Made by a program: the position numbers and the translations under genes
Shown here: positions 1-64,000 of the stretch, in pieces
Layout: each line of letters begins with the position of its first letter
Position numbering within the stretch: the stretch's first letter is position 1
The notes under the pieces: generated by a model
Told to the model about the DNA's origin: nothing
The model's input: the letters and a program-made list of their open reading frames with translations, nothing else
The model's database searches: none
Sequence record: MF044457
Length of the DNA stretch: 64,000 bases
Source of the DNA: Escherichia phage ST0
Reading direction: 5' to 3' (one strand)

Positions 1-113
1 ACTACACTGTTCTCCTTGAGAAGACATTTATTAAACCACTTGAAGGATTCACATCAGCAGCGAAACTCGATTACGAGAAGAAAGCATCTCTGTTCGATAT
101 GTTCGATTTTTGA
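1..113 (+). CDS. 43: 3' end of DNA polymerase (gene 43), partial
   Basis: Frame ending TGA at 111-113 translates ...KPLEGFTSAAKLDYEKKASLFDMFDF*; the tail matches the sliding-clamp-binding C-terminal peptide I recall for RB69 polymerase. Position upstream of the 42/uvsX block fits T4 synteny. Confidence 0.6.
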   Translation, partial: YTVLLEKTFIKPLEGFTSAAKLDYEKKASLFDMFDF

Positions 114-153
114 TATAATGACATGGACGGTAAACTAATTAAATGAGAGAAAT

Positions 154-789
154 ATGAAAACTACTCCTATTACTATCGCTATTGACGCAATCATAAAACA
201 AGCTTCTTCTTTGGCCGCTATGGCCAAAGTAATTAGTCAAAACCCTGCTCGTTATAATGCTATTCTAGAAACTCTTCGACGCCCAGGACTTAGTAATTAT
301 GAAAGCCGAGTAATTATTACAGGTGTTGGTAAGAATGCTAATATTGCAACTAAAGCTTCTGAGACATTTGCTTCACTCGGTATCCCGAGTATGTACTTGA
401 ACACCGGGCATTATTCTCACGGTGATGCAGGATTCATTGCGCCTAATGATGTGTTGATTCATATTAGTCGTTCTGGTAAAACTGAAGAAATGATAGGCGT
501 GGCTAAGCATCTTAAAATGATTCGTCCGAACGTCAAACAGATTCTGTTGCATTGTAACCCAGACATTCCACAAGAAAATGAAGCCCTTTTTGATTACTCT
601 TTCTGTACAGGCATCGCAGTAGAGGTTGATGAGAATTCTCTGGCTCCGACCATGTCCACTACATTGTTGTTAGCGCTTATCGATACTTTTGCTATCAACC
701 TTTCGTCTGAGCGTGGATTTACCTCTAATGACTTCCTTAAGTTCCACCCTGGTGGTGCACTAGGTGCCATGTTACGAGGCGAACAATGA
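154..789 (+). CDS. SIS-domain sugar-phosphate isomerase, KdsD/GutQ-like arabinose-5-phosphate isomerase without CBS domains
   Basis: ORF track 211 aa. Motifs typical of the KdsD/KpsF SIS domain: GVGKNANIATK, SHGDAGFI, ISRSGKT, APTMSTT, FHPGGALG. RBS GAGAG upstream. Confidence 0.8.
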   Translation: MKTTPITIAIDAIIKQASSLAAMAKVISQNPARYNAILETLRRPGLSNYESRVIITGVGKNANIATKASETFASLGIPSMYLNTGHYSHGDAGFIAPNDVLIHISRSGKTEEMIGVAKHLKMIRPNVKQILLHCNPDIPQENEALFDYSFCTGIAVEVDENSLAPTMSTTLLLALIDTFAINLSSERGFTSNDFLKFHPGGALGAMLRGEQ

Positions 790-929
790 AAGCAATAACA
801 ATAGGACTTTTACTATTGATGCTTATCATGACTATCTACTGGAGCTTAACGGCTCCGGTAATGATTCCGACTCTTATAATCGGATGGATTATGATTGGAC
901 TACAAGCAAAGTATGAATGCTTTAACTAG
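786..929 (+). CDS. small hydrophobic protein, 47 aa, below ORF-track size cutoff
   Basis: ATG at 786 overlaps the stop of the preceding gene (ATGA). Translation MKAITIGLLLLMLIMTIYWSLTAPVMIPTLIIGWIMIGLQAKYECFN is almost entirely hydrophobic. Confidence 0.35.
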   Translation: MKAITIGLLLLMLIMTIYWSLTAPVMIPTLIIGWIMIGLQAKYECFN

Positions 930-970
930 AATAGTGTACAATACTCCTACTTACCAATGAGGACCACAAT

Positions 971-2656
971 ATGAAAAAAGCTGTTATTCTTGGTGCTGGA
1001 CTGGCAACTCGTTTGTATCCAATAACGCATCATATTCCTAAGGTGCTTGTTAACTATAAACAAGACACTATTCTGAGCAATTTGTATACAATTTATTCTG
1101 ACCTTGGTGCAGACGAAATTATTGTAGTAGTTCATTCAAAATTTGCTGAAACTGTTCGAGCTTATTGTGAGCAAGAAGGGTTCAATGTGACTATTCGTAC
1201 AGTTGATGAAGCATATGGTTCTGCTTATGCTCTTGCTAAATTGCACAAAGATTTAGACGGCCATAATGTAATTGTTAACTGGTGTGATATTATTCCCGAT
1301 TTTGGTTCATGGTCTTGGAATGTTAACGCAATCTATGTTAAGGGTGACGAATGTCGATATAATTTCGACGGTGAAAATATCACTAACGTAGGTTCAACAG
1401 GTGGTAATGTTGTAGGAATTTATCAGTTCAAAGACTGGGAATTCTATATGGGTTCTACTGATGAGGAAATTCATGAATACTGCAAAGGACGTGATTTCGT
1501 AGAATTCCTTTACGGCAGCGCATTCAATAAATCAGAGCTTATGAATCTAATTGATTTAGGTGATATGCCTAAACTTGAAAAAGCTCATGAAGTTCGTGAA
1601 CTTAATCGTAGTTTTAATGCAGTTGAAATCGGTGAAGAAACTGTAACTAAATTCGCATTAACCGAACAGGGCCGAGCTCTTCAGAAAGATGAGATTTCAT
1701 GGTATCTTAAAGTGAAATCAGATTCAGTTCCTCAGTTAGTTTCTGTTAATGAAAATAACTTTGAAATGGAACGCATTAAAGGTAAGCCAGCATTTGAATA
1801 TATTAAATCCAAATCGAGTCTTGCTCGTCCACAAATTGTTGATGCAATTTTAGATGCACTGAAATTCAGCACAGACACTTATTTTGTAAGTCCTGAAACT
1901 GTTCGCCGTGATTTCACTAAAGAGTTCTATACGAAAGTTATTGATCGTTGTGAAAGTATTCAACCATTGATTGATTCATTCGGTAAAATCACACATGTGA
2001 ACTACACTAAGATTGGACGTCTGAAGCCAATGTTGAAACAAGCTTTAGAACACCTTATTCGTTATCATAACCGTTCTCAGGGACAGTACTCTGTTATTCA
2101 TGGTGACCCGAACTTCAGTAATACTATGATTACTGATAATGGTGAAGTCAAGTTTATCGACCCTCGTGGATATTTTGGTGAAACCAAGATTTACGGGCCA
2201 AAATTGTATGATGAAGCTAAAGTGCTTTATGCTGTTTCAGGTTATGATGAATTCAACGCTAATCCGACCTGGGGGCAATTTACTATTGATGAAACAACTT
2301 GTAATGTGACTATTAACATCAATCCATTAGTTTACAAATATGGAAAGATGAGTTCGTTTAACGAGTATCATCATTTGGCAGTTGCAATTATCTGGATTGC
2401 ATTAGGCGGTTATTTCAAGAATAATCCACTTAAAGCGGTAGCCGCATATTATAAAGGTATGGAACTTCTGACTAAGCAATTACGCAACATGGGCCGTGTA
2501 CTTCAGGACGGCTCTATTAGTTATGACGTAGCAGAACCTGTAACGGCTACTCTGATTACAAAAAATCCTGGTAAATGGGTACTAACTGATAAAGAAACTG
2601 GTGTTTCCTATCGTCCAATCGGTGGCGATATCACTCATCAATGGGAACGAATCTAA
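971..2656 (+). CDS. bifunctional sugar-1-phosphate nucleotidyltransferase (N-terminal) / sugar kinase of the choline-kinase/APH fold (C-terminal)
   Basis: ORF track 561 aa. N-terminus ILGAGLATRL is the G-x-G-x-R loop of LicC/RmlA-type nucleotidyltransferases. C-terminal half has HGDPNFSNTMI and FIDPRG, resembling the catalytic loop and DFG-like motif of LicA/APH kinases. RBS GAGGA. Confidence 0.8.
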   Translation: MKKAVILGAGLATRLYPITHHIPKVLVNYKQDTILSNLYTIYSDLGADEIIVVVHSKFAETVRAYCEQEGFNVTIRTVDEAYGSAYALAKLHKDLDGHNVIVNWCDIIPDFGSWSWNVNAIYVKGDECRYNFDGENITNVGSTGGNVVGIYQFKDWEFYMGSTDEEIHEYCKGRDFVEFLYGSAFNKSELMNLIDLGDMPKLEKAHEVRELNRSFNAVEIGEETVTKFALTEQGRALQKDEISWYLKVKSDSVPQLVSVNENNFEMERIKGKPAFEYIKSKSSLARPQIVDAILDALKFSTDTYFVSPETVRRDFTKEFYTKVIDRCESIQPLIDSFGKITHVNYTKIGRLKPMLKQALEHLIRYHNRSQGQYSVIHGDPNFSNTMITDNGEVKFIDPRGYFGETKIYGPKLYDEAKVLYAVSGYDEFNANPTWGQFTIDETTCNVTININPLVYKYGKMSSFNEYHHLAVAIIWIALGGYFKNNPLKAVAAYYKGMELLTKQLRNMGRVLQDGSISYDVAEPVTATLITKNPGKWVLTDKETGVSYRPIGGDITHQWERI

Positions 2657-3042
2657 TGCACCGTGTAGAAAACATGCTTAATCTTTGTTTTGATGTCGAT
2701 GATTGTATAACAGAGTGGAATAACAATCGTGATTACGTGAACTTCAAACCAGACGTCGAAATGGTGTCTGCCATTAATGCCCTGTATGATGCAGGGCATA
2801 CCATAACGCTTTACACTGCTCGCGGTATGAAGTCAGTAGGCCCTGGTCGTATAGCAATTGACATTCTCCCAAGTCTGATTCAGAACTTGGCAAACATTGG
2901 ATTGAAGTACCATAATTTGCTAACACATAAACCAGTATATGATTGGATTATCGACGACAAAGCTATGCGTCCTGACGAATTCAAAGCTCTTATGAATAAA
3001 GGCGAATTCGAAACATTTAAATCATATAAACCGAATCTATAA
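2656..3042 (+). CDS. HAD-superfamily phosphatase-like protein
   Basis: ORF track 2641..3042; start moved to ATG at 2656 overlapping the upstream stop (TAATG). Motif I-like FDVDDC near the N-terminus, T in LYTAR, K in THKP, IIDDK motif IV-like. Confidence 0.6.
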   Translation: MHRVENMLNLCFDVDDCITEWNNNRDYVNFKPDVEMVSAINALYDAGHTITLYTARGMKSVGPGRIAIDILPSLIQNLANIGLKYHNLLTHKPVYDWIIDDKAMRPDEFKALMNKGEFETFKSYKPNL

Positions 3043-3096
3043 TAATTTAAGTAAGACCTGCAAAAACCATCGCAACAATTAACGCGAGATGCAAAA

Positions 3097-4257
3097 ATGA
3101 ATACCTTTAAAATCGGAACGAATTTTGATTTAGCTCTTCTTGATAAAATCGTAGAGCTCAATAAAACTTATCCTAATAGCTTGATAAACGAAGTATACGG
3201 CTCTACAAGAGAAATGGCTTTTGTAGCAGCCAGACCTGATTTTAGGCTTCCTGACGTTGACAAAAAGATGTTAGAAGATTACGTTAAACGTTGTAACGAA
3301 TTAGGTATTTGCTTTAACTATACACTCAACACGATAAATCCTGGTTCAAAAAGAGAACTAGTTGAGTGGAAGAAGAAAGCTATTCAGGATTATGTTCAGT
3401 ATCTTTGGTCAATAGGCGTATGGCGTATTACTATCGCTAACCCTGTTGTTATGGAAATTGTTCGTGAAGTCAATAAAGACATTGAGATTGAAGTTTCAAC
3501 AATTCTACATGTCGATGCTGTAACTCAAATCAAATACTTGCATGACCAATATAATATCAAAAAGGTCTGCTGCGGAATTCATAAGAACCGTTCAGTTTCT
3601 TTCCTGAAGCGTGCAGCAGAGTTTTGTAATAAGAACAATATAATATTTGAAGTTCTTGTAAATGAGTTCTGTTCTAATGCTGGTAAAGGGTATACAACAC
3701 ATTGTAGTTATCGTGACTCTTGCTATATTTTCCATAGCACCGATGTTACAGTAGATGATGCCAAATCTTTAAATGGATATCCAATGCAACATTGTATTAA
3801 AGCTCGTGATACAGATCCATTTAACTGGTTGAGAACTCGTTTTGTTCGTCCTCAAGATTTGAAACTTTATAATGATATTGGTATCACTCAATTCAAAGTT
3901 TCAGGACGTACAGGTAGCACAGACTACATTTTGAAAGTTCTTGAAGCTTATGCTTCTGAAAAGTTTGAAGGTAATTTGTTGGAATTGTGGAAGCCTTTAG
4001 AGACCATTTTCACTCTTGAAAATGAGACTGAGTTTTCACATACGGTAAATATTGAAACCTCTTTGTTAGATGGCTTTTTAGAAAAAAGGTGGTTCAGACA
4101 TCCAGATTTCGATTGTGCTAATGAAATCTGCGGGACGACGTGTACATATTGTGAAAGATATTATAAACGTCAATTATCTAAAAACGGGTTAGCAGAAAAC
4201 TCTATATCTATTATTGATATAACTAACTCTGATGACGCTTTGAGGTACCCGGAATGA
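3097..4257 (+). CDS. Cys-rich protein with U32-family-like signature, function unknown
   Basis: ORF track 386 aa. EVLVNEFCSNAGKGYTTHCSYRDSC resembles the U32 family signature (E-x-F-x2-G-x-x-C...C-x-x-S); C-terminal CANEICGTTCTYC cluster. Confidence 0.55.
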   Translation: MNTFKIGTNFDLALLDKIVELNKTYPNSLINEVYGSTREMAFVAARPDFRLPDVDKKMLEDYVKRCNELGICFNYTLNTINPGSKRELVEWKKKAIQDYVQYLWSIGVWRITIANPVVMEIVREVNKDIEIEVSTILHVDAVTQIKYLHDQYNIKKVCCGIHKNRSVSFLKRAAEFCNKNNIIFEVLVNEFCSNAGKGYTTHCSYRDSCYIFHSTDVTVDDAKSLNGYPMQHCIKARDTDPFNWLRTRFVRPQDLKLYNDIGITQFKVSGRTGSTDYILKVLEAYASEKFEGNLLELWKPLETIFTLENETEFSHTVNIETSLLDGFLEKRWFRHPDFDCANEICGTTCTYCERYYKRQLSKNGLAENSISIIDITNSDDALRYPE

Positions 4258-4397
4258 TTTCTAGAAAAACTTTTAACCACCAACTTAACGAAGAGATTTT
4301 GACTATGAAAATTAACAGCAACGAACAAATTCTTAAAAAGGCCCTAATGGGCCTGTTTGAAACTAAAGCGGCTAAAGTGATTAAAGAACCTGTTTAA
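4254..4397 (+). CDS. small ORF, 47 aa, below ORF-track cutoff
   Basis: ATG overlaps the stop of the preceding gene (ATGA); translation MISRKTFNHQLNEEILTMKINSNEQILKKALMGLFETKAAKVIKEPV. Confidence 0.25.
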   Translation: MISRKTFNHQLNEEILTMKINSNEQILKKALMGLFETKAAKVIKEPV

Positions 4398-4535
4398 TTG
4401 GAATACTACGCTGATGCATTTCTTCATAGTGTTCTTGGAAGTATCGATGCTGAAGCTTTACGTTATATCAACATTGTCAAGAAATTCAAATAAGCTTTAC
4501 GAATTGAGTATATAATAAATTGTATTGAGGTAAAC

Positions 4536-5252
4536 ATGGGAAAACATAACACAATGAAATATATCAAAGCCGCAGATTTTCAAACCGCATTTAAAGCAGT
4601 CAATCGTGAAATTTTAGAAAACCCGGAATTCGTAACTGATTCTCGTATTGGACGTTGTAATGAAATTGGGTCTATGACAGTAGTTGTTGACACTCCGTCA
4701 TCATTCAAAATGACTGACCCACGTATTAACCGCATCTCTTATGAATATGCCGAAGACTTCTGGAAGTTTATGATTTCTGGTGGTACCAACGCAGAAGAAG
4801 CGTTTAAGGCATATCCTAATGTCGCTAAATTTATTTCTAAACCAAAATCAGATGTTTTGCCGGCGAACTTCAACACTTTCTATGGTCCTCGCATTGTGGC
4901 CCAATTACCAGCTCTTCTAAAAGAACTTAAAGAGAAGCCTAACTCTCGAAGAGTTGTGTTCCAAATTCTAGAAAGTTCTGATCAGGCTTTGCTTGATTCG
5001 GACGAAACACTTGAATATCCATGTACTGACTCAGTGACTTATTATATTCGCGATGGTAAGCTTTATACCCACTGTCATATGCGTTCTCAGAACTGTGCTG
5101 TTGTTATGCAGTTGGATTTTTATCTCCAAGGAAAATTACTTCATTATATCGCTAACGAATGTGGTGTAGAAGTTGGTGATTATACTCATACCATGGTAAG
5201 TGCCCATGTGTTTGAACGTGATTTTGATTATGTTAAAGGATTCCTTGACTAA
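4536..5252 (+). CDS. 42: thymidylate-synthase-fold pyrimidine hydroxymethylase, gene 42 (dCMP hydroxymethylase) position
   Basis: ORF track 238 aa. NSRRVVFQI, YPCTDSVTYYIRDGK and HMRSQNCAV parallel the SRR, catalytic Cys and MRSND regions I recall for T4 gp42, but overall divergent. RBS GAGGT. Confidence 0.7.
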   Translation: MGKHNTMKYIKAADFQTAFKAVNREILENPEFVTDSRIGRCNEIGSMTVVVDTPSSFKMTDPRINRISYEYAEDFWKFMISGGTNAEEAFKAYPNVAKFISKPKSDVLPANFNTFYGPRIVAQLPALLKELKEKPNSRRVVFQILESSDQALLDSDETLEYPCTDSVTYYIRDGKLYTHCHMRSQNCAVVMQLDFYLQGKLLHYIANECGVEVGDYTHTMVSAHVFERDFDYVKGFLD

Positions 5253-6151
5253 TGGCTATTTTCCGCGTACCTATCTTGAGTATGCGGTCTTATGAAACTG
5301 GACAGTATGCTATCCTTAAGGATGGCAACTTCCAACTTCATTTGCACCGTGCTAATCCGGGTGATGTGATTACATATCCACGTAATGCATCTGATATTAA
5401 AGAATGTGAACGTCTTTTCCCAGAATTTAAGTTTGTTCCATTATGGTATAAAGATAACGCGTATAACACTCGTAAATATTTCTGGTCTGAAAATGAATTT
5501 GTGGTTGATTCATTAATTGCTTATTATGATTGTGATTTTCTAATCACAGATATCACTGGATACGACGGCGCTTTTGACGTAGAATTCAATTTCAATATCA
5601 CTGCAGACCCTAATAAACCACGTTTTTATATTGACGAATTCTTAAAAACCGATATGTTGTCGGTTAATCGTTCACTTCAAACTACCGTGTTGAATAAACG
5701 TCAAAAGGAAGTGCTGGTTAACGCTGGTGCAGATGGTAATAAGATTATCGTAACGCAGAAAGTTATACGTCCTTCCATCATGCAGCGTCTTGTAGGTGAT
5801 TTGGCTCCTATTCATCTAGATGGTATTTTTCATCCATTTCGAATTAGTGACCCGTGCTATCGTTTTGAACAAGTGGTTGAATGTGCAATTCAATTAGGCC
5901 AACCGCTTTATATAACCGATCCAAATAATAGCTTCGACAGAAATAAGTATCCTGAAGAAGCGCTGATTCGAATTTTTAAACCAACTAAAACTGAGTACTA
6001 TCAAATTCTTAAAGGACGGCCGAAGATTCAATATTTCGAAAATCCTGAAGAAGTATTCCATCCAGGTCTTGGTGAGTTCATCTACTTTAATGCTTTAATT
6101 TCTTCACCGTATAATATACCTAAATACGAAGATGTCGTAATCGAGGAATAA
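5252..6151 (+). CDS. hypothetical protein at the beta-glucosyltransferase locus
   Basis: ORF track 299 aa; start overlaps the stop of the hydroxymethylase gene by 1 nt. No motif recognised. Confidence 0.5.
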   Translation: MAIFRVPILSMRSYETGQYAILKDGNFQLHLHRANPGDVITYPRNASDIKECERLFPEFKFVPLWYKDNAYNTRKYFWSENEFVVDSLIAYYDCDFLITDITGYDGAFDVEFNFNITADPNKPRFYIDEFLKTDMLSVNRSLQTTVLNKRQKEVLVNAGADGNKIIVTQKVIRPSIMQRLVGDLAPIHLDGIFHPFRISDPCYRFEQVVECAIQLGQPLYITDPNNSFDRNKYPEEALIRIFKPTKTEYYQILKGRPKIQYFENPEEVFHPGLGEFIYFNALISSPYNIPKYEDVVIEE

Positions 6152-6152
6152 A

Positions 6153-6701
6153 ATGGCTAAAATTATTTTAGTAGATGGCCCAGATAATGCTGGTAAAACA
6201 ACTTTCATTAATGACATAATGGAAATTAGTGAAAGATATGTAAAGATTGATTTCCCTAAACGAACAGTTGATGGACGTTTCGATGTTAAGTCTCGAAATG
6301 AAGTTGGCTGTTTCGAAACGATGTTGAATTATTTAGACCCTACTAAGATTTATCTGTTAGACCGTGGATATATTAGTAACTGGGTTTATGGACGTATTCG
6401 ACAAGATGCGGACTCGGTTCTTGACGTTTATGAACAGGATTATGTTCGTCTTTGCCAAAACCATGATGTGTTCACAATTATTTTAACACGTAACGAAATG
6501 ACTGAAAGTTTTGAAGACGATCTTATTACTTTGTCTTCATTCGGTTTTAATACAGTCATTTCATATTTTGAAGAGTTTGCAATTCATAACAAAATCCAAA
6601 CGTATCAATTACTTAATCATGACGGTGCTAACAAAGTTATAGGATTTAATGCAAGCGAACGTAATTATTTGATTACAGAAATTATCAAATGGGCTCGTTA
6701 A
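6153..6701 (+). CDS. P-loop NTPase, small nucleotide/sugar-kinase-like
   Basis: ORF track 182 aa; Walker A GPDNAGKTT at residues 9-17; starts 1 nt after the upstream stop. Confidence 0.6.
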   Translation: MAKIILVDGPDNAGKTTFINDIMEISERYVKIDFPKRTVDGRFDVKSRNEVGCFETMLNYLDPTKIYLLDRGYISNWVYGRIRQDADSVLDVYEQDYVRLCQNHDVFTIILTRNEMTESFEDDLITLSSFGFNTVISYFEEFAIHNKIQTYQLLNHDGANKVIGFNASERNYLITEIIKWAR

Positions 6702-6800
6702 GAGCCTGTTTAAAGTTTTAAATGCTGTATAACCCTTAGTATATAATCGTCTTATCTTTTAAACATGAGTAAAATATAATGATGCCTATGGAAAAATACA

Positions 6801-7973
6801 ATGTCTGATTTAAAATCTCGTCTGATTAAAGCTTCTACTTCTAAAATGACTGCAGACTTGACTAAGTCTAAGCTGTTTAATAATCGTGATGAAGTCCCTA
6901 CTCGTATTCCGATGTTGAATATTGCATTAGGTGGTGCACTGAATGCCGGGTTGCAATCAGGCTTAACTATTTTTGCTGCTCCTTCTAAACACTTTAAAAC
7001 GTTGTTTGGACTGACCATGGTTGCAGCATATATGAAGAAATATAAAGATGCAATCTGTTTGTTCTATGATTCAGAATTTGGTGCTTCAGAATCTTATTTT
7101 CGTTCAATGGGTGTTGATTTAGACCGTGTAGTTCATACTCCGATTCAATCTGTCGAACAACTTAAAGTTGATATGACTAATCAGCTTGACGCTATTGAAC
7201 GCGGTGATAAAGTTATTATCTTTATCGATTCAATCGGTAATACTGCATCTAAGAAAGAAACTGAAGATGCATTGAACGAGAAAGTTGTAGGTGATATGTC
7301 TCGTGCTAAGGCACTTAAATCTCTGTTCCGCATTGTGACTCCTTATCTGACTATTAAAGATATTCCATGTGTTGCAATCAACCATACAGCAATGGAAATC
7401 GGTGGATTGTATCCTAAAGAGATTATGGGTGGTGGTACAGGTATTCTTTACTCTGCTAACACTGTATTCTTTATCTCTAAACGTCAGGTTAAAGAAGGTA
7501 CAGAATTGACCGGTTATGACTTCACGTTGAAAGCAGAAAAATCTCGCACCGTTAAAGAAAAATCTACTTTCCCAATCACGGTTAATTTTGATGGCGGTAT
7601 TGACCCATTCAGTGGCTTGTTAGAAATGGCAACTGAAATTGGTTTTGTGGTTAAGCCTAAAGCTGGGTGGTATGCTCGTGAATTTCTTGACGAAGAAACA
7701 GGTGAAATGATTCGTGAAGAAAAATCATGGCGTGCTAAAGCTACTGATTGTGTAGAATTCTGGGGGCCGTTGTTTAAACACAAACCTTTCCGAGATGCAA
7801 TTGAAACTAAATATAAACTAGGTGCTATCTCTTCTATTAAAGAAGTTGATGACGCTGTTAACGACCTTATTAATTGCAAAGCAACAACTAAAGTTCCGGT
7901 TAAAACTTCTGATGCTCCGTCTGCAGCAGATATAGAAAACGACCTTGACGAAATGGAAGATTTCGATGAATAA
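6801..7973 (+). CDS. uvsX: UvsX RecA-like recombinase
   Basis: 390 aa; near-collinear with T4 UvsX as I recall it (MSDLKSRLIKASTSK..., GWYAREFLDEETGEMIREEKSWRAK). Confidence 0.95.
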   Translation: MSDLKSRLIKASTSKMTADLTKSKLFNNRDEVPTRIPMLNIALGGALNAGLQSGLTIFAAPSKHFKTLFGLTMVAAYMKKYKDAICLFYDSEFGASESYFRSMGVDLDRVVHTPIQSVEQLKVDMTNQLDAIERGDKVIIFIDSIGNTASKKETEDALNEKVVGDMSRAKALKSLFRIVTPYLTIKDIPCVAINHTAMEIGGLYPKEIMGGGTGILYSANTVFFISKRQVKEGTELTGYDFTLKAEKSRTVKEKSTFPITVNFDGGIDPFSGLLEMATEIGFVVKPKAGWYAREFLDEETGEMIREEKSWRAKATDCVEFWGPLFKHKPFRDAIETKYKLGAISSIKEVDDAVNDLINCKATTKVPVKTSDAPSAADIENDLDEMEDFDE

Positions 7974-8307
7974 TCTTGATGATTTAAATCTAGAAATCGT
8001 TGATGAATCCCCTTCTTCGGAAGGGGAAGACATTCGCAAAGAACGAGTGTTTAATGAATCTCTTAAAATTATCCGTTCAGCAATGGAAAATGTCATTCAA
8101 GAGATTCTGATTACACTTGAAGATGGTTCTCATCATATAGTCTATATTACAAAACTAGACTGGGTTGATGGTAAAATCGTAATGGACTTTGCAGTTCTTG
8201 ACCAGGACAGAAAAGCAGAACTTGCACCGCATGTTGAAAAATGTGTTACAATGCAAGTACAACAAGCTTTTAATGAACGGACCAAGAAAAAATTTAAATT
8301 CTTTTAA
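7966..8307 (+). CDS. 40: gp40-like head assembly protein
   Basis: ORF track 7945..8307; start moved to ATG at 7966 overlapping the uvsX stop. Position between uvsX and 41 as in T4. Confidence 0.55.
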   Translation: MNNLDDLNLEIVDESPSSEGEDIRKERVFNESLKIIRSAMENVIQEILITLEDGSHHIVYITKLDWVDGKIVMDFAVLDQDRKAELAPHVEKCVTMQVQQAFNERTKKKFKFF

Positions 8308-8316
8308 GGAGTTATC

Positions 8317-9759
8317 GTGGTAGAAATTATTTTGTCTCATCTAGTATATGACCAGGCTTATTTTTCTAAGGTCTGGCCTTATATGGATTCTGAGTATTTT
8401 GAGCGTGGACCGGCAAAAAATGTCTTTAAAATTATAAAGAGCCACGTTAACGAATATAATGCAATGCCGTCTATCAATGCATTAAAGGTGGCTTTAGATA
8501 ACAGTTCTTTAACTGAAGCCGAATATAAAGGAACTTCAGATCTAATTGAAAAATTGGCTGATACTCCTGAAGACCACGAATGGTTGGTTAAAGAAACTGA
8601 GAAATATGTCCAGCAAAAAGCGATGTATAACGCTACGTCTAAAATCATTGAGATTCAGTCTAATGCTGAACTACCTCCAGAACAACGTAACAAGAAAATG
8701 CCTGACGTAGGAGCTATTCCTGATATTATGCGTCAAGCACTTTCAATTTCGTTTGATAGTTATGTTGGACACGACTGGATGGAAGACTATGAAGCACGCT
8801 GGCTTTCTTATCTAAACAAAGCACGTAAGGTCCCGTTCAAATTAAACATTCTGAATAAAATCACTAAAGGTGGTGCTGAAACCGGTACACTGAATGTTTT
8901 AATGGCTGGTGTTAACGTCGGTAAATCTTTAGGCCTTTGTTCACTTGCTGCGGATTATCTTCAAACAGGTCATAATGTTCTTTATATTTCCATGGAAATG
9001 GCTGAAGAAGTTTGTGCTAAGCGTATAGATGCAAACATGCTTGACGTATCACTCGATGATATTGATGATGGTAACGTATCTTATGCTGAATATAAAGCCA
9101 AGATGGAAAAATGGCGTTCAAAATCCACATTAGGACGTTTAGTAGTTAAACAGTATCCTACTGGTGGAGCTAATGCTAATACATTCCGTGCATTGCTTAA
9201 TGAATTGAAACTCAAGAAGAACTTTGTGCCATCTGTAATCATGGTTGATTACTTAGGTATTTGTGGGTCTTGTCGTATCAGAGTTTACACTGAAAATAGT
9301 TACACATTAGTTAAAGCTATCGCAGAAGAACTTCGTGCATTAGCAGTAGAATCTGAAACAGTTCTATGGACTGCAGCTCAAGTAGGACGTGCAGCATGGG
9401 ATGCTTCGGATATGAACATGAGTGATATTGCAGAATCAGCAGGTTTACCAGCAACGGCAGATTTCATGTTGGCCGTAATTGAAACCGAAGAACTTGCACA
9501 AGCTGAACAACAACTTATCAAACAAATCAAATCACGATACGGCGATAAGAATAAGTGGAATAAATTCCTGATGGGTGTACGTAAAGGCAACCAAAAATGG
9601 ATTGAGATTGAGCAAGAAGGCATGAACACATCTAACACAGTAAATGAAAACGCAGGTGCCCAGATGCGTCAGGCAGAGGTGAATCGTACGGAACGCGTAG
9701 GTAAAGCCAAAGCAACACGTGCTGACCTAGATAGCTTAGCCAATGAGTTAAAATTTTAA
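8317..9759 (+). CDS. 41: gp41 replicative DNA helicase (DnaB-like)
   Basis: 480 aa with GTG start; MVEIILSHLVYDQAYFSKVWPYMDSEYFE and Walker A GVNVGKS match T4 gp41. Confidence 0.95.
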   Translation: MVEIILSHLVYDQAYFSKVWPYMDSEYFERGPAKNVFKIIKSHVNEYNAMPSINALKVALDNSSLTEAEYKGTSDLIEKLADTPEDHEWLVKETEKYVQQKAMYNATSKIIEIQSNAELPPEQRNKKMPDVGAIPDIMRQALSISFDSYVGHDWMEDYEARWLSYLNKARKVPFKLNILNKITKGGAETGTLNVLMAGVNVGKSLGLCSLAADYLQTGHNVLYISMEMAEEVCAKRIDANMLDVSLDDIDDGNVSYAEYKAKMEKWRSKSTLGRLVVKQYPTGGANANTFRALLNELKLKKNFVPSVIMVDYLGICGSCRIRVYTENSYTLVKAIAEELRALAVESETVLWTAAQVGRAAWDASDMNMSDIAESAGLPATADFMLAVIETEELAQAEQQLIKQIKSRYGDKNKWNKFLMGVRKGNQKWIEIEQEGMNTSNTVNENAGAQMRQAEVNRTERVGKAKATRADLDSLANELKF

Positions 9760-9765
9760 TAAAAA

Positions 9766-9781
9766 GGAGACTTCGGTCTCC
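9766..9781 (+). terminator. UUCG-tetraloop hairpin terminator after gene 41
   Basis: GGAGAC-TTCG-GTCTCC followed by TTTCGGGG. Confidence 0.6.
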
Positions 9782-9847
9782 TTTCGGGGTTTACATCTTC
9801 CTCTAGGCATGATATGATGTACTTACACAAACCAAGAGGAAAACACT

Positions 9848-10222
9848 ATGAATATGTCTCAAGCAATTTTTACTGCAATCACCGAAAACACAACTGTTGA
9901 AGTAGTTTCTCCGCCGGCAACCTACGTTATTCTTGCTCCTAAAACTATTGTATCTCGTATGGAAAACATGGGCAAACGTATCGTACAAATTGTTGGAGCC
10001 GGAAATCAAAAACTTGATTATCTGCGAACCATCAAAGCTTATGAACATTTCCAACTCGAAAAAGGTTCTCCTATCCAGGTAGAACTCGTAAATGGTGATA
10101 TCGTTCGAGCAATGTTCCATCATTTCTATGCATTGAATGACCCATCTAAAGCGGTTCGTTTAATTGCATATGACGCAAACCAAAACGAAATCAACGCAGA
10201 TATATCTAAATTACATTTTTAA
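9848..10222 (+). CDS. hypothetical early protein
   Basis: ORF track 124 aa; RBS AGAGGA upstream. Confidence 0.5.
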   Translation: MNMSQAIFTAITENTTVEVVSPPATYVILAPKTIVSRMENMGKRIVQIVGAGNQKLDYLRTIKAYEHFQLEKGSPIQVELVNGDIVRAMFHHFYALNDPSKAVRLIAYDANQNEINADISKLHF

Positions 10223-10223
10223 G

Positions 10224-10252
10224 TTTACTTCTCCAGTAGTTGTGTTATTATA
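10224..10252 (+). promoter_or_regulatory. early promoter (GTTTAC -35, TATTAT -10)
   Basis: GTTTAC, 17 bp spacer, TATTAT, then AGACCTATCA extension. Confidence 0.55.
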
Positions 10253-10277
10253 GACCTATCAACTACCGGAGAACAAA

Positions 10278-10595
10278 ATGAAAACCATCGATTGTAAAGC
10301 AGAATTTAAGATTTTTTATCACGGTTCAAGTAGTTCAGCTAACATCGAAAACATGCTTTGTCCTCCTGAGGAAACAGGAGTTCTGTCTGAAACTGGACGT
10401 AAGAAAAACTTGGATCGTGTATTCTTTACTGAAGATATCGGTTTAGCAAAGATTTATGCAGGACGAGCAGCACGCTCTTATGGAGGTGAACCACGTCTCT
10501 ATCGAGTAATTTCTCCGGTAGACGTAGTTCAAATGAATAATACTAAAGGTGCTACAGTTTATCACGCTGAATGGGCATTTTGCGAGGAAATATGA
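10278..10595 (+). CDS. hypothetical early protein
   Basis: ORF track 105 aa; RBS GGAGAA. Confidence 0.5.
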   Translation: MKTIDCKAEFKIFYHGSSSSANIENMLCPPEETGVLSETGRKKNLDRVFFTEDIGLAKIYAGRAARSYGGEPRLYRVISPVDVVQMNNTKGATVYHAEWAFCEEI

Positions 10596-10783
10596 GCAAA
10601 TTAACTAAAGTTACTTTTATTGGCTGGTTTAAAAGCGGTGAGATGTTCACTAAAGATATCATGTTATCAGGTGATCGCGAAGAAATCGAGTGGGTTACGG
10701 TACAACTTGCTGAAGTGAACAACGCATTAGTTAAAGCATTTGTTAATGACGAGAAAGTTTTTGAAGCTGATTTCAGAGGATAA
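10592..10783 (+). CDS. hypothetical small protein
   Basis: Start moved to ATG at 10592 overlapping the upstream stop (ATGA). Confidence 0.4.
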   Translation: MSKLTKVTFIGWFKSGEMFTKDIMLSGDREEIEWVTVQLAEVNNALVKAFVNDEKVFEADFRG

Positions 10784-10784
10784 T

Positions 10785-10997
10785 ATGTATTCAACTGTGT
10801 TTAAACCATCAACATACGAATTTGCATCAACTACACAATGGAAAGCTCTTATTCTGGAAGGATGGGAACTAATGATGGACTGTGAAGCATCTGAAAAGTT
10901 TCCACACGGCAAAGTGGACTTCGTTAAATTTGCTGTACGTCCGACTAAACGACAGATTCGTCAAGAAAAACGCAAATTTCGCAAAAGTTTAAAATAA
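10785..10997 (+). CDS. hypothetical small basic protein
   Basis: Start moved to ATG at 10785, 2 nt after the upstream stop. Confidence 0.4.
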   Translation: MYSTVFKPSTYEFASTTQWKALILEGWELMMDCEASEKFPHGKVDFVKFAVRPTKRQIRQEKRKFRKSLK

Positions 10998-11000
10998 CTG

Positions 11001-11030
11001 TTTACAAGCACCACATACTGTGTTACTATC
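11001..11030 (+). promoter_or_regulatory. early promoter
   Basis: GTTTAC, about 18 bp, TACTAT. Confidence 0.5.
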
Positions 11031-11057
11031 TTTTTATCAACTACAGAGGAAATTAAA

Positions 11058-11426
11058 ATGAAAAAATTAATCGCTTTAACAATGATATTTGGATTAACCG
11101 GATGTGGTGCCCATGGCTTTATCCCTAATAACGTTGGCCAACTGATTTACAATCCGAATGTTAAACAGTATGACCAACCTAAAGTTGAAGTGGAAGACCC
11201 GGTTACTGTAGGTAATCGAATGGTTCAAGCTGATGCCCATGCTCAACGTTATCGTGACTCTGATACTGTAGCATTGCCAAAAGAACAACGCGTTAAAGAA
11301 CATTGTCTACAGGCTACTGAAATCGCATTCATTCGCTATGTTGAAACAACCGGTAAAGAGCCCACCCAGAAACAAATCGCAAATAACTACGTCCAGTGTA
11401 TTGAACGTTTAAACAAATTTAACTAA
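11058..11426 (+). CDS. putative lipoprotein
   Basis: 122 aa; signal peptide MKKLIALTMIFGLTGC with lipobox LTGC. Confidence 0.6.
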   Translation: MKKLIALTMIFGLTGCGAHGFIPNNVGQLIYNPNVKQYDQPKVEVEDPVTVGNRMVQADAHAQRYRDSDTVALPKEQRVKEHCLQATEIAFIRYVETTGKEPTQKQIANNYVQCIERLNKFN

Positions 11427-11429
11427 TTG

Positions 11430-11459
11430 GTTTACACCAAAGTTAAAATAAGATATTAT
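11430..11459 (+). promoter_or_regulatory. early promoter
   Basis: GTTTAC, about 18 bp, TATTAT. Confidence 0.5.
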
Positions 11460-11487
11460 AAACATAACAAATCAAGAGGAAATTAAC

Positions 11488-11736
11488 ATGGAATTATTCG
11501 TAGCTAGTTCAGTAGCGGTTTTAATCGCAGGTATTGGTTCAATCATCATTTACATGTTGCCTTGGGTAATCGCACTTATTCGTGGCACAAAAAGCACAAC
11601 AGCAATCTTCTTTGTATCTTTACTCTTTAACTGGACGATGGTTGGTTGGATTGGAACTTTAATTTGGTCTATCGTTGCCGAAAAGAAATCTGCTCAGCAG
11701 CCTCAACAAGTAATTATTATTCGCGAAAAAGAATAA
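11488..11736 (+). CDS. small integral membrane protein (two predicted TM helices)
   Basis: 82 aa; two long hydrophobic segments; RBS AGAGGA. Confidence 0.6.
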   Translation: MELFVASSVAVLIAGIGSIIIYMLPWVIALIRGTKSTTAIFFVSLLFNWTMVGWIGTLIWSIVAEKKSAQQPQQVIIIREKE

Positions 11737-11740
11737 ACTT

Positions 11741-11770
11741 GTTTACATTATAGATGGACTATAGTATAGT
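11741..11770 (+). promoter_or_regulatory. early promoter
   Basis: GTTTAC, about 18 bp, TATAGT, then TAGTCCTATCA extension. Confidence 0.55.
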
Positions 11771-11799
11771 AGTCCTATCAAATCAACTAAGGAGTTAAA

Positions 11800-12093
11800 A
11801 TGAAAAAGTTATCATTGGCAGCAATCTTACTCGCAGTATCATGTGCACCAGCTCCAGTTACGGCAGGTTATGATAAAGACCTCTGTGAGTGGTCAATGAC
11901 TGCAAATCAAGAAGATGTTGAACAACAAATCTTCTCTGATATCATGAACATCACTAAACGAGACCGTCCTAATATGGTTAATAAAGTTGTTGAACAACTT
12001 AAGTCTGGCGGTATCATGCAGTACAATTATGTTTTGTATTGTGACCCTAATTTCGATAACAAAGATATCGTAACCGAAATCACAGGTGAATAA
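11800..12093 (+). CDS. secreted periplasmic protein, possibly spackle (Sp)-like
   Basis: 97 aa with N-terminal signal peptide MKKLSLAAILLAVSCAPAPVTA; size and signal peptide match T4 Sp (97 aa precursor). Sequence match is from vague recall only. Confidence 0.55.
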   Translation: MKKLSLAAILLAVSCAPAPVTAGYDKDLCEWSMTANQEDVEQQIFSDIMNITKRDRPNMVNKVVEQLKSGGIMQYNYVLYCDPNFDNKDIVTEITGE

Positions 12094-12094
12094 T

Positions 12095-12745
12095 ATGATT
12101 TATTACATGCACAAAAACGCGCCATTTAAATATGGTAAATTTCCTAATGCACAATGTTATAATATAACGCCGAACGAAAATAATAACGGATACCATATTG
12201 GTGTAATTTTTGTAATTGTTAAAGATAACGAAATCGTTGCCTGGGCAGATTTTAAAGGTACAACGTATGATGTTAATCCGGTGCCTTTCACATATTACAA
12301 TATAATGGATTTGGCATATGATTATAATTGGTTTAATCATGACGCGTTGGCTCATATTGAAGGTGTAGGATTTGACATCTCTTATTCTAGCTATTCATTA
12401 TGTCCTATGAGCCGAGCTCACGGTAAAGATGCATCATATCTTTCATTTCGGAAACGCGTAAACTTCAAACGTAGTACAGAGTATGTTGGTGGTCTCTTTG
12501 TTAAAGATAATAAAATAACCCGTATTAGTTATCCTTTAAGTGTAGGTCAAAAAGATGTTGATGTTGATTTAGACTTAACCGAAAATAACATTAATCGTAT
12601 TGCTTCTGTATATTTTGATATCGATGAAAAAATTGTAGTGTGTGGATACGAATTACCACCTGAAGAAAAGGCTGAAGCAATCGAAGTCGAATTAGAAATT
12701 TCTGTTGATGACCAAATATTTAATGCATTTATGAATCGAGGTTAA
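12095..12745 (+). CDS. hypothetical protein
   Basis: ORF track 12086..12745 (GTG); start moved to ATG at 12095 just after the upstream stop. Confidence 0.5.
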   Translation: MIYYMHKNAPFKYGKFPNAQCYNITPNENNNGYHIGVIFVIVKDNEIVAWADFKGTTYDVNPVPFTYYNIMDLAYDYNWFNHDALAHIEGVGFDISYSSYSLCPMSRAHGKDASYLSFRKRVNFKRSTEYVGGLFVKDNKITRISYPLSVGQKDVDVDLDLTENNINRIASVYFDIDEKIVVCGYELPPEEKAEAIEVELEISVDDQIFNAFMNRG

Positions 12746-12746
12746 A

Positions 12747-12944
12747 ATGACTACTGCAATTTGCACTGGTTCTAAAATTAGTGTTTTTACAAGTTTTGAA
12801 GATTATGAAGTTGTTTCAAAACACCAATACCATATTAGCGTAAAAGCTAATGACGGTGTAATTTGGAATATTCCACAGTATGAAGGCACTACGTATGAAG
12901 TCACAGATATAAATGGTGACAAAGCAATCTTTGTAATTGATTAA
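12747..12944 (+). CDS. hypothetical small protein
   Basis: ORF track 65 aa; starts 2 nt after the upstream stop. Confidence 0.4.
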   Translation: MTTAICTGSKISVFTSFEDYEVVSKHQYHISVKANDGVIWNIPQYEGTTYEVTDINGDKAIFVID

Positions 12945-12963
12945 ATATACTCAGGAGGTACCT

Positions 12964-13431
12964 ATGGGTATTATTAACACTGCAATAGATTCTGTTTATG
13001 CATATAAGTTTATTCGACTAATGCAAAAACCTTTTACCGAATGGAAAGCATACGAAGCCAAAATCATCGATGAACGTGGAAGTGTTCTTAAACGTCCTTC
13101 TACTCCCGAAGAAAAAGCGGCTTATACACCTTTTCATGCTTCAGTTCGTTCAATGAAGCGAATGATGAGCACTGTTCCAGGTCTTAATGGAATGGCCTCA
13201 ATGATGTCTGCCTGGAGTGCTGTAGCTTCACGCTATAACATTACGGAAGAACAACAGAAAGAAATATTTAAAGAACTCCCTTTATTTGAGGATATGGTTG
13301 CTGGTGATTCAGGTGGCAGCTCTCAAGCTATTGCATCAGGAACAACTACAGGTGCAGTCGTAAATAAAGGTCCAGAACAAATTCCTTCCAAGAAAAGAAA
13401 GCGAATTAAAGTAAATATTAATAAGTTGTGA
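12964..13431 (+). CDS. hypothetical protein
   Basis: ORF track 12937..13431; start moved to ATG at 12964 preceded by AGGAGG. Confidence 0.5.
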   Translation: MGIINTAIDSVYAYKFIRLMQKPFTEWKAYEAKIIDERGSVLKRPSTPEEKAAYTPFHASVRSMKRMMSTVPGLNGMASMMSAWSAVASRYNITEEQQKEIFKELPLFEDMVAGDSGGSSQAIASGTTTGAVVNKGPEQIPSKKRKRIKVNINKL

Positions 13432-13470
13432 TATGATGGCCTTATTAATTTAAGGCCTCTGGAGAATACT

Positions 13471-14493
13471 ATGGCTGAATGGATAGATAATGAATTTGCT
13501 TATCGTGCGTTTTCTCACCTACCTCGTTTTAGACAAATCAATAATTCAAGCACATTTAAATTAACATTTCGTTGTCCAGTTTGTGGCGACTCCCAGACAG
13601 ATGCAATGAAAGCTCGCGGATGGTATTACGGCGGTACTCCTGGTAATGTACATTGCTATAATTGTCAATACCACAATACAATTTCCGGATACTTAAAAGA
13701 ATATGACGAAGAGCTTTATCGCGAATATCTAATGGAAGTTCGTAAAGAAAAAGCTAGAATGGAACCAAAGATTGAAAAGGTTCCTGAAACTAAGCCGGAG
13801 CCAGAGAAAAAGACTATAAATTCTTTGCCGTCTTGTTCTCGTCTGGACAAGCTGCCTGAAGAGCATCCTATTGTGAAATATGTTAAGTCTCGATGCATTC
13901 CTAAAGAATCATGGAACAGATTATGGTTCACATTAGAATGGCCTAAATTGGTCAACAAGATTCAACCTGGTACGTATAAGAAAGAGATTCCCGAACCACG
14001 TTTAGTGATTCCTATTTTTAATAAAGACGGGAAGGCTGAGTCATTCCAAGGACGTGCACTTCGTAAAGATGCTCCTCAGAAATATATCACTATTAAAGCG
14101 TTTGAGTCTGCAACAAAAATTTATGGTGTTGAACGTGTTAAGGAAGGAGACGTCTGGGTAATGGAAGGCCCTATTGATAGTTTATTCATACCCAATGCAA
14201 TCGCTATTACAGGCGGCTCAATAGATTTAGATGTAGTACCATTTAAAGAACGTCGGGTATGGGTAATGGATAATGAACCTAGGCATCCGGATACTATAGC
14301 TCGCATGAAGCGATTAGTTGATGCAGGCGAACGTGTCATGTTCTGGGACCGAGCTCCGTGGAGATCAAAGGATGTGAATGATATGGTAATGAAAGAAAAT
14401 GCAACACCACAAGAAATTTTAGAATATATGAAACAGAATATTTCAAGTGGGTTGCATGCTAAAATGAGATTATCTCGTTATTCTAAGATTTAA
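13471..14493 (+). CDS. 61: gp61 DNA primase
   Basis: 340 aa; zinc ribbon CPVCGD...CYNCQY and near-identity with remembered T4 gp61 (FKLTFRCPVCGDSQTD, RVWVMDNEPRHPDTIARMKRLVDAGERVMFWD). Confidence 0.95.
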   Translation: MAEWIDNEFAYRAFSHLPRFRQINNSSTFKLTFRCPVCGDSQTDAMKARGWYYGGTPGNVHCYNCQYHNTISGYLKEYDEELYREYLMEVRKEKARMEPKIEKVPETKPEPEKKTINSLPSCSRLDKLPEEHPIVKYVKSRCIPKESWNRLWFTLEWPKLVNKIQPGTYKKEIPEPRLVIPIFNKDGKAESFQGRALRKDAPQKYITIKAFESATKIYGVERVKEGDVWVMEGPIDSLFIPNAIAITGGSIDLDVVPFKERRVWVMDNEPRHPDTIARMKRLVDAGERVMFWDRAPWRSKDVNDMVMKENATPQEILEYMKQNISSGLHAKMRLSRYSKI

Positions 14494-14687
14494 ACAAGCC
14501 CTATAATAGCAAATGCCAAATCAACTACAGTATCCAATGGAACAGAAGGAACCATAACACCATGGGCAACTAACAATGGCGCAATCCCGAAGTTCCATGA
14601 AATAATGCCACCTACAACTATTGCGGCGATAGCAGTTTTCTTTTTATTGCCTTTAATAGCGTTGATTAACGATGGAAGTTTAAACAT
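14490..14687 (-). CDS. small hydrophobic membrane protein encoded antisense to the surrounding early genes
   Basis: 65 aa; strong RBS AAGGAGA 5 nt upstream of ATG on the minus strand; two hydrophobic stretches. Confidence 0.5.
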   Translation of the reverse strand: MFKLPSLINAIKGNKKKTAIAAIVVGGIISWNFGIAPLLVAHGVMVPSVPLDTVVDLAFAIIGLV

Positions 14688-14775
14688 AATATCTCCTTAG
14701 TTACCTATTATTTATTACGCTTTATAAAATTAATGTTAGAATTAACTCTCTTATACTGAATTGAAAGGAAAAATA

Positions 14776-15297
14776 ATGGCACACTTTAACGAATGTTCAC
14801 AACTTATTTCTGGTGTTGATAAAGCAGAAGAAGCTTATTTTAATGCTCTGATTCACGAAGATAAAGACCCACTGCAGGTAATGCTTGATATGCAGAAATC
14901 TTTACAGGTTCGTCTGGCAAATGACAAGCCTGAACATAACAAACATCCTGATGAATTGGCCACTGCTGGTGATGTTGTTGATTGGCTGCGTAATCAGAAA
15001 GATTATATTGATGATGAATTCCGTGAACTGCTGACTTCACTTGGTGGTATGAGCAATGGTGAAAAAGCCGCTAGCTCTGTATGGAAACCGTGGAAGGCGC
15101 AACACGCTGAATATCGAAATCGTCGTATCGATGAACTGTCTCCTGAAGACCAGCTTGAAATTAAATTCGAGATGATTGATATTCTACATTTCGTTCTAAA
15201 TATGTTCCAAGGTCTAGGACTTTCTGCTGAAGAAATCTTCAAACTGTATTACCTGAAAAACCAACACAACTTTGAACGCCAGGATAATGGTTACTAA
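14776..15297 (+). CDS. 56: gp56 dCTP pyrophosphatase (MazG-like dCTPase/dUTPase)
   Basis: ORF track starts at a TTG at 14761; ATG at 14776 gives MAHFNECSQLI... matching the remembered T4 gp56 N-terminus; RELLTSLGGMSNGEK and EIKFEMIDILHFVLNMF conserved. Confidence 0.85.
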   Translation: MAHFNECSQLISGVDKAEEAYFNALIHEDKDPLQVMLDMQKSLQVRLANDKPEHNKHPDELATAGDVVDWLRNQKDYIDDEFRELLTSLGGMSNGEKAASSVWKPWKAQHAEYRNRRIDELSPEDQLEIKFEMIDILHFVLNMFQGLGLSAEEIFKLYYLKNQHNFERQDNGY

Positions 15298-15303
15298 TTA
15301 AGT

Positions 15304-15311
15304 TATAAATA
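15304..15311 (+). promoter_or_regulatory. late promoter TATAAATA upstream of soc
   Basis: Exact TATAAATA about 30 nt upstream of the soc start. Confidence 0.6.
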
Positions 15312-15342
15312 CACCTGTAATTAAACAACAAAGGAGTTAATT

Positions 15343-15579
15343 ATGGGTGGTTATGTAAACATCAAAACCTTTACGCATCCTGCTGGTGAAGGTAAAGAAG
15401 TTAAAGGTATGGAAGTTTCTGTGCCGTTTGAGATTTATTCAAACGAACATCGGATTGCAGATTCTCATTACCAAATCTTTCCATCAGAAAAGGCAGCATA
15501 TTCTACTGTAGTTTCTGATGCAGCTGATTGGAAAACTAAGAACGCTGCAATGTTTACGCCTACAGCAGTAAGTGGTTAA
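15343..15579 (+). CDS. soc: Soc small outer capsid protein
   Basis: 78 aa; GYVNIKTF...HYQIFPSEKAAYSTV matches remembered T4 Soc. Confidence 0.9.
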   Translation: MGGYVNIKTFTHPAGEGKEVKGMEVSVPFEIYSNEHRIADSHYQIFPSEKAAYSTVVSDAADWKTKNAAMFTPTAVSG

Positions 15580-15588
15580 ATAATTTAA

Positions 15589-15615
15589 GGAATCCTTCGG
15601 GATTCCTTTTTTTTT
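15589..15615 (+). terminator. UUCG-tetraloop terminator after soc
   Basis: GGAATCC-TTCG-GGATTCC followed by nine T. Confidence 0.8.
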
Positions 15616-15624
15616 GTTTCTACA

Positions 15625-15654
15625 GTTTACAACCACTAAAAACTGTGTTAAGAT
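15625..15654 (+). promoter_or_regulatory. early promoter
   Basis: GTTTAC (duplicated GTTTACAGTTTAC), about 18 bp, TAAGAT. Confidence 0.45.
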
Positions 15655-15682
15655 ATTCTTACTTACTCAAGAGGAGAACAAT

Positions 15683-15910
15683 ATGTTAAATCGTTGGATT
15701 AAACCTAATAACACATTAGGTGCTTTGATTGCTCAAGAAGTTTCGTTGAAATACGGTCTTGGATATTACGATGATGTAGTCGTACACTCATTCATGATGG
15801 ACGGCGAAGACGTCAAATTTAATGCCGAAATCCGTTGGGATGACGGTGGTGTCCGTTTTGTTCGAGGAACAATTAATGCTTACGATGCTGAAGAAGTTGT
15901 TTGCTGTTAA
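15683..15910 (+). CDS. hypothetical small protein
   Basis: Start moved to ATG at 15683 after RBS GAGGAGAA; the ORF-track start lies inside the terminator/promoter. Confidence 0.4.
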   Translation: MLNRWIKPNNTLGALIAQEVSLKYGLGYYDDVVVHSFMMDGEDVKFNAEIRWDDGGVRFVRGTINAYDAEEVVCC

Positions 15911-15923
15911 ACCAGGCGAAGGT

Positions 15924-16124
15924 ATGATGCCTATTCCTGATACACACGAAAAAAGTTGGGAATATATCGGTGACGGAATGATGGAAGAAGTTGTTCGTCC
16001 AAAAACAAAACAGGTTAATGCTTCAAGCTCTTCCGATTATAATCATTCATACGTATCGTCTTGGCCTGGTGATTCCGGGTCAAGTTATTCTGATTGTGGT
16101 TCAAGCTCAGGGAGCTGCGAATGA
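15924..16124 (+). CDS. hypothetical small protein with Ser/Gly-rich C-terminus
   Basis: Start moved to ATG at 15924 after RBS GAAGG. Confidence 0.35.
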   Translation: MMPIPDTHEKSWEYIGDGMMEEVVRPKTKQVNASSSSDYNHSYVSSWPGDSGSSYSDCGSSSGSCE

Positions 16125-16300
16125 ACAAGATAGTTAAATGGTTTAAAAGCTGGGACGATGGTGTCGGTCCAGAAGATTGGCTGGATGTTCTTGAAGAGAA
16201 TATGGCTAAAGAATTCCAGAAACACGAAGAGAAGCTCATCGAAGATGAAGGCGAACGTATTGTAAAACTTTATATGGGTGAACCATCGAGGAAATTATAA
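16121..16300 (+). CDS. hypothetical small protein
   Basis: Start ATG at 16121 overlaps the upstream stop (ATGA). Confidence 0.35.
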   Translation: MNKIVKWFKSWDDGVGPEDWLDVLEENMAKEFQKHEEKLIEDEGERIVKLYMGEPSRKL

Positions 16301-16764
16301 TGGATGCTATGTTATTTAAAATGTATTTGCTTGAAGCCAAGTCGTTTAAACATATACCAGTAGAAGATAAGACTCCACTAGAAATAGCTATTCTCATTAA
16401 CAAAAGTCTAAATAATCCGCAATATATCGTAGAAGAATTCTGCAAATTGCAGATTCCTAAAGGTTACAAAATTCGTGTAGAGCGAGTTGGAGCTATTACT
16501 CATTCTAAAAATTCTCCGTTTAGTCTTGAAGAAGGCATAAAGGACTTAGGTTATGAATCTACGGAAAATGCAATTTATGTGAATCCTGAAAAGCGTTTAG
16601 ACTTGTTTGAAAAGCGAGACCATAAGTATTTTGCCAAAAAATACTTTATTACATCATTAGCAGATTTAATCCATTTGCAACGAGCTATTTGGAAATTTTT
16701 TAAGACAAAAGGTGTAGCGCTAGAAACATTCTCCGAACCTGCTAGTTTTTATCTCGGTGAATAA
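16300..16764 (+). CDS. hypothetical protein
   Basis: ORF track 154 aa. Confidence 0.5.
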   Translation: MDAMLFKMYLLEAKSFKHIPVEDKTPLEIAILINKSLNNPQYIVEEFCKLQIPKGYKIRVERVGAITHSKNSPFSLEEGIKDLGYESTENAIYVNPEKRLDLFEKRDHKYFAKKYFITSLADLIHLQRAIWKFFKTKGVALETFSEPASFYLGE

Positions 16765-16945
16765 TATGGACTTGATGAGTATGTTTGATGAGCCTGAAGT
16801 TGAGGCTCCTAAAGTGCATCGTAGTGAACTTGTTGATGAACTAGATAGTATTATACAACGTCACGGCTTTAGTTTACCTGTTGAAGCCCTGAAAGACCTT
16901 GCCTCTTATTATGACGACCCTCCACCATGGAGTCCTTGGAAATGA
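16757..16945 (+). CDS. hypothetical small protein
   Basis: ORF track 62 aa; overlaps the upstream gene end. Confidence 0.4.
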   Translation: MNNMDLMSMFDEPEVEAPKVHRSELVDELDSIIQRHGFSLPVEALKDLASYYDDPPPWSPWK

Positions 16946-17105
16946 AAGAGAAATTTAAAGAGAAATTCTTACTAGAAATCAAGGAAAAAGACTTTGAGAC
17001 ATGGTATCGAATGGTGAAAGGGTTGGCATTGCTTTTTAAAGCATCCTTATTCATGTTAGAACAACCTGGACCTGATGGACCTTTAGTAGGAAAGCTTAAA
17101 AAGTA

Positions 17106-17134
17106 GTTTACATTCCCTCCTCTCGTGTTATGAT
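17106..17134 (+). promoter_or_regulatory. early promoter
   Basis: GTTTAC, 17 bp, TATGAT. Confidence 0.5.
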
Positions 17135-17161
17135 AGGCTTATCTTTAAATGGAGGTCTATC

Positions 17162-17743
17162 ATGACATGTCAATCTGAACTTCAAGAACGCGAATACCTA
17201 ACAAATCTGATTGATAGCAAATTCACCAACCAAGAACAAAACATTCTCTGGGCTTGCACCGATTCTAAGGAAGACCCGGATTTCCACTATGAATTAGACC
17301 ATCTTGTTCGTAAGCATATGACTTCTACAGTACCAGTAGAACTCTACCGTGGTGTAACTCCAGAAGAAGTAGAACGTCTTTCCCTTCTTTCTGTTGGATG
17401 TCATTGGTCTCCTGGACGAGTAACATCGTTCACAACTGATTTCAGTACAGCTCGTCAATTCTCCGGGAGCTGGGAATATCAGACGTACACTATTCTTAGT
17501 CTCAGGAATGCTCCATTCATTTTTGATTACTACCAAAACATGGTTAACATTGTACTTGCCGGAAAGAATCCTAAGCATGTTATGGAAGAAACTCGTATCG
17601 ATGTCCTAGATATGATTGAATCTGAACAAGAGTATATGGTCTCAGGTATCTCTAGATTTGAGATTGTGGAAATTGAAGACTTAGAATATGACCCTTTATC
17701 TCGGTTATACAAAATCATTCATTTGAAAATGTTGAATTTTTAG
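17162..17743 (+). CDS. ADP-ribosyltransferase, ModA/ModB family (R-S-E type)
   Basis: 193 aa; ELYRGV (Arg), VTSFTTDFSTARQF (S-x-S/T region), ESEQEYMVSG (catalytic E-x-E-like). Confidence 0.75.
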   Translation: MTCQSELQEREYLTNLIDSKFTNQEQNILWACTDSKEDPDFHYELDHLVRKHMTSTVPVELYRGVTPEEVERLSLLSVGCHWSPGRVTSFTTDFSTARQFSGSWEYQTYTILSLRNAPFIFDYYQNMVNIVLAGKNPKHVMEETRIDVLDMIESEQEYMVSGISRFEIVEIEDLEYDPLSRLYKIIHLKMLNF

Positions 17744-17772
17744 TGTACAAACTCTACCGACGATGATACTAT
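17743..17772 (+). promoter_or_regulatory. early promoter
   Basis: GTGTAC, about 18 bp, TACTAT. Confidence 0.45.
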
Positions 17773-17800
17773 ACTTTTATCAACCACAGGAGAAACCTAA

Positions 17801-18409
17801 ATGTTTATGCCGTGTAATGAATGTGAAATTGAGGAAATGGTTCGACGTGCTCAATGCCCAGACTATCAGGATATGCTTCAGTACAAAATCGATGAGCAAT
17901 TCAGTGACATTGAACAAAGTGTACTATGGCAGTGTATGGAAAACAAGCCAGACAGCATCCAACAAGATTTAAGTGCAATTGTTCGTAGAAATTGGTCTTC
18001 TTCAGTTCCTGAGACAATGTATCGTGGAATCTCTAAGAAAACTATGGCCACACTCGATGATAAAGGCGTTGGTAGTATTATTAAATTTGACAGAGTAATG
18101 AGCTTCAGCCCAGTGTTCAGTGTAGCACGTAACTTCGCTTCATATAATTTTTATGGAACATTTAATATGTTCTGCATCAAAGATGTACCATTTGCTTTCA
18201 ACTTCCGTGAACATATGCTTAATATGATTCTGGCTGCACCGTCTTGTGAGTTCAATGGAGCTTTCCCTGAAGCGACAAGACGGTCTAATGCTAGACTTAT
18301 ATCTGACGAATGTGAATTTATGCTCCCTATAGGGACTACACTGCGTGTAGATTCTATTATTCAAGATGGACGTTATACAATCTGGAATCTGTCTATTGTC
18401 GGTTACTGA
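17801..18409 (+). CDS. ADP-ribosyltransferase, ModA/ModB family (second paralog)
   Basis: 202 aa; TMYRGIS, VMSFSPVFSVARNF, SDECEFMLP follow the same R / S-x-S / E-x-E layout. Confidence 0.75.
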   Translation: MFMPCNECEIEEMVRRAQCPDYQDMLQYKIDEQFSDIEQSVLWQCMENKPDSIQQDLSAIVRRNWSSSVPETMYRGISKKTMATLDDKGVGSIIKFDRVMSFSPVFSVARNFASYNFYGTFNMFCIKDVPFAFNFREHMLNMILAAPSCEFNGAFPEATRRSNARLISDECEFMLPIGTTLRVDSIIQDGRYTIWNLSIVGY

Positions 18410-18483
18410 CTGGATTGGAATAACCGGATGGAACTCAGAACCATTATAACACATAAAAAATTAAAGCATTTTATGAAAAAAGA

Positions 18484-18512
18484 GTGTACACTACCTGAGG
18501 GCATGATATTAT
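18484..18512 (+). promoter_or_regulatory. early promoter
   Basis: GTGTAC, 17 bp, TATTAT, then AGACCTATCA. Confidence 0.5.
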
Positions 18513-18561
18513 AGACCTATCAGCTAAATGACCTAACGTCCGTAAGACAGAGGAAAATATT

Positions 18562-19308
18562 ATGTTATCAAATAATAAAATTAACAAAATCAATCGTCGT
18601 CTTGACCACACCAGAGCTTCTGCGAAGAGACGCTCTAAGGATTTTAACTTAGACTTTAATTACCTTAAAAACATTCTTGATCAAAAGGTCTGCGCTTACT
18701 CAGGTGAATCTTTCAATAACTCTGTTGAAGGTGAGAAATTATCCTTAGAACGTTTTAATAATGATATAGGCTACATTAAAGGTAATGTTATCCCAGTTAA
18801 GAAAAAATATAACACGGCTCGTTCTGATTTAACATTAGAAGAACTTATTGAGAAACGTGACGCTGTTGCAAGACGTATCGCTAATCCTTCTGCCCGTAAA
18901 GTAGAGAAACTTAATCTCGACGAGAAGAAATGGGCCCAAATTAAAAAGGTTTATGGTACTATTTTAAAAATCCGAGCAAAACGTGAAAATCGTGTTAAGC
19001 ATATGGCGAACATGATGAAAAATCAACCTTTATCTAACGAATCTAAACTTAGAATTGTTGCTTTGAAAGCACGCATTAATGGCTCACATCAAGCAGAAGG
19101 CCATGAACTTACTAAACTCAACGTTCTTCTTAAAGGCTCTGACTGGAAAACTAAAACTAAATTAACTGACGCTGAATCGCTTTTCGATACATATGATAAA
19201 GTTATCCAAGGTCTGCAACGTTTTGAAAAGATCGGTTTCATTGGTAAATTAAAATTGAAACGTGGCTTACCACTTAGCGCATCATTATTCCAACTGATTA
19301 AAGGTTAA
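18562..19308 (+). CDS. basic protein at the srd position
   Basis: 248 aa, Lys/Arg-rich; position between the mod genes and dda matches T4 srd; no sequence recall. Confidence 0.45.
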   Translation: MLSNNKINKINRRLDHTRASAKRRSKDFNLDFNYLKNILDQKVCAYSGESFNNSVEGEKLSLERFNNDIGYIKGNVIPVKKKYNTARSDLTLEELIEKRDAVARRIANPSARKVEKLNLDEKKWAQIKKVYGTILKIRAKRENRVKHMANMMKNQPLSNESKLRIVALKARINGSHQAEGHELTKLNVLLKGSDWKTKTKLTDAESLFDTYDKVIQGLQRFEKIGFIGKLKLKRGLPLSASLFQLIKG

Positions 19309-19310
19309 TT

Positions 19311-19622
19311 ATGGTTTATGTATATGCAATAGTTTATCGAGATATGGAAGGATTTACTGTCCCGGTTCCACTTGATGAGCATTGTCCTGCGGTATTTTTT
19401 AGAAAGGATATTGCAGATAAAGTTTTCGATACTCTGAAAACACAGTATAAAACAGATTTAAAAATGGGAGTTCTAAGAATGGTCGAAACTCCGCGTAAGT
19501 TCTGGTTTAATAAGCTTGAAATGAAACACGTTAAACTAGATGCGGAGACGCAAAAATTGTATCAACGAATCCTGGATACAGGCCGTATTGTTAGTATTCC
19601 AATTGCAGGGACTTTACGATGA
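19311..19622 (+). CDS. hypothetical protein (dda.1 position)
   Basis: ORF track 103 aa; overlaps the dda start. Confidence 0.45.
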   Translation: MVYVYAIVYRDMEGFTVPVPLDEHCPAVFFRKDIADKVFDTLKTQYKTDLKMGVLRMVETPRKFWFNKLEMKHVKLDAETQKLYQRILDTGRIVSIPIAGTLR

Positions 19623-20932
19623 CATTTGATGATTTGACTGAAGGCCAGAAAAACGCCTTCAACGTTGTTATGAACGCTATTAAAGAAAAGAAACATCACG
19701 TAACTATTAATGGGCCTGCTGGTACAGGTAAAACAACCCTTACTAGATTCATCGTTGAAGCCCTTATTTCTTCTGGAGAATCAGGTATTATTTTAGCAGC
19801 CCCTACACATGCCGCTAAAAAGGTTCTAAGCAAACTTGCTGGTCAAGAAGCATCGACTATTCATAGCATTCTTAAAATCAACCCAACTACATACGAAGAA
19901 AACGTATTGTTTGAACAGAAAAAGGTTCCAGACTTAGCCTTGTGCCGTGTACTGTTATTTGATGAAGCGTCAATGTGCGACCGCTCTCTGTTTAAAATAA
20001 TGTTAGCTAGTATCCCTAAATGGTGTACAGTAATTGGAATCGGCGACCGATGCCAGATTCGTCCGGTAGACCCAGGCGAATCAACTGCGTATCTAAGTCC
20101 TTTCTTCACTCACAAAGACTTCGTGCAATGCAACCTTACAGAAGTTAAACGTAGCAATGCACCAATTATTGATGTTGCTACTGATATTCGTAATGGCAAA
20201 TGGATTTACGATAAAGTAGTTGATGGACATGGTGTTCACGGATATACAGACCTTAAATCGTATATGATGAACTATTTTAACGTCGTTAAAACTCCTGAAG
20301 ACCTTTTCGAAAATCGAATGATGGCATTCACAAATAAGTCGGTGGACAAGTTAAATTCAATTATTCGCCGAAAACTTCTTGAAACAGAAAAACCATTTAT
20401 TAAAGACGAAGTCATTGTTCTACAGGAGCCATTTACTAAGACATATAAGCTAGATGGTAAAAATATGACCGAAATGCTTTTCAATAACGGCCAATTCGTT
20501 CGTATTCGAGATGCTGTAGAAACGTCTACATTCGTTAAAGCACGTGGTGTTTCAGGCGAATATATGATACGATACTGGAATCTTACAGTAGAAACATATG
20601 GGGATGATGAAGAATACATCCGCGAAGATATAAAGGTTATTTCTTCCGAAGAAGAGCTTTATAAATTCAATTTGTTTTTGGCTAAGACCGCAGAAACATA
20701 CAAATTTTGGAATAAAGGTGGTAAAGCTCCATGGAGCGAATTCTGGGATGCTAAACGTATGTTCACTAAGGTGAAGGCACTACCAGTATCAACCTTCCAT
20801 AAGGCCCAGGGTATGTCTGTTGACACGGCCTTTGTTTATACACCGTGTATCCATTATGCCGATTCAGAATTAGCTAAACAGTTATTGTATGTCGGCACAA
20901 CTCGTGGTCGGTTTGACGTCCATTTTATTTGA
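19619..20932 (+). CDS. dda: Dda SF1 DNA helicase
   Basis: 437 aa; MTFDDLTEGQKNAFN..., Walker A GPAGTGKTT, and C-terminal region match remembered T4 Dda. Confidence 0.95.
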   Translation: MTFDDLTEGQKNAFNVVMNAIKEKKHHVTINGPAGTGKTTLTRFIVEALISSGESGIILAAPTHAAKKVLSKLAGQEASTIHSILKINPTTYEENVLFEQKKVPDLALCRVLLFDEASMCDRSLFKIMLASIPKWCTVIGIGDRCQIRPVDPGESTAYLSPFFTHKDFVQCNLTEVKRSNAPIIDVATDIRNGKWIYDKVVDGHGVHGYTDLKSYMMNYFNVVKTPEDLFENRMMAFTNKSVDKLNSIIRRKLLETEKPFIKDEVIVLQEPFTKTYKLDGKNMTEMLFNNGQFVRIRDAVETSTFVKARGVSGEYMIRYWNLTVETYGDDEEYIREDIKVISSEEELYKFNLFLAKTAETYKFWNKGGKAPWSEFWDAKRMFTKVKALPVSTFHKAQGMSVDTAFVYTPCIHYADSELAKQLLYVGTTRGRFDVHFI

Positions 20933-20943
20933 GAGAGAAAATT

Positions 20944-21621
20944 ATGAGCACTGATGTTATTATAGATTTTGAAACATTCGGCAATACATCAAAAGCGGCT
21001 GTTATTGACCTTGCGGTTATTGCATATAATTCCGACCCTGAAGTTGTTGAATCATTTGAAGAACTTGTTCAACGAGGTAAGCGAATTAAATTTAATTTGG
21101 CTTCTCAGAAAGGGAAGCGAGTTTTTGCTAAATCCACTATGAAATGGTGGAAAGAACAATCGGCTGAAGCACGTAAAAACTTGGCTCCGTCTGAAGACGA
21201 TGTCACTACGCTTGAAGGCATTAAAATCTTTTTAGACTATTGCCGAGCTAATAAAGTTGACCAATGGAAATCACAGATGTGGTGCCGTGGTATGAGCTTT
21301 GACTTCCCGATCTTGGTCGATTTGATTCGTGACCTCTATCGTGATGAAGGTGTTCTTGAACCAGATATTGATACTGATAAATTAGAACCGGTTAAATTCT
21401 GGGCTCAGCGCGATATTCGTACTGCAATCGAAGCTTACTCGTTGACACGAGGATTAAGTATGTGTCCATTACCGATGGGTACGCTAAAAGGATTCGTTGC
21501 CCATGATAGTATTCATGATTGTGCTAAAGATATTTTGATGTTAAAATATGCTCAGCGTTATGCGCTTGGTCTTGAAGATGTCCCTGAGAATCCTGATCCG
21601 TTAAGTGTAAAACAGCGATAA
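20944..21621 (+). CDS. dexA: DexA exonuclease A (DEDD 3'-5' exonuclease)
   Basis: ORF track 20929..21621; ATG at 20944 gives MSTDVIIDFETFGN..., resembling the remembered T4 DexA start. Confidence 0.8.
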   Translation: MSTDVIIDFETFGNTSKAAVIDLAVIAYNSDPEVVESFEELVQRGKRIKFNLASQKGKRVFAKSTMKWWKEQSAEARKNLAPSEDDVTTLEGIKIFLDYCRANKVDQWKSQMWCRGMSFDFPILVDLIRDLYRDEGVLEPDIDTDKLEPVKFWAQRDIRTAIEAYSLTRGLSMCPLPMGTLKGFVAHDSIHDCAKDILMLKYAQRYALGLEDVPENPDPLSVKQR

Positions 21622-21626
21622 AACCA

Positions 21627-21656
21627 GTTTACAACCAAGGACGGTTGGAGTATAAT
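21627..21656 (+). promoter_or_regulatory. early promoter
   Basis: GTTTAC, about 18 bp, TATAAT. Confidence 0.55.
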
Positions 21657-21686
21657 CTTTCTATCTTAACCAAACAGGAAAACATT

Positions 21687-22181
21687 ATGAATATCAATAC
21701 TACGGCTACTTACATCCTGAAAGACGAAAAACAAATCAACTGGTACGGTGCTTCAGTGCGAGCTTATGAAAAGTTTTGTGAAATTTTAGGCGCCACTCAA
21801 GGTAATAGTTTCACTATTGTTAACTTCATTAAACAAGCTGAAGGCCCTTGGTTATTCTTAGAAATTAAAAATTCATATGGTACAATTTCTACTACCGCCC
21901 TTCCAAGCACCGACTTTGAACTCTTGATTGAAGAAGCACCTGTTAAAGATGGTCTCCACTTTGATATGGATATCGTTTGTATGTACGGTACTCTGATTAA
22001 GCCTATTGAGCCTACTGATTTATTGTGTAAATATGTTTCAATTCGACGCCCATTCGCTGGTCCAGTAAATGGATGGGTAACTGACCAATGGATTGAAGAT
22101 GGTGTTGAACTTCTGAACGTTGTTCATGCAGGTGATTTTAGTGTAGTTCCGCGTAGTGCTGTGGTTAATATCCTTAATTAA
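21687..22181 (+). CDS. hypothetical protein, tandem paralog family member 1
   Basis: ORF-track TTG start lies inside the promoter; ATG at 21687. C-terminus GWVTDQWIEDGVELLNVVHAGDFSVVP is shared with the next two genes. Confidence 0.5.
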   Translation: MNINTTATYILKDEKQINWYGASVRAYEKFCEILGATQGNSFTIVNFIKQAEGPWLFLEIKNSYGTISTTALPSTDFELLIEEAPVKDGLHFDMDIVCMYGTLIKPIEPTDLLCKYVSIRRPFAGPVNGWVTDQWIEDGVELLNVVHAGDFSVVPRSAVVNILN

Positions 22182-22183
22182 TG

Positions 22184-22213
22184 TTGTACATCCAAGGATG
22201 GATGGAGTATAGT
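22184..22213 (+). promoter_or_regulatory. early promoter
   Basis: TTGTAC, about 18 bp, TATAGT. Confidence 0.45.
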
Positions 22214-22243
22214 GAATTCAATTTAAACAAAGAGAGAGAAATT

Positions 22244-22774
22244 ATGATTACTATTGGTGAAATCCTTCGTGTATCTCCTGCTTCTCGTTCTAAAGCTGCA
22301 GGTCGTCTGGTTGAAGTAGCAGGGCTTCGTACTAACGGCATGGGACGTGTTAAAGAAGTTAAAGTTCGAATCATGCCCAGTTTTGGCGGACAAGATGCCC
22401 AGTATGCTTACGTAAGTCCTAAATTCCTGGAAAAACATATACGAGTCCAATTTGCTTCAAGCGAAGAAGTTGCACCTGCACACTTTGCTTCTGTTGAAGA
22501 AGTTGAATCACGTGATGGATACGTATGTGAATCCGCTGAGCCTAATGTACAGTTCAAATGGGCCCTTTGCAAAGGCGTTGAATTTATAACCGATAAAGAA
22601 TTTGATTACATCGACGAATACGGTTATCCAAGCACAACTGATATCATGTGTGGCTTCATTAGTGACCAATGGGTTGAAGATGGTGAAAAGCTATACAATA
22701 TCGTATTCTTAGGTGACTTCCGAGTTGTTAAAGAATCTGAAATCACTCGCTATGCTTCTCCTCGTAAAGCTTAA
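22244..22774 (+). CDS. hypothetical protein, tandem paralog family member 2
   Basis: Start at ATG 22244 (MITIGEILRVSPASRSKAAGRLVEV); C-terminus GFISDQWVEDGEKLYNIVFLGDFRVV. Confidence 0.5.
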   Translation: MITIGEILRVSPASRSKAAGRLVEVAGLRTNGMGRVKEVKVRIMPSFGGQDAQYAYVSPKFLEKHIRVQFASSEEVAPAHFASVEEVESRDGYVCESAEPNVQFKWALCKGVEFITDKEFDYIDEYGYPSTTDIMCGFISDQWVEDGEKLYNIVFLGDFRVVKESEITRYASPRKA

Positions 22775-22783
22775 GGAATTATT

Positions 22784-23203
22784 ATGAATATTGTAAATCT
22801 CTCTACTGGTGATTACGTATATGTATCTGTTGCTTCTCGCTCTAAAGTTGCCGGGAAGTTGGTTGAAGTTCTTTATGTGAGTGATCCGGTTTTTGGACGT
22901 AACGAAGTTAAAGTTCGTGACGCCGATGGTAACATTGGTTATGTTAAAAGCCAATTCATTGAACCAGAAGAACGTGCGTTCAAATGGAAACTGTGCAGGT
23001 CTGTTTTAGTTGTAAAAGACCATGAATTTACTATTGCTTCTGCAACTGACGGGTCTCCATGGACAACGAATCAAGTTGCTGGTTTTATTTCGGACCGTTG
23101 GGTAGAAGATGGTGTTAAGCTTTATAACATCGTTTTCGCTGGACAGTTCATGGTAGTTCCTGAGTTCCAAATCAAAAAATATTGTCCAGCATCTTTTGCA
23201 TAA
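22784..23203 (+). CDS. hypothetical protein, tandem paralog family member 3
   Basis: 139 aa; N-terminus VSVASRSKVAGKLVEV and C-terminus GFISDRWVEDGVKLYNIVFAGQFMVV. Confidence 0.5.
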   Translation: MNIVNLSTGDYVYVSVASRSKVAGKLVEVLYVSDPVFGRNEVKVRDADGNIGYVKSQFIEPEERAFKWKLCRSVLVVKDHEFTIASATDGSPWTTNQVAGFISDRWVEDGVKLYNIVFAGQFMVVPEFQIKKYCPASFA

Positions 23204-23207
23204 AGTT

Positions 23208-23236
23208 GTTTACTTCTCCTCCGGTTTTGATATTAT
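23208..23236 (+). promoter_or_regulatory. early promoter
   Basis: GTTTAC, 17 bp, TATTAT. Confidence 0.55.
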
Positions 23237-23262
23237 AACCATATCAACCAGAGGAGAATAAT

Positions 23263-23787
23263 ATGTTAGTTTACCGCGTAGAACGTAGTTTTTGTACTCA
23301 ACGTGAATCATTACCAGGAATTGCTATCAAAGACGGTAAAGCCGTCAGAATTTGGGAAACCTCTTGGAATAAAGAACCTCGTTCGCCATACGGTTGGTCG
23401 GGCACCGACAACTCTGAAGAAACATGGGAGTTCCTTGATAAACATGGAATAATCTCAGGTAACTTCTACCATCACGGCGACAACTACAATGTCCCTAATC
23501 GTCCTACAGTAAATGAAGACAAACTCCTTGAACAAAATATCTTAAGATACTATAGAATTGAGCACACATTTGAATTGAGTGAAGATTGGGCTCAAGGGTT
23601 CTATTTTGGATTTGAAAGTGTTGACGCGGTTTATGCATGGTTTGATGACCAGGTGGATGTTGAACTCTTGAAAGCTAAAGGATACTACATCGCGGTCTAT
23701 GAAGCACCTGATTTCATCCTCGGAAGTTGTCAATTAATGTTTAGACGTTCATTGGCAGAACAAGTTGATTTTATTTTGCTAAAATGA
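23263..23787 (+). CDS. hypothetical protein
   Basis: ORF track 174 aa; RBS AGAGGAGAA. Confidence 0.5.
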   Translation: MLVYRVERSFCTQRESLPGIAIKDGKAVRIWETSWNKEPRSPYGWSGTDNSEETWEFLDKHGIISGNFYHHGDNYNVPNRPTVNEDKLLEQNILRYYRIEHTFELSEDWAQGFYFGFESVDAVYAWFDDQVDVELLKAKGYYIAVYEAPDFILGSCQLMFRRSLAEQVDFILLK

Positions 23788-23844
23788 TGTACAACAACTA
23801 TGGTCTATGATACTATAGACCTATCAAAACAAGAGGAGAATATT

Positions 23845-24072
23845 ATGAAACGTCAAATCATTAAAAACGTAACTACAGATTCAAACATCGATGAGTTTGA
23901 AGATGTTCTGTTTAATCCTGATTTAGTTGTTGTACAGAAAAACTGGACCGAATTTTTATGCTACACCGAAGTGGTTTACGTTTACGAAAAACTCGGTGAT
24001 GAAATGCCTATCTATGGTATCTTCCGTGAAATCACTGAAAATGGTACAACTTATTGGAAGGAAACTTACTAA
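23845..24072 (+). CDS. hypothetical small protein
   Basis: ORF-track ATG lies in the promoter -10 region; start moved to ATG at 23845 after AGAGGAGAA. Confidence 0.4.
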
Positions 24073-24482
24073 TGGCTAATAAATTCCGCGTTAACTCATG
24101 GTACCAATTTATAGATAAACGTGCCCAAGAAGAGTTTATTAAAGACCACACTGATAATGGGATTTATGCACGACGTCTTGGCATGGAACCATTTAAAGTA
24201 TTAGATGTTGACCATCTTGGACGTCCTACTAAAATTGTGACATCTACCGGCACGGTTGGATACGCAACAGGCGGTGATATCCTTGATGAAAACTTTATCT
24301 GGCTCTCCACGAATGAAGCAGAGTTTTTTGATGAAGTGGGAAATCCATATCAAGCGTCCGAAGAGCAAGATTCTGATGAACTTGACGAATTGTCTGAATT
24401 TCCGGTGATGACGATTACTATCGAAAATAACGACCAGGCATGGTCTTTGTATCAAATGTTGAAAGCACATTTTAAGGAATAA
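24072..24482 (+). CDS. hypothetical acidic protein
   Basis: Start moved to ATG at 24072 ([10 protein letters not shown]...), overlapping the upstream stop. Confidence 0.45.
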
Positions 24483-24484
24483 TA

Positions 24485-24664
24485 ATGCCATTATACGACT
24501 ATAAATGTCAATCTGAAGATTGTGGCCATGAATATGAAAAAATTAAAAGAATTTCTGAACGAGAAAACGATGTTTGCCCTGAATGTCATCGTCTGTCTAC
24601 TCGTCGGGTTTCTGCTCCTAAACATGTGAACGGTGGTTTTTACGACTTACTTAAGAAGGGTTAA
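24485..24664 (+). CDS. FmdB-family-like zinc-ribbon protein, 59 aa, missed by the ORF track
   Basis: Translation MPLYDYKCQSEDCGHEYEKIKRISERENDVCPECHRLSTRRVSAPK... has two CxxC pairs and the MP-x-Y-x-Y-x-C N-terminus typical of FmdB zinc ribbons. Confidence 0.5.
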   Translation: MPLYDYKCQSEDCGHEYEKIKRISERENDVCPECHRLSTRRVSAPKHVNGGFYDLLKKG

Positions 24665-24666
24665 TT

Positions 24667-25092
24667 ATGGCTTTTAAAGGTTTTGAAGTTGGTAAGAAAT
24701 ATCGTATTATCAAAGGACAGGAAGATAATTTCTTGAGAATTCTTAATACGACTGGTAAACGTCTTAATACTAATCTGCATACTACTTTATTGTCCAAAGA
24801 TTTTATTGTGGAAGAGATGATTGGTTACGGCGTTTCGGTGATTGCTGTAGAAGCCGTAGGCGATTATGGCCGAACTATTCATAGTATGCAAGGTGATATT
24901 CTGCTTTATGGTGCAGAATTTAAATTCTTTGAAGAAGTTCCGGAACCAGATACAGCTGTCGATTTCAAAAAAGGCTCTATAGAATTTGTTGATGGTTCGG
25001 TGATCGTATCAGGCGATGTGGTCATTACAGTTAAAAGTGAACAAGGGCGTTTGGCTGCAATTGATGCACTTCAGAAAATTAAATTTAAATAA
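24667..25092 (+). CDS. hypothetical protein
   Basis: ORF track 141 aa; followed directly by a terminator. Confidence 0.5.
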   Translation: MAFKGFEVGKKYRIIKGQEDNFLRILNTTGKRLNTNLHTTLLSKDFIVEEMIGYGVSVIAVEAVGDYGRTIHSMQGDILLYGAEFKFFEEVPEPDTAVDFKKGSIEFVDGSVIVSGDVVITVKSEQGRLAAIDALQKIKFK

Positions 25093-25109
25093 GGGCTTCG
25101 GCCCTTTTT
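25093..25109 (+). terminator. UUCG-tetraloop terminator
   Basis: GGGC-TTCG-GCCC followed by TTTTT. Confidence 0.75.
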
Positions 25110-25133
25110 GCTTTAGATTTCGGATGATAGAAT
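25107..25133 (+). promoter_or_regulatory. middle (MotA-dependent) promoter upstream of gene 39
   Basis: MotA-box-like TTTGCTTTA about 12 bp upstream of a TAGAAT -10; no -35 GTTTAC. Confidence 0.45.
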
Positions 25134-25155
25134 ACCTTCATAACGAGGAGACAAC

Positions 25156-26973
25156 ATGATTAAAAATGAAATTAAGGTATTGTCAGATGTAGAACATATT
25201 AAGAAACGCAGTGGCATGTATATTGGTTCTTCGGCCAAAGAAGCCCACGAGCGTTTTTTGTTTGGTAAATATCAACAAGTTGAATATGTTCCTGGTCTGG
25301 TTAAATTAATCGATGAGATTATTGACAACTCGGTTGATGAAGCTATTCGTACATCATTTAAGTTTGCAAATAAAATCGATGTGCAAATTAAAAATAATCA
25401 AGTTTCGGTGGAAGATAACGGACGTGGTATTCCTCAAGCAATGGTCACCGACCAAAATGGTGAACAGATTCCAGGTCCTGTAGCTGCCTGGACTATTCCA
25501 AAGGCCGGTGGTAACTTTGGTGATGACTCTGAACGTAAGACCGGTGGTATGAACGGCGTCGGGAGTAGTTTAACTAATATCTTCTCTACGTTGTTTACAG
25601 GCATAACGTCAGATGGCGAAAATGAAATCACTGTTAACTGTTCAAACGGGATGGAAAACAAATCATGGTCTTCTAAGAAATCTAAAGGTAAAGGCACTAA
25701 AGTAATCTTCACTCCTGATTTCTCTTCATTTGAAGAGCATAATTTATCTCAAATTTATTTAGATATTACTTTAGACCGACTTCAAACGTTGGCAGTCGTT
25801 TATCCTGATATCAAGTTCACATTTAATGGTAAAAAGGTTGACGGTAATTTTAAACGATTTGCTAAACAATTTGGCGAAGATAACATCATTCAAGAAAATG
25901 ATAAAGTCTCTATAGCATTCACAACATCACCAGACGGCTTCCGTCATTTAACTTATGTGAATAACATCCATACTAAAAATGGTGGTCATCATGTTGAATG
26001 TGTAATGGATGATATCTGCGAACATCTTTTGCCCGGCATTAAAAAGAAATATAAGGGTATTGAAGTCACTAAAGCTCGTGTTAAAGAATGTCTCACAATG
26101 TTGATGTTTATTAGAGACATGAGCAACATGCGTTTTGATTCTCAGACTAAAGAACGTTTAACGTCAACGTATGGTGATATTCGTAATCATATCCAATTAG
26201 ATGCTAAGAAAATTGCTCAGGCACTTCTTAAAAACGAAGCCTTGATTATGCCTATTGTTGAAGCAGCATTAGCTCGTAAATTGGCAGCAGAAAAGGCTGC
26301 AGAAACTAAAGCAGCTAAAAAGGCAACTAAAGCTAAGGTTCATAAGCATATTAAAGCTAACCAATGTGGTAAAGATGCAGATACGACATTGTTTTTAACA
26401 GAAGGTGATTCGGCAATTGGTTATCTCATTGATGTTCGTGACCGTGAACTACACGGTGGATTCCCATTACGTGGTAAGGTGATGAATAGCTGGGGTATGA
26501 CATATGCTGATATGATGAAGAACAAAGAGCTCTTTGATATCTGTGCTATCACAGGTCTTATTCTTGGTGAAAAGGCAGAGAATACGAACTATCGTAATAT
26601 TGCAATTATGACCGATGCCGATCATGACGGTCTTGGAAGTATTTATCCGGCTTTGCTTGCTTTCTTTAGTAATTGGCCTGAATTGTTTGAACAAGGACGT
26701 ATTCGCTTTGTTAAAACGCCTGTAATTATTGCACAAATTGGCAAAACTCAAAAATGGTTTTATACTGTAGCTGAGTATGAAGAAGCTAAAGATACACTAC
26801 CTAAGCATAGTATTCGATACATCAAGGGATTAGGCTCCCTTGAAAAGTCAGAATATCGTGAAATGATTCAGAACCCTGTGTACGACGTAGTTAAACTTCC
26901 TGAAAATTGGAAAGAACTCTTTGAAATGTTGTTGGGTGATGATTCAGAACTTCGTAAAGAATGGATGTCCTAA
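25156..26973 (+). CDS. 39: DNA topoisomerase II large subunit, genes 39 and 60 fused in one ORF
   Basis: 605 aa; N-terminal GHKL ATPase (LSDVEHIKKRSGMYIGS, IDNSVDEA); C-terminal 130 aa match remembered T4 gp60 (IAIMTDADHDGLGSIYP...KLPENWKELFEMLLGD). Confidence 0.95.
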   Translation: MIKNEIKVLSDVEHIKKRSGMYIGSSAKEAHERFLFGKYQQVEYVPGLVKLIDEIIDNSVDEAIRTSFKFANKIDVQIKNNQVSVEDNGRGIPQAMVTDQNGEQIPGPVAAWTIPKAGGNFGDDSERKTGGMNGVGSSLTNIFSTLFTGITSDGENEITVNCSNGMENKSWSSKKSKGKGTKVIFTPDFSSFEEHNLSQIYLDITLDRLQTLAVVYPDIKFTFNGKKVDGNFKRFAKQFGEDNIIQENDKVSIAFTTSPDGFRHLTYVNNIHTKNGGHHVECVMDDICEHLLPGIKKKYKGIEVTKARVKECLTMLMFIRDMSNMRFDSQTKERLTSTYGDIRNHIQLDAKKIAQALLKNEALIMPIVEAALARKLAAEKAAETKAAKKATKAKVHKHIKANQCGKDADTTLFLTEGDSAIGYLIDVRDRELHGGFPLRGKVMNSWGMTYADMMKNKELFDICAITGLILGEKAENTNYRNIAIMTDADHDGLGSIYPALLAFFSNWPELFEQGRIRFVKTPVIIAQIGKTQKWFYTVAEYEEAKDTLPKHSIRYIKGLGSLEKSEYREMIQNPVYDVVKLPENWKELFEMLLGDDSELRKEWMS

Positions 26974-26988
26974 GCTCCTTCTGGAGCT
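26973..26988 (+). terminator. hairpin after gene 39/60
   Basis: AGCTCC-TTCT-GGAGCT followed by TTCATTTTAATTTT. Confidence 0.5.
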
Positions 26989-27015
26989 TCATTTTAATTT
27001 TAATAAGGCTTAATT

Positions 27016-28116
27016 ATGAAAGTTATGTTTATCCCATCTCGTGCAGTCCCATTTAATCCTGACCGTGTACAAGGTGGCCTTGAAGCAGTACATTTAAATG
27101 TGTTGAAATATCTTGTGTCCATCGGTGCTGATATTGATTATATCGGCTTTGATAATGACACGTTTGGTGACTGGAAAGTTACACACCATCCTGTTGGTCA
27201 TCTGACTAAATTCAGTCTAGGTATGAGTTATACTATGGCTCGTAAGATTGTTGAACTAGCCGACATCCATGAATACGATTTTGTTGTTACTATGGAACCG
27301 ACTAAACTAACCGTTCAGGCAATTAAAGACGCAGGTCTCTCTAAAGTTCATAAGAATTTTATGGCAACACCATTTGAACCGGTATCTCGTGGCATTGTTC
27401 AAATTTGGGACCAGACTATTCAAATTCATAAGAATGGTGGTAAGAGTTATGCTCCTACTAAAGCCTTCCGTGAATTTGAACGTAAATATTGCCATATGAC
27501 TTCAGCTCTGACTGACAAAATTGATTATGATTATTGGCGAGCAAATCCGTTGTTTGAAGCCGAAGATTATCCGGTTATTTGTTTGAATGAGAAACCTGAA
27601 GTTCTTCCAGCGACTGATCTGATTATTAGTGCACAACGTTATGACACTAAAATGCGTCGTACTGATGTTGCTCTTGAAGCAATTAAAGCACTAGGCGAAA
27701 ATGGTATTGGTTATTGTCCTAGTAAATGGGCACCACCAGCTAAATATCCTGTTATTATTGATGCTCCACACAGTGAAATCATGGAACGTCTTAAAACAGC
27801 TAAAGCACTTATTAATACGTGTCCTGACACAGGTACGGTAGAGAATAGTTCTATTGAAGCCATCTCTAAAGGTGTCCCTGTAATCCAGTTAGCTTTTAAG
27901 GATTATCCTCATGCGACATTCGAATACGACCCAGATACTGTGCGTGTCGAAATTGATTCCTCTACTCCTAAGAAAGAAGTAGTTGCGCTTTACACAAAAG
28001 CTGTATTAGAATTCACTGACACATACGAAGCTCGAGTTAAACGTGCTGAAGCAGTATGGAAGAAGTATAATCGAGATGCAGTTGTTGCGATGTGGGATAA
28101 AATCTTCACAGCGTAA
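27016..28116 (+). CDS. GT-B-fold glycosyltransferase-like protein (candidate DNA hmC glycosyltransferase)
   Basis: 366 aa; C-terminal ENSSIEAISKGVPVI resembles the E-x-x-x-x-EA...G-x-PVI donor-binding motif of GT4-type GT-B enzymes. Lies between 39/60 and rIIA. Confidence 0.65.
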   Translation: MKVMFIPSRAVPFNPDRVQGGLEAVHLNVLKYLVSIGADIDYIGFDNDTFGDWKVTHHPVGHLTKFSLGMSYTMARKIVELADIHEYDFVVTMEPTKLTVQAIKDAGLSKVHKNFMATPFEPVSRGIVQIWDQTIQIHKNGGKSYAPTKAFREFERKYCHMTSALTDKIDYDYWRANPLFEAEDYPVICLNEKPEVLPATDLIISAQRYDTKMRRTDVALEAIKALGENGIGYCPSKWAPPAKYPVIIDAPHSEIMERLKTAKALINTCPDTGTVENSSIEAISKGVPVIQLAFKDYPHATFEYDPDTVRVEIDSSTPKKEVVALYTKAVLEFTDTYEARVKRAEAVWKKYNRDAVVAMWDKIFTA

Positions 28117-28208
28117 ATCCTGAATAGCCTGAGGCACTATTACACATAAGATGATAAATTATATGGTCTTTAGTAATAGTGCCCTAGGAATCTACTGAAG
28201 AGAATATT

Positions 28209-28409
28209 ATGAGAACATATAACGTGGACTTGGACCTTTTTGATAAAGCGGTGCTCCGGGAATTCCGGCTTATCCAAAGATTTTTTGATATCGAATCAGC
28301 TGAAGCCTTTAAAGAACGCTTTAAGGAAATTCGATATAAAATACAAACCGATACAGCTACTAAAGAAGAACTTCTTGAAGTAGCAGAAATTTTTAAACGT
28401 AACTTGTGA
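28209..28409 (+). CDS. hypothetical small protein (rIIA.1 position)
   Basis: ORF track 66 aa. Confidence 0.4.
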   Translation: MRTYNVDLDLFDKAVLREFRLIQRFFDIESAEAFKERFKEIRYKIQTDTATKEELLEVAEIFKRNL

Positions 28410-28421
28410 TGAGAGAAAAAT

Positions 28422-30635
28422 ATGATTATTGAAACGGCTAAAGAAACGATTATTGGTTCAGGCGGTAAGAGCACAGCATTTACTATTCAAGGCAATAGCA
28501 AAGTTTATAAGATTTTGTCTAATGACCTTTATACAAACAAAGAATTGGCTTGTGTACGTGAATTAATCACAAACTGTATCGATGGCCAAATTCTTAATGG
28601 TTGCACTGATAAGTTTATTGTTCAGGCTCCAGGTCGTTTAGACCCACGTTTTGTAGTTCGTGATTTTGGACCTGGTATGAGTGATTTCACTATTCGTGGT
28701 AATGACGAAGAGCCAGGAATTTATAACTCATATTTTGCTTCAACTAAAACATCGAGTAACGATTTCATTGGTGGATTCGGACTCGGCTCTAAAGCTCCAT
28801 TAGCATATACTGATACGTTTAACCTTACGTCTTATCATAATGGTGAAGTTCGTGGTTACGTAATCTACCAAGATGACACAGGTCCACAGATTAAGCCGAC
28901 CTTTGTAGATAAGATGGGTCCTGATGACCGTACGGGTGTAGAAGTAGTTGTACCGGTTAACCCGGAAGATTTTGAAAAGTTTGCATCCGAAATTGCATAT
29001 GTTATGCGTCCTCTAGGTGATATTGCAGAAGTTCGTGGTGTTAAAGATATTAAATACTTCCCAGAATTTGATGATGTATATTTGGCCAAGGAAGCTCCAT
29101 GGGGTGAACGTGGTAATATCATGGCTGTTTATGGCGGTATTGTATATCCAATCGGAAGTGTTATTAAAGAACAAACATGGATGATGACACGATGCACTAC
29201 AGCTTATATTAAATTCCCAATGGGTGAACTAGATGTTGCTCCGTCTCGCGAAGCATTGTCATTTGATAAACGTACAGTAGCAAATATCCATAAACGCGTT
29301 GCAGAAATCGATGCTAAATTGTTCGCTGAAGATTCTAAGAAATGGATTGATTGTAAATACCCACGACATGTGTTCCGCGAAATTGATTCTCTTGGCTATA
29401 CCGCTCGTAAATACATGGAAAAGGCCGGGTCTAATATTGAATCACTGAAATACTCTAAAGAACAACTAACCTATTCTGAGTTGTACAAACGTTTTAAAAT
29501 GGGACCTGAGTGGTGTAATCTTGGTGTCGTATACGATATCGTTGAATCCCCTCGTCTTCGTCGTATTCGTGAAAGTGGTAGCTCATCATCAACCATTTCA
29601 ATTAACAGCCTGATTGGCATTAACATTAAAAACGTTGAAATTGTTATTGACGATGTTAAGGGACGCGTTCCATTAATGCGAGCTCTTAATTCAATTGAAA
29701 TGTCTAAAGACGAGGTTAAATTATCCGGTAAAGTTCCACGCGGTTTTGGTAAAAGCGTACTATTCGTTGACCCTACAGACGAAGATGCAATGAAACTTCT
29801 GGAACGCCTTAAAGTTATCTTTGATGGCGACAACATTAACATATACAAGACTTCAGAGCTTTTACAAATCGTTAAGCCATGGATTGAAGTCAGGAAACGG
29901 ACTAATGAGCCTCGTCCTAAATCCCCGAGTGCTCATCGATTCTTTAAGAATGAAAACGATGTTTGGGTATCAGAAGACCTCTTTATTCCGGCAAGTGAAG
30001 CAGATGAAATCCAAGGTTATGCTATAGTTCGTAATCGTTCTAATGCTGAATGTCTTGACGCAGATAAAGGTTGGTTGAACTATGACTCCAATTTCTTGAC
30101 CCGTATTGCTGATTTGTCAGGTATTAAAGAGTTCACTGTAGTTCGTCCACAGATTGCTAAGAAAGTTCGTAAACTTGGTGAAGTAGAATGCTTGTTCGAA
30201 AAATCAATTAATGACTATATTACGCTAATTGATAAAGTGGATTATGATGAGTATGTATCACCAAGTCGTAGAGCACAGCCTTATTTGAATCATATTACTC
30301 GTAACGAAGAGCTTAACTTCCTTAGTAAGTATTTTAGCTCTAAGAACAAAGAAATCAGTAAAGACTTTGCAAAACTCTCAACAGTAAATAATCGTTGGGG
30401 ATGGAATCGATTCGCAGGTGCTACTAATACAGACCTGAATAAGAAGTTAGAATTGTGTGCTAAAATTTTCGATAAGCTTAAAGATAATGCTTACGATAAT
30501 GATGATAAAATGGTTATTGAATTCGAAACCAATTATCATATTGTGTCAGAATACATGGGACGACGTGGTACTCTTTCCAAAGAACAGGTCGCTCAAATCG
30601 TTAAATTCATGAAGGCCGTGGAAGCGGCCAAATAA
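28422..30635 (+). CDS. rIIA: rIIA protein
   Basis: 737 aa; N-terminus MIIETAKETIIGSGGKS... and GHKL-like ELITNCIDG match remembered T4 rIIA. Confidence 0.9.
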   Translation: MIIETAKETIIGSGGKSTAFTIQGNSKVYKILSNDLYTNKELACVRELITNCIDGQILNGCTDKFIVQAPGRLDPRFVVRDFGPGMSDFTIRGNDEEPGIYNSYFASTKTSSNDFIGGFGLGSKAPLAYTDTFNLTSYHNGEVRGYVIYQDDTGPQIKPTFVDKMGPDDRTGVEVVVPVNPEDFEKFASEIAYVMRPLGDIAEVRGVKDIKYFPEFDDVYLAKEAPWGERGNIMAVYGGIVYPIGSVIKEQTWMMTRCTTAYIKFPMGELDVAPSREALSFDKRTVANIHKRVAEIDAKLFAEDSKKWIDCKYPRHVFREIDSLGYTARKYMEKAGSNIESLKYSKEQLTYSELYKRFKMGPEWCNLGVVYDIVESPRLRRIRESGSSSSTISINSLIGINIKNVEIVIDDVKGRVPLMRALNSIEMSKDEVKLSGKVPRGFGKSVLFVDPTDEDAMKLLERLKVIFDGDNINIYKTSELLQIVKPWIEVRKRTNEPRPKSPSAHRFFKNENDVWVSEDLFIPASEADEIQGYAIVRNRSNAECLDADKGWLNYDSNFLTRIADLSGIKEFTVVRPQIAKKVRKLGEVECLFEKSINDYITLIDKVDYDEYVSPSRRAQPYLNHITRNEELNFLSKYFSSKNKEISKDFAKLSTVNNRWGWNRFAGATNTDLNKKLELCAKIFDKLKDNAYDNDDKMVIEFETNYHIVSEYMGRRGTLSKEQVAQIVKFMKAVEAAK

Positions 30636-30644
30636 GGAAACATT

Positions 30645-31592
30645 ATGTACAATATTAAATGCTTGTCCCAAGAAGAACAGTTAGAAGCTTATGGCCTGGT
30701 TGAATCAGGCAAATGGACTCGTAAAGAAATTGCCGATTACTTCGACATTTCAACAGATACTCTTCGTAAGATTGTTAAGAATTTTAAAGCAGAAGGCGTT
30801 GTCCCTGAAGCAAACGATGCCTCTTATGTAATCGAAGAAGTTCCAGAAAATGATGAACCTATTATCGGCGGACATCGTCCTGAAATCGTATGGAACGCGT
30901 CATCTAAATTTATTTCAATTATTGAAGGACGCGTAGCATACAATGCGACTCCATCAAGTCATGCAAATTTTGAAGAAATTAAAGCTAATCTGGTCGCAGG
31001 AAACCTTAATAAAGCTGTCGAACTTATTAACATCAAGAAAGCTATTAGTAAGTTTGTTGACGGTAATGTTGTTATTGAAGGTGGTAGTTTATTTTATCAA
31101 GGTATAGAGATTCGTTCTGGTCTGGTTAATCGTATTATTGATTCTATGGAAAAAGGCGAAGACTTTAAATTCTATCTACCGTTCCTTGAAAACCTGTTAG
31201 AAAACCCAAGCGAAAAAGCTGTACAACGTTTATTCGACTTCTTGGTTGCAAATGATATTGAAATCACTGAAGATGGGCATTTCTACGCGTGGAAAGTAGT
31301 TCGTAAAGATTATTTAGATTGCTATAGCGGTACATTTGATAACTCACCAGGTAAAGTTGTTTCAATGCCTCGTACTCGTGTTAACGATGATGATACACAA
31401 ACCTGCTCCCGTGGTCTACATGTTTGCGCTAAATCGTATATTCGTTACTTTGGTTCTAGCTCAGATAAAGTTGTTAAGGTTAAAGTTCATCCACGTGATG
31501 TTGTGTCCATCCCAGTTGACTATGGCGATGCTAAGATGCGTACTTGTCGTTATGAAGTAATTTCAGACGTTACTGAATTATTTGCAGAATAA
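30645..31592 (+). CDS. rIIB: rIIB protein
   Basis: 315 aa; MYNIKCL..., FLENLLENPS, DFLVANDIEITEDG, KMRTCRYEVI match remembered T4 rIIB. Confidence 0.9.
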   Translation: MYNIKCLSQEEQLEAYGLVESGKWTRKEIADYFDISTDTLRKIVKNFKAEGVVPEANDASYVIEEVPENDEPIIGGHRPEIVWNASSKFISIIEGRVAYNATPSSHANFEEIKANLVAGNLNKAVELINIKKAISKFVDGNVVIEGGSLFYQGIEIRSGLVNRIIDSMEKGEDFKFYLPFLENLLENPSEKAVQRLFDFLVANDIEITEDGHFYAWKVVRKDYLDCYSGTFDNSPGKVVSMPRTRVNDDDTQTCSRGLHVCAKSYIRYFGSSSDKVVKVKVHPRDVVSIPVDYGDAKMRTCRYEVISDVTELFAE

Positions 31593-31597
31593 TAATT

Positions 31598-31620
31598 GGG
31601 GACTTCGGTCCCCTTTTTTT
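31598..31620 (+). terminator. UUCG-tetraloop terminator after rIIB
   Basis: GGGGAC-TTCG-GTCCCC followed by seven T. Confidence 0.8.
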
Positions 31621-31634
31621 CTTTAGGGGTAATT

Positions 31635-31922
31635 ATGATTCATCCATTTGACGTATCAGAATCCAAAATTGCTAATCTTCGTGGTCATCATAAGTGTAAA
31701 TCAGTTTATTGTGCTAAATTGGTAAAACATCCTGGCGATGCACACTATGGTTGGTTAGAATGCGACGAAGTTGTTATTGAAATCCCACCGGTAGATGCAG
31801 AATATCTTGAAGAAGGTGACCGCATTTATTTTGGCGAACTACACATCAGAGGTATCTATGGTAAAGACGAACTTGGGACTGTTGAGACTGAAGAATCTTC
31901 CGACATTTATCCTGTCGAATGA
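31635..31922 (+). CDS. hypothetical protein
   Basis: ORF-track start overlaps the terminator; start moved to ATG at 31635. Confidence 0.4.
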   Translation: MIHPFDVSESKIANLRGHHKCKSVYCAKLVKHPGDAHYGWLECDEVVIEIPPVDAEYLEEGDRIYFGELHIRGIYGKDELGTVETEESSDIYPVE

Positions 31923-31938
31923 GTTTTTGACTAGTGAA

Positions 31939-32415
31939 ATGAAGGTGAAGATTGCTGACACTGCTCGGTATTCCCTGAGCCAAAATCCTGACCAAAACAA
32001 AGAAGATGTAGTTCGACGTTGTAAGGTTGCGGTCTTTGCAGAGTATGTAGTAGCAAATTGGCTAGACGGATATGTTAATAAAGGTATTGAAGACGTAGAA
32101 GACCCGTACACGTATGCATGGGACGTGTTAGCCCATCCCAAGTATTGTGGAATTCGTGTAGAAGTCAAGACACACCAGATAGATTCTAAATGGATTTCTG
32201 TTACCACAGGATACAGTGGTGATTATCCAGGTGGCAACGGAATCAACATAGGGCCCTTCTTGAACCATCGAGTCGCAGATTGCATTATTATATTAGATGT
32301 CAAAGAAACCTCACCTGACGTCTTCTCTTATTCTATAAAGTTCGTGGGAGACCATGAAGACCTAAAGAAAATCGTCCGCAAGAGCAACTACAACGGGTGG
32401 TATCTTCAACTTTAA
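31939..32415 (+). CDS. hypothetical protein (denB position by synteny only)
   Basis: ORF track 31795..32415 overlaps the previous gene in another frame; in-frame ATG at 31939 gives a 158 aa product. Confidence 0.4.
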   Translation: MKVKIADTARYSLSQNPDQNKEDVVRRCKVAVFAEYVVANWLDGYVNKGIEDVEDPYTYAWDVLAHPKYCGIRVEVKTHQIDSKWISVTTGYSGDYPGGNGINIGPFLNHRVADCIIILDVKETSPDVFSYSIKFVGDHEDLKKIVRKSNYNGWYLQL

Positions 32416-32427
32416 TTTCATAAAAGT

Positions 32428-32457
32428 GTTTACAACTAAGTAGGACTATGATATAGT
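32428..32457 (+). promoter_or_regulatory. early promoter with inverted repeat around the -10
   Basis: GTTTAC, about 18 bp, TATAGT; TAGGACTA and TAGTCCTA flank the -10. Confidence 0.55.
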
Positions 32458-32483
32458 AGTCCTATCTAAAAGAGGATAACATC

Positions 32484-32747
32484 ATGAAATTTAAATTTTT
32501 CTACGCAAAACATAAAGTAACAGGCGAATTTGTTTCAATGTACAACACTGCAGATGACGAAGGGATGATTTATACCCATTTGGGTCTATCTCATTGGGAC
32601 TCAGACGTGCCTTATATGTCATCTGAAGCCGAAATAACTCGTCTGGTTAATGGACATATGAACGACCATTTTAGTGTTATTCTTTCTAAAGACCTTAAAG
32701 AGGTTATCAACAAAGGATATATGGAACTCGCGGAAGTTGAGATATGA
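32484..32747 (+). CDS. hypothetical protein
   Basis: ORF track 87 aa; RBS AGAGGA. Confidence 0.45.
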   Translation: MKFKFFYAKHKVTGEFVSMYNTADDEGMIYTHLGLSHWDSDVPYMSSEAEITRLVNGHMNDHFSVILSKDLKEVINKGYMELAEVEI

Positions 32748-32939
32748 GCTCTAAAATGTGGATCGGAATATGGTTGCTTAGTATCCCTATGATTTGTATA
32801 GTATTTTCAATTGTATTGAGGTACTTATGAAAAATGCACTTATTATTGTACTAAGAACAATTTGTGATACGGGTTTTTACATCGCATGTTCGTTCACTGG
32901 ATCATGGTTGGCTTTAACATATTTTAATGTAATTTAATT

Positions 32940-32969
32940 GTTTACAACAAGGTAGGATTATGGTATAGT
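32940..32969 (+). promoter_or_regulatory. early promoter
   Basis: GTTTAC, about 18 bp, TATAGT, then TAGTCCTAC. Confidence 0.55.
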
Positions 32970-32997
32970 AGTCCTACTGAAACATGAGGAACACAAA

Positions 32998-33198
32998 ATG
33001 GCTAAGCTTTTTAAAGATGTTGAAATTGGTGAAAAATTTGTTCTGAATAATGGTCAGCAGCTTATTCGTGTAGCTTCTATCGCCGGACAAACTCATAACT
33101 GTATCGCCCCAACGTGTTGGACTCGATTCTTTATTGAAGATGACACTGAATGTTTAACTGTTGAAGAGCTTTTTGAACGTTCTGATATAGCCGAATAA
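32998..33198 (+). CDS. hypothetical small protein
   Basis: ORF track 66 aa; RBS GAGGAA. Confidence 0.45.
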   Translation: MAKLFKDVEIGEKFVLNNGQQLIRVASIAGQTHNCIAPTCWTRFFIEDDTECLTVEELFERSDIAE

Positions 33199-33200
33199 AA

Positions 33201-33230
33201 TTGTACAAACTCTTGAGAGCAGAGTATAAT
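33201..33230 (+). promoter_or_regulatory. early promoter with -10 inside a GAGAGC/GCTCTC inverted repeat
   Basis: TTGTAC, about 18 bp, TATAAT. Confidence 0.55.
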
Positions 33231-33274
33231 GCTCTCATGGATTACAAAAACATTAATCAATTGAGGAAATTAGC

Positions 33275-33721
33275 ATGTCCAAATATTTAACTCGTAAAGA
33301 CCTTCTGGCAGTTGGCGGTGAAGTTGTTGCAGTAGTTCGTAATGGCGAATACGGTTCTGAAGTTTCTAAAGAGTTTCGTTCTCGTGAAGGTTTTTACTTC
33401 TTTGTTAAAGGTTCATCTGACTGGCGTCAAGTTGCAGCACGATTCTTTGTAGGACGTCAACGTTCTAAACAAGGGTTGGATGCAATTCTTTCTCACATTC
33501 GTCAAGGCCGTTCGCAACTAGCCCGTACTATGGGCACTAACAATATTGAATATGATGTAATCTTTGTTGCAGCTAAGAACATGAAACCCCTGACTACTGG
33601 TTATGGTAAAGGACAATTGGCTCTGGCATTCACTCGCAATCATACATCAGAATATCAAACACTCACTGAAATGAACCGTCTTCTGGCAGATAATTTCAAA
33701 TTCGTTCTGCAGAGTTACTAA
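33275..33721 (+). CDS. ndd: Ndd nucleoid disruption protein
   Basis: 148 aa; QRSKQG...[34 protein letters not shown] and C-terminal ADNFKFVLQ match remembered T4 Ndd. Confidence 0.8.
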
Positions 33722-33728
33722 TTTATAC

Positions 33729-33760
33729 GGGCCTATTAAGTTAGGCCTTTAATTTATTTT
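33729..33760 (+). terminator. hairpin plus T-rich tract after ndd
   Basis: GGCCT-attaagtt-AGGCC followed by TTTAATTTATTTTT. Confidence 0.5.
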
Positions 33761-34064
33761 TGAGGTAATTAAAATGGTAGCATGGATTATTGCATTGCTG
33801 TGTTGGTCGTTTTTATTCGTTAACACTTTAGTTACAGGCGAAACAACAGTATTTCAACAGGCTGTGTCACAAGGTACCTTAGCGGTCTTAGCTCTTCTTA
33901 ACGTATTAAAAGGCGAGCAATGATTAAGAAAATCTTAGCAGGAGCCTTCGGGCTCTTGTTTTTGCTTACGGTTCTGTACTACGGTGTGATGTTTGGGCTA
34001 ATCCAAGTAGTGCTTTTCATTTCAGATGTTATAATGGTTATTCGTTCATTAATATGGTGAAAAT

Positions 34065-35390
34065 ATGCAATTGAATTCTCGTAATCTAAAAAGTATTATT
34101 GATAACGAAGCCTTAGCATATGCGATGTACACCGTTGAAAACCGTGCAATCCCAAACATGATTGATGGATTTAAGCCGGTTCAACGTTTTGTGGTTCATC
34201 GTGCGTTAGATTTGGCTCGTGGTAATAAAGAAAAATTTCATAAACTTGCGTCAATTGCAGGAGGTGTTGCAGATTTAGGTTATCATCATGGCGAATCTTC
34301 TGCACAAGATGCAGGTGCATTGATGGCTAACACATGGAACAACAACTATCCGTTGTTAGATGGCCAAGGCAACTTTGGTTCTAGAACAGTCCAAAAAGCT
34401 GCAGCATCTCGTTATATTTTTGCTCGTGTAAGTAAAAATTTCTATAACGTATATAAAGATACTGAATATGCTCCAGCTCATGAAGATAAAGAACACATTC
34501 CGCCAAAATTCTATCTTCCTATTATTCCGACAGTTCTTTTGAATGGCGTCTCCGGTATTGCAACCGGTTACGCAACAAATATTCTGCCTCATAGTTTTAA
34601 ATCAGTCAAAAAGGCTGTATTACAAGCTCTTCAAGGTAAAAATGTCACTAAGCCAAAAGTTGAATTCCCGGAATTCCGTGGTGAAGTACATGAAGTTGAT
34701 GGGCGTTATGAGATTCACGGAACATATAAGTTCACATCTCGCACTCAAATGCAGATAACTGAAATCCCATATAAATTCGACCGTGAAACGTATGTGAGTA
34801 AGGTTCTTGACCCGTTGGAAGACAAAGGTCTAATCTCATGGGAAGATGATTGTGGTGAACACGGCTTTGGGTTTAAGGTGAAGTTCCGTAAAGAGTACTC
34901 GCTTCCTGATGATGAAGAGCTACGTCATGAAAAAATCATGAAAGATTTTAGTCTCATCGAACGTCGTTCACAAAACATCACAGTGATTAATGAAAAGGGT
35001 AAATTAGCAGTCTACGATAACGTAGTGGACTTAATCAAAGATTTTGTTGAAGTCCGTAAGACTTACGTTCAGAAACGTATTGACAACAAAATCCTTGAAT
35101 CTGAAAAAGCGTTTAAACTTGCTTTTGCTAAGGCACACTTCATCAAAAAAGTTATTACAGGTGAAATTGTGATTCAGGGCAAGACTCGTAAAGCTTTGAC
35201 TGAAGAGCTAGCACAAATCGAAATGTATAAAGAACATGTCGATAAACTGGTAGGTCTTAACATCTTCCATATCACTTCCGACGAAGCACGTAAACTGGCA
35301 GAAGAAGCTAAAGCTAAGAAAGAAGAAAATGAGTATTGGAAGTCTACCGATGTTGTGACAGAGTACACTAAAGACTTGGAGGCACTTTGA
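34065..35390 (+). CDS. 52: DNA topoisomerase II medium subunit gp52
   Basis: 441 aa; MQLNSRNLKSIIDNEALAYAMYTVENRAIPNMIDGFKPVQR... matches the GyrA-like N-terminus of T4 gp52. Confidence 0.95.
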   Translation: MQLNSRNLKSIIDNEALAYAMYTVENRAIPNMIDGFKPVQRFVVHRALDLARGNKEKFHKLASIAGGVADLGYHHGESSAQDAGALMANTWNNNYPLLDGQGNFGSRTVQKAAASRYIFARVSKNFYNVYKDTEYAPAHEDKEHIPPKFYLPIIPTVLLNGVSGIATGYATNILPHSFKSVKKAVLQALQGKNVTKPKVEFPEFRGEVHEVDGRYEIHGTYKFTSRTQMQITEIPYKFDRETYVSKVLDPLEDKGLISWEDDCGEHGFGFKVKFRKEYSLPDDEELRHEKIMKDFSLIERRSQNITVINEKGKLAVYDNVVDLIKDFVEVRKTYVQKRIDNKILESEKAFKLAFAKAHFIKKVITGEIVIQGKTRKALTEELAQIEMYKEHVDKLVGLNIFHITSDEARKLAEEAKAKKEENEYWKSTDVVTEYTKDLEAL

Positions 35391-35466
35391 GTGCCCTAGC
35401 CTTAGGATTTCTCGGTGCAATAGCTGCACTAGTGATTTGGCTGTATTGGTTGGACAAACATGATTA

Positions 35467-35486
35467 GGGAGCTTCGGCTCCCTTTT
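35467..35486 (+). terminator. UUCG-tetraloop terminator after gene 52
   Basis: GGGAGC-TTCG-GCTCCC followed by TTTT. Confidence 0.75.
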
Positions 35487-35507
35487 GTGCATTTTTCTCG
35501 CAAAACA

Positions 35508-35536
35508 GTTTACATGTGCTTCAAACATGATATTAT
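35508..35536 (+). promoter_or_regulatory. early promoter
   Basis: GTTTAC, 17 bp, TATTAT, then AGACCTATCAAAACAAA. Confidence 0.55.
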
Positions 35537-35575
35537 AGACCTATCAAAACAAAACAACCAAATTGGAGAAATAAA

Positions 35576-35791
35576 ATGTCTAAAATGAAATTAACCCAAA
35601 ACACAACTACTCGTTTTGGTAAAGTTAAACCTGGTATGAATGCTCCCCGTAAAGCACTTGTTGAAGAATTAAATTTCTTAGAAGTTGAAATCAATTCTTT
35701 AGTGGTTCGCGGTTCAAATGGTCATCATTTAGAAAAGCTTCGTTCTAAAAAGGCAAAACTTATTGGCCTTATTAAAGAAATGAGTTTGTAA
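35576..35791 (+). CDS. hypothetical small basic protein
   Basis: ORF track 71 aa; leader and first codons near-identical to those of motA. Confidence 0.45.
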   Translation: MSKMKLTQNTTTRFGKVKPGMNAPRKALVEELNFLEVEINSLVVRGSNGHHLEKLRSKKAKLIGLIKEMSL

Positions 35792-35827
35792 ATTTTACCA
35801 GGGCTTTTGAAAAAGAGCCCAAAATAA

Positions 35828-35856
35828 AGTTTACTTTTGCTTCAAACATGATATTA
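35828..35856 (+). promoter_or_regulatory. early promoter of motA
   Basis: GTTTAC, 17 bp, TATTAT. Confidence 0.55.
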
Positions 35857-35894
35857 TAGACCTATCAAAACAAATACTAATTTGGAGAAATAAA

Positions 35895-36527
35895 ATGTCT
35901 AAAGTTACTTACATCATCAAAGCTTCTGAAAACGCTCTGAATGAAAAAACTGCTGCAATAATGGTTTATATCATTAAGAACAACTTCACCACTGCTGCCA
36001 ATGTCCGTGAAGCTCTGGAAGCGGAATACAATGCATCGGTTGTTAACTCTAACATTGGTGTATTGATTAAGAAAGGTTTAGTCGAAAAATCTGGTGATGG
36101 ACTTATAGCAACAGGCGAAGCAATGGATATTATCCAAAAAGCTGCAGACCTCTTTGCCCAAGAAAATGCTCCAGAACTTCTTCAGAAACGTAACACTAGA
36201 AAAGCACGTGGAGTTACTCCTGAAATGCATGAATTAGCAAACTTTGTTTTTGAAAATATTAAAGATAAAGTTGAAGTTAAAGAAATTGGTGAAAACCGTA
36301 GTAACTTGGAAGTTCGATTTGCAAAACGAGTTCTAGGTATTCGTCAGATCGAAATTCGTCGAAATGGTTCTCTTAGAATCTTTGCATACAACATGTCAGA
36401 AACCGAATCAAAGCTGTTTACTTCTCTTGAAAATGATGTTAAGATTAAGATCGGTGGTAAATATACTTACATTGACTTCCCTAATGTGTCCAAAGAAATC
36501 ATTACCCTTGTAACTAACGTACTGTGA
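35895..36527 (+). CDS. motA: MotA middle-transcription activator
   Basis: 210 aa; MSKVTYIIKAS...NSNIGVLIKKGLVEKSGDGLI...QENAPELL matches remembered T4 MotA. Confidence 0.9.
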   Translation: MSKVTYIIKASENALNEKTAAIMVYIIKNNFTTAANVREALEAEYNASVVNSNIGVLIKKGLVEKSGDGLIATGEAMDIIQKAADLFAQENAPELLQKRNTRKARGVTPEMHELANFVFENIKDKVEVKEIGENRSNLEVRFAKRVLGIRQIEIRRNGSLRIFAYNMSETESKLFTSLENDVKIKIGGKYTYIDFPNVSKEIITLVTNVL

Positions 36528-36537
36528 GGAATACATA

Positions 36538-36882
36538 ATGAATAAGCTGAATATTATTAACGAACTTCGTAAATGTGCAGAACCTACTCAGGAAGGATGG
36601 GATATTTGGTACCACGGGGCTTATCTTGGAACTATAGTTAAAGTTAAAGCTGGGTTATATTTAATTATTCGCGAAAATTCTGAATTCCCTAATGGAGTAG
36701 CTCCTGGCGGTATACGTAAAAACTTTATGGCAGCGATCAGTTCATTTGTTGATGCCGCTTACGAAATCTATAAAGAAGATTATAAAGAATATCAGCAGTC
36801 ACAACCGGTTATTCGTTCGATTGGTGTAAATAAACAAGCACAAAAATCTATTTGGCAACGTATTAAGGAATGGTTTAAATGA
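36538..36882 (+). CDS. hypothetical protein
   Basis: ORF track 114 aa. Confidence 0.45.
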
Positions 36883-37340
36883 AATCATTTAAAGAACGTT
36901 TAGAGCTATTAGATTTGGCCTTGTCTCGTGAGACTCCTGAAAGTCTAGCAGAAAAATTCCAGTCCTACGGTTATAATTATTCTGCTGATGATATAATGAA
37001 TGAAGTTCCTGAAATCTGTTGGCAAACGTGCTATTGGAATAATGACCAAAAAGTTCAACGTGTTATAGTATGTGCAGCTAATAGGTTTAAATTGAAGAGT
37101 GGTGGAACTCTGGTTATTCCTGGAGTTCGTCATTACTCTAAAGATATGGCTGAAGTACTTGATATAGTTGGTCCTCAATTAGTCTCGCAACAAGTTTGTG
37201 GTGACGACCAAGGCTTTATCGACCAATACTCTAATTACTGGACTCGTGAAGAAGCAATGATTATTGCAACGTATGCTGGACAGGCACGTATTGAACGTGG
37301 CGGAAGTGAGAAAGAACTTTATTCAGAGGACCTTTATTAA
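36879..37340 (+). CDS. hypothetical protein
   Basis: ORF track 153 aa; ATGA overlap with upstream gene. Confidence 0.45.
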
Positions 37341-37621
37341 TGAATATTAAACAACTCCAGAAAGATGCTATTGAATCACGTATCCAAGATATCAAACGTC
37401 TTAATCATATGATGGAAGAAAACTATGGTATGTATGCTAATCAGCCTGGTTGGGACGCTTTAGACCATCCTTATTTGGTTAATTTATGTAAAGGTGATAC
37501 GTTAGCAATTATTCGTGATGGGTTAAAACCTTTCTTGCGTGACATGTATATTAAAATGAACGAAGAAATTATTAGCTCGTTGCAATATCAATTAAGGAAA
37601 TTAGATGATAAGAATAATTGA
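37340..37621 (+). CDS. hypothetical protein
   Basis: ORF track 93 aa. Confidence 0.4.
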   Translation: MNIKQLQKDAIESRIQDIKRLNHMMEENYGMYANQPGWDALDHPYLVNLCKGDTLAIIRDGLKPFLRDMYIKMNEEIISSLQYQLRKLDDKNN

Positions 37622-37823
37622 TTCTAAAGTAGATTATTTTAATTCTGTTAATGATAAGAATAAAGCTTTAATTCGCCACTTTATTACTGAGATGGGATAT
37701 ACTGACTCTAAAGATTTGAAAGAGCACATTATCGAATGTTCTGTGGCTAAAAAGTTTTCTTTTACCGATAAATGTTTAAATGAGGTTATAAATCATTATG
37801 AACAATCTTGTAGCAAAACATGA
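37605..37823 (+). CDS. hypothetical small protein
   Basis: ORF track 72 aa. Confidence 0.35.
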   Translation: MIRIIDSKVDYFNSVNDKNKALIRHFITEMGYTDSKDLKEHIIECSVAKKFSFTDKCLNEVINHYEQSCSKT

Positions 37824-37906
37824 TTTCAATAAGGCTTCCGTCCATAAGGACAAGAAGAAATCAGAACTTCAATCTAAACGTAAACAAAAACATAAGGGTA
37901 AAGACT

Positions 37907-38206
37907 ATGCTTACTAAAATCAAAGAAAATCCTGCCACTGAACTTGTTATTCGTTGTGAAGAACTTGCAGAGCTTTATCAGGTTAACCGAGAAGTATATC
38001 GTAGTGTTGTTGCAGATATGGCAGACGAAGTATGTTCTCGTATTCCTTTTAGTGTTGATTTCAATCACATGAAGCCTGGTGAAATCACTATCGTCTTTGG
38101 TTCTGACTATACTGAAGAACGGGCTCTTAATGCCCTAGAATATGAAATGTCATTCTTCGACATACAGGACTACATTGATAGTTATAAGGAACGATATGAG
38201 TCATAA
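37907..38206 (+). CDS. hypothetical acidic protein (arn position by synteny only)
   Basis: ORF track 37820..38206; start moved to ATG at 37907 after AAGGG. Confidence 0.4.
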   Translation: MLTKIKENPATELVIRCEELAELYQVNREVYRSVVADMADEVCSRIPFSVDFNHMKPGEITIVFGSDYTEERALNALEYEMSFFDIQDYIDSYKERYES

Positions 38207-38340
38207 TCTTCAGAACGTAGTAGAGGCCGAACGTGAGCGTGAGGCTTTAGTCTATAATGAACTATTAGTTCAGTTCTTGGCCTTACACTCGTACGAACAG
38301 GAAGACTATACCAATTACGTTAAAAGCGTAGAAAAAGCCG

Positions 38341-38370
38341 TTTACAATCAACACTGATATTGGTACTATA
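38341..38370 (+). promoter_or_regulatory. early promoter of asiA
   Basis: GTTTAC, about 18 bp, TACTAT. Confidence 0.5.
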
Positions 38371-38403
38371 TCCATATCAACTAAGTGGAATGAATAAAAC
38401 GTT

Positions 38404-38676
38404 ATGAATAAAGACATTGAAATCGTACGTGAAATTATTACTATTGCTTCTATTTTGATTAAATTCTCTAGGGAAGATATTGTTGAAGACCGAGCAAGTT
38501 TCATCGGATTCTTGAATGAGATTGGAATTAAAAAAGATGGTCGGCAGCTAAATCAGAATTCGTTTAGAAAACTAATTACAAATTTAACTGCCGAAGAAAA
38601 GAAAACACTGATTAGTGAATTCAATGAAGGTTTTGAAAATATTTATCGTCATTTAGCGATGTATTCTAACAACTAA
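38404..38676 (+). CDS. asiA: AsiA anti-sigma-70 factor
   Basis: 90 aa; MNKDIEIVREIITIASILIKFSREDIVE...NQNSFRK matches remembered T4 AsiA. Confidence 0.9.
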   Translation: MNKDIEIVREIITIASILIKFSREDIVEDRASFIGFLNEIGIKKDGRQLNQNSFRKLITNLTAEEKKTLISEFNEGFENIYRHLAMYSNN

Positions 38677-39336
38677 TTATTTAGCCCTTCCTAGTATTCG
38701 GACCGCTTGGTTGCATATAGCCGCTAAGCGGTCTTCCTCAAGTATATTACTCCCCTTATACCAATACATCGTCACAGTTCCGGCATAGATGTTATCCAAA
38801 TTAAAGTATGGACAACTATACATATAAGAAAGTTCGGCAGTCTTAGATTTTGTAGGCAAAAATGCAAATTCTGATTTAGATGAGAAATGACGGCCACTTA
38901 AATGAATTATATATTCATTGGCCGTTTTATCCACCGGGAATCCGCCAAGGGACTTTTCAGAAATTGTGCTAGGTAGTTTGCCTTCATAAGCTATAAGGTC
39001 GACGAAATAATTTAAGTTTTTAGGTCTGAAAGAATACACAGCACTAAAATCCGCACCAGATGAGATATGAACTATTTGCAGTTGTTCTAGAGCCGCAGAT
39101 TCAAAACGTAAAGCTCGTTCTTTTTGGATTATTTCAGTATAAGTATCATACTTAGCTCTTACATAATAATCCAGCAAAATACTTCCTTTGTACCATATTA
39201 GTGCCATTAGGAACAAAAGAATAATTACCGCTACTCGGGACATTAAAACCTTTCCAGTAGCGTTATCTTTGAAAATACGATCTAGCAACCCAAATAGAAT
39301 ATCACTAAGTGAAAATGATACTTTTGGTGTTGCCAT
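38677..39336 (-). CDS. t: holin T
   Basis: 219 aa; MATPKVSFSLSDILFGLLDRIFKDNATGKVL...AVYSFRPKNLNYFVDLIAYEGKLPSTISEKSLGG matches remembered T4 holin. Confidence 0.92.
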   Translation of the reverse strand: MATPKVSFSLSDILFGLLDRIFKDNATGKVLMSRVAVIILLFLMALIWYKGSILLDYYVRAKYDTYTEIIQKERALRFESAALEQLQIVHISSGADFSAVYSFRPKNLNYFVDLIAYEGKLPSTISEKSLGGFPVDKTANEYIIHLSGRHFSSKSEFAFLPTKSKTAELSYMYSCPYFNLDNIYAGTVTMYWYKGSNILEEDRLAAICNQAVRILGRAK

Positions 39337-39345
39337 AATACCTCC

Positions 39346-39897
39346 TTACTTAAAGATATTTATAATCGCTTTGACAATAGATTTGTTTTCAAGGTCAGGG
39401 AATTTAGGGAATTCACCGCCAAGATGTTCATGCTTTTCTAAAAGGGCAAAGAATTTTTTGAGCTCTTTATATTTTCGTTTTTCTTCTCTATTAGCAACCT
39501 CTGCGTCAATAAGAGAATTTAAAACACTGAATAATTTATAGAGTTCATGAATTTTCTTATCACGTTGAACTACGCGTTTATATGCTTCATCTTCCTTCCA
39601 CCCGTCGCCGGTCCAAATGTCAAATTCACCAGGTTCTTCTGTAGTAACATTTTGAAGAGCACCTGGTGTGTCAATAACAATTTTTTGCTTATCATAAGTC
39701 CATACTGTTTTTCCACGATGGTCTTCAACATATACCCATTCTTGCTCGCGTTCGTCAAATATAACAGCATAGCCTTCTTTAGGGTCTAAAGGTTTTTTTG
39801 GTGTCGAATGAGCCGGAAATCCTACGCCTTTTAATGGTTTATAATTTTCTTCTTTGTAAAATTCTTTAGTGTCAAAATAATAGTGATAGAGTTTCAT
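39346..39897 (-). CDS. 38: gp38 distal tail fibre assembly chaperone (T4 type)
   Basis: 183 aa; MKLYHYYFDTKEFYKEENYKP...FALLEKHEHLGGEFP matches remembered T4 gp38. Confidence 0.92.
   Translation of the reverse strand: MKLYHYYFDTKEFYKEENYKPLKGVGFPAHSTPKKPLDPKEGYAVIFDEREQEWVYVEDHRGKTVWTYDKQKIVIDTPGALQNVTTEEPGEFDIWTGDGWKEDEAYKRVVQRDKKIHELYKLFSVLNSLIDAEVANREEKRKYKELKKFFALLEKHEHLGGEFPKFPDLENKSIVKAIINIFK
39357..39364 (-). promoter_or_regulatory. late promoter TATAAATA for holin t
   Basis: Minus strand reads TATAAATA, then AAGGAGGT RBS and ATG of t. Confidence 0.6.
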
Positions 39898-39906
39898 ATT
39901 ATAAAA

Positions 39907-39920
39907 GGGACAGAAGTCCC
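39907..39920 (-). promoter_or_regulatory. hairpin between Shine-Dalgarno and start codon of gene 38
   Basis: Minus strand: GGAG right after the gene 37 stop, then GGGAC-TTCT-GTCCC, then TTTTATAT-ATG. Confidence 0.55.
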
Positions 39921-39926
39921 TTCTCC

Positions 39927-42900
39927 TTATGCTAAACGAACGATATAGTTAAAAGCAACGTTTTTAACTGTGTTTTCTGTATTACCTGTACTATTTACAG
40001 TGATAGTATGACCGTGCGAACCAATAGCTACTGAATGAGTGTGAGCGCCAATACCTACGGTGTGAGTATGAGCGCCAATACCTACCGTATGCGCATGGTT
40101 GCCTGTGGTGCTAGTAGTACCAGACCAACTATGGGTGTGGGCACCATCATTTGATGTTTTACCGACCTTAGTTGCTAAAGTCGAACCAGTGATACCTGAG
40201 TTAAGTTTAGCGTATGCGTTTGCACTTATCGTAGTAACCCCGTCTCTAAACAAATCGTCTGCCCATGCAGCAGTGACCTGTGGACCTGAACGCGTGTGTT
40301 GGTGAGCACCAGCGGAACTAGTATTACCACTCACTGTATGGCTATGGTTGCCAGTGGTATTACTGGTCTTAGTACCATAATCAAAGCTTGAAGTCGTTTT
40401 GCTACCGTAATCAAAACTTGACGTATTTTTAGTACCCAAATCTGTGTTTGATGCACTTGCACTATGGCTATGTGACTTAACACCGTCTGCTTCTGTACTT
40501 AATACAGCACGACCAGATGGTTTACCCTTGATAGTTTGACCACGCATATCAGGCAGAGTGCCGGAAGGATACACTGCAGCTAACTTAGGATACAAGCCAG
40601 CATCAAATGTTTGACCTTCCATTATGGCATAGCCTTCAGGAGGTGTATCAGTAGGCCAAGGAATCGGAGCACCAATCGGGTAACTCGAGACAATATCCGT
40701 CTTAAGGTTATTTATTGTGGTATTCAAGTTAGCAAAATTACCAGAACCACCAGTGATATTACCATCAGTACCAATACGAACATTACCAGCGCCTAATTTA
40801 CCAGGAGAATAAAAATCACCGTTTTTATTAAATTCCCATCCAAGATCCTTTATAACAGCACCAGTAGAAACGCCGTCACCACCTTCGTGATAATGAACTC
40901 TAAAGTTACCACCATTAATTAAAGTACCAATAGAATAGCAACTATTATTTTGAACGTATCTTTGTTTCACAATAGGAACATAAGTGCTTGTATCGGTTCT
41001 ATCTATATTCATGTAGAACGGAGCACGAACGTTTTCATTATTTTGTGAAGCAAAAGAACCAGCTCCAGCAGGTCGTGCAGTATCAGTACATTCAGCGTCG
41101 ATATATGCCGATTGTCCTAATTGCATACGGTAATTAGGAGAAATGCGACTATGGCTAGTTATAACAACAAGTTTATTATCATTATCAACGGTCACCATAT
41201 TACCGCCAGCACCGTCATCACCTAACGTAACAGAATGGCGCATTTGAACCATACCATTATTAAGACTAATACTTAGTGGACGGAGATTACTTATTCCACC
41301 ACTTTCACCTGCATCTTTAAGTGTAGGTATAATATGCAAAGACGCTTCAGAACGACGGAAAATAGCTCCATATTCAGCATTGTAAATACGGAAAGCATCT
41401 GCGGTATTACCGATTTTAACTTGACCGGTAATAGAACCGCCACCGGATAAAACAAGCCCGTTATCCATAGTAACTTGTCCGGATAATGCACTTAATCCAT
41501 TAACTCTAAGACTTCCATCGGTGATAATGCTCCCTCTAGCATTAACTTGTCCATTGAACTGGGTTACAACAGGTCCCACAGTTTCTGAATCGGTTGGAGC
41601 TATGCGCTGAGAATAAAAATAATATCCCTGCCCGTCAGCTACTTCAAAAACTGTTTCACGAGTACGATCGCCGGATGCGTTAAATGAATTACCCCATGCT
41701 TTAACAGTTACGTAGCTTTTATTCTGCCCAGCACGAGTACCACCTTCCCACAAAATTTGCTTAGTGCCATCAACTGTAGTAGTTGGAGCGAATGTTAGCC
41801 CGGCAGTAGAATTATTAGCTGCTAAATATACACCATTATATATTGAAAGCTGCTTAGTGGATGTAATACCGCCATCAGCATAAAACATCACATTATTTGC
41901 ACCGGTTACCAATTTCAAAATACCCGGGTTAATTTCCATACCTTGTTGGGTATTGATATTCATCTGACCTGTACCACGGAAATAATGGGAAAATTTACCG
42001 CCAGAATTATATCCAATGTGGGTTTGACCATCACCTGCATTGTTTGTATCAGCCTGGGTTTGAACCGATAAAAGCGCGGCGTTGGTTCCAGGCATTGTCC
42101 AGGTTCCGCCTTGGTCTTCTGAGCGTCCAAATAATGCTTTACGAGTACTACGGAAACTATCAGGAGTAATAGAAGCAACAGAATTCCAATTACCTACTAA
42201 ATCATAAACGCCTTGCTTAATATATTTTAAACCAGTTGCAGCATCGCCCAAAGCAATATATCTTTCTCCCATTGGAGTAGGAGAGCCATAGTTGTTAGTA
42301 TTTTCGTCAGCAGTAATTGTGCCAATAGCAAGTGAACGACGTAATACCATTGCGCCATCATTACGAAGACCCATTAATTTAGTAGTAAGTGTATTTCCGG
42401 TCCACCAAGAAATTTCATCGTTCTTACCAGTTTGAGCTGAAGCGATTTCATGGTAAATAGTTCCGCCTGATTTAGCTCGAACTTTACGAAGATAGTTTAT
42501 ACCATTTTCTTCACCTGTTCCAGGATAAACATATTGAACTAATGATTGTGAATCATATTGTCCGAATGCCTTTGTATCTAAAATAATATTTTTAGTATTA
42601 ATCTGAGGTGAAGTAATATTTCCGAGAGCTGCAATATTTCCAGATGTAGTTATACTACCTCCTGATACTGCTAAACCTCCGCCGTCAACAGTAAATCCGC
42701 CGTCGCGTCGAAACGTCCAATATTTCGAATCGCCAGATTCATTGATATAATGAATCTTCAACGAACCTTCAGAAACTAAAGTACCTAATGAAAAAGTTCC
42801 ATCTTTAAAGCGTTGTTTAATTATAGGATTATATTCCGAAGTAGCGGTTGATGCGGAAATATCCATGAAAATAGGGGCTTTTGCCGTGTGTTGACCTGCC

Positions 42901-43199
42901 CAAGAACCAACTCCGGTGGCCTTATAAGCAAATTCGATATATCCACCAGATGCAACATTTTGTGAGCCTATTAAATTAAATGTACCTGTCTGAGTATAGT
43001 TACCTACGTGAGTTACATTACCGTTAATATCGCCGCCTTTAGCAAAGCCTAGGCTAATAATATTACCGAGGTCATCTTTAGTAAAAAGAGTTCGATCTTT
43101 TAAGTTTATCGCTAATTCGCCTTCGGCTAATTGTGCTGCAGTAGGATTAACTCCTGCCACTTTGCTTCTTTTAAATTGTATCTGTTTTAATGTAGCCAT
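39927..43199 (-). CDS. 37: gp37 long tail fibre distal subunit
   Basis: 1090 aa; N-terminus [13 protein letters not shown]...; C-terminal His-x-His repeats ([34 protein letters not shown]). Confidence 0.95.
39995..40100 (-). repeat. tandem nucleotide repeats encoding the His-x-His units of gp37
   Basis: GTGTGAGCGCCAATACCTACGGT and GTATGAGCGCCAATACCTACCGT are adjacent near-identical copies. Confidence 0.6.
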
Positions 43200-43207
43200 A
43201 AGTCCTC

Positions 43208-43873
43208 TTAATAATAGCCGAAATCTTGAACAGAATCTTTAATTACAATCTGGTCGAAACGAGGAACATGATTAGCCTCAGACGCCGGATTCTGTGAGAA
43301 AAAGTTTGGTGCTGTTAAAGTACCAGCCATGGTATCGCCAGAACGCAATACACGGGAATTTGCGTTATCTGTAACAATATTTATTCGTCCATCAACGTAA
43401 TCTTTTCTTGTGAGATCATTTGCTGCAACCGGAGCAGTCATATCGCTTCTTACTTGTCCTGAAGCAGATACAACGCCTTTTGTACTAATATCGCCATTAC
43501 GTGTGTTAATTACAACAGTTCGAGCTGCTGAACCTTGCGATGATTTAAAACCAATACCATTCCACGAAACAATATCGATATTTGCTACAGCAAAAGTAGC
43601 ATTATCACCGTTACCTGGATAAACGCCGCATGGGTTTGTGTTGTTTACAGCATACGGAACTTGAACGCCACCGTTAAATGTTACCTTTGATGCATACGTA
43701 CCACCATTAGCTTTAGAAACGAAATCATTATCAGCCGCTTGTGGTTTATTATATTCTGAATAGAGTTTAAACGTTTTATACAGGACGTCATCACCTGCTG
43801 GCATTAAAGGGAAATTACCTTGATGCCATATGACAGCACCGCCAGTTGTACTACCAGCTTTTAAATCGGCCAT
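43208..43873 (-). CDS. 36: gp36 tail fibre hinge connector
   Basis: 221 aa; position and length as T4 gp36. Confidence 0.9.
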
Positions 43874-43897
43874 AGTTGTCTCCTTATATGTATACCA

Positions 43898-43905
43898 TAT
43901 TTATA
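43898..43905 (-). promoter_or_regulatory. late promoter TATAAATA for gene 36
   Basis: Minus strand reads TATAAATA about 25 nt upstream of the gene 36 ATG. Confidence 0.55.
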
Positions 43906-43912
43906 CAAAAAT

Positions 43913-43930
43913 GGGAGACCGAAGTCTCCC
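43913..43930 (-). terminator. UUCG-type hairpin between genes 35 and 36
   Basis: Minus strand GGGAGAC-TTCG-GTCTCCC followed by ATTTTTG. Confidence 0.5.
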
Positions 43931-43935
43931 TAAAT

Positions 43936-45063
43936 TTATTCCGATGCTTCTTTAAATTCTTGTCCAAATACCTTACCAGTATCAGTTGAAGATTGAGTAG
44001 GTAATGTCATTATGTCTGGGGCACTTAAAGATTCTGAAACATAATTTACACGAATACCATTTATACCAAACTCGGCAGGTTTTGAAACGCTTCCATTACA
44101 TGATACTTCAGTGAATATAACGTTTCTTAATCCACCTTGCCCGACTGGAGCTGTACGATAACAATAAATCGTGAACCCGTCAGCACCAGCAGGAATTTCT
44201 ACGTAGTCTTCATATATCTTCCATTCACCTGCGGCCCCATCAAAGTTTGTATCTTTAAATGAAATAGGTGAAGTAGAAGGAGATTTAAAGAAACGAATAG
44301 AAAGTCGTGTCGTCCCTTGTGCTAACAAATCAGCATCGGCCATTAGTTGGAATTTCATATAAAGGAAATCTCCAGGCTTCAATTTATACCCAGCGAGAGG
44401 TGTAATAAGGGATGTTGTAGGCATCCTTTTAATTTCATTATTAGTACCTCCAACAGCAGATAAAAATGTGTCTGTCGATTCGTACGTACGACTAGGGAAG
44501 CCGGTAGCACCAATATCATCGATCGTGTCGTACACAACATCAAGTGGTGTACTATAGTCGGTTGAAGTTTTCTTATTACTATACTTAATATGCTCTAGTG
44601 CTATAGCATTCTTACCAGAAATATAAAATGCTGAATAAGAAATGTCCACTATATTTAAAACTTGTTGAGCTAATGGAATAACAGAACTCCCAGCTTTAGT
44701 AAACCACGCAAGAACTTCTGGCGGAAAGTTTGTTTTAGCGTTAGTAACAAGAGCAAATATAAAATTAGAAGCGTATGTGTCCATGTAAGTAACAAATGCA
44801 CTTGACGTGGCGTCGTTTTCAGTAGAGAAATTATATGACTTAGATTCAACTACTGCACCTGTTGTAGGATTTATTACACGAACGTTTAATCCAACAGAAA
44901 AAACCTGGGACCCAAGTGGATTATCTTGGAACTTAATATAAGCAGGAGATGTTGATAGCGGGCAAGAGCCCGCTATGCTTAATTTAAATCGTACTGAATT
45001 GCTTTCCGATAAAAATGGCGTTTGGACGTATCCTTGTCCGAACTTAGCCATAAATTTTTCCAT
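43936..45063 (-). CDS. 35: gp35 tail fibre hinge protein
   Basis: 375 aa; position and length as T4 gp35. Confidence 0.9.
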   Translation of the reverse strand: MEKFMAKFGQGYVQTPFLSESNSVRFKLSIAGSCPLSTSPAYIKFQDNPLGSQVFSVGLNVRVINPTTGAVVESKSYNFSTENDATSSAFVTYMDTYASNFIFALVTNAKTNFPPEVLAWFTKAGSSVIPLAQQVLNIVDISYSAFYISGKNAIALEHIKYSNKKTSTDYSTPLDVVYDTIDDIGATGFPSRTYESTDTFLSAVGGTNNEIKRMPTTSLITPLAGYKLKPGDFLYMKFQLMADADLLAQGTTRLSIRFFKSPSTSPISFKDTNFDGAAGEWKIYEDYVEIPAGADGFTIYCYRTAPVGQGGLRNVIFTEVSCNGSVSKPAEFGINGIRVNYVSESLSAPDIMTLPTQSSTDTGKVFGQEFKEASE

Positions 45064-45071
45064 AATACCTC

Positions 45072-48000
45072 TTATTCAATCCACTCAAATTTAACAGTTT
45101 TATTCACAGGGTCTGGAATAATGCGAACATTACCAATCCTTAAGAAATCCCTTATTGTCAAGTTTCCGATTGTTGCATTATCAGAAGGTAAAGCGCCAAT
45201 ATCAGAAGGTTGAGGAGGGTTTCCGCCATCAAATACCTGAACAAAACTCGACCAAGAATTTTTAGTTTTCTGCCATGTACGTGTCCAACGGGTTGTACGT
45301 GCTTCTGGAGTTGTTGGATAAGTAATCCAATCTTGGTAAAGTGAATCAAGTGTATTACCAAACTGAGTCAATGTACCAGGAGATTTAACTTCTTCGCCAC
45401 GTTCTAAGTATGGAAGCCCAGTCACTTCATTAGTTTTTTCAACCATTTTAAAATAACCCGGGAATTGGTTATAAGTAGCTGAATCATTAATGTCAATTGA
45501 CCAGAATCCTACAGTATCAGATGTCGGTGCACGGGTGTATAAATCAGCGGTTTTAGTGCCCTGAGAACGAATTCTCGAGTTAACAGTTAAACCACCTGAA
45601 TTTATAGTAGCACCTTTGGCAATGATTAAGCTTTCACCAACCGTTACTTGGCCGGATGCATTATTAATAGCTAAAGGACGTAATCCATTAAATCCGCCAG
45701 TCTGATCACCTGATGCAGTAAGCATAAAATAGGTATTAGCAGCATCATTACGAATAAAGAATCCGTAATTACCACTAATTGCTCTGAATGCGTTTGCACT
45801 ATAGGTTATAAATTCACCCTGTGCTGTCACCGAACGTCCAAATGTTGCCGCACCATTAGCATTCAATGTTCCGGATGCATTAACATTAATCGGCCGAACT
45901 GTACCGTTGATGCTGAAAGTAATATTACCAAGGTTATCCCGTTGTGAATAAAAGTGGTTAGATGTTTCATCACCAACTTCAAATATCGTAGCACGAGATG
46001 TATCAGAACCGCCGGCGAATTGGTTACCCCATACACGGATATTCATCGCCTGAGCAGGGTTGTTTCCAGTTTGTGGACCTTTTTCAAATATTAAGCGAGT
46101 TGAAGCACCTGTATTAGAAATAGTTAATGTACTATTAGCAGATACCGAACCACCAAACGTAGCCGTACTAGATGATACAAGAGGGGCACTCAGATTCGTT
46201 TGTTGGGTTAAGGTTAGTGAACCATTAACCGTCTGTGCAATGTCCCTACGAATGAACTGAGATGAATCTAGGCCATCTAATAAATTTGCGTCAGCAGCTT
46301 TTGCTTTTAATGGCAAGTAATTTGCCAATACACGGTTTAATTCATACGGTGATACTGCATAGCTATTTTTCTCGTATAGCTCTAAGTTTTGTGTAGAACC
46401 GACTGTATCATTACCAACGAATGTAATAGAACCGGATGAAGTTTTAACGAATCCGCGAATTGCTGTAGTAGCAGCCCATGTTGGTTCGTTCTGGACAATC
46501 CATTTTAAATTCTTAGGAGATACAGCAGTGTTCGCTGACGTTCCAGTCACAGTTTCAGCCTGAGTAGCAACCTTGATTACACCTTCAGACGTTTCAGTGG
46601 ACTTAGTCCCTAAAAGCTTTTTAGGAGTAATAAGAACATCATCTAAAGTTCCTGCATTAGATTCTGCCTGGGTCGCTACGCGAAGTGTACCACGTTGTGT
46701 TTCATTTGCTTTAGAAATATCAAGAGTATAATGGTTCCACAAGGTTCCTTCTTCAATAAGTCCGGAATCAGAATTAACACTGGTACGGTCAGAAGAATCA
46801 AAATGAGTTTTAATTTTCAGTGGAGTCGAGATACGAGTATCATCAGTTCCAGTATCAAATTCAACTTGCGTAGCAATTTCGGCTATGCCGGATAATCCTT
46901 CCGTCGCTCTCCTATCATTTAACGTCTTAGGCGTTACTGCACGTGTATAATCAGTCCCAGCATTAGTTTCTGCTTGCGTAGCAATTTCAATTAAACCAAT
47001 ACGTCCATCAGTAGAAGTTTTCTTATGTAGTGTTTCAGGAGTTACTACAGCATGAGAGTATCCAGACTGAGATTGTCCAGCAATTACTTCACTATCAATA
47101 GCTAAAATTACTGCACCTTGTTGGGCGTAAGTTGCTTTATATTGGTCAAGGGCTTTAGGAGAAATAGTTAAATTATTTACGGTTTTATTATAAACGTTAG
47201 TGCCTGCGGCCCCACGAGTTTCAGCAGGAGTAGCAGAAGTAGTTGATACATATTTAACTATACCCGATAGTGTTTCGGAACCCTGACGTGCCTGTAATTT
47301 CTTAGGTGTAATAATCGTTGTGTCATCAAGACCAGCATCGGTTTCAGTCTGAGTAGCAATTTCAGCAAGACCGCGACGAGTTTCAGTTGCTGTACGCTCA
47401 TTTAGTTTTTTAGGCGTAACAATAGTATCGTCCACAAATGATGCTGTGGAATTCTGGTTAACTTGTGCTGTTGTAGCAATTTTAGCGATACCACGTCGAG
47501 CTTCAGTTGCTGTACGATTTGCCAATGTTTCCGGAGTAATAGCAACTTCTTTAGCCGGAGTATTCTCTAAATCAACATTTGCTTGCGCTTGAGTAGCAAG
47601 AGCAATAACACCTAAACGAGCTCGTGTAGCATCAGTTCCAGCATCAACACGTTCTACAGTTGGGACGTTTTGTTGAACAACCCAATAACGTGTACCAGCA
47701 ACGGTGTCTTCGATATACGATAATTCTAATACAGGAACATATGAAGTAGTGCCATTGAATTCTAGTTCAGTAACAGAGACCCATTGAGCATCAGGTGGAT
47801 ATTCAGAACGTTTAGGGAACTGAAGCAACGCAACAGAAGAAGCAATTGTATCACCTTCGGCAGCTTTAATTTTTACGGTTTGGCCTTTACGCATGTAGTT
47901 CATTGAAATTTTAACAGTGTCACCACTCAAAATTCCAGTAGGCAGCGTAAGATTAATAGTTCCGGTTGTAGCGTTATTTGTGCCAAAAATAAGAACTTCT

Positions 48001-48947
48001 TCATTTGGACGAATATTTGAATCAGCACGGATAATACGAAGACGCGATTTCTGGTCGCCTTCCCATATACGCCATAAACTATTTGAAGCATCAAAAACAA
48101 AAAACGCGTCAGAGTCATTTCTGCCTTCGGCAATATGAGTCCCGACTTCACCAATAGACGTTGTATCATCAAATGTTTTAACAATTGTATGATACAGTGG
48201 GTTTAATTTATCTAAATCGACTAGGGTGATTATATCACCATTGTTAGCATTACGTGGAAGTGTAATGTTGATTGGTGCTGCACTAGTAAAACGACGAACG
48301 ATAAAATCATTTGCTTGTGCTTGATATGGTGTCGCAGGTGTAACAGTGATTGATTCTTTACCGTAATCAATGATATACATCTGCCACAAACGATTACTAA
48401 ACACAAACAATAGTTGTGAACGTGGACGCGTCATTAAAACTGTACGAACTTGTTCACCTCTAAAGTTTAAAATACTCTGCACAGACGCGTTAATCTGTAC
48501 TTTAACTGTCCCGGTTCTTCCACCAATATCAGCCAAAACAACAGTATCACCATCAACCGGCGCATTTGGCAACGTGAAAACCATATCATTGCCGGCCCCA
48601 GTGTTAACCGAAATAGAATCACCTGAAGAAAGTTGATAAGTCCCAGAAGAGACAGTTATCCATTGTGCATCGGTACGAACTGCACGCCATTGTAAAAGGT
48701 TAAATGCCCCGGAAGGAGACACGATATCATTTATTGCTTGATATAAACGGTTGTCATAAAGAACAACAAATCCTTTGTTATATCCACGCGTAGAATCATA
48801 TACTTGAACGGTGTTTTCTTGTACCAGGAAGTCAACGTTTACGCCATCAGTACCTACTGTACGGTCGGCTAATGCTACGTTAACAATCTTGTCGCCACCG
48901 GCGTCCAGACCGTCTTCGGCTCTGAACTTACGTTTGATGTCGGCCAT
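45072..48947 (-). CDS. 34: gp34 long tail fibre proximal subunit
   Basis: 1291 aa; N-terminus MADIKRKFRAEDGLDAGGDKIVNVALADRTV...; internal repeats of the TPKKL type. Confidence 0.95.
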   Translation of the reverse strand: MADIKRKFRAEDGLDAGGDKIVNVALADRTVGTDGVNVDFLVQENTVQVYDSTRGYNKGFVVLYDNRLYQAINDIVSPSGAFNLLQWRAVRTDAQWITVSSGTYQLSSGDSISVNTGAGNDMVFTLPNAPVDGDTVVLADIGGRTGTVKVQINASVQSILNFRGEQVRTVLMTRPRSQLLFVFSNRLWQMYIIDYGKESITVTPATPYQAQANDFIVRRFTSAAPINITLPRNANNGDIITLVDLDKLNPLYHTIVKTFDDTTSIGEVGTHIAEGRNDSDAFFVFDASNSLWRIWEGDQKSRLRIIRADSNIRPNEEVLIFGTNNATTGTINLTLPTGILSGDTVKISMNYMRKGQTVKIKAAEGDTIASSVALLQFPKRSEYPPDAQWVSVTELEFNGTTSYVPVLELSYIEDTVAGTRYWVVQQNVPTVERVDAGTDATRARLGVIALATQAQANVDLENTPAKEVAITPETLANRTATEARRGIAKIATTAQVNQNSTASFVDDTIVTPKKLNERTATETRRGLAEIATQTETDAGLDDTTIITPKKLQARQGSETLSGIVKYVSTTSATPAETRGAAGTNVYNKTVNNLTISPKALDQYKATYAQQGAVILAIDSEVIAGQSQSGYSHAVVTPETLHKKTSTDGRIGLIEIATQAETNAGTDYTRAVTPKTLNDRRATEGLSGIAEIATQVEFDTGTDDTRISTPLKIKTHFDSSDRTSVNSDSGLIEEGTLWNHYTLDISKANETQRGTLRVATQAESNAGTLDDVLITPKKLLGTKSTETSEGVIKVATQAETVTGTSANTAVSPKNLKWIVQNEPTWAATTAIRGFVKTSSGSITFVGNDTVGSTQNLELYEKNSYAVSPYELNRVLANYLPLKAKAADANLLDGLDSSQFIRRDIAQTVNGSLTLTQQTNLSAPLVSSSTATFGGSVSANSTLTISNTGASTRLIFEKGPQTGNNPAQAMNIRVWGNQFAGGSDTSRATIFEVGDETSNHFYSQRDNLGNITFSINGTVRPINVNASGTLNANGAATFGRSVTAQGEFITYSANAFRAISGNYGFFIRNDAANTYFMLTASGDQTGGFNGLRPLAINNASGQVTVGESLIIAKGATINSGGLTVNSRIRSQGTKTADLYTRAPTSDTVGFWSIDINDSATYNQFPGYFKMVEKTNEVTGLPYLERGEEVKSPGTLTQFGNTLDSLYQDWITYPTTPEARTTRWTRTWQKTKNSWSSFVQVFDGGNPPQPSDIGALPSDNATIGNLTIRDFLRIGNVRIIPDPVNKTVKFEWIE

Positions 48948-48977
48948 TCGTTTTTCCTTTATTGTTTCAATAATACT

Positions 48978-48985
48978 TATTTATA
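48978..48985 (-). promoter_or_regulatory. late promoter TATAAATA for gene 34
   Basis: Minus strand reads GGTATAAATAAG about 30 nt upstream of the gene 34 ATG. Confidence 0.6.
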
Positions 48986-49050
48986 CCAGTTTACGCTTTC
49001 AAATGAGTATGTTACTATAGATAAGTTGACTAACTGAACAAGAGGTTCAT

Positions 49051-49968
49051 ATGGATTTAGAAATGATGTTGGATGAAGATTACAAAGAAGGTATTGCACT
49101 TGCCGACTTTAGTAACATTGCATTAGCAGCCGCATTAAACAACTTTGAAGACGGTGATAAAATTACTGTTCCGATGGTTCGTCATGTAATCTTGAATTCA
49201 ATTCGTAAAAACGTAGTGATGTTCCGTAAGCAAGGCTATACAAAATTTGTATTGTGTATGGATAATGCTACTTCAGGTTATTGGCGTCGTGACTTTGCTT
49301 ACTATTACAAGAAAAATCGTAAAACCGATCGTGAAGCTTCAAAGTGGGATTGGGAAGGATATTTTACTGCGCTCCGTCAAGTTGTTGATGAGATTAAGAA
49401 ATACATGCCATACGTTGTAATGGATATTGACAAGTATGAAGCGGATGACCATATCGGTGTATTAACTAAATATTTGTCATTAGCTGGACATAAGGTATGT
49501 ATTGTTGCATCAGATGGTGACTTTACACAATTACACAAATATCCTAACGTTAAACAGTGGTCGCCACCACAGAAAAAATGGGTTAAAATTAAGAACGGTT
49601 CTGCTGAAATTGATTGCATGACTAAAATTCTTAAAGGTGACCGTAAAGACGGCGTTGCATCTGTTCGAGTTCGTGGCGACTTCTGGTTTACCAGAGTTGA
49701 TGGTGAACGAACTCCGAGCATGAAAACAACGATTATTGAAGCAATTGCCAATGACCGTTCTCAAGCTGAAGTATTATTAAGTGCGGAAGAATATAAACGG
49801 TATCAAGAAAATTTGGTTCTTATTGATTTTGATTATATCCCTGATAATATTGCTTCAACCATTATAGAGTATTATAACTCATATAAACCACAACCTAAAG
49901 GCAAGATTTATTCATACTTTGTAAAATCTGGACTTTCTAAATTAACAAGTGTAATTAATGAATTCTGA
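49051..49968 (+). CDS. rnh: RNase H (5'-3' exonuclease, FEN family)
   Basis: 305 aa; MDLEMMLDEDYKEG...GYWRRDFAYYYKKNR...DKYEADDHIGVL match remembered T4 RNase H. Confidence 0.95.
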   Translation: MDLEMMLDEDYKEGIALADFSNIALAAALNNFEDGDKITVPMVRHVILNSIRKNVVMFRKQGYTKFVLCMDNATSGYWRRDFAYYYKKNRKTDREASKWDWEGYFTALRQVVDEIKKYMPYVVMDIDKYEADDHIGVLTKYLSLAGHKVCIVASDGDFTQLHKYPNVKQWSPPQKKWVKIKNGSAEIDCMTKILKGDRKDGVASVRVRGDFWFTRVDGERTPSMKTTIIEAIANDRSQAEVLLSAEEYKRYQENLVLIDFDYIPDNIASTIIEYYNSYKPQPKGKIYSYFVKSGLSKLTSVINEF

Positions 49969-49975
49969 GGTAAAC

Positions 49976-50245
49976 ATGGCTAAGAAAGAAGCAGTTGAAT
50001 TTAATCAAGATGTGCATGGTGAAGAACTGGCTAAACTAGTCAAGGAAGCTTCCGATAACAAACTTAAAATTTCTGGTTATAATGAACTGATTAAAGACAT
50101 TCGTACTCGTGCTAAAGAAGAGCTTGGCGTCGATGGAAAAATGTTTAATCGTTTGTTAGCTCTTTATCATAAAGACGCTCGTGATCAATTTGAAGCTGAA
50201 AACGAAGAGGTAGTCGAGCTTTATGACACAGTTTTCACTAAGTGA
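49976..50245 (+). CDS. dsbA: DsbA double-stranded DNA-binding late transcription factor
   Basis: ORF track 49958..50245; ATG at 49976 gives MAKKEAVEFNQDVHGEELAKLVKEASDNKLKISGYNELIKDIR... matching remembered T4 DsbA. Confidence 0.85.
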   Translation: MAKKEAVEFNQDVHGEELAKLVKEASDNKLKISGYNELIKDIRTRAKEELGVDGKMFNRLLALYHKDARDQFEAENEEVVELYDTVFTK

Positions 50246-50561
50246 TATTAAACCGGTTGATGAGGCCGGTTTATCTGAACAAGAATTAGCAGTAAAACAC
50301 GATAAAGATGATATCGCTAAATTACTTGACCGACAAGAAAACGGATTCATTATCGAATCCATGGTTGAACGATTTGGTATGTCTTATTTAGAAGCAACAA
50401 CTGCTTTCTTGGAAGAAAATTCTATTCCAGAAACACAATTTGCTAAATTTATTCCTACAGGAATTGTTGAAAAAATTACAAGCGAAGCAATTGACGAAAA
50501 CATGCTTCGCCCATCAGTTGCTCGTGGTGAAAAAACTAATACGTTAGATTTCTTATTATGA
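50223..50561 (+). CDS. 33: gp33 late transcription co-activator
   Basis: 112 aa, same length and position as T4 gp33; partial sequence recall only. Confidence 0.7.
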   Translation: MTQFSLSDIKPVDEAGLSEQELAVKHDKDDIAKLLDRQENGFIIESMVERFGMSYLEATTAFLEENSIPETQFAKFIPTGIVEKITSEAIDENMLRPSVARGEKTNTLDFLL

Positions 50562-51211
50562 TTAAAATACGCATGCCTCCTGACGGAGAACGTTATATTA
50601 ACGGAAAATCGGTATACAAACTATACTTGATGTGCAAACAACATTTTAATGGTCGGTATGACGTAATCAAATATAACTGGTGCATGCGTGTTTCGGATAA
50701 TGCGTATCAAAAACGCCGAGATAAATATTTCTTTGAAAAGCTAGCAGAGAAATATAAATTGAAGGAACTCACCTTGATATTCATCAGTAACTTAGTTGCT
50801 AACCAAGATGCATGGATTGGTGAGATATCAGACGCTGATGCATTAGTTTTCTATAGGGAATATATTGGACGTCTCAAACAAGCCAAGGAGACGTTTGCTG
50901 AAGATGTACGTAACATCTACTATTTCAGTAAGAAAGTTGAAGTTAGCGCGCTTCAAGAGATATTTGATTATAATAACAACGTTCAGTCGAGCTACATATT
51001 CAAATTGCTACAAAGCAATATAATTTCATTTGAGACTTTCTTATTGTTGGACTCATTTTTGAATATTATAGATAAGCACGACGAACTTACTGACAATTTA
51101 GTCTGGCAAAATTATTCTACCAAATTAAAGGCATATCGAAAAATACTTCAAATCGATGGAAATGCTGCTAAGAAATTGTTCATAGAAACAATCAAATCAT
51201 GTAGGTATTAA
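50558..51211 (+). CDS. 59: gp59 helicase loader
   Basis: 217 aa; MIKIRMPPDGERYINGKSVYKLYLMCKQHFNGRYDVIKYNWCMRVSD... matches remembered T4 gp59. Confidence 0.92.
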   Translation: MIKIRMPPDGERYINGKSVYKLYLMCKQHFNGRYDVIKYNWCMRVSDNAYQKRRDKYFFEKLAEKYKLKELTLIFISNLVANQDAWIGEISDADALVFYREYIGRLKQAKETFAEDVRNIYYFSKKVEVSALQEIFDYNNNVQSSYIFKLLQSNIISFETFLLLDSFLNIIDKHDELTDNLVWQNYSTKLKAYRKILQIDGNAAKKLFIETIKSCRY

Positions 51212-51240
51212 GCTTTATTTCTTGTGTGTTAAAATTACTT

Positions 51241-51248
51241 TATAAATA
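51241..51248 (+). promoter_or_regulatory. late-type promoter TATAAATA upstream of gene 32
   Basis: Exact TATAAATA about 85 nt upstream of the gene 32 ATG. Confidence 0.4.
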
Positions 51249-51333
51249 AATCATACCAGCTACGAGGTATAAGTGTCGTAGCAACCAACTGTAAGTAAAT
51301 AAATTAAATAATCTAAATAAAAGGTAATAATCC

Positions 51334-52236
51334 ATGTTTAAACGTAAATCTACTGCTGACCTCGCTGCTCAAATGGCTAAACTGAATGGTAACAAAGGTT
51401 TCTCTTCAGAAGATAAAGGCGAATGGAAGCTGAAGCTAGATGCATCCGGTAATGGTCAAGCGGTAATTCGTTTCTTGCCAGCAAAAACTGATGATGCACT
51501 ACCATTTGCAATTCTTGTTAACCACGGTTTCAAGAAAAATGGTAAATGGTATATTGAAAATTGCTCTTCTACACATGGTGATTACGACTCTTGTCCTGTA
51601 TGTCAGTACATTAGTAAAAATGACCTGTACAATACCAACAAAGCTGAATATTCTCAACTGAAACGTAAAACTTCTTATTGGGCTAATATTCTGGTTGTTA
51701 AAGACCCTCAAGCTCCAGATAACGAAGGTAAAGTATTTAAATATCGTTTCGGTAAAAAGATTTGGGACAAAATCAATGCAATGATTGCAGTTGATACCGA
51801 AATGGGTGAAACTCCAGTTGATGTTACTTGTCCGTTTGAAGGTGCTAACTTCGTTCTGAAAGCTAAGCAGGTTTCTGGTTTTAGCAACTATGACGAATCT
51901 AAATTCTTGGGTCAATCTGAAATTCCTCGTATTAATGATGAAGCATTCCAGAAAGAACTATATGACCAGATGGTAGACCTTACCACTTTGACGGCTAAAG
52001 ACCAGTTCAAATCCTTTGAAAAATTAAATGAATCTTTCGCTAAGGTTCTTGGTACTGCCGCTCTTGGTGGTGCAGCAGCCGCAGCAGCTTCTGTTGCAGA
52101 TAAAGTTGCTTCTGACCTTGACGATTTTGATAAAGACATGGAAGCCTTTAGTTCTGCAAAAACTGAAGATGACTTCATGAGCTCTACCTCATCCTCTGAT
52201 GATGGTGACCTCGATGACCTGTTAGCCGGTCTATAA
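51334..52236 (+). CDS. 32: gp32 single-stranded DNA-binding protein
   Basis: 300 aa; [36 protein letters not shown]...[12 protein letters not shown] matches remembered T4 gp32; acidic C-terminal tail. Confidence 0.95.
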
Positions 52237-52242
52237 TAAATC

Positions 52243-52264
52243 GGGAGACTTCGGTCTCCCTTTT
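52243..52264 (+). terminator. UUCG-tetraloop terminator after gene 32
   Basis: GGGAGAC-TTCG-GTCTCCC followed by TTTT. Confidence 0.8.
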
Positions 52265-52291
52265 GAGTATCTGTAAATTGCCAAAAAAGAT

Positions 52292-52320
52292 GTTTACTTC
52301 TTCCCTAGATGTGATATTAT
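52292..52320 (+). promoter_or_regulatory. early promoter
   Basis: GTTTAC, 17 bp, TATTAT, then AGTCCTATCA. Confidence 0.55.
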
Positions 52321-52349
52321 AGTCCTATCAACAACATGAGGAAATCAAA

Positions 52350-52754
52350 ATGGAAATCGGAAAATCTTATATCATTAACCCTTTGTTTAAAGACGACTTT
52401 GTTCAAGAAGCACCACACAATAACGCTAAGATGTTAAAATTGATTGAACTCCACGGGCCTAGTTTTGTTGTAAACGGAATGGAACCTGATTATGACGGCG
52501 ATACGCCAAACGTAGTAAGTGTAACTATGGAAGATGGTACTGTATGTTCTGCCGGTGGTGAAATTGAAACTTATTTTGAGATTTATCCTGACGAGTTCAA
52601 ATACTTTATTGAGTACTTTACTGAGGTAACTTTAGAAAAGCCTCAACCTACTAACGAAGGTATAACTTTAGGTGTAACAAAAATCCATTGTATCGTAGAT
52701 GAAACCAACGTCGACGAAATCATCAAACTTTTGCAAAAAACTTTTAAAAAGTAG
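52350..52754 (+). CDS. hypothetical protein
   Basis: ORF track 134 aa; RBS GAGGAAA. Confidence 0.45.
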   Translation: MEIGKSYIINPLFKDDFVQEAPHNNAKMLKLIELHGPSFVVNGMEPDYDGDTPNVVSVTMEDGTVCSAGGEIETYFEIYPDEFKYFIEYFTEVTLEKPQPTNEGITLGVTKIHCIVDETNVDEIIKLLQKTFKK

Positions 52755-52783
52755 TGTACAATCAGATAGGGTTATGTTATAGT
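52755..52783 (+). promoter_or_regulatory. early promoter with GATAGGG/CCCTATC inverted repeat around the -10
   Basis: GTGTAC, 17 bp, TATAGT. Confidence 0.5.
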
Positions 52784-52818
52784 AGCCCTATCAAATCAAA
52801 AGTGAAGCGGAGAATAAA

Positions 52819-53067
52819 ATGAGATTGCAACGCCAGAGCATCAAAGATTCGGAAGTTAGAGGTAAATGGTACTTCAACATCGTCGGTAAAGACGCTGAAC
52901 TCCTTGAACAAGCTGAAGAAGCTTTACGAGAAATGGGTTGGAACGAAGAATGTGATGGATGTCCACTCTACGAAGATGGTGAAAGTGCAGGATTCTGGAT
53001 TTATCATTCTGACGTCGATCAGTTTAAAGCTGATTGGAAAGTTGTTAAGAAAAATCTGAGGAAATAA
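52819..53067 (+). CDS. hypothetical small protein
   Basis: ORF track 82 aa. Confidence 0.4.
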   Translation: MRLQRQSIKDSEVRGKWYFNIVGKDAELLEQAEEALREMGWNEECDGCPLYEDGESAGFWIYHSDVDQFKADWKVVKKNLRK

Positions 53068-53069
53068 TT

Positions 53070-53318
53070 ATGAATGTTGTTGTTGAATACTCTCAAGGCG
53101 CTGATGTCGGATATGAAGTTTATACTTCAGTTAATTTAGACCATCCGGATTTGGCCGAATTCATTGGCGACGCATTTGATTTGTCTGGGCGATACACAAC
53201 AAAACCTCGCGTTTGTGTTATAACATTTGACCCGACCGACGGCTGTCAAATCCAGACTGATTTGGTTTCTTCTAAATCACAAATCCAAAAAGTTATTAAA
53301 GGACTTAAAAATGCTTAA
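53070..53318 (+). CDS. hypothetical small protein
   Basis: ORF track 82 aa. Confidence 0.4.
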   Translation: MNVVVEYSQGADVGYEVYTSVNLDHPDLAEFIGDAFDLSGRYTTKPRVCVITFDPTDGCQIQTDLVSSKSQIQKVIKGLKNA

Positions 53319-53898
53319 ATTAGTATTCGCATGTGCTCCGACTAAAACAGTTGATGATAAGCTGGAATATGCTTTTGGATTAGGTGATATGCTTCCATGG
53401 AAGCATATCAAACAAGATATGAGTAACTTTGTTGCTCGCACTAAAAACACTGTAATGGTTATGGGTGCTAAGACTTTTGCATCATTACCTCGTCTACTCC
53501 CAGACCGTACTCATGTGGTTGTCACTGATATGGCCAGAAAACTGCCTAGGACTAAAACTGATGAACTTGCACGGTTCTATATCACCCAATCTGAATTTAT
53601 TACCTTGGTAACAGGTGGTGAAATTAACCTGTTTAGCCATGCAACTGACGTACCGTTTAAACTTTCTACTGAACATGTTGATGTCTCGGTTATTGGTGGT
53701 CCTGCTTTATTAAAACAAGCACTGCCTTATGCCGATGAAATCGTGATGACTAAAATCATTAAGAAATGTCGTGTTAATTCCGATGTTCAACTTGATAAAG
53801 ATTTCGTCCAAGATATTATGCTTCAACGTTCTATGGTAGAATCTCATTACTACAGAATCGATGAACTCACCGAAATTACTGAGAGCGTTTATAAATGA
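53311..53898 (+). CDS. frd: Frd dihydrofolate reductase
   Basis: ORF track 53227..53898; ATG at 53311 (overlapping the upstream stop) gives MLKLVFACAPTKTVDDKLEYAFGLGDMLPW..., close to remembered T4 Frd; C-terminus ...ITESVYK. Confidence 0.9.
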   Translation: MLKLVFACAPTKTVDDKLEYAFGLGDMLPWKHIKQDMSNFVARTKNTVMVMGAKTFASLPRLLPDRTHVVVTDMARKLPRTKTDELARFYITQSEFITLVTGGEINLFSHATDVPFKLSTEHVDVSVIGGPALLKQALPYADEIVMTKIIKKCRVNSDVQLDKDFVQDIMLQRSMVESHYYRIDELTEITESVYK

Positions 53899-54755
53899 AA
53901 CAATACCAATACCTGATTAAAGATATCTTAGAAAATGGCTACGAAACAGACGACCGTACAGGTACCGGCACTATTGCCCTGTTCGGAACTAAATTGCGAT
54001 GGGATCTGACTAAAGGATTCCCTGCGGTAACAACTAAGAAATTAGCATGGAAAGCTTGTATTGCCGAGTTACTGTGGTTCATGTCTGGTTCTACCAATGT
54101 TAATGATTTGCGTATTCGTACTCATGGTAGTCTTATTCAAGGTAAAACTATTTGGGACGACAACTATGAAAATCAGGCAAAAGACCTTGGGTATCATAGC
54201 GGCGAACTTGGTCCTATTTATGGTAAGCAATGGCGTGATTTTGGTGGTGTAGACCAATTAGTTGAAACAATCGACCGTATTAAAAAATTACCAACTGATC
54301 GTCGTCAAATTGTTTCTGCCTGGAATCCAGCTGAAATAAATCAAATGGCTCTTCCTCCTTGCCATATGTTCTATCAGTTCAATGTGCGTAATGGTCATCT
54401 TGATTTACAATGGTATCAACGCAGTGTAGATGTTTTCTTGGGTCTGCCGTTCAACATTGCCTCGTACGCTGCCTTGACGCATATTGTAGCGAAGATGTGT
54501 AACCTTATCCCAGGTGATTTAGTGTTCTCAGGCGGCAACACGCATATCTACAGCAATCATGTAGAACAATGCAAAGAAGTTCTTCGTCGTGAACCTAAAG
54601 AGTTATGTTCTCTTGAAATTAATTGGCCTAGTAATTTTGAGAATTGGCCTACAAAAATCCAAATGGACTGGGTTACTGGAACGATGACATATTCTGATTT
54701 CGTTCTTAAAAATTACGAATCACATCCAGCTATCAAAGCTAAAATGGCGGTATAA
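53895..54755 (+). CDS. td: Td thymidylate synthase, uninterrupted
   Basis: 286 aa in one frame; MKQYQYLIKDILENGYETDDRTGTGTIALFG and catalytic PPCHMFYQFNV match T4 Td. Confidence 0.95.
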   Translation: MKQYQYLIKDILENGYETDDRTGTGTIALFGTKLRWDLTKGFPAVTTKKLAWKACIAELLWFMSGSTNVNDLRIRTHGSLIQGKTIWDDNYENQAKDLGYHSGELGPIYGKQWRDFGGVDQLVETIDRIKKLPTDRRQIVSAWNPAEINQMALPPCHMFYQFNVRNGHLDLQWYQRSVDVFLGLPFNIASYAALTHIVAKMCNLIPGDLVFSGGNTHIYSNHVEQCKEVLRREPKELCSLEINWPSNFENWPTKIQMDWVTGTMTYSDFVLKNYESHPAIKAKMAV

Positions 54756-54756
54756 A

Positions 54757-55011
54757 ATGATTTTACGTTTTATTAATTCATATGGCACCACAATTTTTGA
54801 AATGAAAAATCCTACCGAACTGGATATCCCTTCACCGAATAGTGAAATCACAGTTAAAGGTGAACGATTCATTTGCTATTCACATGAACGAATTTATGAC
54901 TATCGTGAATTTTGTGGTGGTTACGGTATAGAAAAAGAACCGTTGGTTTATTTCGATATCACAGTCTTGACACCTAAAGAATACGAAGAAATTATTGCTG
55001 AGGATAATTAA
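54757..55011 (+). CDS. hypothetical small protein
   Basis: ORF track 84 aa. Confidence 0.4.
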   Translation: MILRFINSYGTTIFEMKNPTELDIPSPNSEITVKGERFICYSHERIYDYREFCGGYGIEKEPLVYFDITVLTPKEYEEIIAEDN

Positions 55012-55098
55012 CGCTTCAGTTTAAAAGTGTATAATAAATTAACGGGATAAATACTATCCCGTTTGGAGTAATGTCTATCAACCTATACTGAGGACTAT

Positions 55099-57354
55099 AT
55101 GCAAGTAACTAAGAGCAGTGGTGTATCCCAAAATTTTGATGCACAGAAAATTATTCAAGTCTTAACTTGGCAATGTGAAGGAACACAAATTGACCCATAT
55201 GAATTGTACGAAGAAATTAAGACCCATCTTGTTGACGGGATGAGCACCAAAGATATCCAGAAGATTTGTATTAAAGTTGCAGCTAACTCGATTTCTGTCG
55301 AAGAACCTGATTATCAGTATGTCGCCGCCAAAGGGCTAATGTTTGCACTCCGTAAAGATGTATACGGACAGTTTGAACCGCCTGCTTTTATCGACCATAT
55401 TTCTTATTGTGTTAATGAAGGCAAATACGACCCTGAGTTGTTGTCTAGATATTCTGCAGAAGAAATCATTTATCTTGATTCTCAGATTAAACATGAGCGA
55501 GATTTTGACCTGACTTATGCTGGTGCTATGCAGCTTAAAGAAAAATATCTAGTTAAAGATAAAACAACTGGGAAGATTTATGAAACTCCCCAGTTTGCTA
55601 TCATGGCTATTGGCATGGCCTTACATCAAGACGAAACTCATGACCGTTTGAAACATATTATTCGTTTTTATGATGCCGTTTCTACTCATCAAGTTTCATT
55701 GCCTACCCCAATTATGGCAGGTGCTCGTACTCCGACTCGCCAGTTCTCTAGTTGTGTAGTTATTGAAGCAGGTGATTCGTTAAAATCTATTAACAAAACT
55801 TCAGCATCAATTATTGAATATATTTCTAAACGAGCTGGTATCGGTATCAACGTTGGTATGCTTCGTGCAGAAGGTTCTAAGATCGGTATGGGTGAAGTTC
55901 GACATACAGGTGTTATTCCATTCTGGAAACATTTCCAAACTGCAGTAAAATCTTGTTCTCAAGGTGGTATTCGTGGTGGTGCTGCTACAGCGTATTATCC
56001 GATGTGGCACTTAGAAGTAGAGAACCTATTAGTTCTGAAAAATAACAAAGGCGTGGATGAAAACCGTATTCGACATATGGACTACGGAATTCAGATTAAT
56101 GACCTTATGATGGAACGCCTTGGTAAAAATGATTATATTACTTTATTTAGCCCTCACGAAATGTCAGGCGAACTATACTACTCGTTCTTTGAAGATCAAG
56201 ATAAATTCCGTGAGCTTTATGAGAAAGCTGAAAAAGACCCGACAATCAGAAAGAAAAGAATCAAAGCACTAGAACTCTTTGAATTGTTCATGACTGAACG
56301 TTCTGGCACTGCTCGAATTTATCCACAATTCGTTGATAACACGAATAACTACACTCCGTTTATTCGCGAAAAAGCTCCAATTCGTCAGAGTAACTTATGT
56401 TGTGAAATCGCTATTCCGACTAATGACGTGAATGGTCCTGATGCTGAAATTGGTTTATGCACATTATCTGCTTTTGTATTAGATAAATTTGATTGGCAAG
56501 ACCAAGATAAAATTAATGAACTTGCTGAAGTACAAGTACGTGCACTTGATAACCTGTTAGACTATCAAGATTATCCGGTTCCAGAAGCTTTAAAAGCTAA
56601 AAAGCGACGTAACTTGGGTATTGGTGTTACGAACTATGCCGCATGGTTAGCTTCTAACTTTGCTTCATATGAAGACGCTAACGATTTGACTCATGAATTG
56701 TTTGAGAGATTGCAATATGGCCTTATCAAAGCTTCAATCAAACTCGCCAAAGAAAAAGGACCTTGTGAGTATTATTCAGACACTAAATGGTCTAGAGGCG
56801 AATTACCTATCGACTGGTACAATAAAAAGATTGACCAAATCGCAGCCCCGAACTACGTCTGTGACTGGGAAGAACTTCGAGCTGAACTCAAAGAACATGG
56901 AATTCGTAACTCAACGTTGTCTGCACTCATGCCTTGTGAGTCAAGCAGTCAAGTATCGAACTCTACAAACGGTATCGAACCTCCGCGCGGTCCAGTAAGT
57001 ATTAAAGAATCTAAAGAAGGCAACTTCCGTCAGGTTGTTCCTAATATAGAACATAACATGGGTCTTTATGACTACGCGTGGAAACTTGCTAAGAAAGGTA
57101 ATAAACCTTATTTGACCCAAGTTGCTATCATGTTGAAATGGGTGTGCCAATCTGCTTCTGCTAATACTTACTATGACCCTGCAGTATTTGAGAAAGGTAA
57201 AGTGCCAATGTCAGTAATGCTTGACGATCTGCTTTACTTCTGGTACTTTGGCGGAAAAAACCTCTACTATCATAACACTCGTGATGGGTCAGGTACAGAT
57301 GACTATGAATTAGAAACACCTAAAGCTGAAGATTGTTCTGCTTGTAAGCTTTAA
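55099..57354 (+). CDS. nrdA: NrdA ribonucleotide reductase class Ia large subunit
   Basis: 751 aa; active-site region SNLCCEIAIP, C-terminal Cys pair CSACKL; ATP-cone N-terminus. Confidence 0.95.
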   Translation: MQVTKSSGVSQNFDAQKIIQVLTWQCEGTQIDPYELYEEIKTHLVDGMSTKDIQKICIKVAANSISVEEPDYQYVAAKGLMFALRKDVYGQFEPPAFIDHISYCVNEGKYDPELLSRYSAEEIIYLDSQIKHERDFDLTYAGAMQLKEKYLVKDKTTGKIYETPQFAIMAIGMALHQDETHDRLKHIIRFYDAVSTHQVSLPTPIMAGARTPTRQFSSCVVIEAGDSLKSINKTSASIIEYISKRAGIGINVGMLRAEGSKIGMGEVRHTGVIPFWKHFQTAVKSCSQGGIRGGAATAYYPMWHLEVENLLVLKNNKGVDENRIRHMDYGIQINDLMMERLGKNDYITLFSPHEMSGELYYSFFEDQDKFRELYEKAEKDPTIRKKRIKALELFELFMTERSGTARIYPQFVDNTNNYTPFIREKAPIRQSNLCCEIAIPTNDVNGPDAEIGLCTLSAFVLDKFDWQDQDKINELAEVQVRALDNLLDYQDYPVPEALKAKKRRNLGIGVTNYAAWLASNFASYEDANDLTHELFERLQYGLIKASIKLAKEKGPCEYYSDTKWSRGELPIDWYNKKIDQIAAPNYVCDWEELRAELKEHGIRNSTLSALMPCESSSQVSNSTNGIEPPRGPVSIKESKEGNFRQVVPNIEHNMGLYDYAWKLAKKGNKPYLTQVAIMLKWVCQSASANTYYDPAVFEKGKVPMSVMLDDLLYFWYFGGKNLYYHNTRDGSGTDDYELETPKAEDCSACKL

Positions 57355-57407
57355 GACTTTTTATTATAATTTACTCATGGATGAGTTAAACTAAGTGAGA
57401 AAATATA

Positions 57408-58586
57408 ATGAGTACAGTTTTTAACACACAACAAGTCGATGTTTTGAATGAACCGATGTTCTTTGGTTCTGGTCTTGGTATTGCGCGTTATGATATTCAA
57501 CGCCATAAAGTTTTTGAAGATTTGACCGAAAAGCAATTATCATTTTTTTGGCGCCCAGAAGAGGTAAACTTGATGTTGGACTCTGCGCAGTTCAATAAGC
57601 TTCCTCAGTTCCAACAGGACATCTTTACAAACAATCTTAAGTATCAATCATTATTAGATTCTATCCAAGGCAGGGCCCCGTCTGCGGTACTTATGGCACT
57701 GATTTCTGACCCTTCATTAGATACATGGGTTGCAACATGGACATTCAGTGAAACTATTCACTCTCGTTCGTATACTCATATTATGCGAAATCTTTATACT
57801 GATCCATCCAAAGTATTTGATGAGATTGTATTAGACGAAGCAATCATGAAACGAGCTGAATCAATAGGTAAATATTACGATGATGTTCTGGTTAAAACTC
57901 GTTATTGGGAAAACGCTAAAGCTGATATCGAATACCAAAAAGAAATTAATGCAGACGAAGACGTTATTGAAGATGCTATTGAGCATGAGACATATTGGAA
58001 GCGTGAGCTAATGAAATCTCTTTATCTCTGTTTGCATGTTATCAACGCCTTAGAAGCTATTCGTTTTTACGTATCATTTGCATGTACCTTTAACTTCCAT
58101 AAAAACATGGAAATTATGGAAGGTAATGCAAAGATTATGAAGTTCATTGCTCGTGACGAACAACTCCACCTCAAGGGTACTCAGTACATTATCCGTCAAC
58201 TTCAATCTGGTACTGATGGTGATGAGTGGGTTCAAATTGCTAAAGAATGTGAACAGGAAGCAGTTGACATTTTTATGGAAGTAAATAGACAAGAGAAGGA
58301 ATGGGCTGCACATCTCTTTAAAGACGGTACATGCCCAGGTATCAATACACAGAGTATGTGTGCTTTTGTTGATTACTTGACTGTGTCTCGTATGAAACAG
58401 TGTGGTTTGCCATGTCCAATTACTGATGCTCCTACAAAGCATCCGTATCCTTGGATTCGTGAATATCTGAACTCTGATTTAGTTCAAGCAGCTCCTCAGG
58501 AAGTTGAAATCAGTTCTTATCTTGTCGCACAAATTGATAATGATGTAGACCAAAATGTAATCAATTCATACAAAAAATATTTCTAA
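57408..58586 (+). CDS. nrdB: NrdB ribonucleotide reductase small subunit, uninterrupted
   Basis: 392 aa continuous ORF; di-iron ligand regions (TFSETIHSRSY, FIARDEQLHL). Confidence 0.95.
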   Translation: MSTVFNTQQVDVLNEPMFFGSGLGIARYDIQRHKVFEDLTEKQLSFFWRPEEVNLMLDSAQFNKLPQFQQDIFTNNLKYQSLLDSIQGRAPSAVLMALISDPSLDTWVATWTFSETIHSRSYTHIMRNLYTDPSKVFDEIVLDEAIMKRAESIGKYYDDVLVKTRYWENAKADIEYQKEINADEDVIEDAIEHETYWKRELMKSLYLCLHVINALEAIRFYVSFACTFNFHKNMEIMEGNAKIMKFIARDEQLHLKGTQYIIRQLQSGTDGDEWVQIAKECEQEAVDIFMEVNRQEKEWAAHLFKDGTCPGINTQSMCAFVDYLTVSRMKQCGLPCPITDAPTKHPYPWIREYLNSDLVQAAPQEVEISSYLVAQIDNDVDQNVINSYKKYF

Positions 58587-58589
58587 GGA

Positions 58590-58603
58590 CGGGACTTCGG
58601 TCC
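58590..58603 (+). terminator. UUCG-tetraloop hairpin after nrdB
   Basis: GGGAC-TTCG-GTCCC; weak T tract. Confidence 0.5.
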
Positions 58604-58612
58604 CACTTTATT

Positions 58613-59023
58613 ATGAAAGATATTGCCGCCGAATATTCCTTTATTAAATATACAGAATTGGAGCTATTAGAAGATGCAACAATTAAAACAGTTGATGTCC
58701 CTAATAAGAAAAATGTCATATACGCTATTGCTATAGATGACGAACTTGTGTATATTGGTAAAACCAAGAATTTAAAGAAACGCATTAACTATTATCGAAC
58801 AGCCATAAATCGAAAAGACCAGACTTCAGATTCAAGAAAATCTCTTATGATTTTGGATGCCTTAATGCAAGGCAAAAAGGTTGAATTCTGGGCCCGCCAA
58901 TGTTTTGACCTTTCAGTCACCAACGAACTTGGTTCAATGACCATCGCAACAATGGACCTTGAAGAACCGCTTTTTATCAAAAAGTTCAACCCGCCTTGGA
59001 ATATCCAACATAAGAAAAAGTAG
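58613..59023 (+). CDS. denA: DenA endonuclease II (GIY-YIG family)
   Basis: 136 aa; IYAIAIDDELVYIGKTKNLKKRINYYRT carries the GIY-YIG core; C-terminus LFIKKFNPPWNIQHKKK matches remembered T4 EndoII. Confidence 0.85.
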   Translation: MKDIAAEYSFIKYTELELLEDATIKTVDVPNKKNVIYAIAIDDELVYIGKTKNLKKRINYYRTAINRKDQTSDSRKSLMILDALMQGKKVEFWARQCFDLSVTNELGSMTIATMDLEEPLFIKKFNPPWNIQHKKK

Positions 59024-59052
59024 TTTACATACCACAAGGATTGTGGTACAAT
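59023..59052 (+). promoter_or_regulatory. early promoter of rnlA
   Basis: GTTTAC, about 18 bp, TACAAT. Confidence 0.5.
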
Positions 59053-59070
59053 TTAAAAAAAACTAACTGA

Positions 59071-60204
<1,134 letters not shown>

Positions 60205-60206
60205 TG

Positions 60207-60236
60207 GTTTACAAACACCAAGGATGGTGTTACTAT
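60207..60236 (+). promoter_or_regulatory. early promoter
   Basis: GTTTAC, about 18 bp, TACTAT; lies inside the ORF-track start of the next gene. Confidence 0.5.
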
Positions 60237-60266
60237 GGCTTTTATCAACATCACGAGGAGAAAATT

Positions 60267-60767
60267 ATGAATATGCAATTGATTACTAACGATATGGTTG
60301 TGGCAGCATTTGGTGATTCTTCAGATGGAATCAGGGTCTTTAAGAAAGGACGTCCAGTTGGTTATCTTACTGACCTACGTGTTACACTGGCCAAAAATCT
60401 TAAAAAGAAAGTAAAACAAAAAGAGTATTCCACCCGATACGCTGAAGAGAAACGCGAAGCGATGCCGGAAGCAGTTAATGCTATGGTAGAATTTCTTCAA
60501 AACAATTTGTCTAAATACGACGCTAACGTGTTCATTAATATTAGTCAACCAAATGTACATATCGCAGGTATAAAATTCTACATTATTTGCGACCCTCTTA
60601 CCGACAAATTCAACCGCCTCGGAATTTCAAGTCCGTATCATACAGCAGAAGAGTTGTGTGTATTGTTTGAATCGTACAAAATCCAGTGCGATGGTCCGAA
60701 AACCGTTCTTATCAATGGATTATCCCGAGATGAAATCATTGAGATTATTAAAACATGCTTAAAGTAA
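60267..60767 (+). CDS. hypothetical protein at the alc position
   Basis: ORF track 60204..60767; start moved to ATG at 60267 after GAGGAG; 166 aa, same size and position as T4 Alc; no sequence recall. Confidence 0.45.
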   Translation: MNMQLITNDMVVAAFGDSSDGIRVFKKGRPVGYLTDLRVTLAKNLKKKVKQKEYSTRYAEEKREAMPEAVNAMVEFLQNNLSKYDANVFINISQPNVHIAGIKFYIICDPLTDKFNRLGISSPYHTAEELCVLFESYKIQCDGPKTVLINGLSRDEIIEIIKTCLK

Positions 60768-61111
60768 ATCCGATTTATACTATAGTAGCAGCTTTTGCTC
60801 TAGTTTCTACGGTAACAATAGTTGTCTTAAACAACAAAGTTGATTCGTTGAATACTGAATTAGCTTCTGTCAAAGAGACCGCTAAAAACAATGCTAAAGT
60901 ATTAGACGACTTCAAGGTTCAGTATCAGTCAATCGAAGAAATGACTTATAAGAACCGTGTTTTAGTTGACCAACTTAAGGCCGAAAATGAAAAGCTCCGT
61001 AAGGATTCGAAGAAGAAGAACGTGGTGGCGAGTAAGCCAGGATTGGTCGAAAAACAAATCAACAAGTCCTTCGATTCCTTTGCAGAAGACCTCAGGAAGC
61101 TCTCAGAATGA
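60755..61111 (+). CDS. i-spanin-like protein (N-terminal TM helix plus coiled coil)
   Basis: 118 aa; hydrophobic IYTIVAAFALVSTVTIVVL then charged helical region (ENEKLRKDSKKK). Confidence 0.6.
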   Translation: MLKVNPIYTIVAAFALVSTVTIVVLNNKVDSLNTELASVKETAKNNAKVLDDFKVQYQSIEEMTYKNRVLVDQLKAENEKLRKDSKKKNVVASKPGLVEKQINKSFDSFAEDLRKLSE

Positions 61112-61398
61112 TTAAATTAACCGCAGTTGTATTATTTATTGGCATTTTGGCCGGATGTGCCCAGGATGTGCCTTTAAGCCCTAAAGAAACTTTACATCCG
61201 CCATGGCCAGAATCTATTGTTGAATATAACCAGAAATGGCAAGTAAAGGTTATTGATGGTAATCCATGGGTTGGAATGCCATTTGAAGACTCTCAAGAAT
61301 TTCGTATCTGGTTAAACGACGTAAAAAGATATGTACATGACCAGAAGACTATGTTATGTTATTATCGTAGTGGTTTAAAAGAGGAAAAATGCCAATGA
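61108..61398 (+). CDS. o-spanin-like outer-membrane lipoprotein
   Basis: 96 aa; signal peptide with lipobox LAGC; start overlaps the upstream stop (ATGA); several Pro and two C-terminal Cys. Confidence 0.6.
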   Translation: MIKLTAVVLFIGILAGCAQDVPLSPKETLHPPWPESIVEYNQKWQVKVIDGNPWVGMPFEDSQEFRIWLNDVKRYVHDQKTMLCYYRSGLKEEKCQ

Positions 61399-61613
61399 CT
61401 AAAGAACAGCATGAATACATTAAAGGGCTTATCTATGAATCTGAAATGGCGGCCATGATTTACGGGCGACAGATTCAACGATTAGAATCTTTGCCTCCGA
61501 CTAATGACCGCTTGTTAGTTCAGTCTCGTGCTAATCTGAAAAATGAATATCAGAATAAGTGGGCGGTAGCGACTAAAGCTCTTCATGAGTATATTGAATC
61601 TTTAGTAAAATAG
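61389..61613 (+). CDS. hypothetical small protein
   Basis: ORF track 74 aa. Confidence 0.4.
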   Translation: MPMTKEQHEYIKGLIYESEMAAMIYGRQIQRLESLPPTNDRLLVQSRANLKNEYQNKWAVATKALHEYIESLVK

Positions 61614-61642
61614 TTTACAAACTCTCGGGAGCAGAGTATAAT
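61613..61642 (+). promoter_or_regulatory. early promoter, near-duplicate of the one at 33201
   Basis: GTTTAC, about 18 bp, TATAAT inside a GGAGC/GCTCC inverted repeat. Confidence 0.55.
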
Positions 61643-61670
61643 GCTCCTATGGATAATTGAGGAAATCTAA

Positions 61671-61969
61671 ATGAAAACAATACTAGAGAATTACGTCAAA
61701 CGGTCTGATGAGTATATTGATATCTGCCGTGGAATGTCACTTGCCAATTATGACAAAGATGCAGCAAAGGCACTAGATGAAGCAGGTAAAGCTCTTCGTA
61801 AAGCTGCTAAAGAAAAAGGGTTGGATTTGCAACAACTCAAAAGTCATATGATTAAATTTATTTCTTCAAACGTTAGAAGTAAGTCAATTAATAAAAACGT
61901 TGCTGAAATTAATAAAGACCGGCGCGAGCATAACATTCGTATTCTTGAAACTTTCTTAGGAATAAAATA

Positions 61970-61970
<1 letters not shown>
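61671..61970 (+). CDS. hypothetical protein
   Basis: ORF track 99 aa. Confidence 0.4.
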
Positions 61971-63056
<1,086 letters not shown>

Positions 63057-63057
<1 letters not shown>

Positions 63058-63248
63058 TGAAACGATTATATGAAGTGATTGAGGCCATCGAACAGCATAA
63101 AGAATATTTGTTTGTAGTATGGCCTTTAGTAAATGGACGGTTCGGTATTGATGTGCTGGACTATGAACATGAAGAATGGTTGGACGGCGGTATATTTGAT
63201 AACGTCGACCAGGCAATTGAATGGTTAAATGAAAACTATGTACGATAA
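63057..63248 (+). CDS. hypothetical small protein
   Basis: ORF track 63 aa. Confidence 0.35.
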
Positions 63249-63453
63249 ACATCATGAAATCGAAGATGAAGCATACAAAATGCTTCGTAAACTAGTGGGA
63301 CTTAATATGAGTCCTACATTAATCAACAAACTCGCAGGAATTCGTAATGATCTGAATACTCGTTACAAAGGTGAATATCATGTAGAGTTTGTTCCTGTAG
63401 GTGAACCGACCGAGCGATTTGTTGTTCGAGTTAAAGTAAATACTGTACACTGA
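63229..63453 (+). CDS. hypothetical small protein
   Basis: ORF track 74 aa. Confidence 0.35.
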   Translation: MKTMYDKHHEIEDEAYKMLRKLVGLNMSPTLINKLAGIRNDLNTRYKGEYHVEFVPVGEPTERFVVRVKVNTVH

Positions 63454-63460
63454 GGTAATT

Positions 63461-63736
63461 ATGTTCCCAACTTATTCTGAAATTGTAAAGGTAGTCTTCA
63501 GTCAGATTATTGCTAATAATATGTTTGAAGTGCTTGATAATGCAGCCGAACTCAGAGTTCATGCTCAACTAACTCATGTACTCAATGCTTTGCTCCCAGA
63601 CCAAGTAGATTCTATTGCTATTACTCTTCTCCCTGGGTCTGCACACGTCATAGTGGTATTTGATCTTGACGGCGATTTAGTTATCCAATGTGATATCAAT
63701 TTCGGTACACAAAAAATTGAATGCAAAGCAATTTAA
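63461..63736 (+). CDS. hypothetical protein
   Basis: ORF track 91 aa. Confidence 0.4.
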   Translation: MFPTYSEIVKVVFSQIIANNMFEVLDNAAELRVHAQLTHVLNALLPDQVDSIAITLLPGSAHVIVVFDLDGDLVIQCDINFGTQKIECKAI

Positions 63737-63739
63737 TGG

Positions 63740-63770
63740 GTTTACAACATGGTGGAGTTGTGATACTATA
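63740..63770 (+). promoter_or_regulatory. early promoter
   Basis: GTTTAC, 17-19 bp, GATACT/TACTAT. Confidence 0.45.
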
Positions 63771-63797
63771 ACTCTACCAACAAATGAGGAAATAGAA

Positions 63798-64000
63798 ATG
63801 CTAAGTGAAAACCCAATTACAGTACACGAATTTCAGATTAAAGTAAAAGAATTTGCTCAAGCACTCATCAATAAAGTGTCTGAACGTTTCCAAGATGCAA
63901 CATTACGAGTTATTCAAGAATCTCCACGTTCTTTTCTCATAATCGTTAATCCTAAAGATGGTGACCAAATTACTAATCTTAAATTAGGCAGTGATGGTCT
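63798..64000 (+). CDS. hypothetical protein, 5' part only (runs off window end)
   Basis: ATG at 63798 after AATGAGGAAATAGAA; open to the window end. Confidence 0.3.
   Translation, partial: MLSENPITVHEFQIKVKEFAQALINKVSERFQDATLRVIQESPRSFLIIVNPKDGDQITNLKLGSDG

Follow-up and report, generated by a model that had tools for sequence, protein, structure and literature searches.

Orthologues of the T4 genes ac and 52.1 in the interval between ndd and gene 52 of a Mosigvirus

Introduction

What is encoded between ndd and gene 52 of Escherichia phage ST0, and to which genes of phage T4 do the short open reading frames of this interval correspond? The stretch of DNA that was analysed here (64,000 nt from sequence record MF044457; hereafter, the window) belongs to a Mosigvirus, the genus of the RB69-like T-even phages. 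A sequence-only reading of the window had proposed that two small hydrophobic ORFs had been missed at positions 33774-34056, and that they may be the counterparts of the T4 genes ac and stp. Both ORFs indeed exist on the + strand, and their translations exactly match those proposed. It was also right to regard them as small membrane-peptide genes between ndd and gene 52. The choice of T4 counterparts had been made from ac and stp only. However, the ndd-52 interval of T4 contains three small genes, which are stp (26 aa), ac (51 aa) and 52.1 (46 aa), and the last of these had been overlooked. As outlined below, the two ORFs of the window, here called ORF1 and ORF2, are very probably genuine early genes and the orthologues of ac and 52.1, respectively, in a string of the order ndd, ac, 52.1 and gene 52.

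Organisation of the ndd-52 interval

The genes of the interval are arranged on the + strand in the order ndd, ORF1, ORF2 and gene 52. The ndd gene (33275-33721, +) codes for the nucleoid disruption protein of 148 aa (phrog_1102, E 2.5e-56) and bears the same name in the closest records. Gene 52 (34065-35390, +) encodes the medium subunit of topoisomerase II with 441 aa (phrog_551, E 4e-217), on which the related records agree. ORF1 (33774-33923, +) extends from the ATG at 33774 to the TGA stop at 33921-33923 and specifies 49 aa, in line with the start and the length that had been proposed. For ORF2 (33920-34060, +) small corrections are required: the gene starts with the ATG at 33920 instead of 33921 and encodes 46 rather than about 45 aa. 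Its last sense codon occupies positions 34055-34057 and is followed by the TGA stop at 34058-34060, so that the previously given end at 34056 falls inside the last codon and has to be moved to 34057, or to 34060 if the stop is included. The 901 bases around ORF1 and ORF2 show 100% identity with the Escherichia phages 308Ecol101PP and 348Ecol098PP, and 98-99% identity with HX01, JS09, APCEc01 and further members of the genus Mosigvirus.

A Shine-Dalgarno motif (GAGGT; 33762-33766, +) could be read from the sequence 7-8 nt 5' of the ATG of ORF1. The stop codon of ORF1 and the start codon of ORF2 share the bases ATGA, and the stop codon of ORF2 is separated by 4 nt from the ATG of gene 52. All three features are unchanged among six Mosigvirus sequences. 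The spacing suggests that ORF1, ORF2 and gene 52 form a translationally coupled string, and for the pair ORF1-ORF2 it is the overlap of stop and start that suggests the coupling. Between ndd and ORF1 no convincing promoter was detected, and the nearest good sigma-70-like sites are located 5' of ndd (33202-33230) and farther upstream. The number of promoter-like sites in the region (12) is not above the expectation for shuffled sequence (10.1).

Short hydrophobic ORFs also occur in the neighbourhood of the interval. Upstream of ndd, an ORF of 28 aa (32744-32830, +; phrog_8851, 'outer membrane protein') is followed by an ORF of 36 aa (32827-32937, +; phrog_18561), and both are counterparts of the ndd.x cluster of predicted membrane peptides in T4. 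On the other side of gene 52, a hydrophobic ORF of 26 aa (MSALALGFLGAIAALVIWLYWLDKHD; 35387-35467, +) has a TTG start codon that overlaps the stop codon of gene 52 and a GGAGG motif 4 nt upstream. It corresponds to gp206 of HX01, and its site is that of T4 motA.1. A PHROG search with this ORF returned nothing significant (best E 0.073). Gene 52 thus has a gene for a tiny membrane peptide on either side.

Assignment of ORF1 to the Ac family

Sequence comparisons identify ORF1 as an RB69-type orthologue of T4 Ac. ORF1 matches phrog_2501 with residues 1-48 (E 2.9e-22), to which T4 Ac belongs as well (E 2.2e-25). ORF1 and RB69 Ac show 100% identity over 48 residues, and in the RB69 record this orthologue bears the label "ac, Ac acridine resistance protein" (RB69p267). 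The earlier assignment of ORF1 to ac is thus borne out by the family match, the alignment with T4 Ac and the annotation of RB69. Moreover, the location of ORF1 between ndd and 52.1 on the early strand is the one expected for ac. The TAA stop codon of RB69 ac reads CAA in the window and in HX01, and therefore the Ac peptide of the window is one residue longer than that of RB69 and ends at the TGA overlapping the ATG of ORF2. A Pfam match was obtained neither for ORF1 nor for T4 Ac with a Pfam set that did not contain PF26944; for close homologues of ORF1, a match to PF26944 has been precomputed.

T4 Ac (51 aa; phrog_2501 / PF26944) and ORF1 have the PHROG, the position, the size class and the hydrophobic two-helix build in common. 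They also share the core W...T...SV(F/I)xQAxxQG, including a glycine that has been linked to resistance. In an alignment of 28 Ac sequences, the residues W11, T18, V26, Q29 and Q33 (window numbering) are invariant; the core of the family reads SV(F/I)xQAxxQG, of which VFxQAxxQG is present in both ORF1 and T4 Ac. The glycine G34 of ORF1 is kept and aligns with G38 of T4 Ac, and the exchange G38R in the T4 peptide is reported to cause acriflavine resistance (bioRxiv 10.1101/2025.06.30.662393). However, ORF1 has diverged considerably from T4 Ac, to which it is only 37% identical (13/35 residues in BLASTP, E 2e-7), and the turn between the helices consists of TGET in ORF1 and of IDAS in T4 Ac.

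The GRAVY value of ORF1, for which a Kyte-Doolittle profile was also taken, is 1.11. An AF2 model of ORF1 (pLDDT 79) predicts two helices, formed by residues 2-21 and 24-45 and separated by a break at G22-E23, and the same layout of two hydrophobic helices has been described for T4 Ac (bioRxiv 10.1101/2025.06.30.662393). W11 and T18 share one face of helix 1 (i/i+7), while V26, Q29 and Q33 are located on one face of helix 2 (i/i+3/i+7). The one-sided distribution of the invariant residues fits a specific intramembrane contact surface of Ac, and it does not discriminate between a face for binding a partner and an oligomer interface.

A profile search for Ac yielded 30 protein clusters. The named clusters comprise either proteins of T-even phages or phage sequence that has been deposited under bacterial names. 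Three homologues (P0020, P0023 and P0026) are filed under Shigella sonnei, Escherichia coli and Enterococcus faecalis (partial). The homologues under bacterial names are most likely not cellular, but derive from contamination or from phage sequence that is contained in the assemblies of bacteria.

Possible mode of action of the RB69-type Ac peptide

The acridine-sensitivity phenotype of Ac has been shown in T4 and T2 only (bioRxiv 10.1101/2025.06.30.662393), and our literature search for acriflavine or acridine tests on a Mosigvirus or RB69-like phage retrieved no paper. Recently, it has been proposed that T4 Ac blocks the AcrAB-TolC efflux pump (bioRxiv 10.1101/2025.06.30.662393). The expression of Ac renders E. 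coli more sensitive to acriflavine and to ampicillin, from which the authors infer that efflux is impaired; the proposal rests on these expression phenotypes and on structure prediction (bioRxiv 10.1101/2025.06.30.662393). A paper published in PNAS in 2026 restates the efflux block by Ac as an assumption (PMC13250531). ORF1 specifies a peptide of ~5 kDa with two hydrophobic helices joined at G22-E23, which would enter the inner membrane of the host. By homology with T4, the RB69-type Ac may cause the infected cell to accumulate acridines. If the T4 proposal also applies to the window phage, Ac would raise the intracellular acridine level, probably by binding and blocking AcrAB-TolC, and consequently the loss of Ac would give rise to an acridine-resistant phage, as in T4.

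The orthology of Ac would also stand if the peptide acted in a different manner, namely by raising the inward permeability, for example by oligomerising into a glutamine-lined channel or by perturbing the envelope, instead of blocking efflux. This alternative, which corresponds to the older uptake model and which we regard as rather unlikely, agrees with the early energy-dependent membrane modification that raises the uptake of acriflavine by infected cells (Silver 1964, 1967, as cited in bioRxiv 10.1101/2025.06.30.662393). Moreover, the stripe formed by the invariant residues Q29 and Q33 in helix 2 might equally well belong to the lining of a pore or to a binding face, and Ac has no similarity to AcrZ. 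However, the expression of Ac also sensitised the bacteria to ampicillin, which was read by the authors as impaired efflux (bioRxiv 10.1101/2025.06.30.662393). Furthermore, a hairpin of 49 aa that has no charged pore residues would be a weak candidate for a channel.

AcrZ of E. coli is a membrane peptide of 49 aa that binds to AcrB. It is of similar size and contains a membrane helix, and the analogy to the phage peptides is a functional one only. If the efflux model is true, both AcrZ and Ac are small peptides acting on AcrB, but AcrZ is a single helix modulating the pump, whereas Ac is the proposed inhibitor of the pump. BLASTP of ORF1 and ORF2 against AcrZ gave no alignment. The likeness that can be seen by eye between 'GVMFGLIQVVLFIS' of 52.1 and 'GLIYGLGEVFNIFS' of AcrZ was rejected as a hint of an AcrZ-like peptide, as it reflects hydrophobic composition only. 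When the 52.1 alignment was used as a profile against the PDB sequences, no match with an E value up to 10 was obtained, and a fold search of the AF2 models of ORF1 and ORF2 against the PDB gave no matches, which is to be expected for bare helices.

Assignment of ORF2 to the 52.1 family

The similarity to known proteins identifies ORF2 as the orthologue of T4 gp52.1, a member of the DUF7396 family, and not as a counterpart of stp. ORF2 shares 72% identity with T4 gp52.1 along the full length (BLASTP, E 4e-18) and matches the Pfam family DUF7396 (PF24129) with 79.3 bits at a cut-off of 27, thereby spanning all 46 positions of the profile. It also matches phrog_3595 (E 1.7e-22), and its RB69 orthologue, RB69p266, is annotated as "gp52.1 conserved hypothetical predicted membrane protein". 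The 52.1 peptides consist of a variable N-terminal half, in which a hydrophobic anchor follows the residues MIKK, and a C-terminal half that hardly varies (YYGVMFGLIQVVLFISDVIM..SL.W). ORF2 carries the C-terminal YYG...VLFISD...W block of DUF7396 and falls into the size class of 45-46 aa. ORF2 is located directly 5' of gene 52, as is 52.1 in the majority of the related loci with this gene. T4 gp52.1 (46 aa; phrog_3595) thus resembles ORF2 in its length, in its nearly identical C-terminal half and in its site 5' of gene 52. The two peptides differ in the N-terminal hydrophobic segment, which is AGAFGLLFLLTV in ORF2 and GYSLALAALLVA in T4 gp52.1.

The GRAVY value of ORF2 (1.84) is higher than that of ORF1. 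In the AF2 model of ORF2 (pLDDT 97), residues 2-45 are predicted to form one helix of 44 residues. Since such a helix is too long for one membrane span, a hairpin with its turn at the YYG motif is just as plausible. When 1.84 billion representatives were searched exhaustively with an HMM, no more than nine clusters of 52.1 (at 50% identity) were retrieved. All nine are 52.1-like and belong to the same type of phage, two of them having N-terminal extensions, and the search uncovered no distant or cellular 52.1 family.

A further difference from T4 is that the N-terminal segment of the Mosigvirus 52.1 encodes an RNA hairpin with a UUCG tetraloop. In the coding sequence of ORF2, this hairpin (33937-33960, +; GGAGCC-UUCG-GGCUCU) is followed by a U-rich run (UUGUUUUUGCUU), which together give a terminator-like match. 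The minimum free energy amounts to -16.1 kcal/mol (z = -2.3). Six Mosigviruses have kept the stem, and the loop of RB69 is UUAG. The hairpin could act on the transcript upstream of gene 52, either by attenuating or by stabilising it.

Possible functions of 52.1

A literature search for the function of gp52.1 or DUF7396 found nothing. A viable T4 deletion is listed as gp52.1-rIIB (PMC9712115, Table 1), and this deletion is the only indication we found that 52.1 is dispensable. Gene 52 is present without 52.1 in RB49, in the Aeromonas phage 31, in the Serratia phage Muldoon and in a T4-like phage of Acinetobacter. Because related phages possess gene 52 without 52.1, we lean towards the view that 52.1 is an effector acting at the inner membrane of the host, rather than an accessory factor of the topoisomerase. 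It is our guess that the target of this effector is conserved in the Enterobacteriaceae.

The location of 52.1 invites a different explanation, according to which the peptide is a membrane tether or an assembly factor of the T4-type topoisomerase. This would explain why 52.1 is always found directly 5' of gene 52 with a spacing that resembles translational coupling. Indeed, 52.1 is separated by 4-6 nt from gene 52 in most of the loci with 52.1 (in the loci L005, L012, L015, L016, L022, L023, L024 and L025, the gene 52 match starts about 50-70 nt farther on), and everything upstream of it varies. T4 gp39 and gp52 have been reported to be membrane-associated in the older T4 literature, which would also suit a tether. 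However, the phages mentioned above (RB49, Aeromonas 31, Muldoon and the Acinetobacter phage) have clear gene 52 orthologues and manage without 52.1, and the T4 deletion listed as gp52.1-rIIB is viable (PMC9712115). Moreover, the fixed site is explained equally well if 52.1 marks the edge of a cassette that is prone to recombination. We therefore consider a role of 52.1 in tethering or assembling the topoisomerase improbable, and an effector of the host membrane remains our preferred guess.

Absence of stp

The sequence-only reading had assigned ORF2 to stp, and this part of the proposal does not hold. T4 Stp (PF08133) has only its genomic neighbourhood in common with the two ORFs, as it is encoded between ndd and ac in T4. 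The T4 peptide is hydrophilic and comprises 26 aa, whereas ORF1 and ORF2 specify hydrophobic peptides of 49 and 46 aa, respectively, that do not resemble Stp in sequence. Neither ORF1 nor ORF2 matched the Stp family PF08133, which was recognised by T4 Stp itself with an E value of 2e-21. The idea that ORF1 is ac and ORF2 is stp, i.e. the gene for the activator of the anticodon nuclease PrrC and inhibitor of EcoprrI, has practically nothing left to recommend it: the position between ndd and ac in T4 is roughly right, but a peptide of 46 aa with a GRAVY value of 1.84 contrasts with the short hydrophilic Stp, its Pfam match is PF24129 rather than PF08133, its identity with T4 52.1 reaches 72%, a tblastn search with T4 Stp over the whole 64 kb window gave nothing significant (best E 0.26), and a real stp gene lies upstream of ac while ORF2 lies downstream of it.

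Thus, stp is absent from the window phage. In stp-bearing phages, the gene is located directly after ndd and upstream of ac. In the window, this site is occupied by a spacer of 52 nt, which contains no ORF and only a hairpin (33729-33760, +; GGGCCTA-TTAAGT-TAGGCC) with a T-rich tail that gives a terminator-like match. Among Mosigviruses, the stem of the hairpin is kept and the loop is fully exchanged (TTAAGT vs GCTTAA). The record of PhAPEC2 labels the hairpin as a terminator, and its folding energy is unexceptional (z = -1.1). It is likely to be a weak intrinsic terminator or a hairpin affecting the stability of the RNA. By tblastn, stp was found in 614 phage records, which are overwhelmingly Tequatrovirus-like, and it is missing from the Mosigvirus loci that were examined. 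Peptides that are ~78-79% identical to T4 Stp are encoded by Veterinaerplatzvirus T145P1 (OZ035767.1, 42166-42237) and by the Escherichia phage LHE71 (OP455115.1). These genomes of 45-50 kb are far too small for T4-like phages, which suggests that stp has spread outside the T-even phages.

Evidence for coding

The length of the two ORFs alone is not beyond chance. At the GC content of 37.7%, a stretch of 46-49 codons is open by chance with a probability of ~0.03-0.04, and many spurious ORFs of the size of ORF1 and ORF2 are present on both strands of the region. It is rather the conservation of the frames and of the proteins across genera, together with the family matches, the Shine-Dalgarno motif, the ATGA overlap and the tight spacing to gene 52, that argues for ORF1 and ORF2 being real. 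The ndd-52 interval was extracted from about 30 loci of IMG/VR and of annotated phage records. The 52.1 frame is open over 45-46 codons in Mosig-, Tequatro-, Gapriver-, Jiaoda-, Kanagawa-, Moon- and Marfavirus as well as in IME281-/JS98-like loci, and Ac homologues of 47-52 codons were found in many of those loci, but not in all of them. Taken together, the frames are open at 45-52 codons over at least eight phage genera. Neither a lack of frame conservation nor a lack of similarity to ac or stp was thus observed, as the frames are conserved and ORF1 resembles ac.

Nei-Gojobori estimates of dN/dS were obtained by comparing the window with other genera. For both genes, synonymous change across genera is at or near saturation, with dN values of 0.2-0.8. 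For 52.1, dN is 0.20-0.42 and dN/dS is 0.06-0.3 for most pairs, and for Ac the values are 0.40-0.78 and 0.27-0.63, respectively. Within the genus, dN/dS is noisy because only 1-6 substitutions are available. The cross-genus estimates indicate that purifying selection acts on both ORF1 and ORF2. The notion of two chance frames in a regulatory spacer, whose hairpins would terminate or attenuate transcription upstream of gene 52, can virtually be discarded: frames of such lengths can be open by chance at this GC content and two terminator-like hairpins do lie in the interval, one of them inside ORF2, but the proteins are conserved between genera despite saturated synonymous sites, frame and length are kept in about 30 loci, the matches to curated families are strong, a Shine-Dalgarno motif and a stop/start overlap are present, and ac of T4 has a genetic phenotype.

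An Rfam search of positions 33000-35000 (E up to 1) found no RNA family. NCBIfam and PADLOC gave nothing meaningful, and a literature search for ribosome profiling of small T4 proteins yielded nothing useful.

A variable cassette between ndd and 52.1

In the about 30 loci, the stretch from ndd to 52.1 is a variable cassette of genes for small hydrophobic peptides. Its members are stp, the RB69-type and the T4-type Ac, phrog_5941 (57 aa), phrog_9347 (53 aa) and a peptide of 43-44 aa. When the Ac alignment was compared by hhalign with the phrog_9347-type, the phrog_5941-type and the 52.1 alignments, the probabilities were 1% or less and no kinship was detectable. A common origin of the small peptides of the interval was for this reason dropped, being undetectable by hhalign.

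The Shigella phage pSs-1 (L022, NC_025829.1) carries the genes for an RB69-type Ac (1183-1338) and a T4-type Ac (1349-1507) in tandem between stp and 52.1. The phages RB32 and RB33 possess an Ac of the RB69-like type with about 70% identity. The presence of both types in the Tequatrovirus pSs-1 and of the RB69-like type in RB32 and RB33 implies that ac subtypes move between genera. In the IME281-like loci L005 and L013, a shortened second copy of 52.1 (LGYSVALSSLLVTLYYGVIPITNM; 1212-1286) is located upstream of the intact gene. This copy resembles a scar that was left in the cassette by a recombination or duplication event.

One might speculate that the ndd-52 interval is a swap-in cassette, which is anchored by 52.1 and whose peptides each disable a different machine of the host inner membrane, such as RND pumps or membrane-bound defence sensors. 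We rate this scenario as doubtful.

Annotation of the two genes and outlook

The two genes are already known, as each of them falls into a family that has been described and both have been annotated for the reference genome of the genus, which makes the finding an ordinary one. The RefSeq record of RB69 contains both ac (RB69p267) and gp52.1 (RB69p266), and both genes are also annotated in HX01. The view that they had been missed therefore applies to some records, from which one of the genes is omitted, and reflects patchy annotation rather than new genes. In two GenBank records that are 100% identical to the window (OR062945.1 and OR062947.1), ORF1 is called a 'hypothetical protein' and ORF2 is unannotated, and the RefSeq record of PhAPEC2 (NC_024794.1) omits ORF1/ac. 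According to the feature lists, roughly 10/30 among the matches listed have a single CDS between ndd and gene 52. In practical terms, the assignment of both genes is thus a matter of annotation hygiene, since many GenBank records of Mosigvirus members omit one of the genes or call Ac "hypothetical".

What remains mildly interesting is that the interval varies in the manner of a cassette and that two types of Ac occur together. With the RB69-type Ac, nature provides a diverged version of the peptide that has been proposed to inhibit AcrAB-TolC, and comparing it with the Ac of T4 would probe both the efflux model and the key residues at little cost. If the interval were indeed a swap-in cassette, the targets of the RB69-type Ac and of 52.1 would differ from the target of T4 Ac, and the locus would be a hotspot of the arms race between phage and host rather than a collection of dispensable leftovers.

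Follow-up and report, generated by a model that had tools for sequence, protein, structure and literature searches.

The closest described systems to the locus studied here are the PeSLs (promoter-early stem-loops) of T4-like phages. A PeSL motif comprises an AT-rich region, -35 and -10 elements, a 3' SD with a start codon, and a stem-loop situated just upstream (PMC2839356, PMC4122927). The T4/PST promoter type in PeSLs reads TTTACW-N17-TAYWAT (Comeau, Arbiol and Krisch 2014, PMC4122927). PeSLs have been studied in RB49/phi1 (Arbiol et al. 2010, PMC2839356) and in PST/T4 and nt-1/KVP40 (PMC4122927). For RB49 and phi1, mini-circles were shown, terminator and promoter were assayed with reporters, and the crossovers were mapped experimentally in or beside the stem-loop (PMC2839356). 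At the T-even IP loci, small early genes are shuffled between relatives, and the borders are formed by early promoters of T4 type whose AT-rich stem-loops are weak (Repoila et al. 1994, via PMC2839356 and PMC4122927). Many early promoters of RB69 (13 of 57) precede novel ORFs (Nolan et al. 2006, PMC1524935). The product of T4 motA is immediate-early (Hinton 2010, PMC2988021). T4 motA mRNA is a good RegB substrate and is inactivated by RegB (PMC1702504, PMC2988021), and sites cleaved by RegB also occur in RB69 (Durand et al. 2006, PMC1702504). For the interval between gp52 and motA, our literature search found no paper; the word "motA" has 0 occurrences in PMC2839356 and is absent from the excerpted passages of PMC4122927.

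Herein, we describe a twin promoter cassette in the gp52-motA interval of Escherichia phage ST0 (record MF044457). The window is the whole 64,000-nucleotide stretch of this record that was analyzed, and all features given below lie on its + strand. Between 34900 and 36700 it shared 99.7% identity with Escherichia phage HX01, and it belongs to the genus Mosigvirus, of T-even type. The conserved left flank is gp52, the DNA topoisomerase II medium subunit (34065..35390; Pfam PF00521, DNA_topoisoIV, E = 8e-78), whose equivalents in HX01 and PhAPEC2 are annotated as T4 gp52-like. Its stop codon is overlapped by a putative hydrophobic mini-ORF of 26 codons with a TTG start (35387..35467; translation LSALALGFLGAIAALVIWLYWLDKHD*), which is annotated as D299_gp206 in HX01 and has motA.1 as its positional equivalent in T4. 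The conserved right flank is motA (35895..36527), encoding the activator of middle-mode transcription; its product (phrog_1345) matched PF09114 (1e-39) and PF09158 (5e-9), that is, MotA_activ and MotCF. Between these flanks lies a small gene for a 71-aa product, ORF-X (35576..35791), assigned to phrog_6200, for which PHROG assigns no function.

A direct repeat brackets ORF-X. Copy A (35502..35584) and copy B (35823..35903) are spaced 321 nt from start to start. The best local alignment, 35507-35584 against 35828-35903, had 71 of 78 columns identical (91%) with a single 2-nt indel within the leader. Two exact blocks stand out in this alignment, one of 37 nt (35517-35553 = 35838-35874, TGCTTCAAACATGATATTATAGACCTATCAAAACAAA) and one of 22 nt (35563-35584 = 35882-35903, TTGGAGAAATAAAATGTCTAAA). 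The initial annotation had proposed a repeat of about 65 bp, with about 80% identity as its refutation threshold. The repeat is real and lies above that value, and it extends about 15 nt farther upstream than proposed, through the -35 hexamer. The start given for copy B (35838) was exact, while that for copy A was 2 nt early (35515 versus 35517), and both ends were 1-2 nt late (35585 versus 35584, and 35905 versus 35903). The same two copies were present in about 75 independent Mosigvirus records, which excludes an assembly artifact.

Both copies have the same module order, consisting of an A-rich tract, GTTTAC, a 17-nt spacer with TGn, and TATTAT, followed by an unstructured leader of about 33 nt, GGAG, 7 nt, and ATG-TCT-AAA. 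In copy A, the -35 GTTTAC lies at 35508-35513, TGn at 35528-35529, the -10 TATTAT at 35531-35536, the predicted start at ~35543, GGAG at 35565-35568, and ATG TCT AAA at 35576-35584. In copy B, the -35 GTTTAC lies at 35829-35834, the -10 TATTAT, with TG, at 35852-35857, the predicted start at ~35864, GGAG at 35884-35887, and ATG TCT AAA at 35895-35903. The AT-rich tracts are CAAAACA (35501-35507) at copy A and CAAAATAAA (35820-35828) at copy B. Copy A matched the sigma-70 consensus at 10 of 12 positions, with TG in addition, and copy B at 9 of 12. Together with the T4 precedent, this consensus suggests that both copies are active immediate-early promoters, with copy A driving ORF-X and copy B driving motA. 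As the initial annotation had stated, ORF-X (35576-35791) and motA (35895-36527) both open with ATG TCT AAA, and the alignment confirmed that the small ORF has a motA-type promoter, leader and SD. The leader fold was weak (-2.2 kcal/mol, z = 0.25). Both leaders contain GGAGAAAUAAA; of the 11 positions in the RegB/S1 consensus GGAGRAYARAA, it agrees with 9. A covariance-model search of 35300-36000 against Rfam 15 gave zero matches at E up to 1.

Each cassette is preceded by a stem-loop. SL1 (35467..35486), belonging to cassette A, is the hairpin GGGAGC-TTCG-GCTCCC (35467-35482) followed by TTTT, with an RNA fold of -15.5 kcal/mol (z = -3.8). Its counterparts are annotated as terminators in PhAPEC2 (ARNold) and NRG-P0074, and SL1 is likely a terminator of gp52 transcripts. 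SL2 (35801..35820), belonging to cassette B, has the form GGGCTTTT-GAAA-AAGAGCCC and has a fold of -14.5 kcal/mol (z = -4.3). SL2 has no U-tract and is therefore not a canonical intrinsic terminator, so a terminator label for it is doubtful. SL2 was kept upstream of the motA promoter behind differing cargos, and its stem pair 2 passes through a compensatory series across phages, from A-T through G.T to G-C.

The two copies were compared with the other early promoters. The + strand of the window contains about 21 modules made up of an early promoter, SD and ATG. Those aligned by the repeat finder had pairwise identities of 62-83% over 42-52 nt, and copy A and copy B were the outlier pair at 92% over 52 nt. 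Among these aligned promoters, only this pair was alike in the leader, the SD and the first three codons as well. With up to 3 mismatches permitted, a 29-nt core pattern matched copies A and B only, with 0.00 matches expected from 100 shuffles. Judging from these alignments, the family consensus accounts for part of the similarity between the copies, and selection could maintain likeness of this kind.

The initial annotation had asked whether relatives carry one copy or two. Both states were found, with ORF-X carried by about 75 of about 150 Mosigvirus-type records. A single cassette without ORF-X was present in RB69, T4, O157tp3, NRG-P0074 and others. In the empty Mosigvirus records, which include the type phage RB69, the gp52-motA interval measured 185-190 nt and held a single cassette and no ORF-X. 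The T4 motA promoter is a differing sequence variant (GGTTTACAACCAAAGCATACTGTGGTACTAT). In the Dhakavirus phages JS98 and VR5, ORF-X lies between twin cassettes. In JS10, also a Dhakavirus, the slot between the twin cassettes holds an unrelated gene instead, ORF-Y (75 aa, phrog_10955). JS98 and JS10 were 95-100% identical in the flanks and differed between the two promoters only, a case of cargo replacement. A block of about 390 bp, which runs from the ORF-Y leader through ORF-Y, SL2 and the JS10-type motA promoter to about codon 10 of motA, showed 96-100% identity between JS10 and ACG-C40, a T4-like phage, against only 50-80% in the flanks; by this comparison, a cassette was transferred across genera. 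Empty and occupied states were also intermixed relative to the divergence of the flanks. F2, which is empty, was at a distance of only 0.4% from the window downstream of the slot, while LF82-1, which is occupied, had flanks nearer to the empty RB69 than to the window. Ordinary recombination within the flanking gp52 and motA, and not in the repeats, could account for part of this intermixing.

The survey was then widened to other MotA loci. A single MotA query retrieved 2 near-identical loci, and a query with a MotA alignment retrieved 32. Across 31 further loci (IMG/VR), the gp52-motA interval ranged from 187 to 1558 nt and held at least 10 unrelated cargo families, one of which is a SprT-like protein. 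On these lengths and contents, the slot is hyperplastic. Within the twin cassettes, both copies carry the substitutions typical of their genus, TGCTTC...TATTAT in Mosigvirus and TGCTTT...TACTAT in Dhakavirus. Because these genus-specific substitutions are common to both copies, their pattern indicates that copies A and B undergo concerted evolution.

To resolve the alleles further, cassettes were typed by their -35 flank (A, GTTTACATGTGC; B, GTTTACTTTTGC) and by their leader (A, ...AAAACAACCAAATTGGAG; B, ...AAATACTAATTTGGAG). All four combinations of -35 flank and leader were found next to motA. The window, HX01 and PhAPEC2 are of type B/B, as is LF82-1, where the slot is occupied and the B leader lacks 1 nt. 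The occupied NHEP10 and the empty F2 have B/A; RB69, PTK and pEK20, all empty, have A/B; and eight empty phages have A/A. The coexistence of A/A, A/B, B/A and B/B alleles requires exchange inside the cassette and argues against one ancient event followed by flank exchange without breakpoints in the cassette.

The two exact blocks were used to predict crossover products. Deleting in silico between the 37-nt cores of the window gave a product that matched PTK at 164 of 165 positions, and deleting between the 22-nt SD/start blocks gave one that matched NRG-P0074 at 166 of 168. Both single-crossover products thus occur in nature. Both crossover-product alleles were found on differing backgrounds, with three SL1 types. 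The mosaic alleles of F2 and NHEP10 need an additional conversion patch. As a measure of insertion/deletion polarity, leader orthology was scored against Dhakavirus and Klebsiella-phage leaders, with leader A paired with ORF-X and leader B with motA, and came out near-equal (10 of 16 versus 9 of 15 matches). Insertion into an RB69/PTK-type allele and deletion to an empty allele are reciprocal reactions.

Taken together, we consider it probable that a PeSL-type cassette pair brackets a dispensable, mobile ORFan in the Mosigvirus gp52-motA slot. The suggestion in the initial annotation that a promoter cassette had captured a new gene agrees with the relatives, which lack the ORF, carry it, or hold an unrelated ORF at that place. 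Its alternative wording, a partial duplication of the motA 5' end, holds for the regulatory region and 9 coding nucleotides; past codon 3 the two genes are unrelated. In the mechanism we propose, the host sigma-70 RNA polymerase would start independently at ~35543 and ~35864 right after infection, and ORF-X and MotA would be separate immediate-early products of near-identical promoters and leaders. SL1 and SL2 would insulate each unit against upstream transcription; SL1 would terminate gp52 transcripts, and SL2 would attenuate transcription or stabilize the ORF-X message. With the leader motif GGAGAAAUAAA in common, the ORF-X and motA mRNAs would both be open to RegB/S1 cleavage, by which MotA synthesis is limited in T4.

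Sequence comparison documents the repeat itself, the series of alleles, their breakpoints and that the unit is mobile; the route between the alleles would be homologous recombination. Its substrates would be the 81-83-nt direct repeats with their exact 37- and 22-nt blocks. A crossover between the repeats would remove ORF-X together with SL2 and one of the cassettes, presumably in the form of a mini-circle, and the reverse reaction would insert such a unit. Partial exchanges would homogenize or mosaicize copies A and B. The same repeat sites would also permit cargo replacement and transfer between genera, and a gene arriving in the gp52-motA slot would gain motA-like early expression at once.

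An unlikely alternative is that the copies are alike only through selection for identical regulation, namely the same promoter strength, early timing and RegB sensitivity. The repeat would then have no role in gene gain or loss, and the presence or absence of ORF-X would spread by ordinary recombination within the flanking gp52 and motA. The early promoters of the window do share a strong consensus (62-83% identity), GGAG with an A-rich SD is frequent among early leaders, and the flank distances show rampant mosaicism. Several observations speak against this alternative. The empty-slot alleles have their junctions precisely at the two exact blocks and correspond to the crossover products made in silico, and mosaic cassettes occur in F2 and NHEP10. 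The boundaries of the JS98/JS10 and JS10/ACG-C40 exchanges lie at the cassettes and not in the flanking genes. Non-consensus positions are shared as well, for example in the spacer TGCTTCAAACA and in the leader.

The spacers of both copies contain TGCTTCA (35517-35523 and 35838-35844), which resembles a MotA box. Middle promoters are defined by a MotA box, (a/t)(a/t)(a/t)TGCTTtA, located 12 +/- 1 bp upstream of the -10 and replacing the -35 (PMC2988021). The repeat was rejected as a MotA-dependent middle promoter, given the distance of just 7 bp between TGCTTCA and TATTAT and the presence of a good -35 hexamer. TGCTT(C/T)A in the spacer was conserved chiefly where the whole promoter was homologous and was absent in lineages L025, L030 and L033, and an unrelated early promoter at 11000 in the window also has AAGCA. 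No middle promoter is listed for T4 motA, and Hinton's review makes no mention of repression (PMC2988021). The spacer box is thus a weak candidate for an autoregulatory site. A further reading, in which the cargo (ORF-X or its alternatives) modulates MotA/AsiA sigma appropriation or host takeover and the spacer TGCTT(C/T)A acts as a MotA operator, is decidedly unlikely. If the cargo were linked to MotA in this way, it would need precisely the expression profile of MotA, and the motA cassette would be not just one PeSL among others but a favored docking platform for genes with a functional tie to the early-to-middle switch. If the spacer were an operator, accumulated MotA would shut off motA and the cargo, giving negative autoregulation.

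ORF-X is a real gene under purifying selection, because its dN/dS is about 0.2 (0.21-0.25 against the Dhakavirus orthologues, with which it shares 72-77% amino-acid identity). Its family is small. A word search of 5.8 billion proteins found 8 clusters only, and a profile search of 1.84 billion representatives gave 5 matches; no credible homologues outside the family were found among those representatives, only low-scoring stretches in long proteins. No Pfam domain was found in ORF-X. The AF2 model (pLDDT 76) has helices at 23-44 and 50-70 and predicts a disordered basic N-terminus with a two-helix hairpin, for which Foldseek returned no structural match in the PDB with E < 0.6. The nucleotide sequences of ORF-X and motA diverge directly past codon 3. 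Dhakavirus ORF-X starts with ATG AAT AAG (MNK) in its own SD context, which suggests that the motA cassette was the template from which Mosigvirus ORF-X received its ATG TCT AAA. On the simplest account, the MSK start of Mosigvirus ORF-X would be the product of exchange with that cassette.

These properties of ORF-X bear on a second alternative, a tandem duplication of the motA 5' region after which ORF-X arose de novo or diverged from the motA copy. Such an origin would explain why both genes have a promoter, leader and SD in common and start with the same three codons (MSK). We regard it as very unlikely and as effectively refuted by the best BLASTP E value of 1.1 between ORF-X and MotA, by the purifying selection on ORF-X, and by the MNK start and separate SD context of the Dhakavirus orthologues; unrelated cargos also occupy the same slot elsewhere. 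A partial duplication of the motA coding sequence is rejected on the lack of protein similarity and on the same MNK start.

Insertion of ORF-X by a homing endonuclease or site-specific recombinase, with the repeat as a target-site duplication, is highly improbable. T4-like phages have many homing endonucleases that move adjacent DNA (PMC4122927), and the gp52-motA slot is a hot spot. However, no endonuclease or recombinase ORF lies in or beside the slot of this phage, ORF-X is modeled as a 71-aa helical hairpin without a Pfam domain, and the larger cargo family elsewhere is SprT-like and not HNH or GIY-YIG. The repeat itself is a complete functional-type promoter module of about 80 nt and not a short target duplication, and the crossover points vary. 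Chance likeness of two ordinary members of the early-promoter family, whose consensus does account for the identity at GTTTAC, TGnTATTATAGACCTATCAA and GGAG...ATG, is scarcely conceivable and is refuted by the expectation of 0.00 chance matches, by the 92% identity against 62-83% for the others with spacer, leader and start codons shared by the A/B pair alone, and by the pairing kept in Dhakavirus with genus-specific co-variation in both copies.

The PeSL-type cassette pair has several consequences. The repeat can extend into the coding start of the essential regulator motA, and an acquired gene would inherit the MotA transcriptional program and probably the post-transcriptional program too. 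ORF-X (phrog_6200) and ORF-Y (phrog_10955) are marked by their setting as candidate dispensable, immediate-early, horizontally mobile genes, a profile that fits host-takeover or anti-defense factors. The gp52-motA slot would also be a natural insertion site for early-expressed payloads in engineered T-even phages. The finding leaves the current understanding of phage genome evolution unchanged.

Compared with known systems, the cassettes resemble T4 early promoters in their UP-like A-tract, GTTTAC -35, TGn and -10 (Hinton 2010, PMC2988021; Nolan et al. 2006, PMC1524935), while T4 and RB69 have one promoter at motA and no ORF-X. The leaders resemble RegB/S1 leaders in having a GGAG SD and then an A-rich tract in single-stranded RNA; they differ in that the agreement of GGAGAAAUAAA with GGAGRAYARAA is limited to 9 of 11 positions, and the window does not include regB. 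The repeated segments of the IP loci, as described by Repoila and co-workers, reportedly also reach the first codons. IP genes share a functional N-terminal targeting peptide, whereas only three codons are shared here. Integron gene cassettes offer a functional analogy only, a fixed expression platform that takes up promoterless or self-contained small genes, releases them as circles and exchanges them. Neither an integrase nor attC/attI sites are present here, and general homologous recombination between the promoter repeats would take their place.

The likeness to PeSLs is the closest. The locus has a stem-loop, AT-rich tract, early promoter, SD and start codon, arranged in tandem around small differential ORFans, the breakpoints of indels and replacements fall in the motif, and the promoter is of the T4/PST variant as given in PMC4122927. 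By sequence, the gp52-motA slot shows every feature that defines a PeSL at that level in PMC2839356 and PMC4122927. Differences of degree are apparent. The motA-locus repeat is unusually long, taking in three codons of a regulator gene that is essential. The crossovers would map to the promoter core and to the SD/start block and not in or beside the stem-loop, and SL2 has neither a U-tract nor the G-run/C-run stem of RB49-type PeSLs. The twin cassettes around ORF-X are a clear further case of a mechanism already described in T4-like phages. They provide an unusually clean natural series for a mechanism hitherto backed by few phage pairs, with occupied alleles, two empty classes matching the predicted crossover products and mosaics all within one genus, in addition to a swap between sister phages and a transfer across genera.

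The gp52-motA interval holds an inter-genus junction at the stem-loop in HY126 (L010) and pEK20 (L049). In both of these phages, the gp52 3' end, the mini-ORF beside it and the stem-loop are all of Dhakavirus type (GGAACCTTCGGGTTCC), and Mosigvirus-type sequence begins directly after the T-run of the hairpin. In the window, the corresponding mini-ORF (35387-35467) is a hydrophobic reading frame of 26 codons with a TTG start that overlaps the gp52 stop codon. It occupies the position of T4 motA.1 (49 aa); the HX01 record annotates it, but the records of most relatives do not.

The stem-loop of the window, SL1 (35467-35482), reads GGGAGC-TTCG-GCTCCC. By sequence comparison, the same form is present in HX01, NRG-P0074, F2, O157tp3, PTK and a20. 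PhAPEC2, RB69, LF82-1 and S143_2 carry GGGAGC-CGAA-GCTCCC at the equivalent site, the exact reverse complement of the window form. The equivalent sites compared include the relatives' loci L002, L014, L015 and L051. SL1 is a flipped-hairpin polymorphism, and its orientation does not depend on whether the interval holds a cargo ORF.

Downstream of SL1, the spacers of the early promoters preceding the cargo ORF (ORF-X, 35576-35791) and motA each contain a MotA-box core, TGCTTCA (35517-35523 and 35838-35844), 7 bp from the -10 element in both cassettes. The Dhakavirus spacer version is TGCTTTA, and T4's own motA promoter has an inverted AAAGCA at a comparable offset. AAGCA also occurs in one (11000) of about 19 other early promoters of the window, and several lineages are without the core motif in the spacer. 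The spacer motif is a possible, weak candidate for a MotA operator. The early promoter at 11000-11029 (GTTTACAAGCACCACATACTGTGTTACTAT) is closer to the variant that T4 itself has as its motA promoter (GGTTTACAACCAAAGCATACTGTGGTACTAT) than to the motA promoter of this phage. A second promoter-like pair (33197-33242 and 61609-61654), 28 kb apart, shares 85% identity over 46 nt, and a palindrome (GAGAGCAGAGTATAATGCTCTC) lies across its -10 element.

AAAAC units are present in the leader at 35545-35560; the p000v leader (L011) has one more such unit (AAAACAAAACAAAACAACC), and the leader of the LF82-1 cassette preceding motA has one A fewer. Together, these two differences suggest slippage in the leader. 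Elsewhere in the window, a 1291-aa ORF on the minus strand (45072-48947) contains internal direct repeats within 46833-47669; these are 48-67 nt long and spaced 108-375 nt apart. The size of this ORF agrees with that of gp34, a long tail fibre protein of T4 (1289 aa).

Alternative cargos were read from the gp52-motA interval of IMG/VR T4-like loci (L023-L027 and L029-L032). In these other T4-like phages, the interval holds a 215-268-aa SprT-like protein (HExxH, PF10263) and, among further cargos, an FRD2-like protein, each with its own early promoter ahead of it.

Follow-up and report, generated by a model that had tools for sequence, protein, structure and literature searches.

We analyzed a 64-kb window of the genome of Escherichia phage ST0 (MF044457; 64,000 nucleotides), which is 99% identical to the Mosigvirus phage AV117; Mosigvirus comprises the RB69-like T-even phages. 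The interval between motA (Pfam MotA_activ and MotCF) and asiA (Pfam AsiA) contains seven closely packed genes on the plus strand, encoding proteins of 39 to 153 aa (Table 1), in an order that matches both T4 and RB69. Because homologues of all seven occur in many phages, sequence comparison identifies these ORFs as coding sequence and not chance ORFs.

Table 1. Genes and promoter-like site of the motA-asiA interval of phage ST0, in window coordinates
Feature	Position	Strand	Description
arn.4 orthologue	36538-36882	+	114 aa, basic, pI 9.2
arn.3 orthologue	36879-37340	+	153 aa
arn.2 orthologue	37340-37621	+	93 aa
arn.1 orthologue, long form	37605-37823	+	72 aa
DUF7230 gene	37798-37917	+	39 aa, very basic, pI 10.1, net +8
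Putative diverged Arn homologue, RB69ORF259c orthologue	37907-38206	+	99 aa, pI 4.37, net -11
asiA.1-like gene, RB69ORF258c orthologue	38196-38357	+	53 aa, acidic
Promoter-like site	38341..38369	+	TTTACA, 17 nt, TACTAT, with TG; consensus scan

A preliminary description had placed a chain of ORFs at these positions, and that arrangement holds; its account of all junctions as ATGA or TAATG and of the products as 50-150 aa long does not, since only two junctions are of this type (arn.4/arn.3, ATGA with a 4-nt overlap; arn.3/arn.2, TAATG with a 1-nt overlap) and the sizes extend past both ends of that range. The arn.2/arn.1 overlap is 17 nt, with AAGGA located 7 nt ahead of the arn.1 ATG, and arn.1 overlaps the DUF7230 gene by 26 nt. 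Overlaps of 11 nt join the DUF7230 gene to the arn-like gene and the arn-like gene to the asiA.1-like gene, which has AGGA upstream. At the ends of the chain, 10 nt separate the motA stop from the arn.4 start (GAGG upstream), and a 46-nt gap lies between the asiA.1-like gene and asiA.

[quoted passage not shown] The arn.4 to arn.1 products show significant similarity to their T4 counterparts in the same order (E about 5e-35 to 1e-20 in a small database) and match PHROG families at E about 4e-39 to 1e-70. Arn.4 is 71% identical to T4 Arn.4 across the 68 aa of the T4 protein and matches phrog_1594 (E 9e-51). T4 has ATA at the site of the ATG start of the others, its arn.4 being annotated as 68 aa against 114 aa in the window, and full-length Arn.4 (109-114 aa) is also present in phiD1 and VR25. 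Arn.3, encoded by the largest gene of the cluster, is among the products best conserved against T4 (76% identity). Its invariant polar residues form an enzyme-like set, with N68, R84-H85, Q111-G-F-x-D115 and R123 among the invariant positions. Arn.2 is 41% identical to T4 Arn.2 (E 1e-20; phrog_1844). The product of the long arn.1 is 74% identical to the 43-aa T4 Arn.1 in its C-terminal 42 aa (phrog_4452, E 4e-39), and its N-terminal 29 aa are conserved too in T4 'intergenic' DNA. The 70-nt 'intergenic region' of the T2/T4 arn operon is thus coding in the window, where the 72-aa arn.1 overlaps arn.2. The asiA.1-like gene weakly matches T4 asiA.1: its product, 30% identical over 40 aa (E 5.5e-4 in a database of only nine proteins), has the MSHNL N-terminus and the position of T4 AsiA.1 and belongs to phrog_5245, a different PHROG from that of the T4 protein. 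Pfam and NCBIfam scans of all cluster and flanking proteins gave no match beyond AsiA, MotA and DUF7230.

The 39-aa product matches PF23876 (DUF7230; 49.3 bits, E 5.4e-13, gathering threshold 27 bits) as well as phrog_1359. Its gene was found by tblastn in 1266 phage records from many host genera and has no annotation in the T4 (NC_000866.4) or RB69 (NC_004928) reference records. Differences between phages in this gene concentrate at codon position 3 (for example, the window and PSD2001 differ twice at position 1, twice at position 2 and 16 times at position 3), and we read the gene as being under purifying selection.

Some cluster genes carry the database label 'anti-restriction nuclease', which appears to derive from gene names. 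The preliminary description saw the cluster as a likely reservoir of host-takeover or anti-defence proteins, an idea that is supported only in part. The chance that arn.4 to arn.1 and the DUF7230 gene instead have roles in conserved phage physiology, in nucleic-acid metabolism or regulation, with only the arn slot engaged in an arms race, falls just short of even in our estimate. The identity between ST0 and T4 for Arn.3, Arn.4, Arn.1 and the DUF7230 protein (71-80%), the breadth of DUF7230 across phages and hosts, and the enzyme-like residues of Arn.3 form a pattern more like that of conserved accessory or core genes than of fast-evolving counter-defence. This has to be set against the dispensability of arn.1, which is missing from Shigella phage A2 and PSD2001, the sharing of one operon by these genes and arn, and the counter-defence roles on which the authors of a T2 preprint speculate (10.64898/2026.06.19.733364).

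Early-type promoter-like sites in the region were found upstream of motA and of asiA only, and promoter-like site counts were no higher than in shuffled sequences. The site listed in Table 1 falls within the last part of the asiA.1-like gene; we suggest it as the probable promoter of asiA and as the point at which the chain stops. No promoter belonging to the cluster itself was identified, and a plus-strand scan from the motA promoter-like site to asiA found no terminator. The MotA-box middle-promoter pattern, with 16 sites across the window, is absent from 35300-38500. The seven genes are probably carried on one transcript and would be translationally coupled through their overlapping stops and starts. 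The label 'early' for the cluster genes is uncertain, because arn.4-arn of phage T2 are described as a single middle-period transcript (preprint 10.64898/2026.06.19.733364) and because of where the early-type sites lie here. The T2/T4 ArcZ pairing site, CCAGGGAAAT, has the window equivalent TTAAGGAAAT and is by eye unconserved, and the reported T2/T4 RNase E motif GCAUU reads GCCAC in the window. RNAduplex energies for ArcZ pairing in 140-nt windows were no better than background, and an Rfam search revealed no credible RNA family.

The sixth gene of the chain encodes an acidic 99-aa protein (21 D+E versus 10 K+R), whose pI and net charge compare with 4.55 and -9 for T4 Arn. Its family is PHROG 8202 (unknown function), and inspected records name it 'hypothetical protein'. 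A 128-aa ORF from the third ATGA at 37820 was considered as the arn-like gene; this start is probably unused, because Met30 (37907) is where the family profile starts and because a codon-position selection signature is seen in the overlapping 39-aa frame. An origin as a host or prophage gene was ruled out, as E. coli genomes contain no DNA match to it.

Profile comparisons indicate that the 99-aa protein and Arn are related but very diverged, identity to T4 Arn being about 18%. BLASTP against the T4 proteins of the region returned nothing significant to Arn, a single-sequence PDB search gave noise only, and a first word-indexed homologue search recovered close relatives only; to reach beyond these, the search was re-seeded with Gaprivervirus homologues. 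Using a profile of 15 family members against 177,635 PDB sequences, we identified T4 Arn (3WX4) as the best match (E 5.2e-4), with residues 13-92 aligned against 11-93, and hhalign of the family with T4 Arn gave a probability of 66% (E 5.7e-5). T4 Arn scores 22.7 bits on the 15-member profile, and the maximum among 20,000 composition-preserving shuffles is 13.0. Run exhaustively against 1.84 billion representatives, the profile yielded three proteins only and did not reach T4-type Arn. One of the three, the metagenomic protein P0015, connects the two families: it shares 33% identity with T4 Arn (E 7e-11), shares 30% with the window protein (E 3e-16) and matches the PHROG families of both. Its gene lies upstream of an asiA.1-sized ORF, asiA and a holin gene. 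For T4 Arn (phrog_3151), the second-best PHROG family is phrog_8202. The window protein has no match to Pfam PF22134 (DM_Arn; threshold 26 bits) even at E<=10. This model scores T4 Arn at 186.7 bits and P0015 at 16 bits, under the cutoff, and appears to have been built on a narrow T4-type group.

The 99-aa protein and T4 Arn agree in length and in the register of their secondary-structure elements, and the motif (Y/F)-(D/E)-(I/L)-x-D-Y-(I/F)-(D/E) is common to their C-termini. Acidic alignment columns are divided into 8 in common, 13 in the window protein only and 8 in T4 Arn only. Of five AF2 models only one was confident (pLDDT 81.8, against 42-48 for the other four). The predicted fold is that of the crystal structure 3WX4; because AF2 was trained on the PDB, this match cannot count as wholly separate evidence from the sequence signal. 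Neither Ocr nor ArdA was present among the Pfam matches, the PDB sequence matches or the structural matches listed. The preliminary description had assigned the acidic protein to the T4 arn position as a possible DNA mimic. The slot is confirmed, the gene sitting between arn.1 and asiA.1/asiA as in T-even phages, and the assignment is joined by remote homology to Arn, by the measured acidity and by the predicted fold. P0015 and relatives from Klebsiella and Enterobacter phages occupy the same slot.

We are fairly confident that the region is the Mosigvirus (RB69-type) arn operon and that its 99-aa product is a highly diverged Arn and a likely DNA mimic. By analogy with what is reported for T4 Arn, the acidic protein would imitate DNA by its surface, perhaps as a dimer, and would thereby sequester DNA-binding proteins of the host that act in defence or silencing. 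T4 Arn is reported to inhibit the host restriction enzyme McrBC and to bind H-NS (review PMC12707154), and also to act on PUA-Cal-HAD (preprint PMC12871103). Three residues distinguish T4 Arn from T2 Arn, and the two are unequal in PUA-Cal-HAD inhibition (PMC12871103); since three residues alter this inhibition, function is not confidently transferable over 82% divergence. N70 of T4 Arn, reported as key for PUA-Cal-HAD inhibition, is aligned with a Thr in the 99-aa protein.

The window ThyA homologue is identical at 235/238 positions to RB69 gp48, which is described as a 5-hydroxy-dCMP synthase (PMC13326640). ST0 carries this RB69-type 5-hydroxycytosine synthase in place of a T4-type hydroxymethylase; tblastn with T4 beta-glucosyltransferase gave no match in the 64-kb window at E<=1. 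The target of the 99-aa protein likely differs from that of T4 Arn, both because the protein is extremely diverged and because, with a 5-hydroxy-dCMP synthase, no hydroxymethylcytosine DNA (the McrBC substrate) is expected.

A refinement of the diverged-Arn assignment, which we hold tentatively and at somewhat less than an even chance, is that this true Arn relative has a job other than McrBC inhibition, on a rapidly retargeted decoy scaffold. Candidate targets are H-NS or another nucleoid protein, in host takeover, and a defence sensing arabinosyl-5-hydroxycytosine DNA or nucleotide by-products. Such retargeting is consistent with the RB69 gp48-type synthase, with the contrast between the 18% identity of the window Arn to T4 Arn and the 71-80% of its neighbours, and with the several reported partners of T4 Arn and the shift in spectrum caused by three substitutions. 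The allele has also moved between genera, the Mosigvirus-type arn being present in phiD1 and Shigella phage A2. The same occurrence counts against the refinement, as both phages are by classification Tequatrovirus, the genus of T4, so that, judging by classification, the allele would not be tied to 5-hydroxycytosine DNA and may still inhibit McrBC. Very improbable, in our view, is that the 99-aa protein is an unrelated acidic positional replacement that owes its Arn likeness to composition together with a common fold: P0015 has significant full-length similarity to both families, Arn is the top PDB match of the profile with shuffled Arn far below the real score, and lengths, secondary-structure register and C-terminal motif are concordant.

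RB69ORF259c-type proteins are found in 177 phage records, and T4-type Arn gives 485 tblastn hits, all at least 88% identical. A broader reading is that most enterobacterial T-even-like phages examined contain a hypervariable 'Arn slot', directly downstream of and overlapping the DUF7230 mini-gene, whose fast-diverging alleles are exchanged between genera and encode Arn-fold acidic decoys with their own target spectra, the RB69-type being directed at something other than McrBC; we regard it as speculative and rather unlikely. If it is true, candidate targets for the RB69-type, in a phage with arabinosyl-5-hydroxycytosine DNA, would be a type IV enzyme or glycosylase sensing this modification, or a nucleotide sensor like PUA-Cal-HAD. 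To our knowledge, Arn is one of few structurally characterised phage DNA mimics. It has seemingly been confined to close T4 relatives so far, and the RB69ORF259c-type and Klebsiella and Enterobacter phage alleles widen the family. Natural Arn variants would be useful for finding residues that set target specificity, and it is a puzzle why Arn is kept in a phage not expected to make hydroxymethylcytosine. The allele carried may also be relevant when T-even phages for therapy, Mosigviruses in many cases, are chosen against strains with particular defence systems.

Compared with the T4/T2 arn operon (arn.4-arn.3-arn.2-arn.1-arn, then asiA.1), the window keeps the gene order, the strand and the motA-asiA location. 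The 99-aa protein differs from T4 Arn (PDB 3WX4; PF22134; phrog_3151) in belonging to a separate PHROG and in an extra 7-residue C-terminal tail. T7 Ocr, ArdA and lambda Gam, DNA mimics from phages and plasmids, are small, very acidic decoys for DNA-binding defence proteins, and the mechanism proposed for the 99-aa protein would, by analogy, be of the same kind.

The small ORFs chained between motA and asiA in the preliminary description are real: there are seven genes, all on the + strand, and they constitute the arn operon, which is already catalogued. The gene order is that of T4 (52-motA-arn.4-arn.3-arn.2-arn.1-arn-asiA.1-asiA-t-38-37), but is read on the opposite strand. A megablast search with 36400–38500 matched 213 phage records; the best match, Escherichia phage AV117, shows 99.2% identity across the full query, and among the matches listed, the majority belong to Mosigvirus, which includes RB69 and HX01. 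The first gene lies 10 nt after motA; the junctions that follow are, in order, ATGA, TAATG and overlaps of 17, 26, 11 and 11 nt, and a further gap of 46 nt separates the last gene from asiA. Most starts are preceded by Shine-Dalgarno-like purine runs read directly from the sequence. A 128-aa ORF from the ATGA at 37820 appears in the mechanical ORF list; this start was rejected because the PHROG family profile begins at Met30 (37907) and because the 39-aa ORF, which overlaps the extension in another frame, carries a selection signature.

Genes of the cluster and its flanks, with BLASTP comparison of the cluster proteins to T4 proteins of the same region
Feature	Coordinates	Strand	T4 match	Identity	E	Remark
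Topoisomerase II medium subunit (gp52)	34065-35390					Flank
motA	35895-36527					Flank; Pfam MotA_activ and MotCF
114-aa gene	36538-36882	+	Arn.4	71% over the 68 aa annotated in T4	5e-35	
153-aa gene	36879-37340	+	Arn.3	76%	4e-87	
93-aa gene	37340-37621	+	Arn.2	41%	1e-20	
72-aa gene	37605-37823	+	Arn.1	74% over its C-terminal 42 aa	4e-22	
39-aa gene	37798-37917	+				
99-aa gene	37907-38206	+				
53-aa gene	38196-38357	+	AsiA.1	30% over 40 aa	5.5e-4	MSHNL start common to both
asiA	38404-38676					Flank; Pfam AsiA
Holin gene t, gene 38, gene 37		Opposite to cluster				Flank

The 99-aa protein has no significant BLASTP match among the T4 proteins of the region and is not detected at all by Pfam DM_Arn (PF22134), for which the metagenomic 91-aa protein P0015 also falls below threshold; by the current Pfam definition it is not an Arn member. 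We hold with high confidence that it is homologous to Arn, the T4 DNA-mimic anti-restriction protein, on the combined basis of sequence profile, the intermediate P0015, fold, size, charge and synteny, and its earlier designation as the counterpart of Arn was correct. The acidity noted at the same time is confirmed (21 D+E against 10 K+R, pI 4.37; T4 Arn, pI 4.55). With the family enlarged to 15 sequences, a profile search of 177,635 PDB sequences returned the T4 Arn crystal structure as the best match (3WX4_A, E 5.2e-4; profile positions 13–92 against chain residues 11–93), the next matches having E values of at least 0.15, and hhalign of the family against T4 Arn gave 66% probability (E 5.7e-5, 80 columns). 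The family HMM scored T4 Arn at 22.7 bits against a maximum of 13.0 in 20,000 shuffles of the Arn sequence, so acidic composition does not explain the signal. In the family alignment, the C-terminal motif F-(D/G)-(I/L)-(Q/E)-D-Y-I-D resembles Y-E-I-E-D-Y-F-E of T4 Arn. Of five AF2 models one was confident (pLDDT 81.8) and four reached pLDDT of only 42–48; the fold match carries the caveat that AlphaFold training included 3WX4.

P0015 was the one new relative found by exhaustive profile search of 1.84 billion representatives (E 3e-11). Its identity is 33% with T4 Arn (90 residues, E 7e-11) and 30% with the 99-aa protein (89 residues, E 3e-16), and among PHROG families it matches phrog_8202 (9e-15) as well as phrog_3151 (1.8e-7), the Arn family. 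Its contig carries, in order, the end of a DUF7230 gene, P0015, a 42-aa ORF, asiA and a holin gene. P0015 is a true intermediate occupying the same slot.

In the joint alignment, the 99-aa protein and T4 Arn are identical at 16 of 89 positions (18%), against 71–80% between window and T4 for Arn.4, Arn.3, Arn.1 and DUF7230, and 73% for AsiA. By tblastn, T4-type Arn is present in 485 records, every one at least 88% identical, and the 99-aa gene in 177 phage records. RB69 carries the gene too, as "RB69ORF259c hypothetical protein", and arn is not annotated there. Identity is 83–100% among Mosigviruses and about 33% for the homologue in the Gapriverviruses VR25 and PSD2001. Phages classified Tequatrovirus carry the gene as well, among them Yersinia phage phiD1 and Shigella phage A2, whose recombination boundaries were read from a sliding comparison of aligned DNA. 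From motA through arn.3, phiD1 has 93–100% identity with T4; it then switches sharply at about 37322 (the arn.3/arn.2 junction) and is 92–100% identical to the window through asiA; A2 switches similarly, lacks arn.1 and is T4-like again in the middle of asiA. These switches are evidence that the RB69-type allele has been exchanged between genera, and the Arn slot appears hypervariable. Klebsiella phage Phi_KR8 and Enterobacter phage Q7622 likewise encode, in the ORF that overlaps the DUF7230 end, an acidic protein (about 90 aa, pI 4.3–4.4) with a C-terminal Y-D-I-G-D-Y-L or Y-E-L-E-E-Y-F; both proteins match the combined Arn profile along their entire length (hhalign 92% with E 6e-7, and 88% with E 3e-6).

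The 39-aa protein preceding Arn (MNNLVAKHDFNKASVHKDKKKSELQSKRKQKHKGKDYAY, pI 10.1) scores above the Pfam DUF7230 threshold (49.3 bits) and also matches phrog_1359. Going by its codon-position pattern, the gene is translated and under purifying selection: in comparisons of the window with T4, VR25, PSD2001, A2 and HX01, the third position takes most substitutions; relative to PSD2001 there are 2 differences at the first position, 2 at the second and 16 at the third, with 14 synonymous against 4 non-synonymous codon changes. It is found in 1266 phage records (tblastn), including T4-like phages of Klebsiella, Enterobacter, Erwinia and Aeromonas. T4 DNA carries it within the 83-nt "gap" between arn.1 and arn, and it is unannotated in both T4 NC_000866.4 and RB69 NC_004928; the arn start codon falls inside its last codons in T4 and the window alike. 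In two more distant T4-like phages, Erwinia phage IT22 (L016 1907–2209) and Aeromonas phage Asfd_1 (L017 1907–2176), genes for proteins with no relation to Arn stand directly after the conserved DUF7230 gene, so DUF7230 is not functionally tied to Arn. The IT22 protein has an hhalign probability of 0.06% against the Arn profile; that of Asfd_1 (89 aa, hydrophobic, basic) looks membrane-embedded.

Every cluster gene has a PHROG family, nearly all of unknown function. Homologues of Arn.1, Arn.3 or Arn.4 are labelled "anti-restriction nuclease" in many GenBank and UniRef records and in PHROG 4452; those genomes list the true Arn homologue as a "hypothetical protein". Because the T4 reference lists arn.1–arn.4 as hypothetical and a 2026 preprint gives their functions as unknown (10.64898/2026.06.19.733364), the label seems to have spread from gene names rather than experiments, and should not be taken as functional evidence. 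What is new here is modest: a cryptic, widely distributed Arn allele, "hypothetical" in every record inspected; evidence of hypervariability and exchange between genera at its slot; and a conserved 39-aa gene absent from the T4 and RB69 reference annotations. The literature searched does not mention RB69ORF259c, DUF7230 or PF22134.

By homology, the 99-aa protein would most likely act as an acidic decoy for at least one host DNA-binding defence or silencing protein. According to a 2026 preprint (PMC12871103), the PUA-Cal-HAD defence system is bound and inhibited by T4 Arn but not by T2 Arn, whose sequence differs at F13, N70 and I80, and an N70S change abolishes inhibition. Thr69 of the 99-aa protein aligns with N70 in the joint alignment. 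The window's thymidylate-synthase (ThyA) homologue (4536–5252) is 25% identical to T4 gp42, but matches RB69 gp48 at 235/238 residues (99%). RB69 gp48 is a 5-hydroxy-dCMP synthase, whose product is the precursor of the arabinosylated 5-hydroxycytosine replacing cytosine in RB69 DNA (Lee et al. 2026, PMC13326640). Because of this gp48-like synthase, and because T4 beta-glucosyltransferase has no tblastn match within the 64-kb window (E<=1), the phage very likely has arabinosyl-5-hydroxycytosine DNA. A phage lacking hydroxymethylcytosine has no obvious need of the classical Arn function, which suggests a putative target different from, or broader than, that of classical Arn. Against a strict tie to DNA chemistry, the same allele occurs in phages classified Tequatrovirus, going by classification rather than base chemistry. 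A putative role of the whole cluster as an anti-defence reservoir is plausible. The ThyA homologue lies in an RB69-type DNA hypermodification cluster (2641–6701). Before it comes a 386-aa ORF, at the place of a peptidase annotated in RB69; after it come two ORFs, of 299 and 182 aa, the latter at the place of RB69p045, a thymidylate kinase by annotation.

The + strand of the cluster shows no terminator-like site. Promoter-like sites of the early type precede motA (35830–35857) and asiA (38341–38369), at a frequency no higher than in shuffled sequence. As the MotA-box promoter pattern does not occur in 35300–38500, we assume that the cluster is transcribed from the motA promoter or from promoters not recognised here. 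An 80-nt cassette comprising an early-promoter-like site (GTTTAC..., TATTAT), leader, ribosome-binding site and first codons (ATGTCTAAA) is duplicated at 35502–35584 and 35823–35903 (84–92% identity), one copy before a 71-aa ORF (35576–35791, phrog_6200) and the other before motA; in T4 the place of this ORF is held by the unrelated motA.1. Repeated early-promoter cassettes of T4-type genomes are proposed mediators of gene shuffling, and the duplicated cassette presumably resembles these.

The comparison also bears on two T4 gene starts. Between motA and arn.4, T4 retains an open frame with homology to the first 41 residues of the 109–114-aa Arn.4 of phiD1, VR25 and the window (36538–36660), with ATA at the start position against ATG in those three; the 68-aa T4 arn.4 looks like a truncated form arising from a start-codon change in the reference strain. 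Annotated T4 arn.1 encodes 43 aa. The 70-nt "intergenic region" between arn.2 and arn.1 (NC_000866.4, 161806–161875, minus strand) translates in the arn.1 frame to NSKSDYFNSLNDKDKNLIRHFIVE, which agrees at 17/24 residues with the N-terminal stretch of the 72-aa Arn.1 encoded in the window (37605–37692). The arn.1 gene of T4 and T2 may be longer than annotated or may have lost its start. T4 has no ATG at the equivalent long start (TTG GCC AGG GAA ATT...). In VR25, Leu replaces the internal Met of "MGYTD", so there the long form is the gene.

In T2, arn.4-arn.3-arn.2-arn.1-arn are reported to form one middle-period transcript, stabilised by the host small RNA ArcZ, which pairs with the 3′ end of arn.2 and guards against RNase E cleavage in the 70-nt intergenic region before arn.1 (10.64898/2026.06.19.733364). 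The published pairing site coincides exactly with the would-be long-arn.1 start region in T4. The window differs from this system in three respects: its 72-aa arn.1 overlaps arn.2 where T2 has the 70-nt intergenic region; the T4 site CCAGGGAAAT, complementary to ArcZ AUUUCCCUGG, is replaced at the equivalent position by TTAAGGAAAT, which also serves as the arn.1 ribosome-binding site; and GCCAC stands in place of the reported RNase E motif GCAUU.

Follow-up and report, generated by a model that had tools for sequence, protein, structure and literature searches.

How does a ribosome find the start of gene 38 when the only strong Shine-Dalgarno (SD) sequence ahead of it lies 25 nt away, on the far side of a GC-rich hairpin? 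The question is raised by the window analysed here, a 64,000-nucleotide stretch from Escherichia phage ST0 (MF044457), at the junction of two genes carried on the minus strand. The upstream gene, taken from the ORF list and matching Pfam Collar and Phage_fiber, encodes a gene 37-type long tail fibre distal subunit of 1090 aa (39927..43199), and its homologues are annotated by their depositors as long tail fibre distal subunits. The downstream gene, gene 38 (39346..39897; ORF list, Pfam Caudo_TAP), encodes a T4-type tail fibre assembly chaperone of 183 aa that in tblastn searches shares 67.6% identity with T4 gp38 and 95-99% with about 100 phage records. Pfam matches identify the neighbours as gp36 upstream and the T holin downstream, and the 24 kb around the site share 95-98% identity with Mosigvirus-type phages such as PNJ-6, p000y and mar005P1. 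Judged by its sequence, the window is that of a T-even (Tevenvirinae) phage and the site is its gene 37/38 junction.

Read directly from the window, the minus strand runs GCA-TAA-GGAG-AA-GGGAC-TTCT-GTCCC-TTTTATAAT-ATG-AAA-CTC. The gene 37 stop codon TAA (39929-39927) forms part of the SD sequence UAAGGAG (39923..39929), whose GGAG occupies 39926-39923. Two A residues (39922-39921) separate GGAG from the hairpin core (39907..39920), which is supported by folding and covariation and consists of GGGAC (39920-39916), a UUCU loop (39915-39912) and GUCCC (39911-39907). The tail between the core stem and the AUG (39898..39906; RNA UUUUAUAAU) is rich in U and A and holds no SD-like sequence, and the gene 38 start codon of the ORF list follows at 39897-39895. 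The first-pass annotation had the order of stop codon, GGAG, GGGAC-TTCT-GTCCC, tail and ATG right, apart from the AA between GGAG and the stem, which it missed; the tail that it gave as TTTTATAT is in fact TTTTATAAT, and the SD-to-start distance that it gave as 24 nt is 25 nt from GGAG to ATG. Four U follow the stem in the window and in PNJ-6 (39903-39906, minus strand), and five or six in the other close relatives read; this 1-nt length difference in a homopolymer takes the linker from 8 to 7 nt in the window and PNJ-6.

Scanned against the 16S 3′ tail ACCUCCUUA, UAAGGAG (39929-39923) is the best anti-SD site in the region, with a 7-bp duplex of -9.0 to -9.3 kcal/mol. Within 0-14 nt before the AUG the same scan found no 9-mer better than -3.5 kcal/mol, and that best one lies inside the stem; there is therefore no canonical SD at normal spacing, and the earlier view that the SD stands too far from the start codon holds at the corrected distance. 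Nor does the reading frame offer a different start: between the preceding in-frame stop and ATG 39897 the ORF list has no other start codon, and the tblastn alignment with T4 gp38 starts from residue 1 of the 183-aa ORF. A hidden canonical SD and an alternative start codon were both rejected, neither being present in the anti-SD scan or the ORF list.

The transcription context constrains what the hairpin can do. On the minus strand of the window, a motif search finds the T4 late-promoter motif TATAAATA only at 39364-39357, 43905-43898 and 48985-48978. The copy before gene 36 (43898..43905) is the nearest one upstream of gene 38, and with no copy in the space from the gene 37 stop to the gene 38 AUG, transcription for gene 38 must pass through the hairpin. 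The copy at 39357-39364 falls within the gene 38 3′ end and precedes the holin (t) start codon, ATG 39336, by 21 nt, and the depositor of phage SA35RD annotates TATAAATA at the homologous position in the gene 38 end. Further upstream, the space between gene 35 (43936..45063) and gene 36 (43208..43873) holds a 7-bp hairpin, GGGAGAC-TTCG-GTCTCCC (43930-43913, minus strand), followed by ATTTTTG, then TATAAATA (43905-43898) and, ahead of the gene 36 ATG, an AAGGAG at normal spacing; this element looks like a terminator and then a late promoter driving genes 36-37-38.

RNA folding, which the first-pass annotation had proposed as a check, predicts a stable hairpin at the site. The 14-nt core alone folds at -7.7 kcal/mol (z -2.70), the isolated 18-nt form with 7 bp at -10.2 kcal/mol (equalled by 0 of 200 shuffles), a 36-nt segment with a 9-bp stem at -13.2 kcal/mol (z -2.86; equalled by 2 of 200 shuffles) and a 66-nt segment at -15.9 kcal/mol (z -2.42). 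The 9-bp stem ranges from -12.2 to -13.2 kcal/mol, z scores across the forms tested run from -2.4 to -4.0, and the core has a pairing probability of ~1.0 in a 101-nt context. The extended 9-bp hairpin, AGAAGGGAC / GUCCCUUUU (39903..39924, minus strand), appears in both the minimum-energy and the centroid structures, and its two lowest pairs, A-U and G·U, involve the final AG of GGAG. In every variant the unconstrained minimum-energy fold pairs 2-3 nt at the 3′ end of GGAG with the U tract, and the hairpin could therefore partly mask the SD; the AUG is predicted to be mostly paired, in weak A/U helices. A UUCU loop is expected to be without the special stability of C(UUCG)G, and the energy model used treats the two loops in the same way. 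Hairpins of the class to which the core belongs (at least 5 bp, at least four G-C pairs, tetraloop) number 38 on both strands of the window, against 11.7 +/- 3.4 in dinucleotide shuffles, and the shuffle background gives a chance rate of ~1e-4 per position per strand, or roughly 0.002 expected in the 29-nt spacer.

Several other readings of the RNA were set aside. The whole window gave no Rfam match at gathering thresholds, with local matches of at most 21 bits and E values of at least 0.6, and a curated RNA family was rejected, none being present in Rfam. An outer helix between CAUA at the end of gene 37 and UAUG at the start of gene 38, suggested by the 66-nt and alignment folds, was rejected as evidence because it is coding-invariant and without covariation, and CUUA disrupts it in SP18 and LF82-41. 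A weak hairpin joining the AUG to downstream codons differs in T4-type sequences and is confounded by coding. Cleavage of GGAG by RegB was likewise discounted: late transcripts as a whole are resistant to RegB according to a review, in which structure is also said to protect, and the sequence 3′ of GGAG misfits the GGAGRAYARAA consensus.

The hairpin is conserved well beyond close relatives of the window. The 60-nt junction is identical in Escherichia phage PNJ-6 and is found at 80% identity or more in 206 phage records, T4 among them. From these, 29 homologous junctions were read, mostly from GenBank phage records of Tequatrovirus, Mosigvirus, Gaprivervirus and Dhakavirus together with metagenomic contigs, and they reduce to 14 distinct variants; IMG/VR and metagenomes gave the small yield of 2 and 4 loci. 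The hairpin is present in all 29 junctions across the four genera, UAAGGAG is unchanged in 29/29, all 14 variants retain UAAGGAG, hairpin and AUG AAA, and the gene 37 stop codon lies within the SD in every homologue read. Across the 14 variants each of the 70 cells of the 5-bp core is paired, whereas slid registers are all worse, and none of 500 shuffles matches the pairing or covariation score. The fourth core pair is G-C in seven variants, A-U in five, C-G in one (LF82-41) and G·U in one (G53), and its A-U form is found in the window type and, within a different sequence context, in SP18, which argues against one inherited event. Covariation support is modest because only one of the five core pairs varies. 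The loop is UUCG in most homologues and UUCU in the window and its close relatives, with UUUG and UUAU elsewhere.

When the SD and the AUG are held single-stranded, a further regularity appears. In all 11 variants folded under this constraint the helix starts directly behind the SD, with 0 unpaired nt on its 5′ side, and a linker of 6-8 nt separates it from the AUG, over raw SD-AUG gaps of 22-26 nt; in the window, the constrained 35-nt fold has a 7-bp helix at 39922-39905 (-10.9 kcal/mol), in which AA is paired to UU, and a linker of 7 nt (39904-39898). A constant residual linker is what the bridging model predicts, and a mere "punctuation" hairpin would not require such constancy. The abutment of helix and SD would also allow coaxial stacking on the SD/anti-SD helix.

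A precedent for this arrangement exists in T4, and the parallel with gene 38 drawn in the first-pass annotation is borne out by two papers. Uzan and Miller (PMC3014915) describe T4 genes 38 and 25 as having extended SD-AUG spacings made functional by intervening RNA structure, which in gene 38 cuts the spacing from 22 nt to 5 nt. In the passage of Aseev et al. (PMC7297116) devoted to these sites, the ribosome-binding sites (RBSs) of T4 genes 38 (Gold 1988) and 25 (Nivinskas 1999) carry stable hairpins between SD and start and are called "noncontiguous or split", and a positive effect on translation is for gene 38 only "suggested". The mutational and DMS-probing support belongs to the gene 25 case, in which destabilising mutations reduce translation according to the part of the review that treats it (PMC3014915). 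There, at the gene 26-25 junction, a stem-loop between SD and AUG changes the effective spacing from 27 to 11 nt (Nivinskas et al. 1999; Malys & Nivinskas 2009, via PMC3014915), and the same part of the review has the split RBS conserved among close T-even phages. The gene 25 junction, which falls outside the window, is likened to our site by description; it joins other genes and has an unrelated sequence and a larger structure.

Comparison with the T4 reference genome, the second check proposed for the site, shows the same layout at the same junction. T4 gene 38 reads TAAGGAG-A-GGGGC-TTCG-GCCC-TTCTAAAT-ATG, with a 22-nt gap. T4 and the window share the gene 37-stop/gene 38-start junction, the SD UAAGGAG overlapping the stop, a GC-rich 5-bp tetraloop hairpin right after the SD, an A/U-rich linker of 6-8 nt and AUG AAA, and over the 60 nt around the junction they are ~87% identical. 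The window differs in its raw gap (25 nt as against 22), in having two A rather than one between SD and stem, in the fourth pair (A-U instead of G-C), in a UUCU loop where T4 has the extra-stable UUCG, and in the tail, UUUUAUAAU rather than UUCUAAAU; the gp38 proteins are only 67.6% identical. Nucleotide identity to T4 peaks at the junction, with 95% there and 42-75% in the flanks; it is 87-95% from the last ~110 nt of gene 37 to the first codons of gene 38 (39861-40040, minus strand), as against 42-60% deeper in gene 37 and 60-78% deeper in gene 38. Mosaic junctions were also seen: in JK36 and AV117 a T4-type junction goes with a window-type gp38, and slur14 joins a T4-type stem to a window-type tail. 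The junction may also be a recombination linker for swapping tail-fibre modules.

T2 offers an instructive variation. Its junction (AP018813, locus 6045-6095) reads TAA-AA-GAGGGC-TTCG-GCCCTC-TAAGGA-TTTTTA-ATG, and so resembles the window in having a hairpin, here C(UUCG)G, ahead of gene 38 and a few nt past the gene 37 stop. In contrast to the window, the SD UAAGGA comes after the hairpin at a normal 6-nt spacing, and the RBS is not split; T2 gp38 is an unrelated adhesin, and the gp37 C-terminus is different as well. Since the T2 hairpin coexists with a normal SD, a hairpin at this junction can be kept without a bridging role, for RNA stability, attenuation or folding.

By position and sequence, the site in the window is orthologous to the T4 gene 38 split (noncontiguous) RBS, here carried by a Mosigvirus-like T-even phage, and we think it likely that it works by hairpin-bridged initiation. 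The site combines a remote strong SD, no proximal SD, a stable hairpin, a functional residual spacing, an orthologous position and a compensatory change, the features that define a split RBS. The first-pass annotation had been ready to abandon this idea on finding a canonical SD and an unstable hairpin; the scan shows no such SD, and the hairpin is predicted to be stable. We propose that gene 38, having no promoter of its own, would be read from the late gene 36-37-38 transcript, in which its sole SD, UAAGGAG, would be too far from the AUG, at 25 nt, for normal initiation. The intervening RNA would fold into a GC-rich tetraloop hairpin beginning at the first nucleotide after the SD. Pairing of the 30S subunit to the SD would open the weak A-U and G·U pairs at the base of the stem, while the 7-bp hairpin stays in place, looped out, so that ~7 nt of single strand would be left between the helix base and the AUG, a functional spacing. 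From the T4 literature we infer, by analogy, that the hairpin promotes gene 38 initiation. Because it is the orthologue of a described T4 feature, the element counts as already known in kind and is not a new kind of element.

Small hairpins recur throughout the window. UUCG-loop hairpins lie on the plus strand at 8008-8027, 9763-9784, 15587-15608, 25091-25106, 31598-31613, 33937-33960, 35466-35483, 52243-52260 and 58591-58604, and a tenth lies on the minus strand at 43930-43913; mostly they stand a few nt past stop codons, often with U runs after them. Their abundance fits the known C(UUCG)G richness of T4 intercistronic RNA, a discovery of Tuerk et al. in 1988 as recounted in the portion of PMC4371310 that deals with it. 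The gene 37/38 hairpin resembles these T4 elements as a small GC-rich intercistronic tetraloop hairpin, and most homologues of the site carry exactly C(UUCG)G; it differs from them in the UUCU loop of the window and in separating an SD from its start codon, where the others simply follow a gene. Another UUCU-loop hairpin, AAGCTCC-TTCT-GGAGCTT (26972-26989, plus strand), overlaps a stop codon 26 nt before the next ORF start (among ORFs of at least 80 aa) and has GGAG in its 3′ arm, which might be a masked or remote SD.

A second junction in the window has a split-RBS-like layout. Between nrdB (57408..58586) and denA, which encodes endonuclease II of 136 aa (58613..59023), the plus strand reads TAAGGA-C-GGGAC-TTCG-GTCCC-ACTTTATT-ATG (58584-58615, hairpin 58591-58604). 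The SD overlaps the stop codon and stands 23 nt from the AUG, and no proximal SD was found at this junction. The same layout is present in T4, JS10, Klebsiella AM_K5 and MY02, CC31, Serratia CBH8, Erwinia Cronus and UPEC07; the junction is conserved in nine genera, with all cells paired and three of the five stem pairs covarying. The public annotations of T4 strain 147 and JS10 begin denA within the stem, at a GTG or ATG whose frame is not kept in other phages. For T4, PMC3014915 and PMC7297116 name split RBSs only at genes 38 and 25, and our search of the searchable literature, a body that leaves older T4 papers outside, found no description of one at denA. We tentatively raise the possibility, which we hold to be open to considerable doubt, that a stop-embedded UAAGGA(G), an abutting hairpin, a 6-9 nt A/U linker and an AUG constitute a recurrent, selected Tevenvirinae design.

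The abundance of such hairpins suggests another function for the one at gene 38, which may chiefly be generic T-even intercistronic "punctuation", acting as a 3′-end stabiliser, partial attenuator or folding nucleus, with the upstream SD merely tolerated. The roughly threefold enrichment of GC-rich tetraloop hairpins in the window (38 against 11.7 +/- 3.4) is in keeping with this, as are the ten UUCG-loop hairpins, most of them right after stop codons and with U-rich tails, the hairpin and late promoter between genes 35 and 36, and the hairpin that T2 retains after gene 37 though its SD comes later. Some depositors label the hairpin a terminator, and sequences of the window type have 4-5 U after the stem. 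However, with no promoter motif before gene 38, efficient termination would abolish an essential chaperone; the U tract of T4-type variants, UUCUAAAU, is poor, and a terminator scan made no call at the site. In the minimum-energy structure the window's four post-stem U pair with AGAA, and the gene 38 AUG comes 9 nt after the core stem. An efficient intrinsic terminator was set aside on the negative scan, the lack of a promoter before gene 38 and the weak U tracts of T4-type variants, and the hairpin is unlikely to be one, because gene 38 must be read from RNA transcribed through it. A punctuation role is compatible with bridging and not exclusive of it, but as the main function it leaves the abutment of helix and SD, the constant 6-8 nt linker and the absent proximal SD unexplained, and we regard it as unlikely.

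Two further proposals concern the ribosome more directly. Since the stop codon lies inside the SD, in every homologue, reinitiation may contribute, and gene 38 might even be translated mainly by ribosomes that finish gene 37, stay tethered through the SD and restart at the AUG 29 nt downstream, with the hairpin shortening the path or blocking independent entry. A stop-overlapping SD is seen at the nrdB-denA junction of nine genera as well, and, to go by ribosome footprint size, a ribosome that terminates at the end of gene 37 would cover the SD and unfold the 5′ side of the hairpin. The published T4 model, on the other hand, is one of de novo initiation on a split RBS (PMC3014915, PMC7297116), and in T2 the stop codon lies outside the functional SD; termination-reinitiation is compatible with the bridging model rather than opposed to it, and we think it quite improbable as the main route. 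Alternatively, the hairpin could be a throttle, in which pairing of the SD 3′ half and a stable helix keep the catalytic chaperone gp38 low relative to the structural gp37. In the minimum-energy folds of all variants AG or GAG of GGAG is paired, these bases having unpaired probabilities of 0.01-0.2, the unpaired probability of the AUG is low, and the T4 record annotates gp38 as an assembly factor, not a virion component. Yet the SD is covered by weak pairs, with a step of only ~2 kcal/mol between the 7-bp and 9-bp forms against the -9 kcal/mol of the SD/anti-SD duplex, and loss of the hairpin would leave the SD at a distance of 25 nt and make initiation worse, not better. Taken with the gene 25 mutations, which in the relevant part of PMC3014915 lower translation when they destabilise the structure, these points make a throttle very unlikely, and hairpin-bridged initiation on a split RBS is the reading that we prefer.

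Recognition of the split RBS has consequences for annotation: it fixes the true gene 38 start and explains translation without a proximal SD. Depositors and gene finders mislabel the hairpin as a terminator, and at the phage 55 locus a 3-nt "RBS" is annotated at 789-791, inside the loop and 3′ arm. The hairpin of O157 typing phage 3 gains an in-frame ATG from its UUAU loop and one extra U, and gp38 as annotated there is extended by 6 codons. Starts annotated inside hairpins, for gp38 in this phage and for denA in T4 strain 147 and JS10, are probably mis-called.

If the design shared by the two junctions is real, denA would be a third, apparently undescribed, split RBS, and the common geometry would point to stacking of the hairpin on the SD/anti-SD helix or to SD-tethered reinitiation; as an alternative to any specific mechanism, the ribosome may simply tolerate the hairpin. 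For gene 38, our analysis extends what was a T4 curiosity to at least four genera and adds a regularity to it, in that the residual linker is 6-8 nt whatever the raw spacing between SD and start codon.
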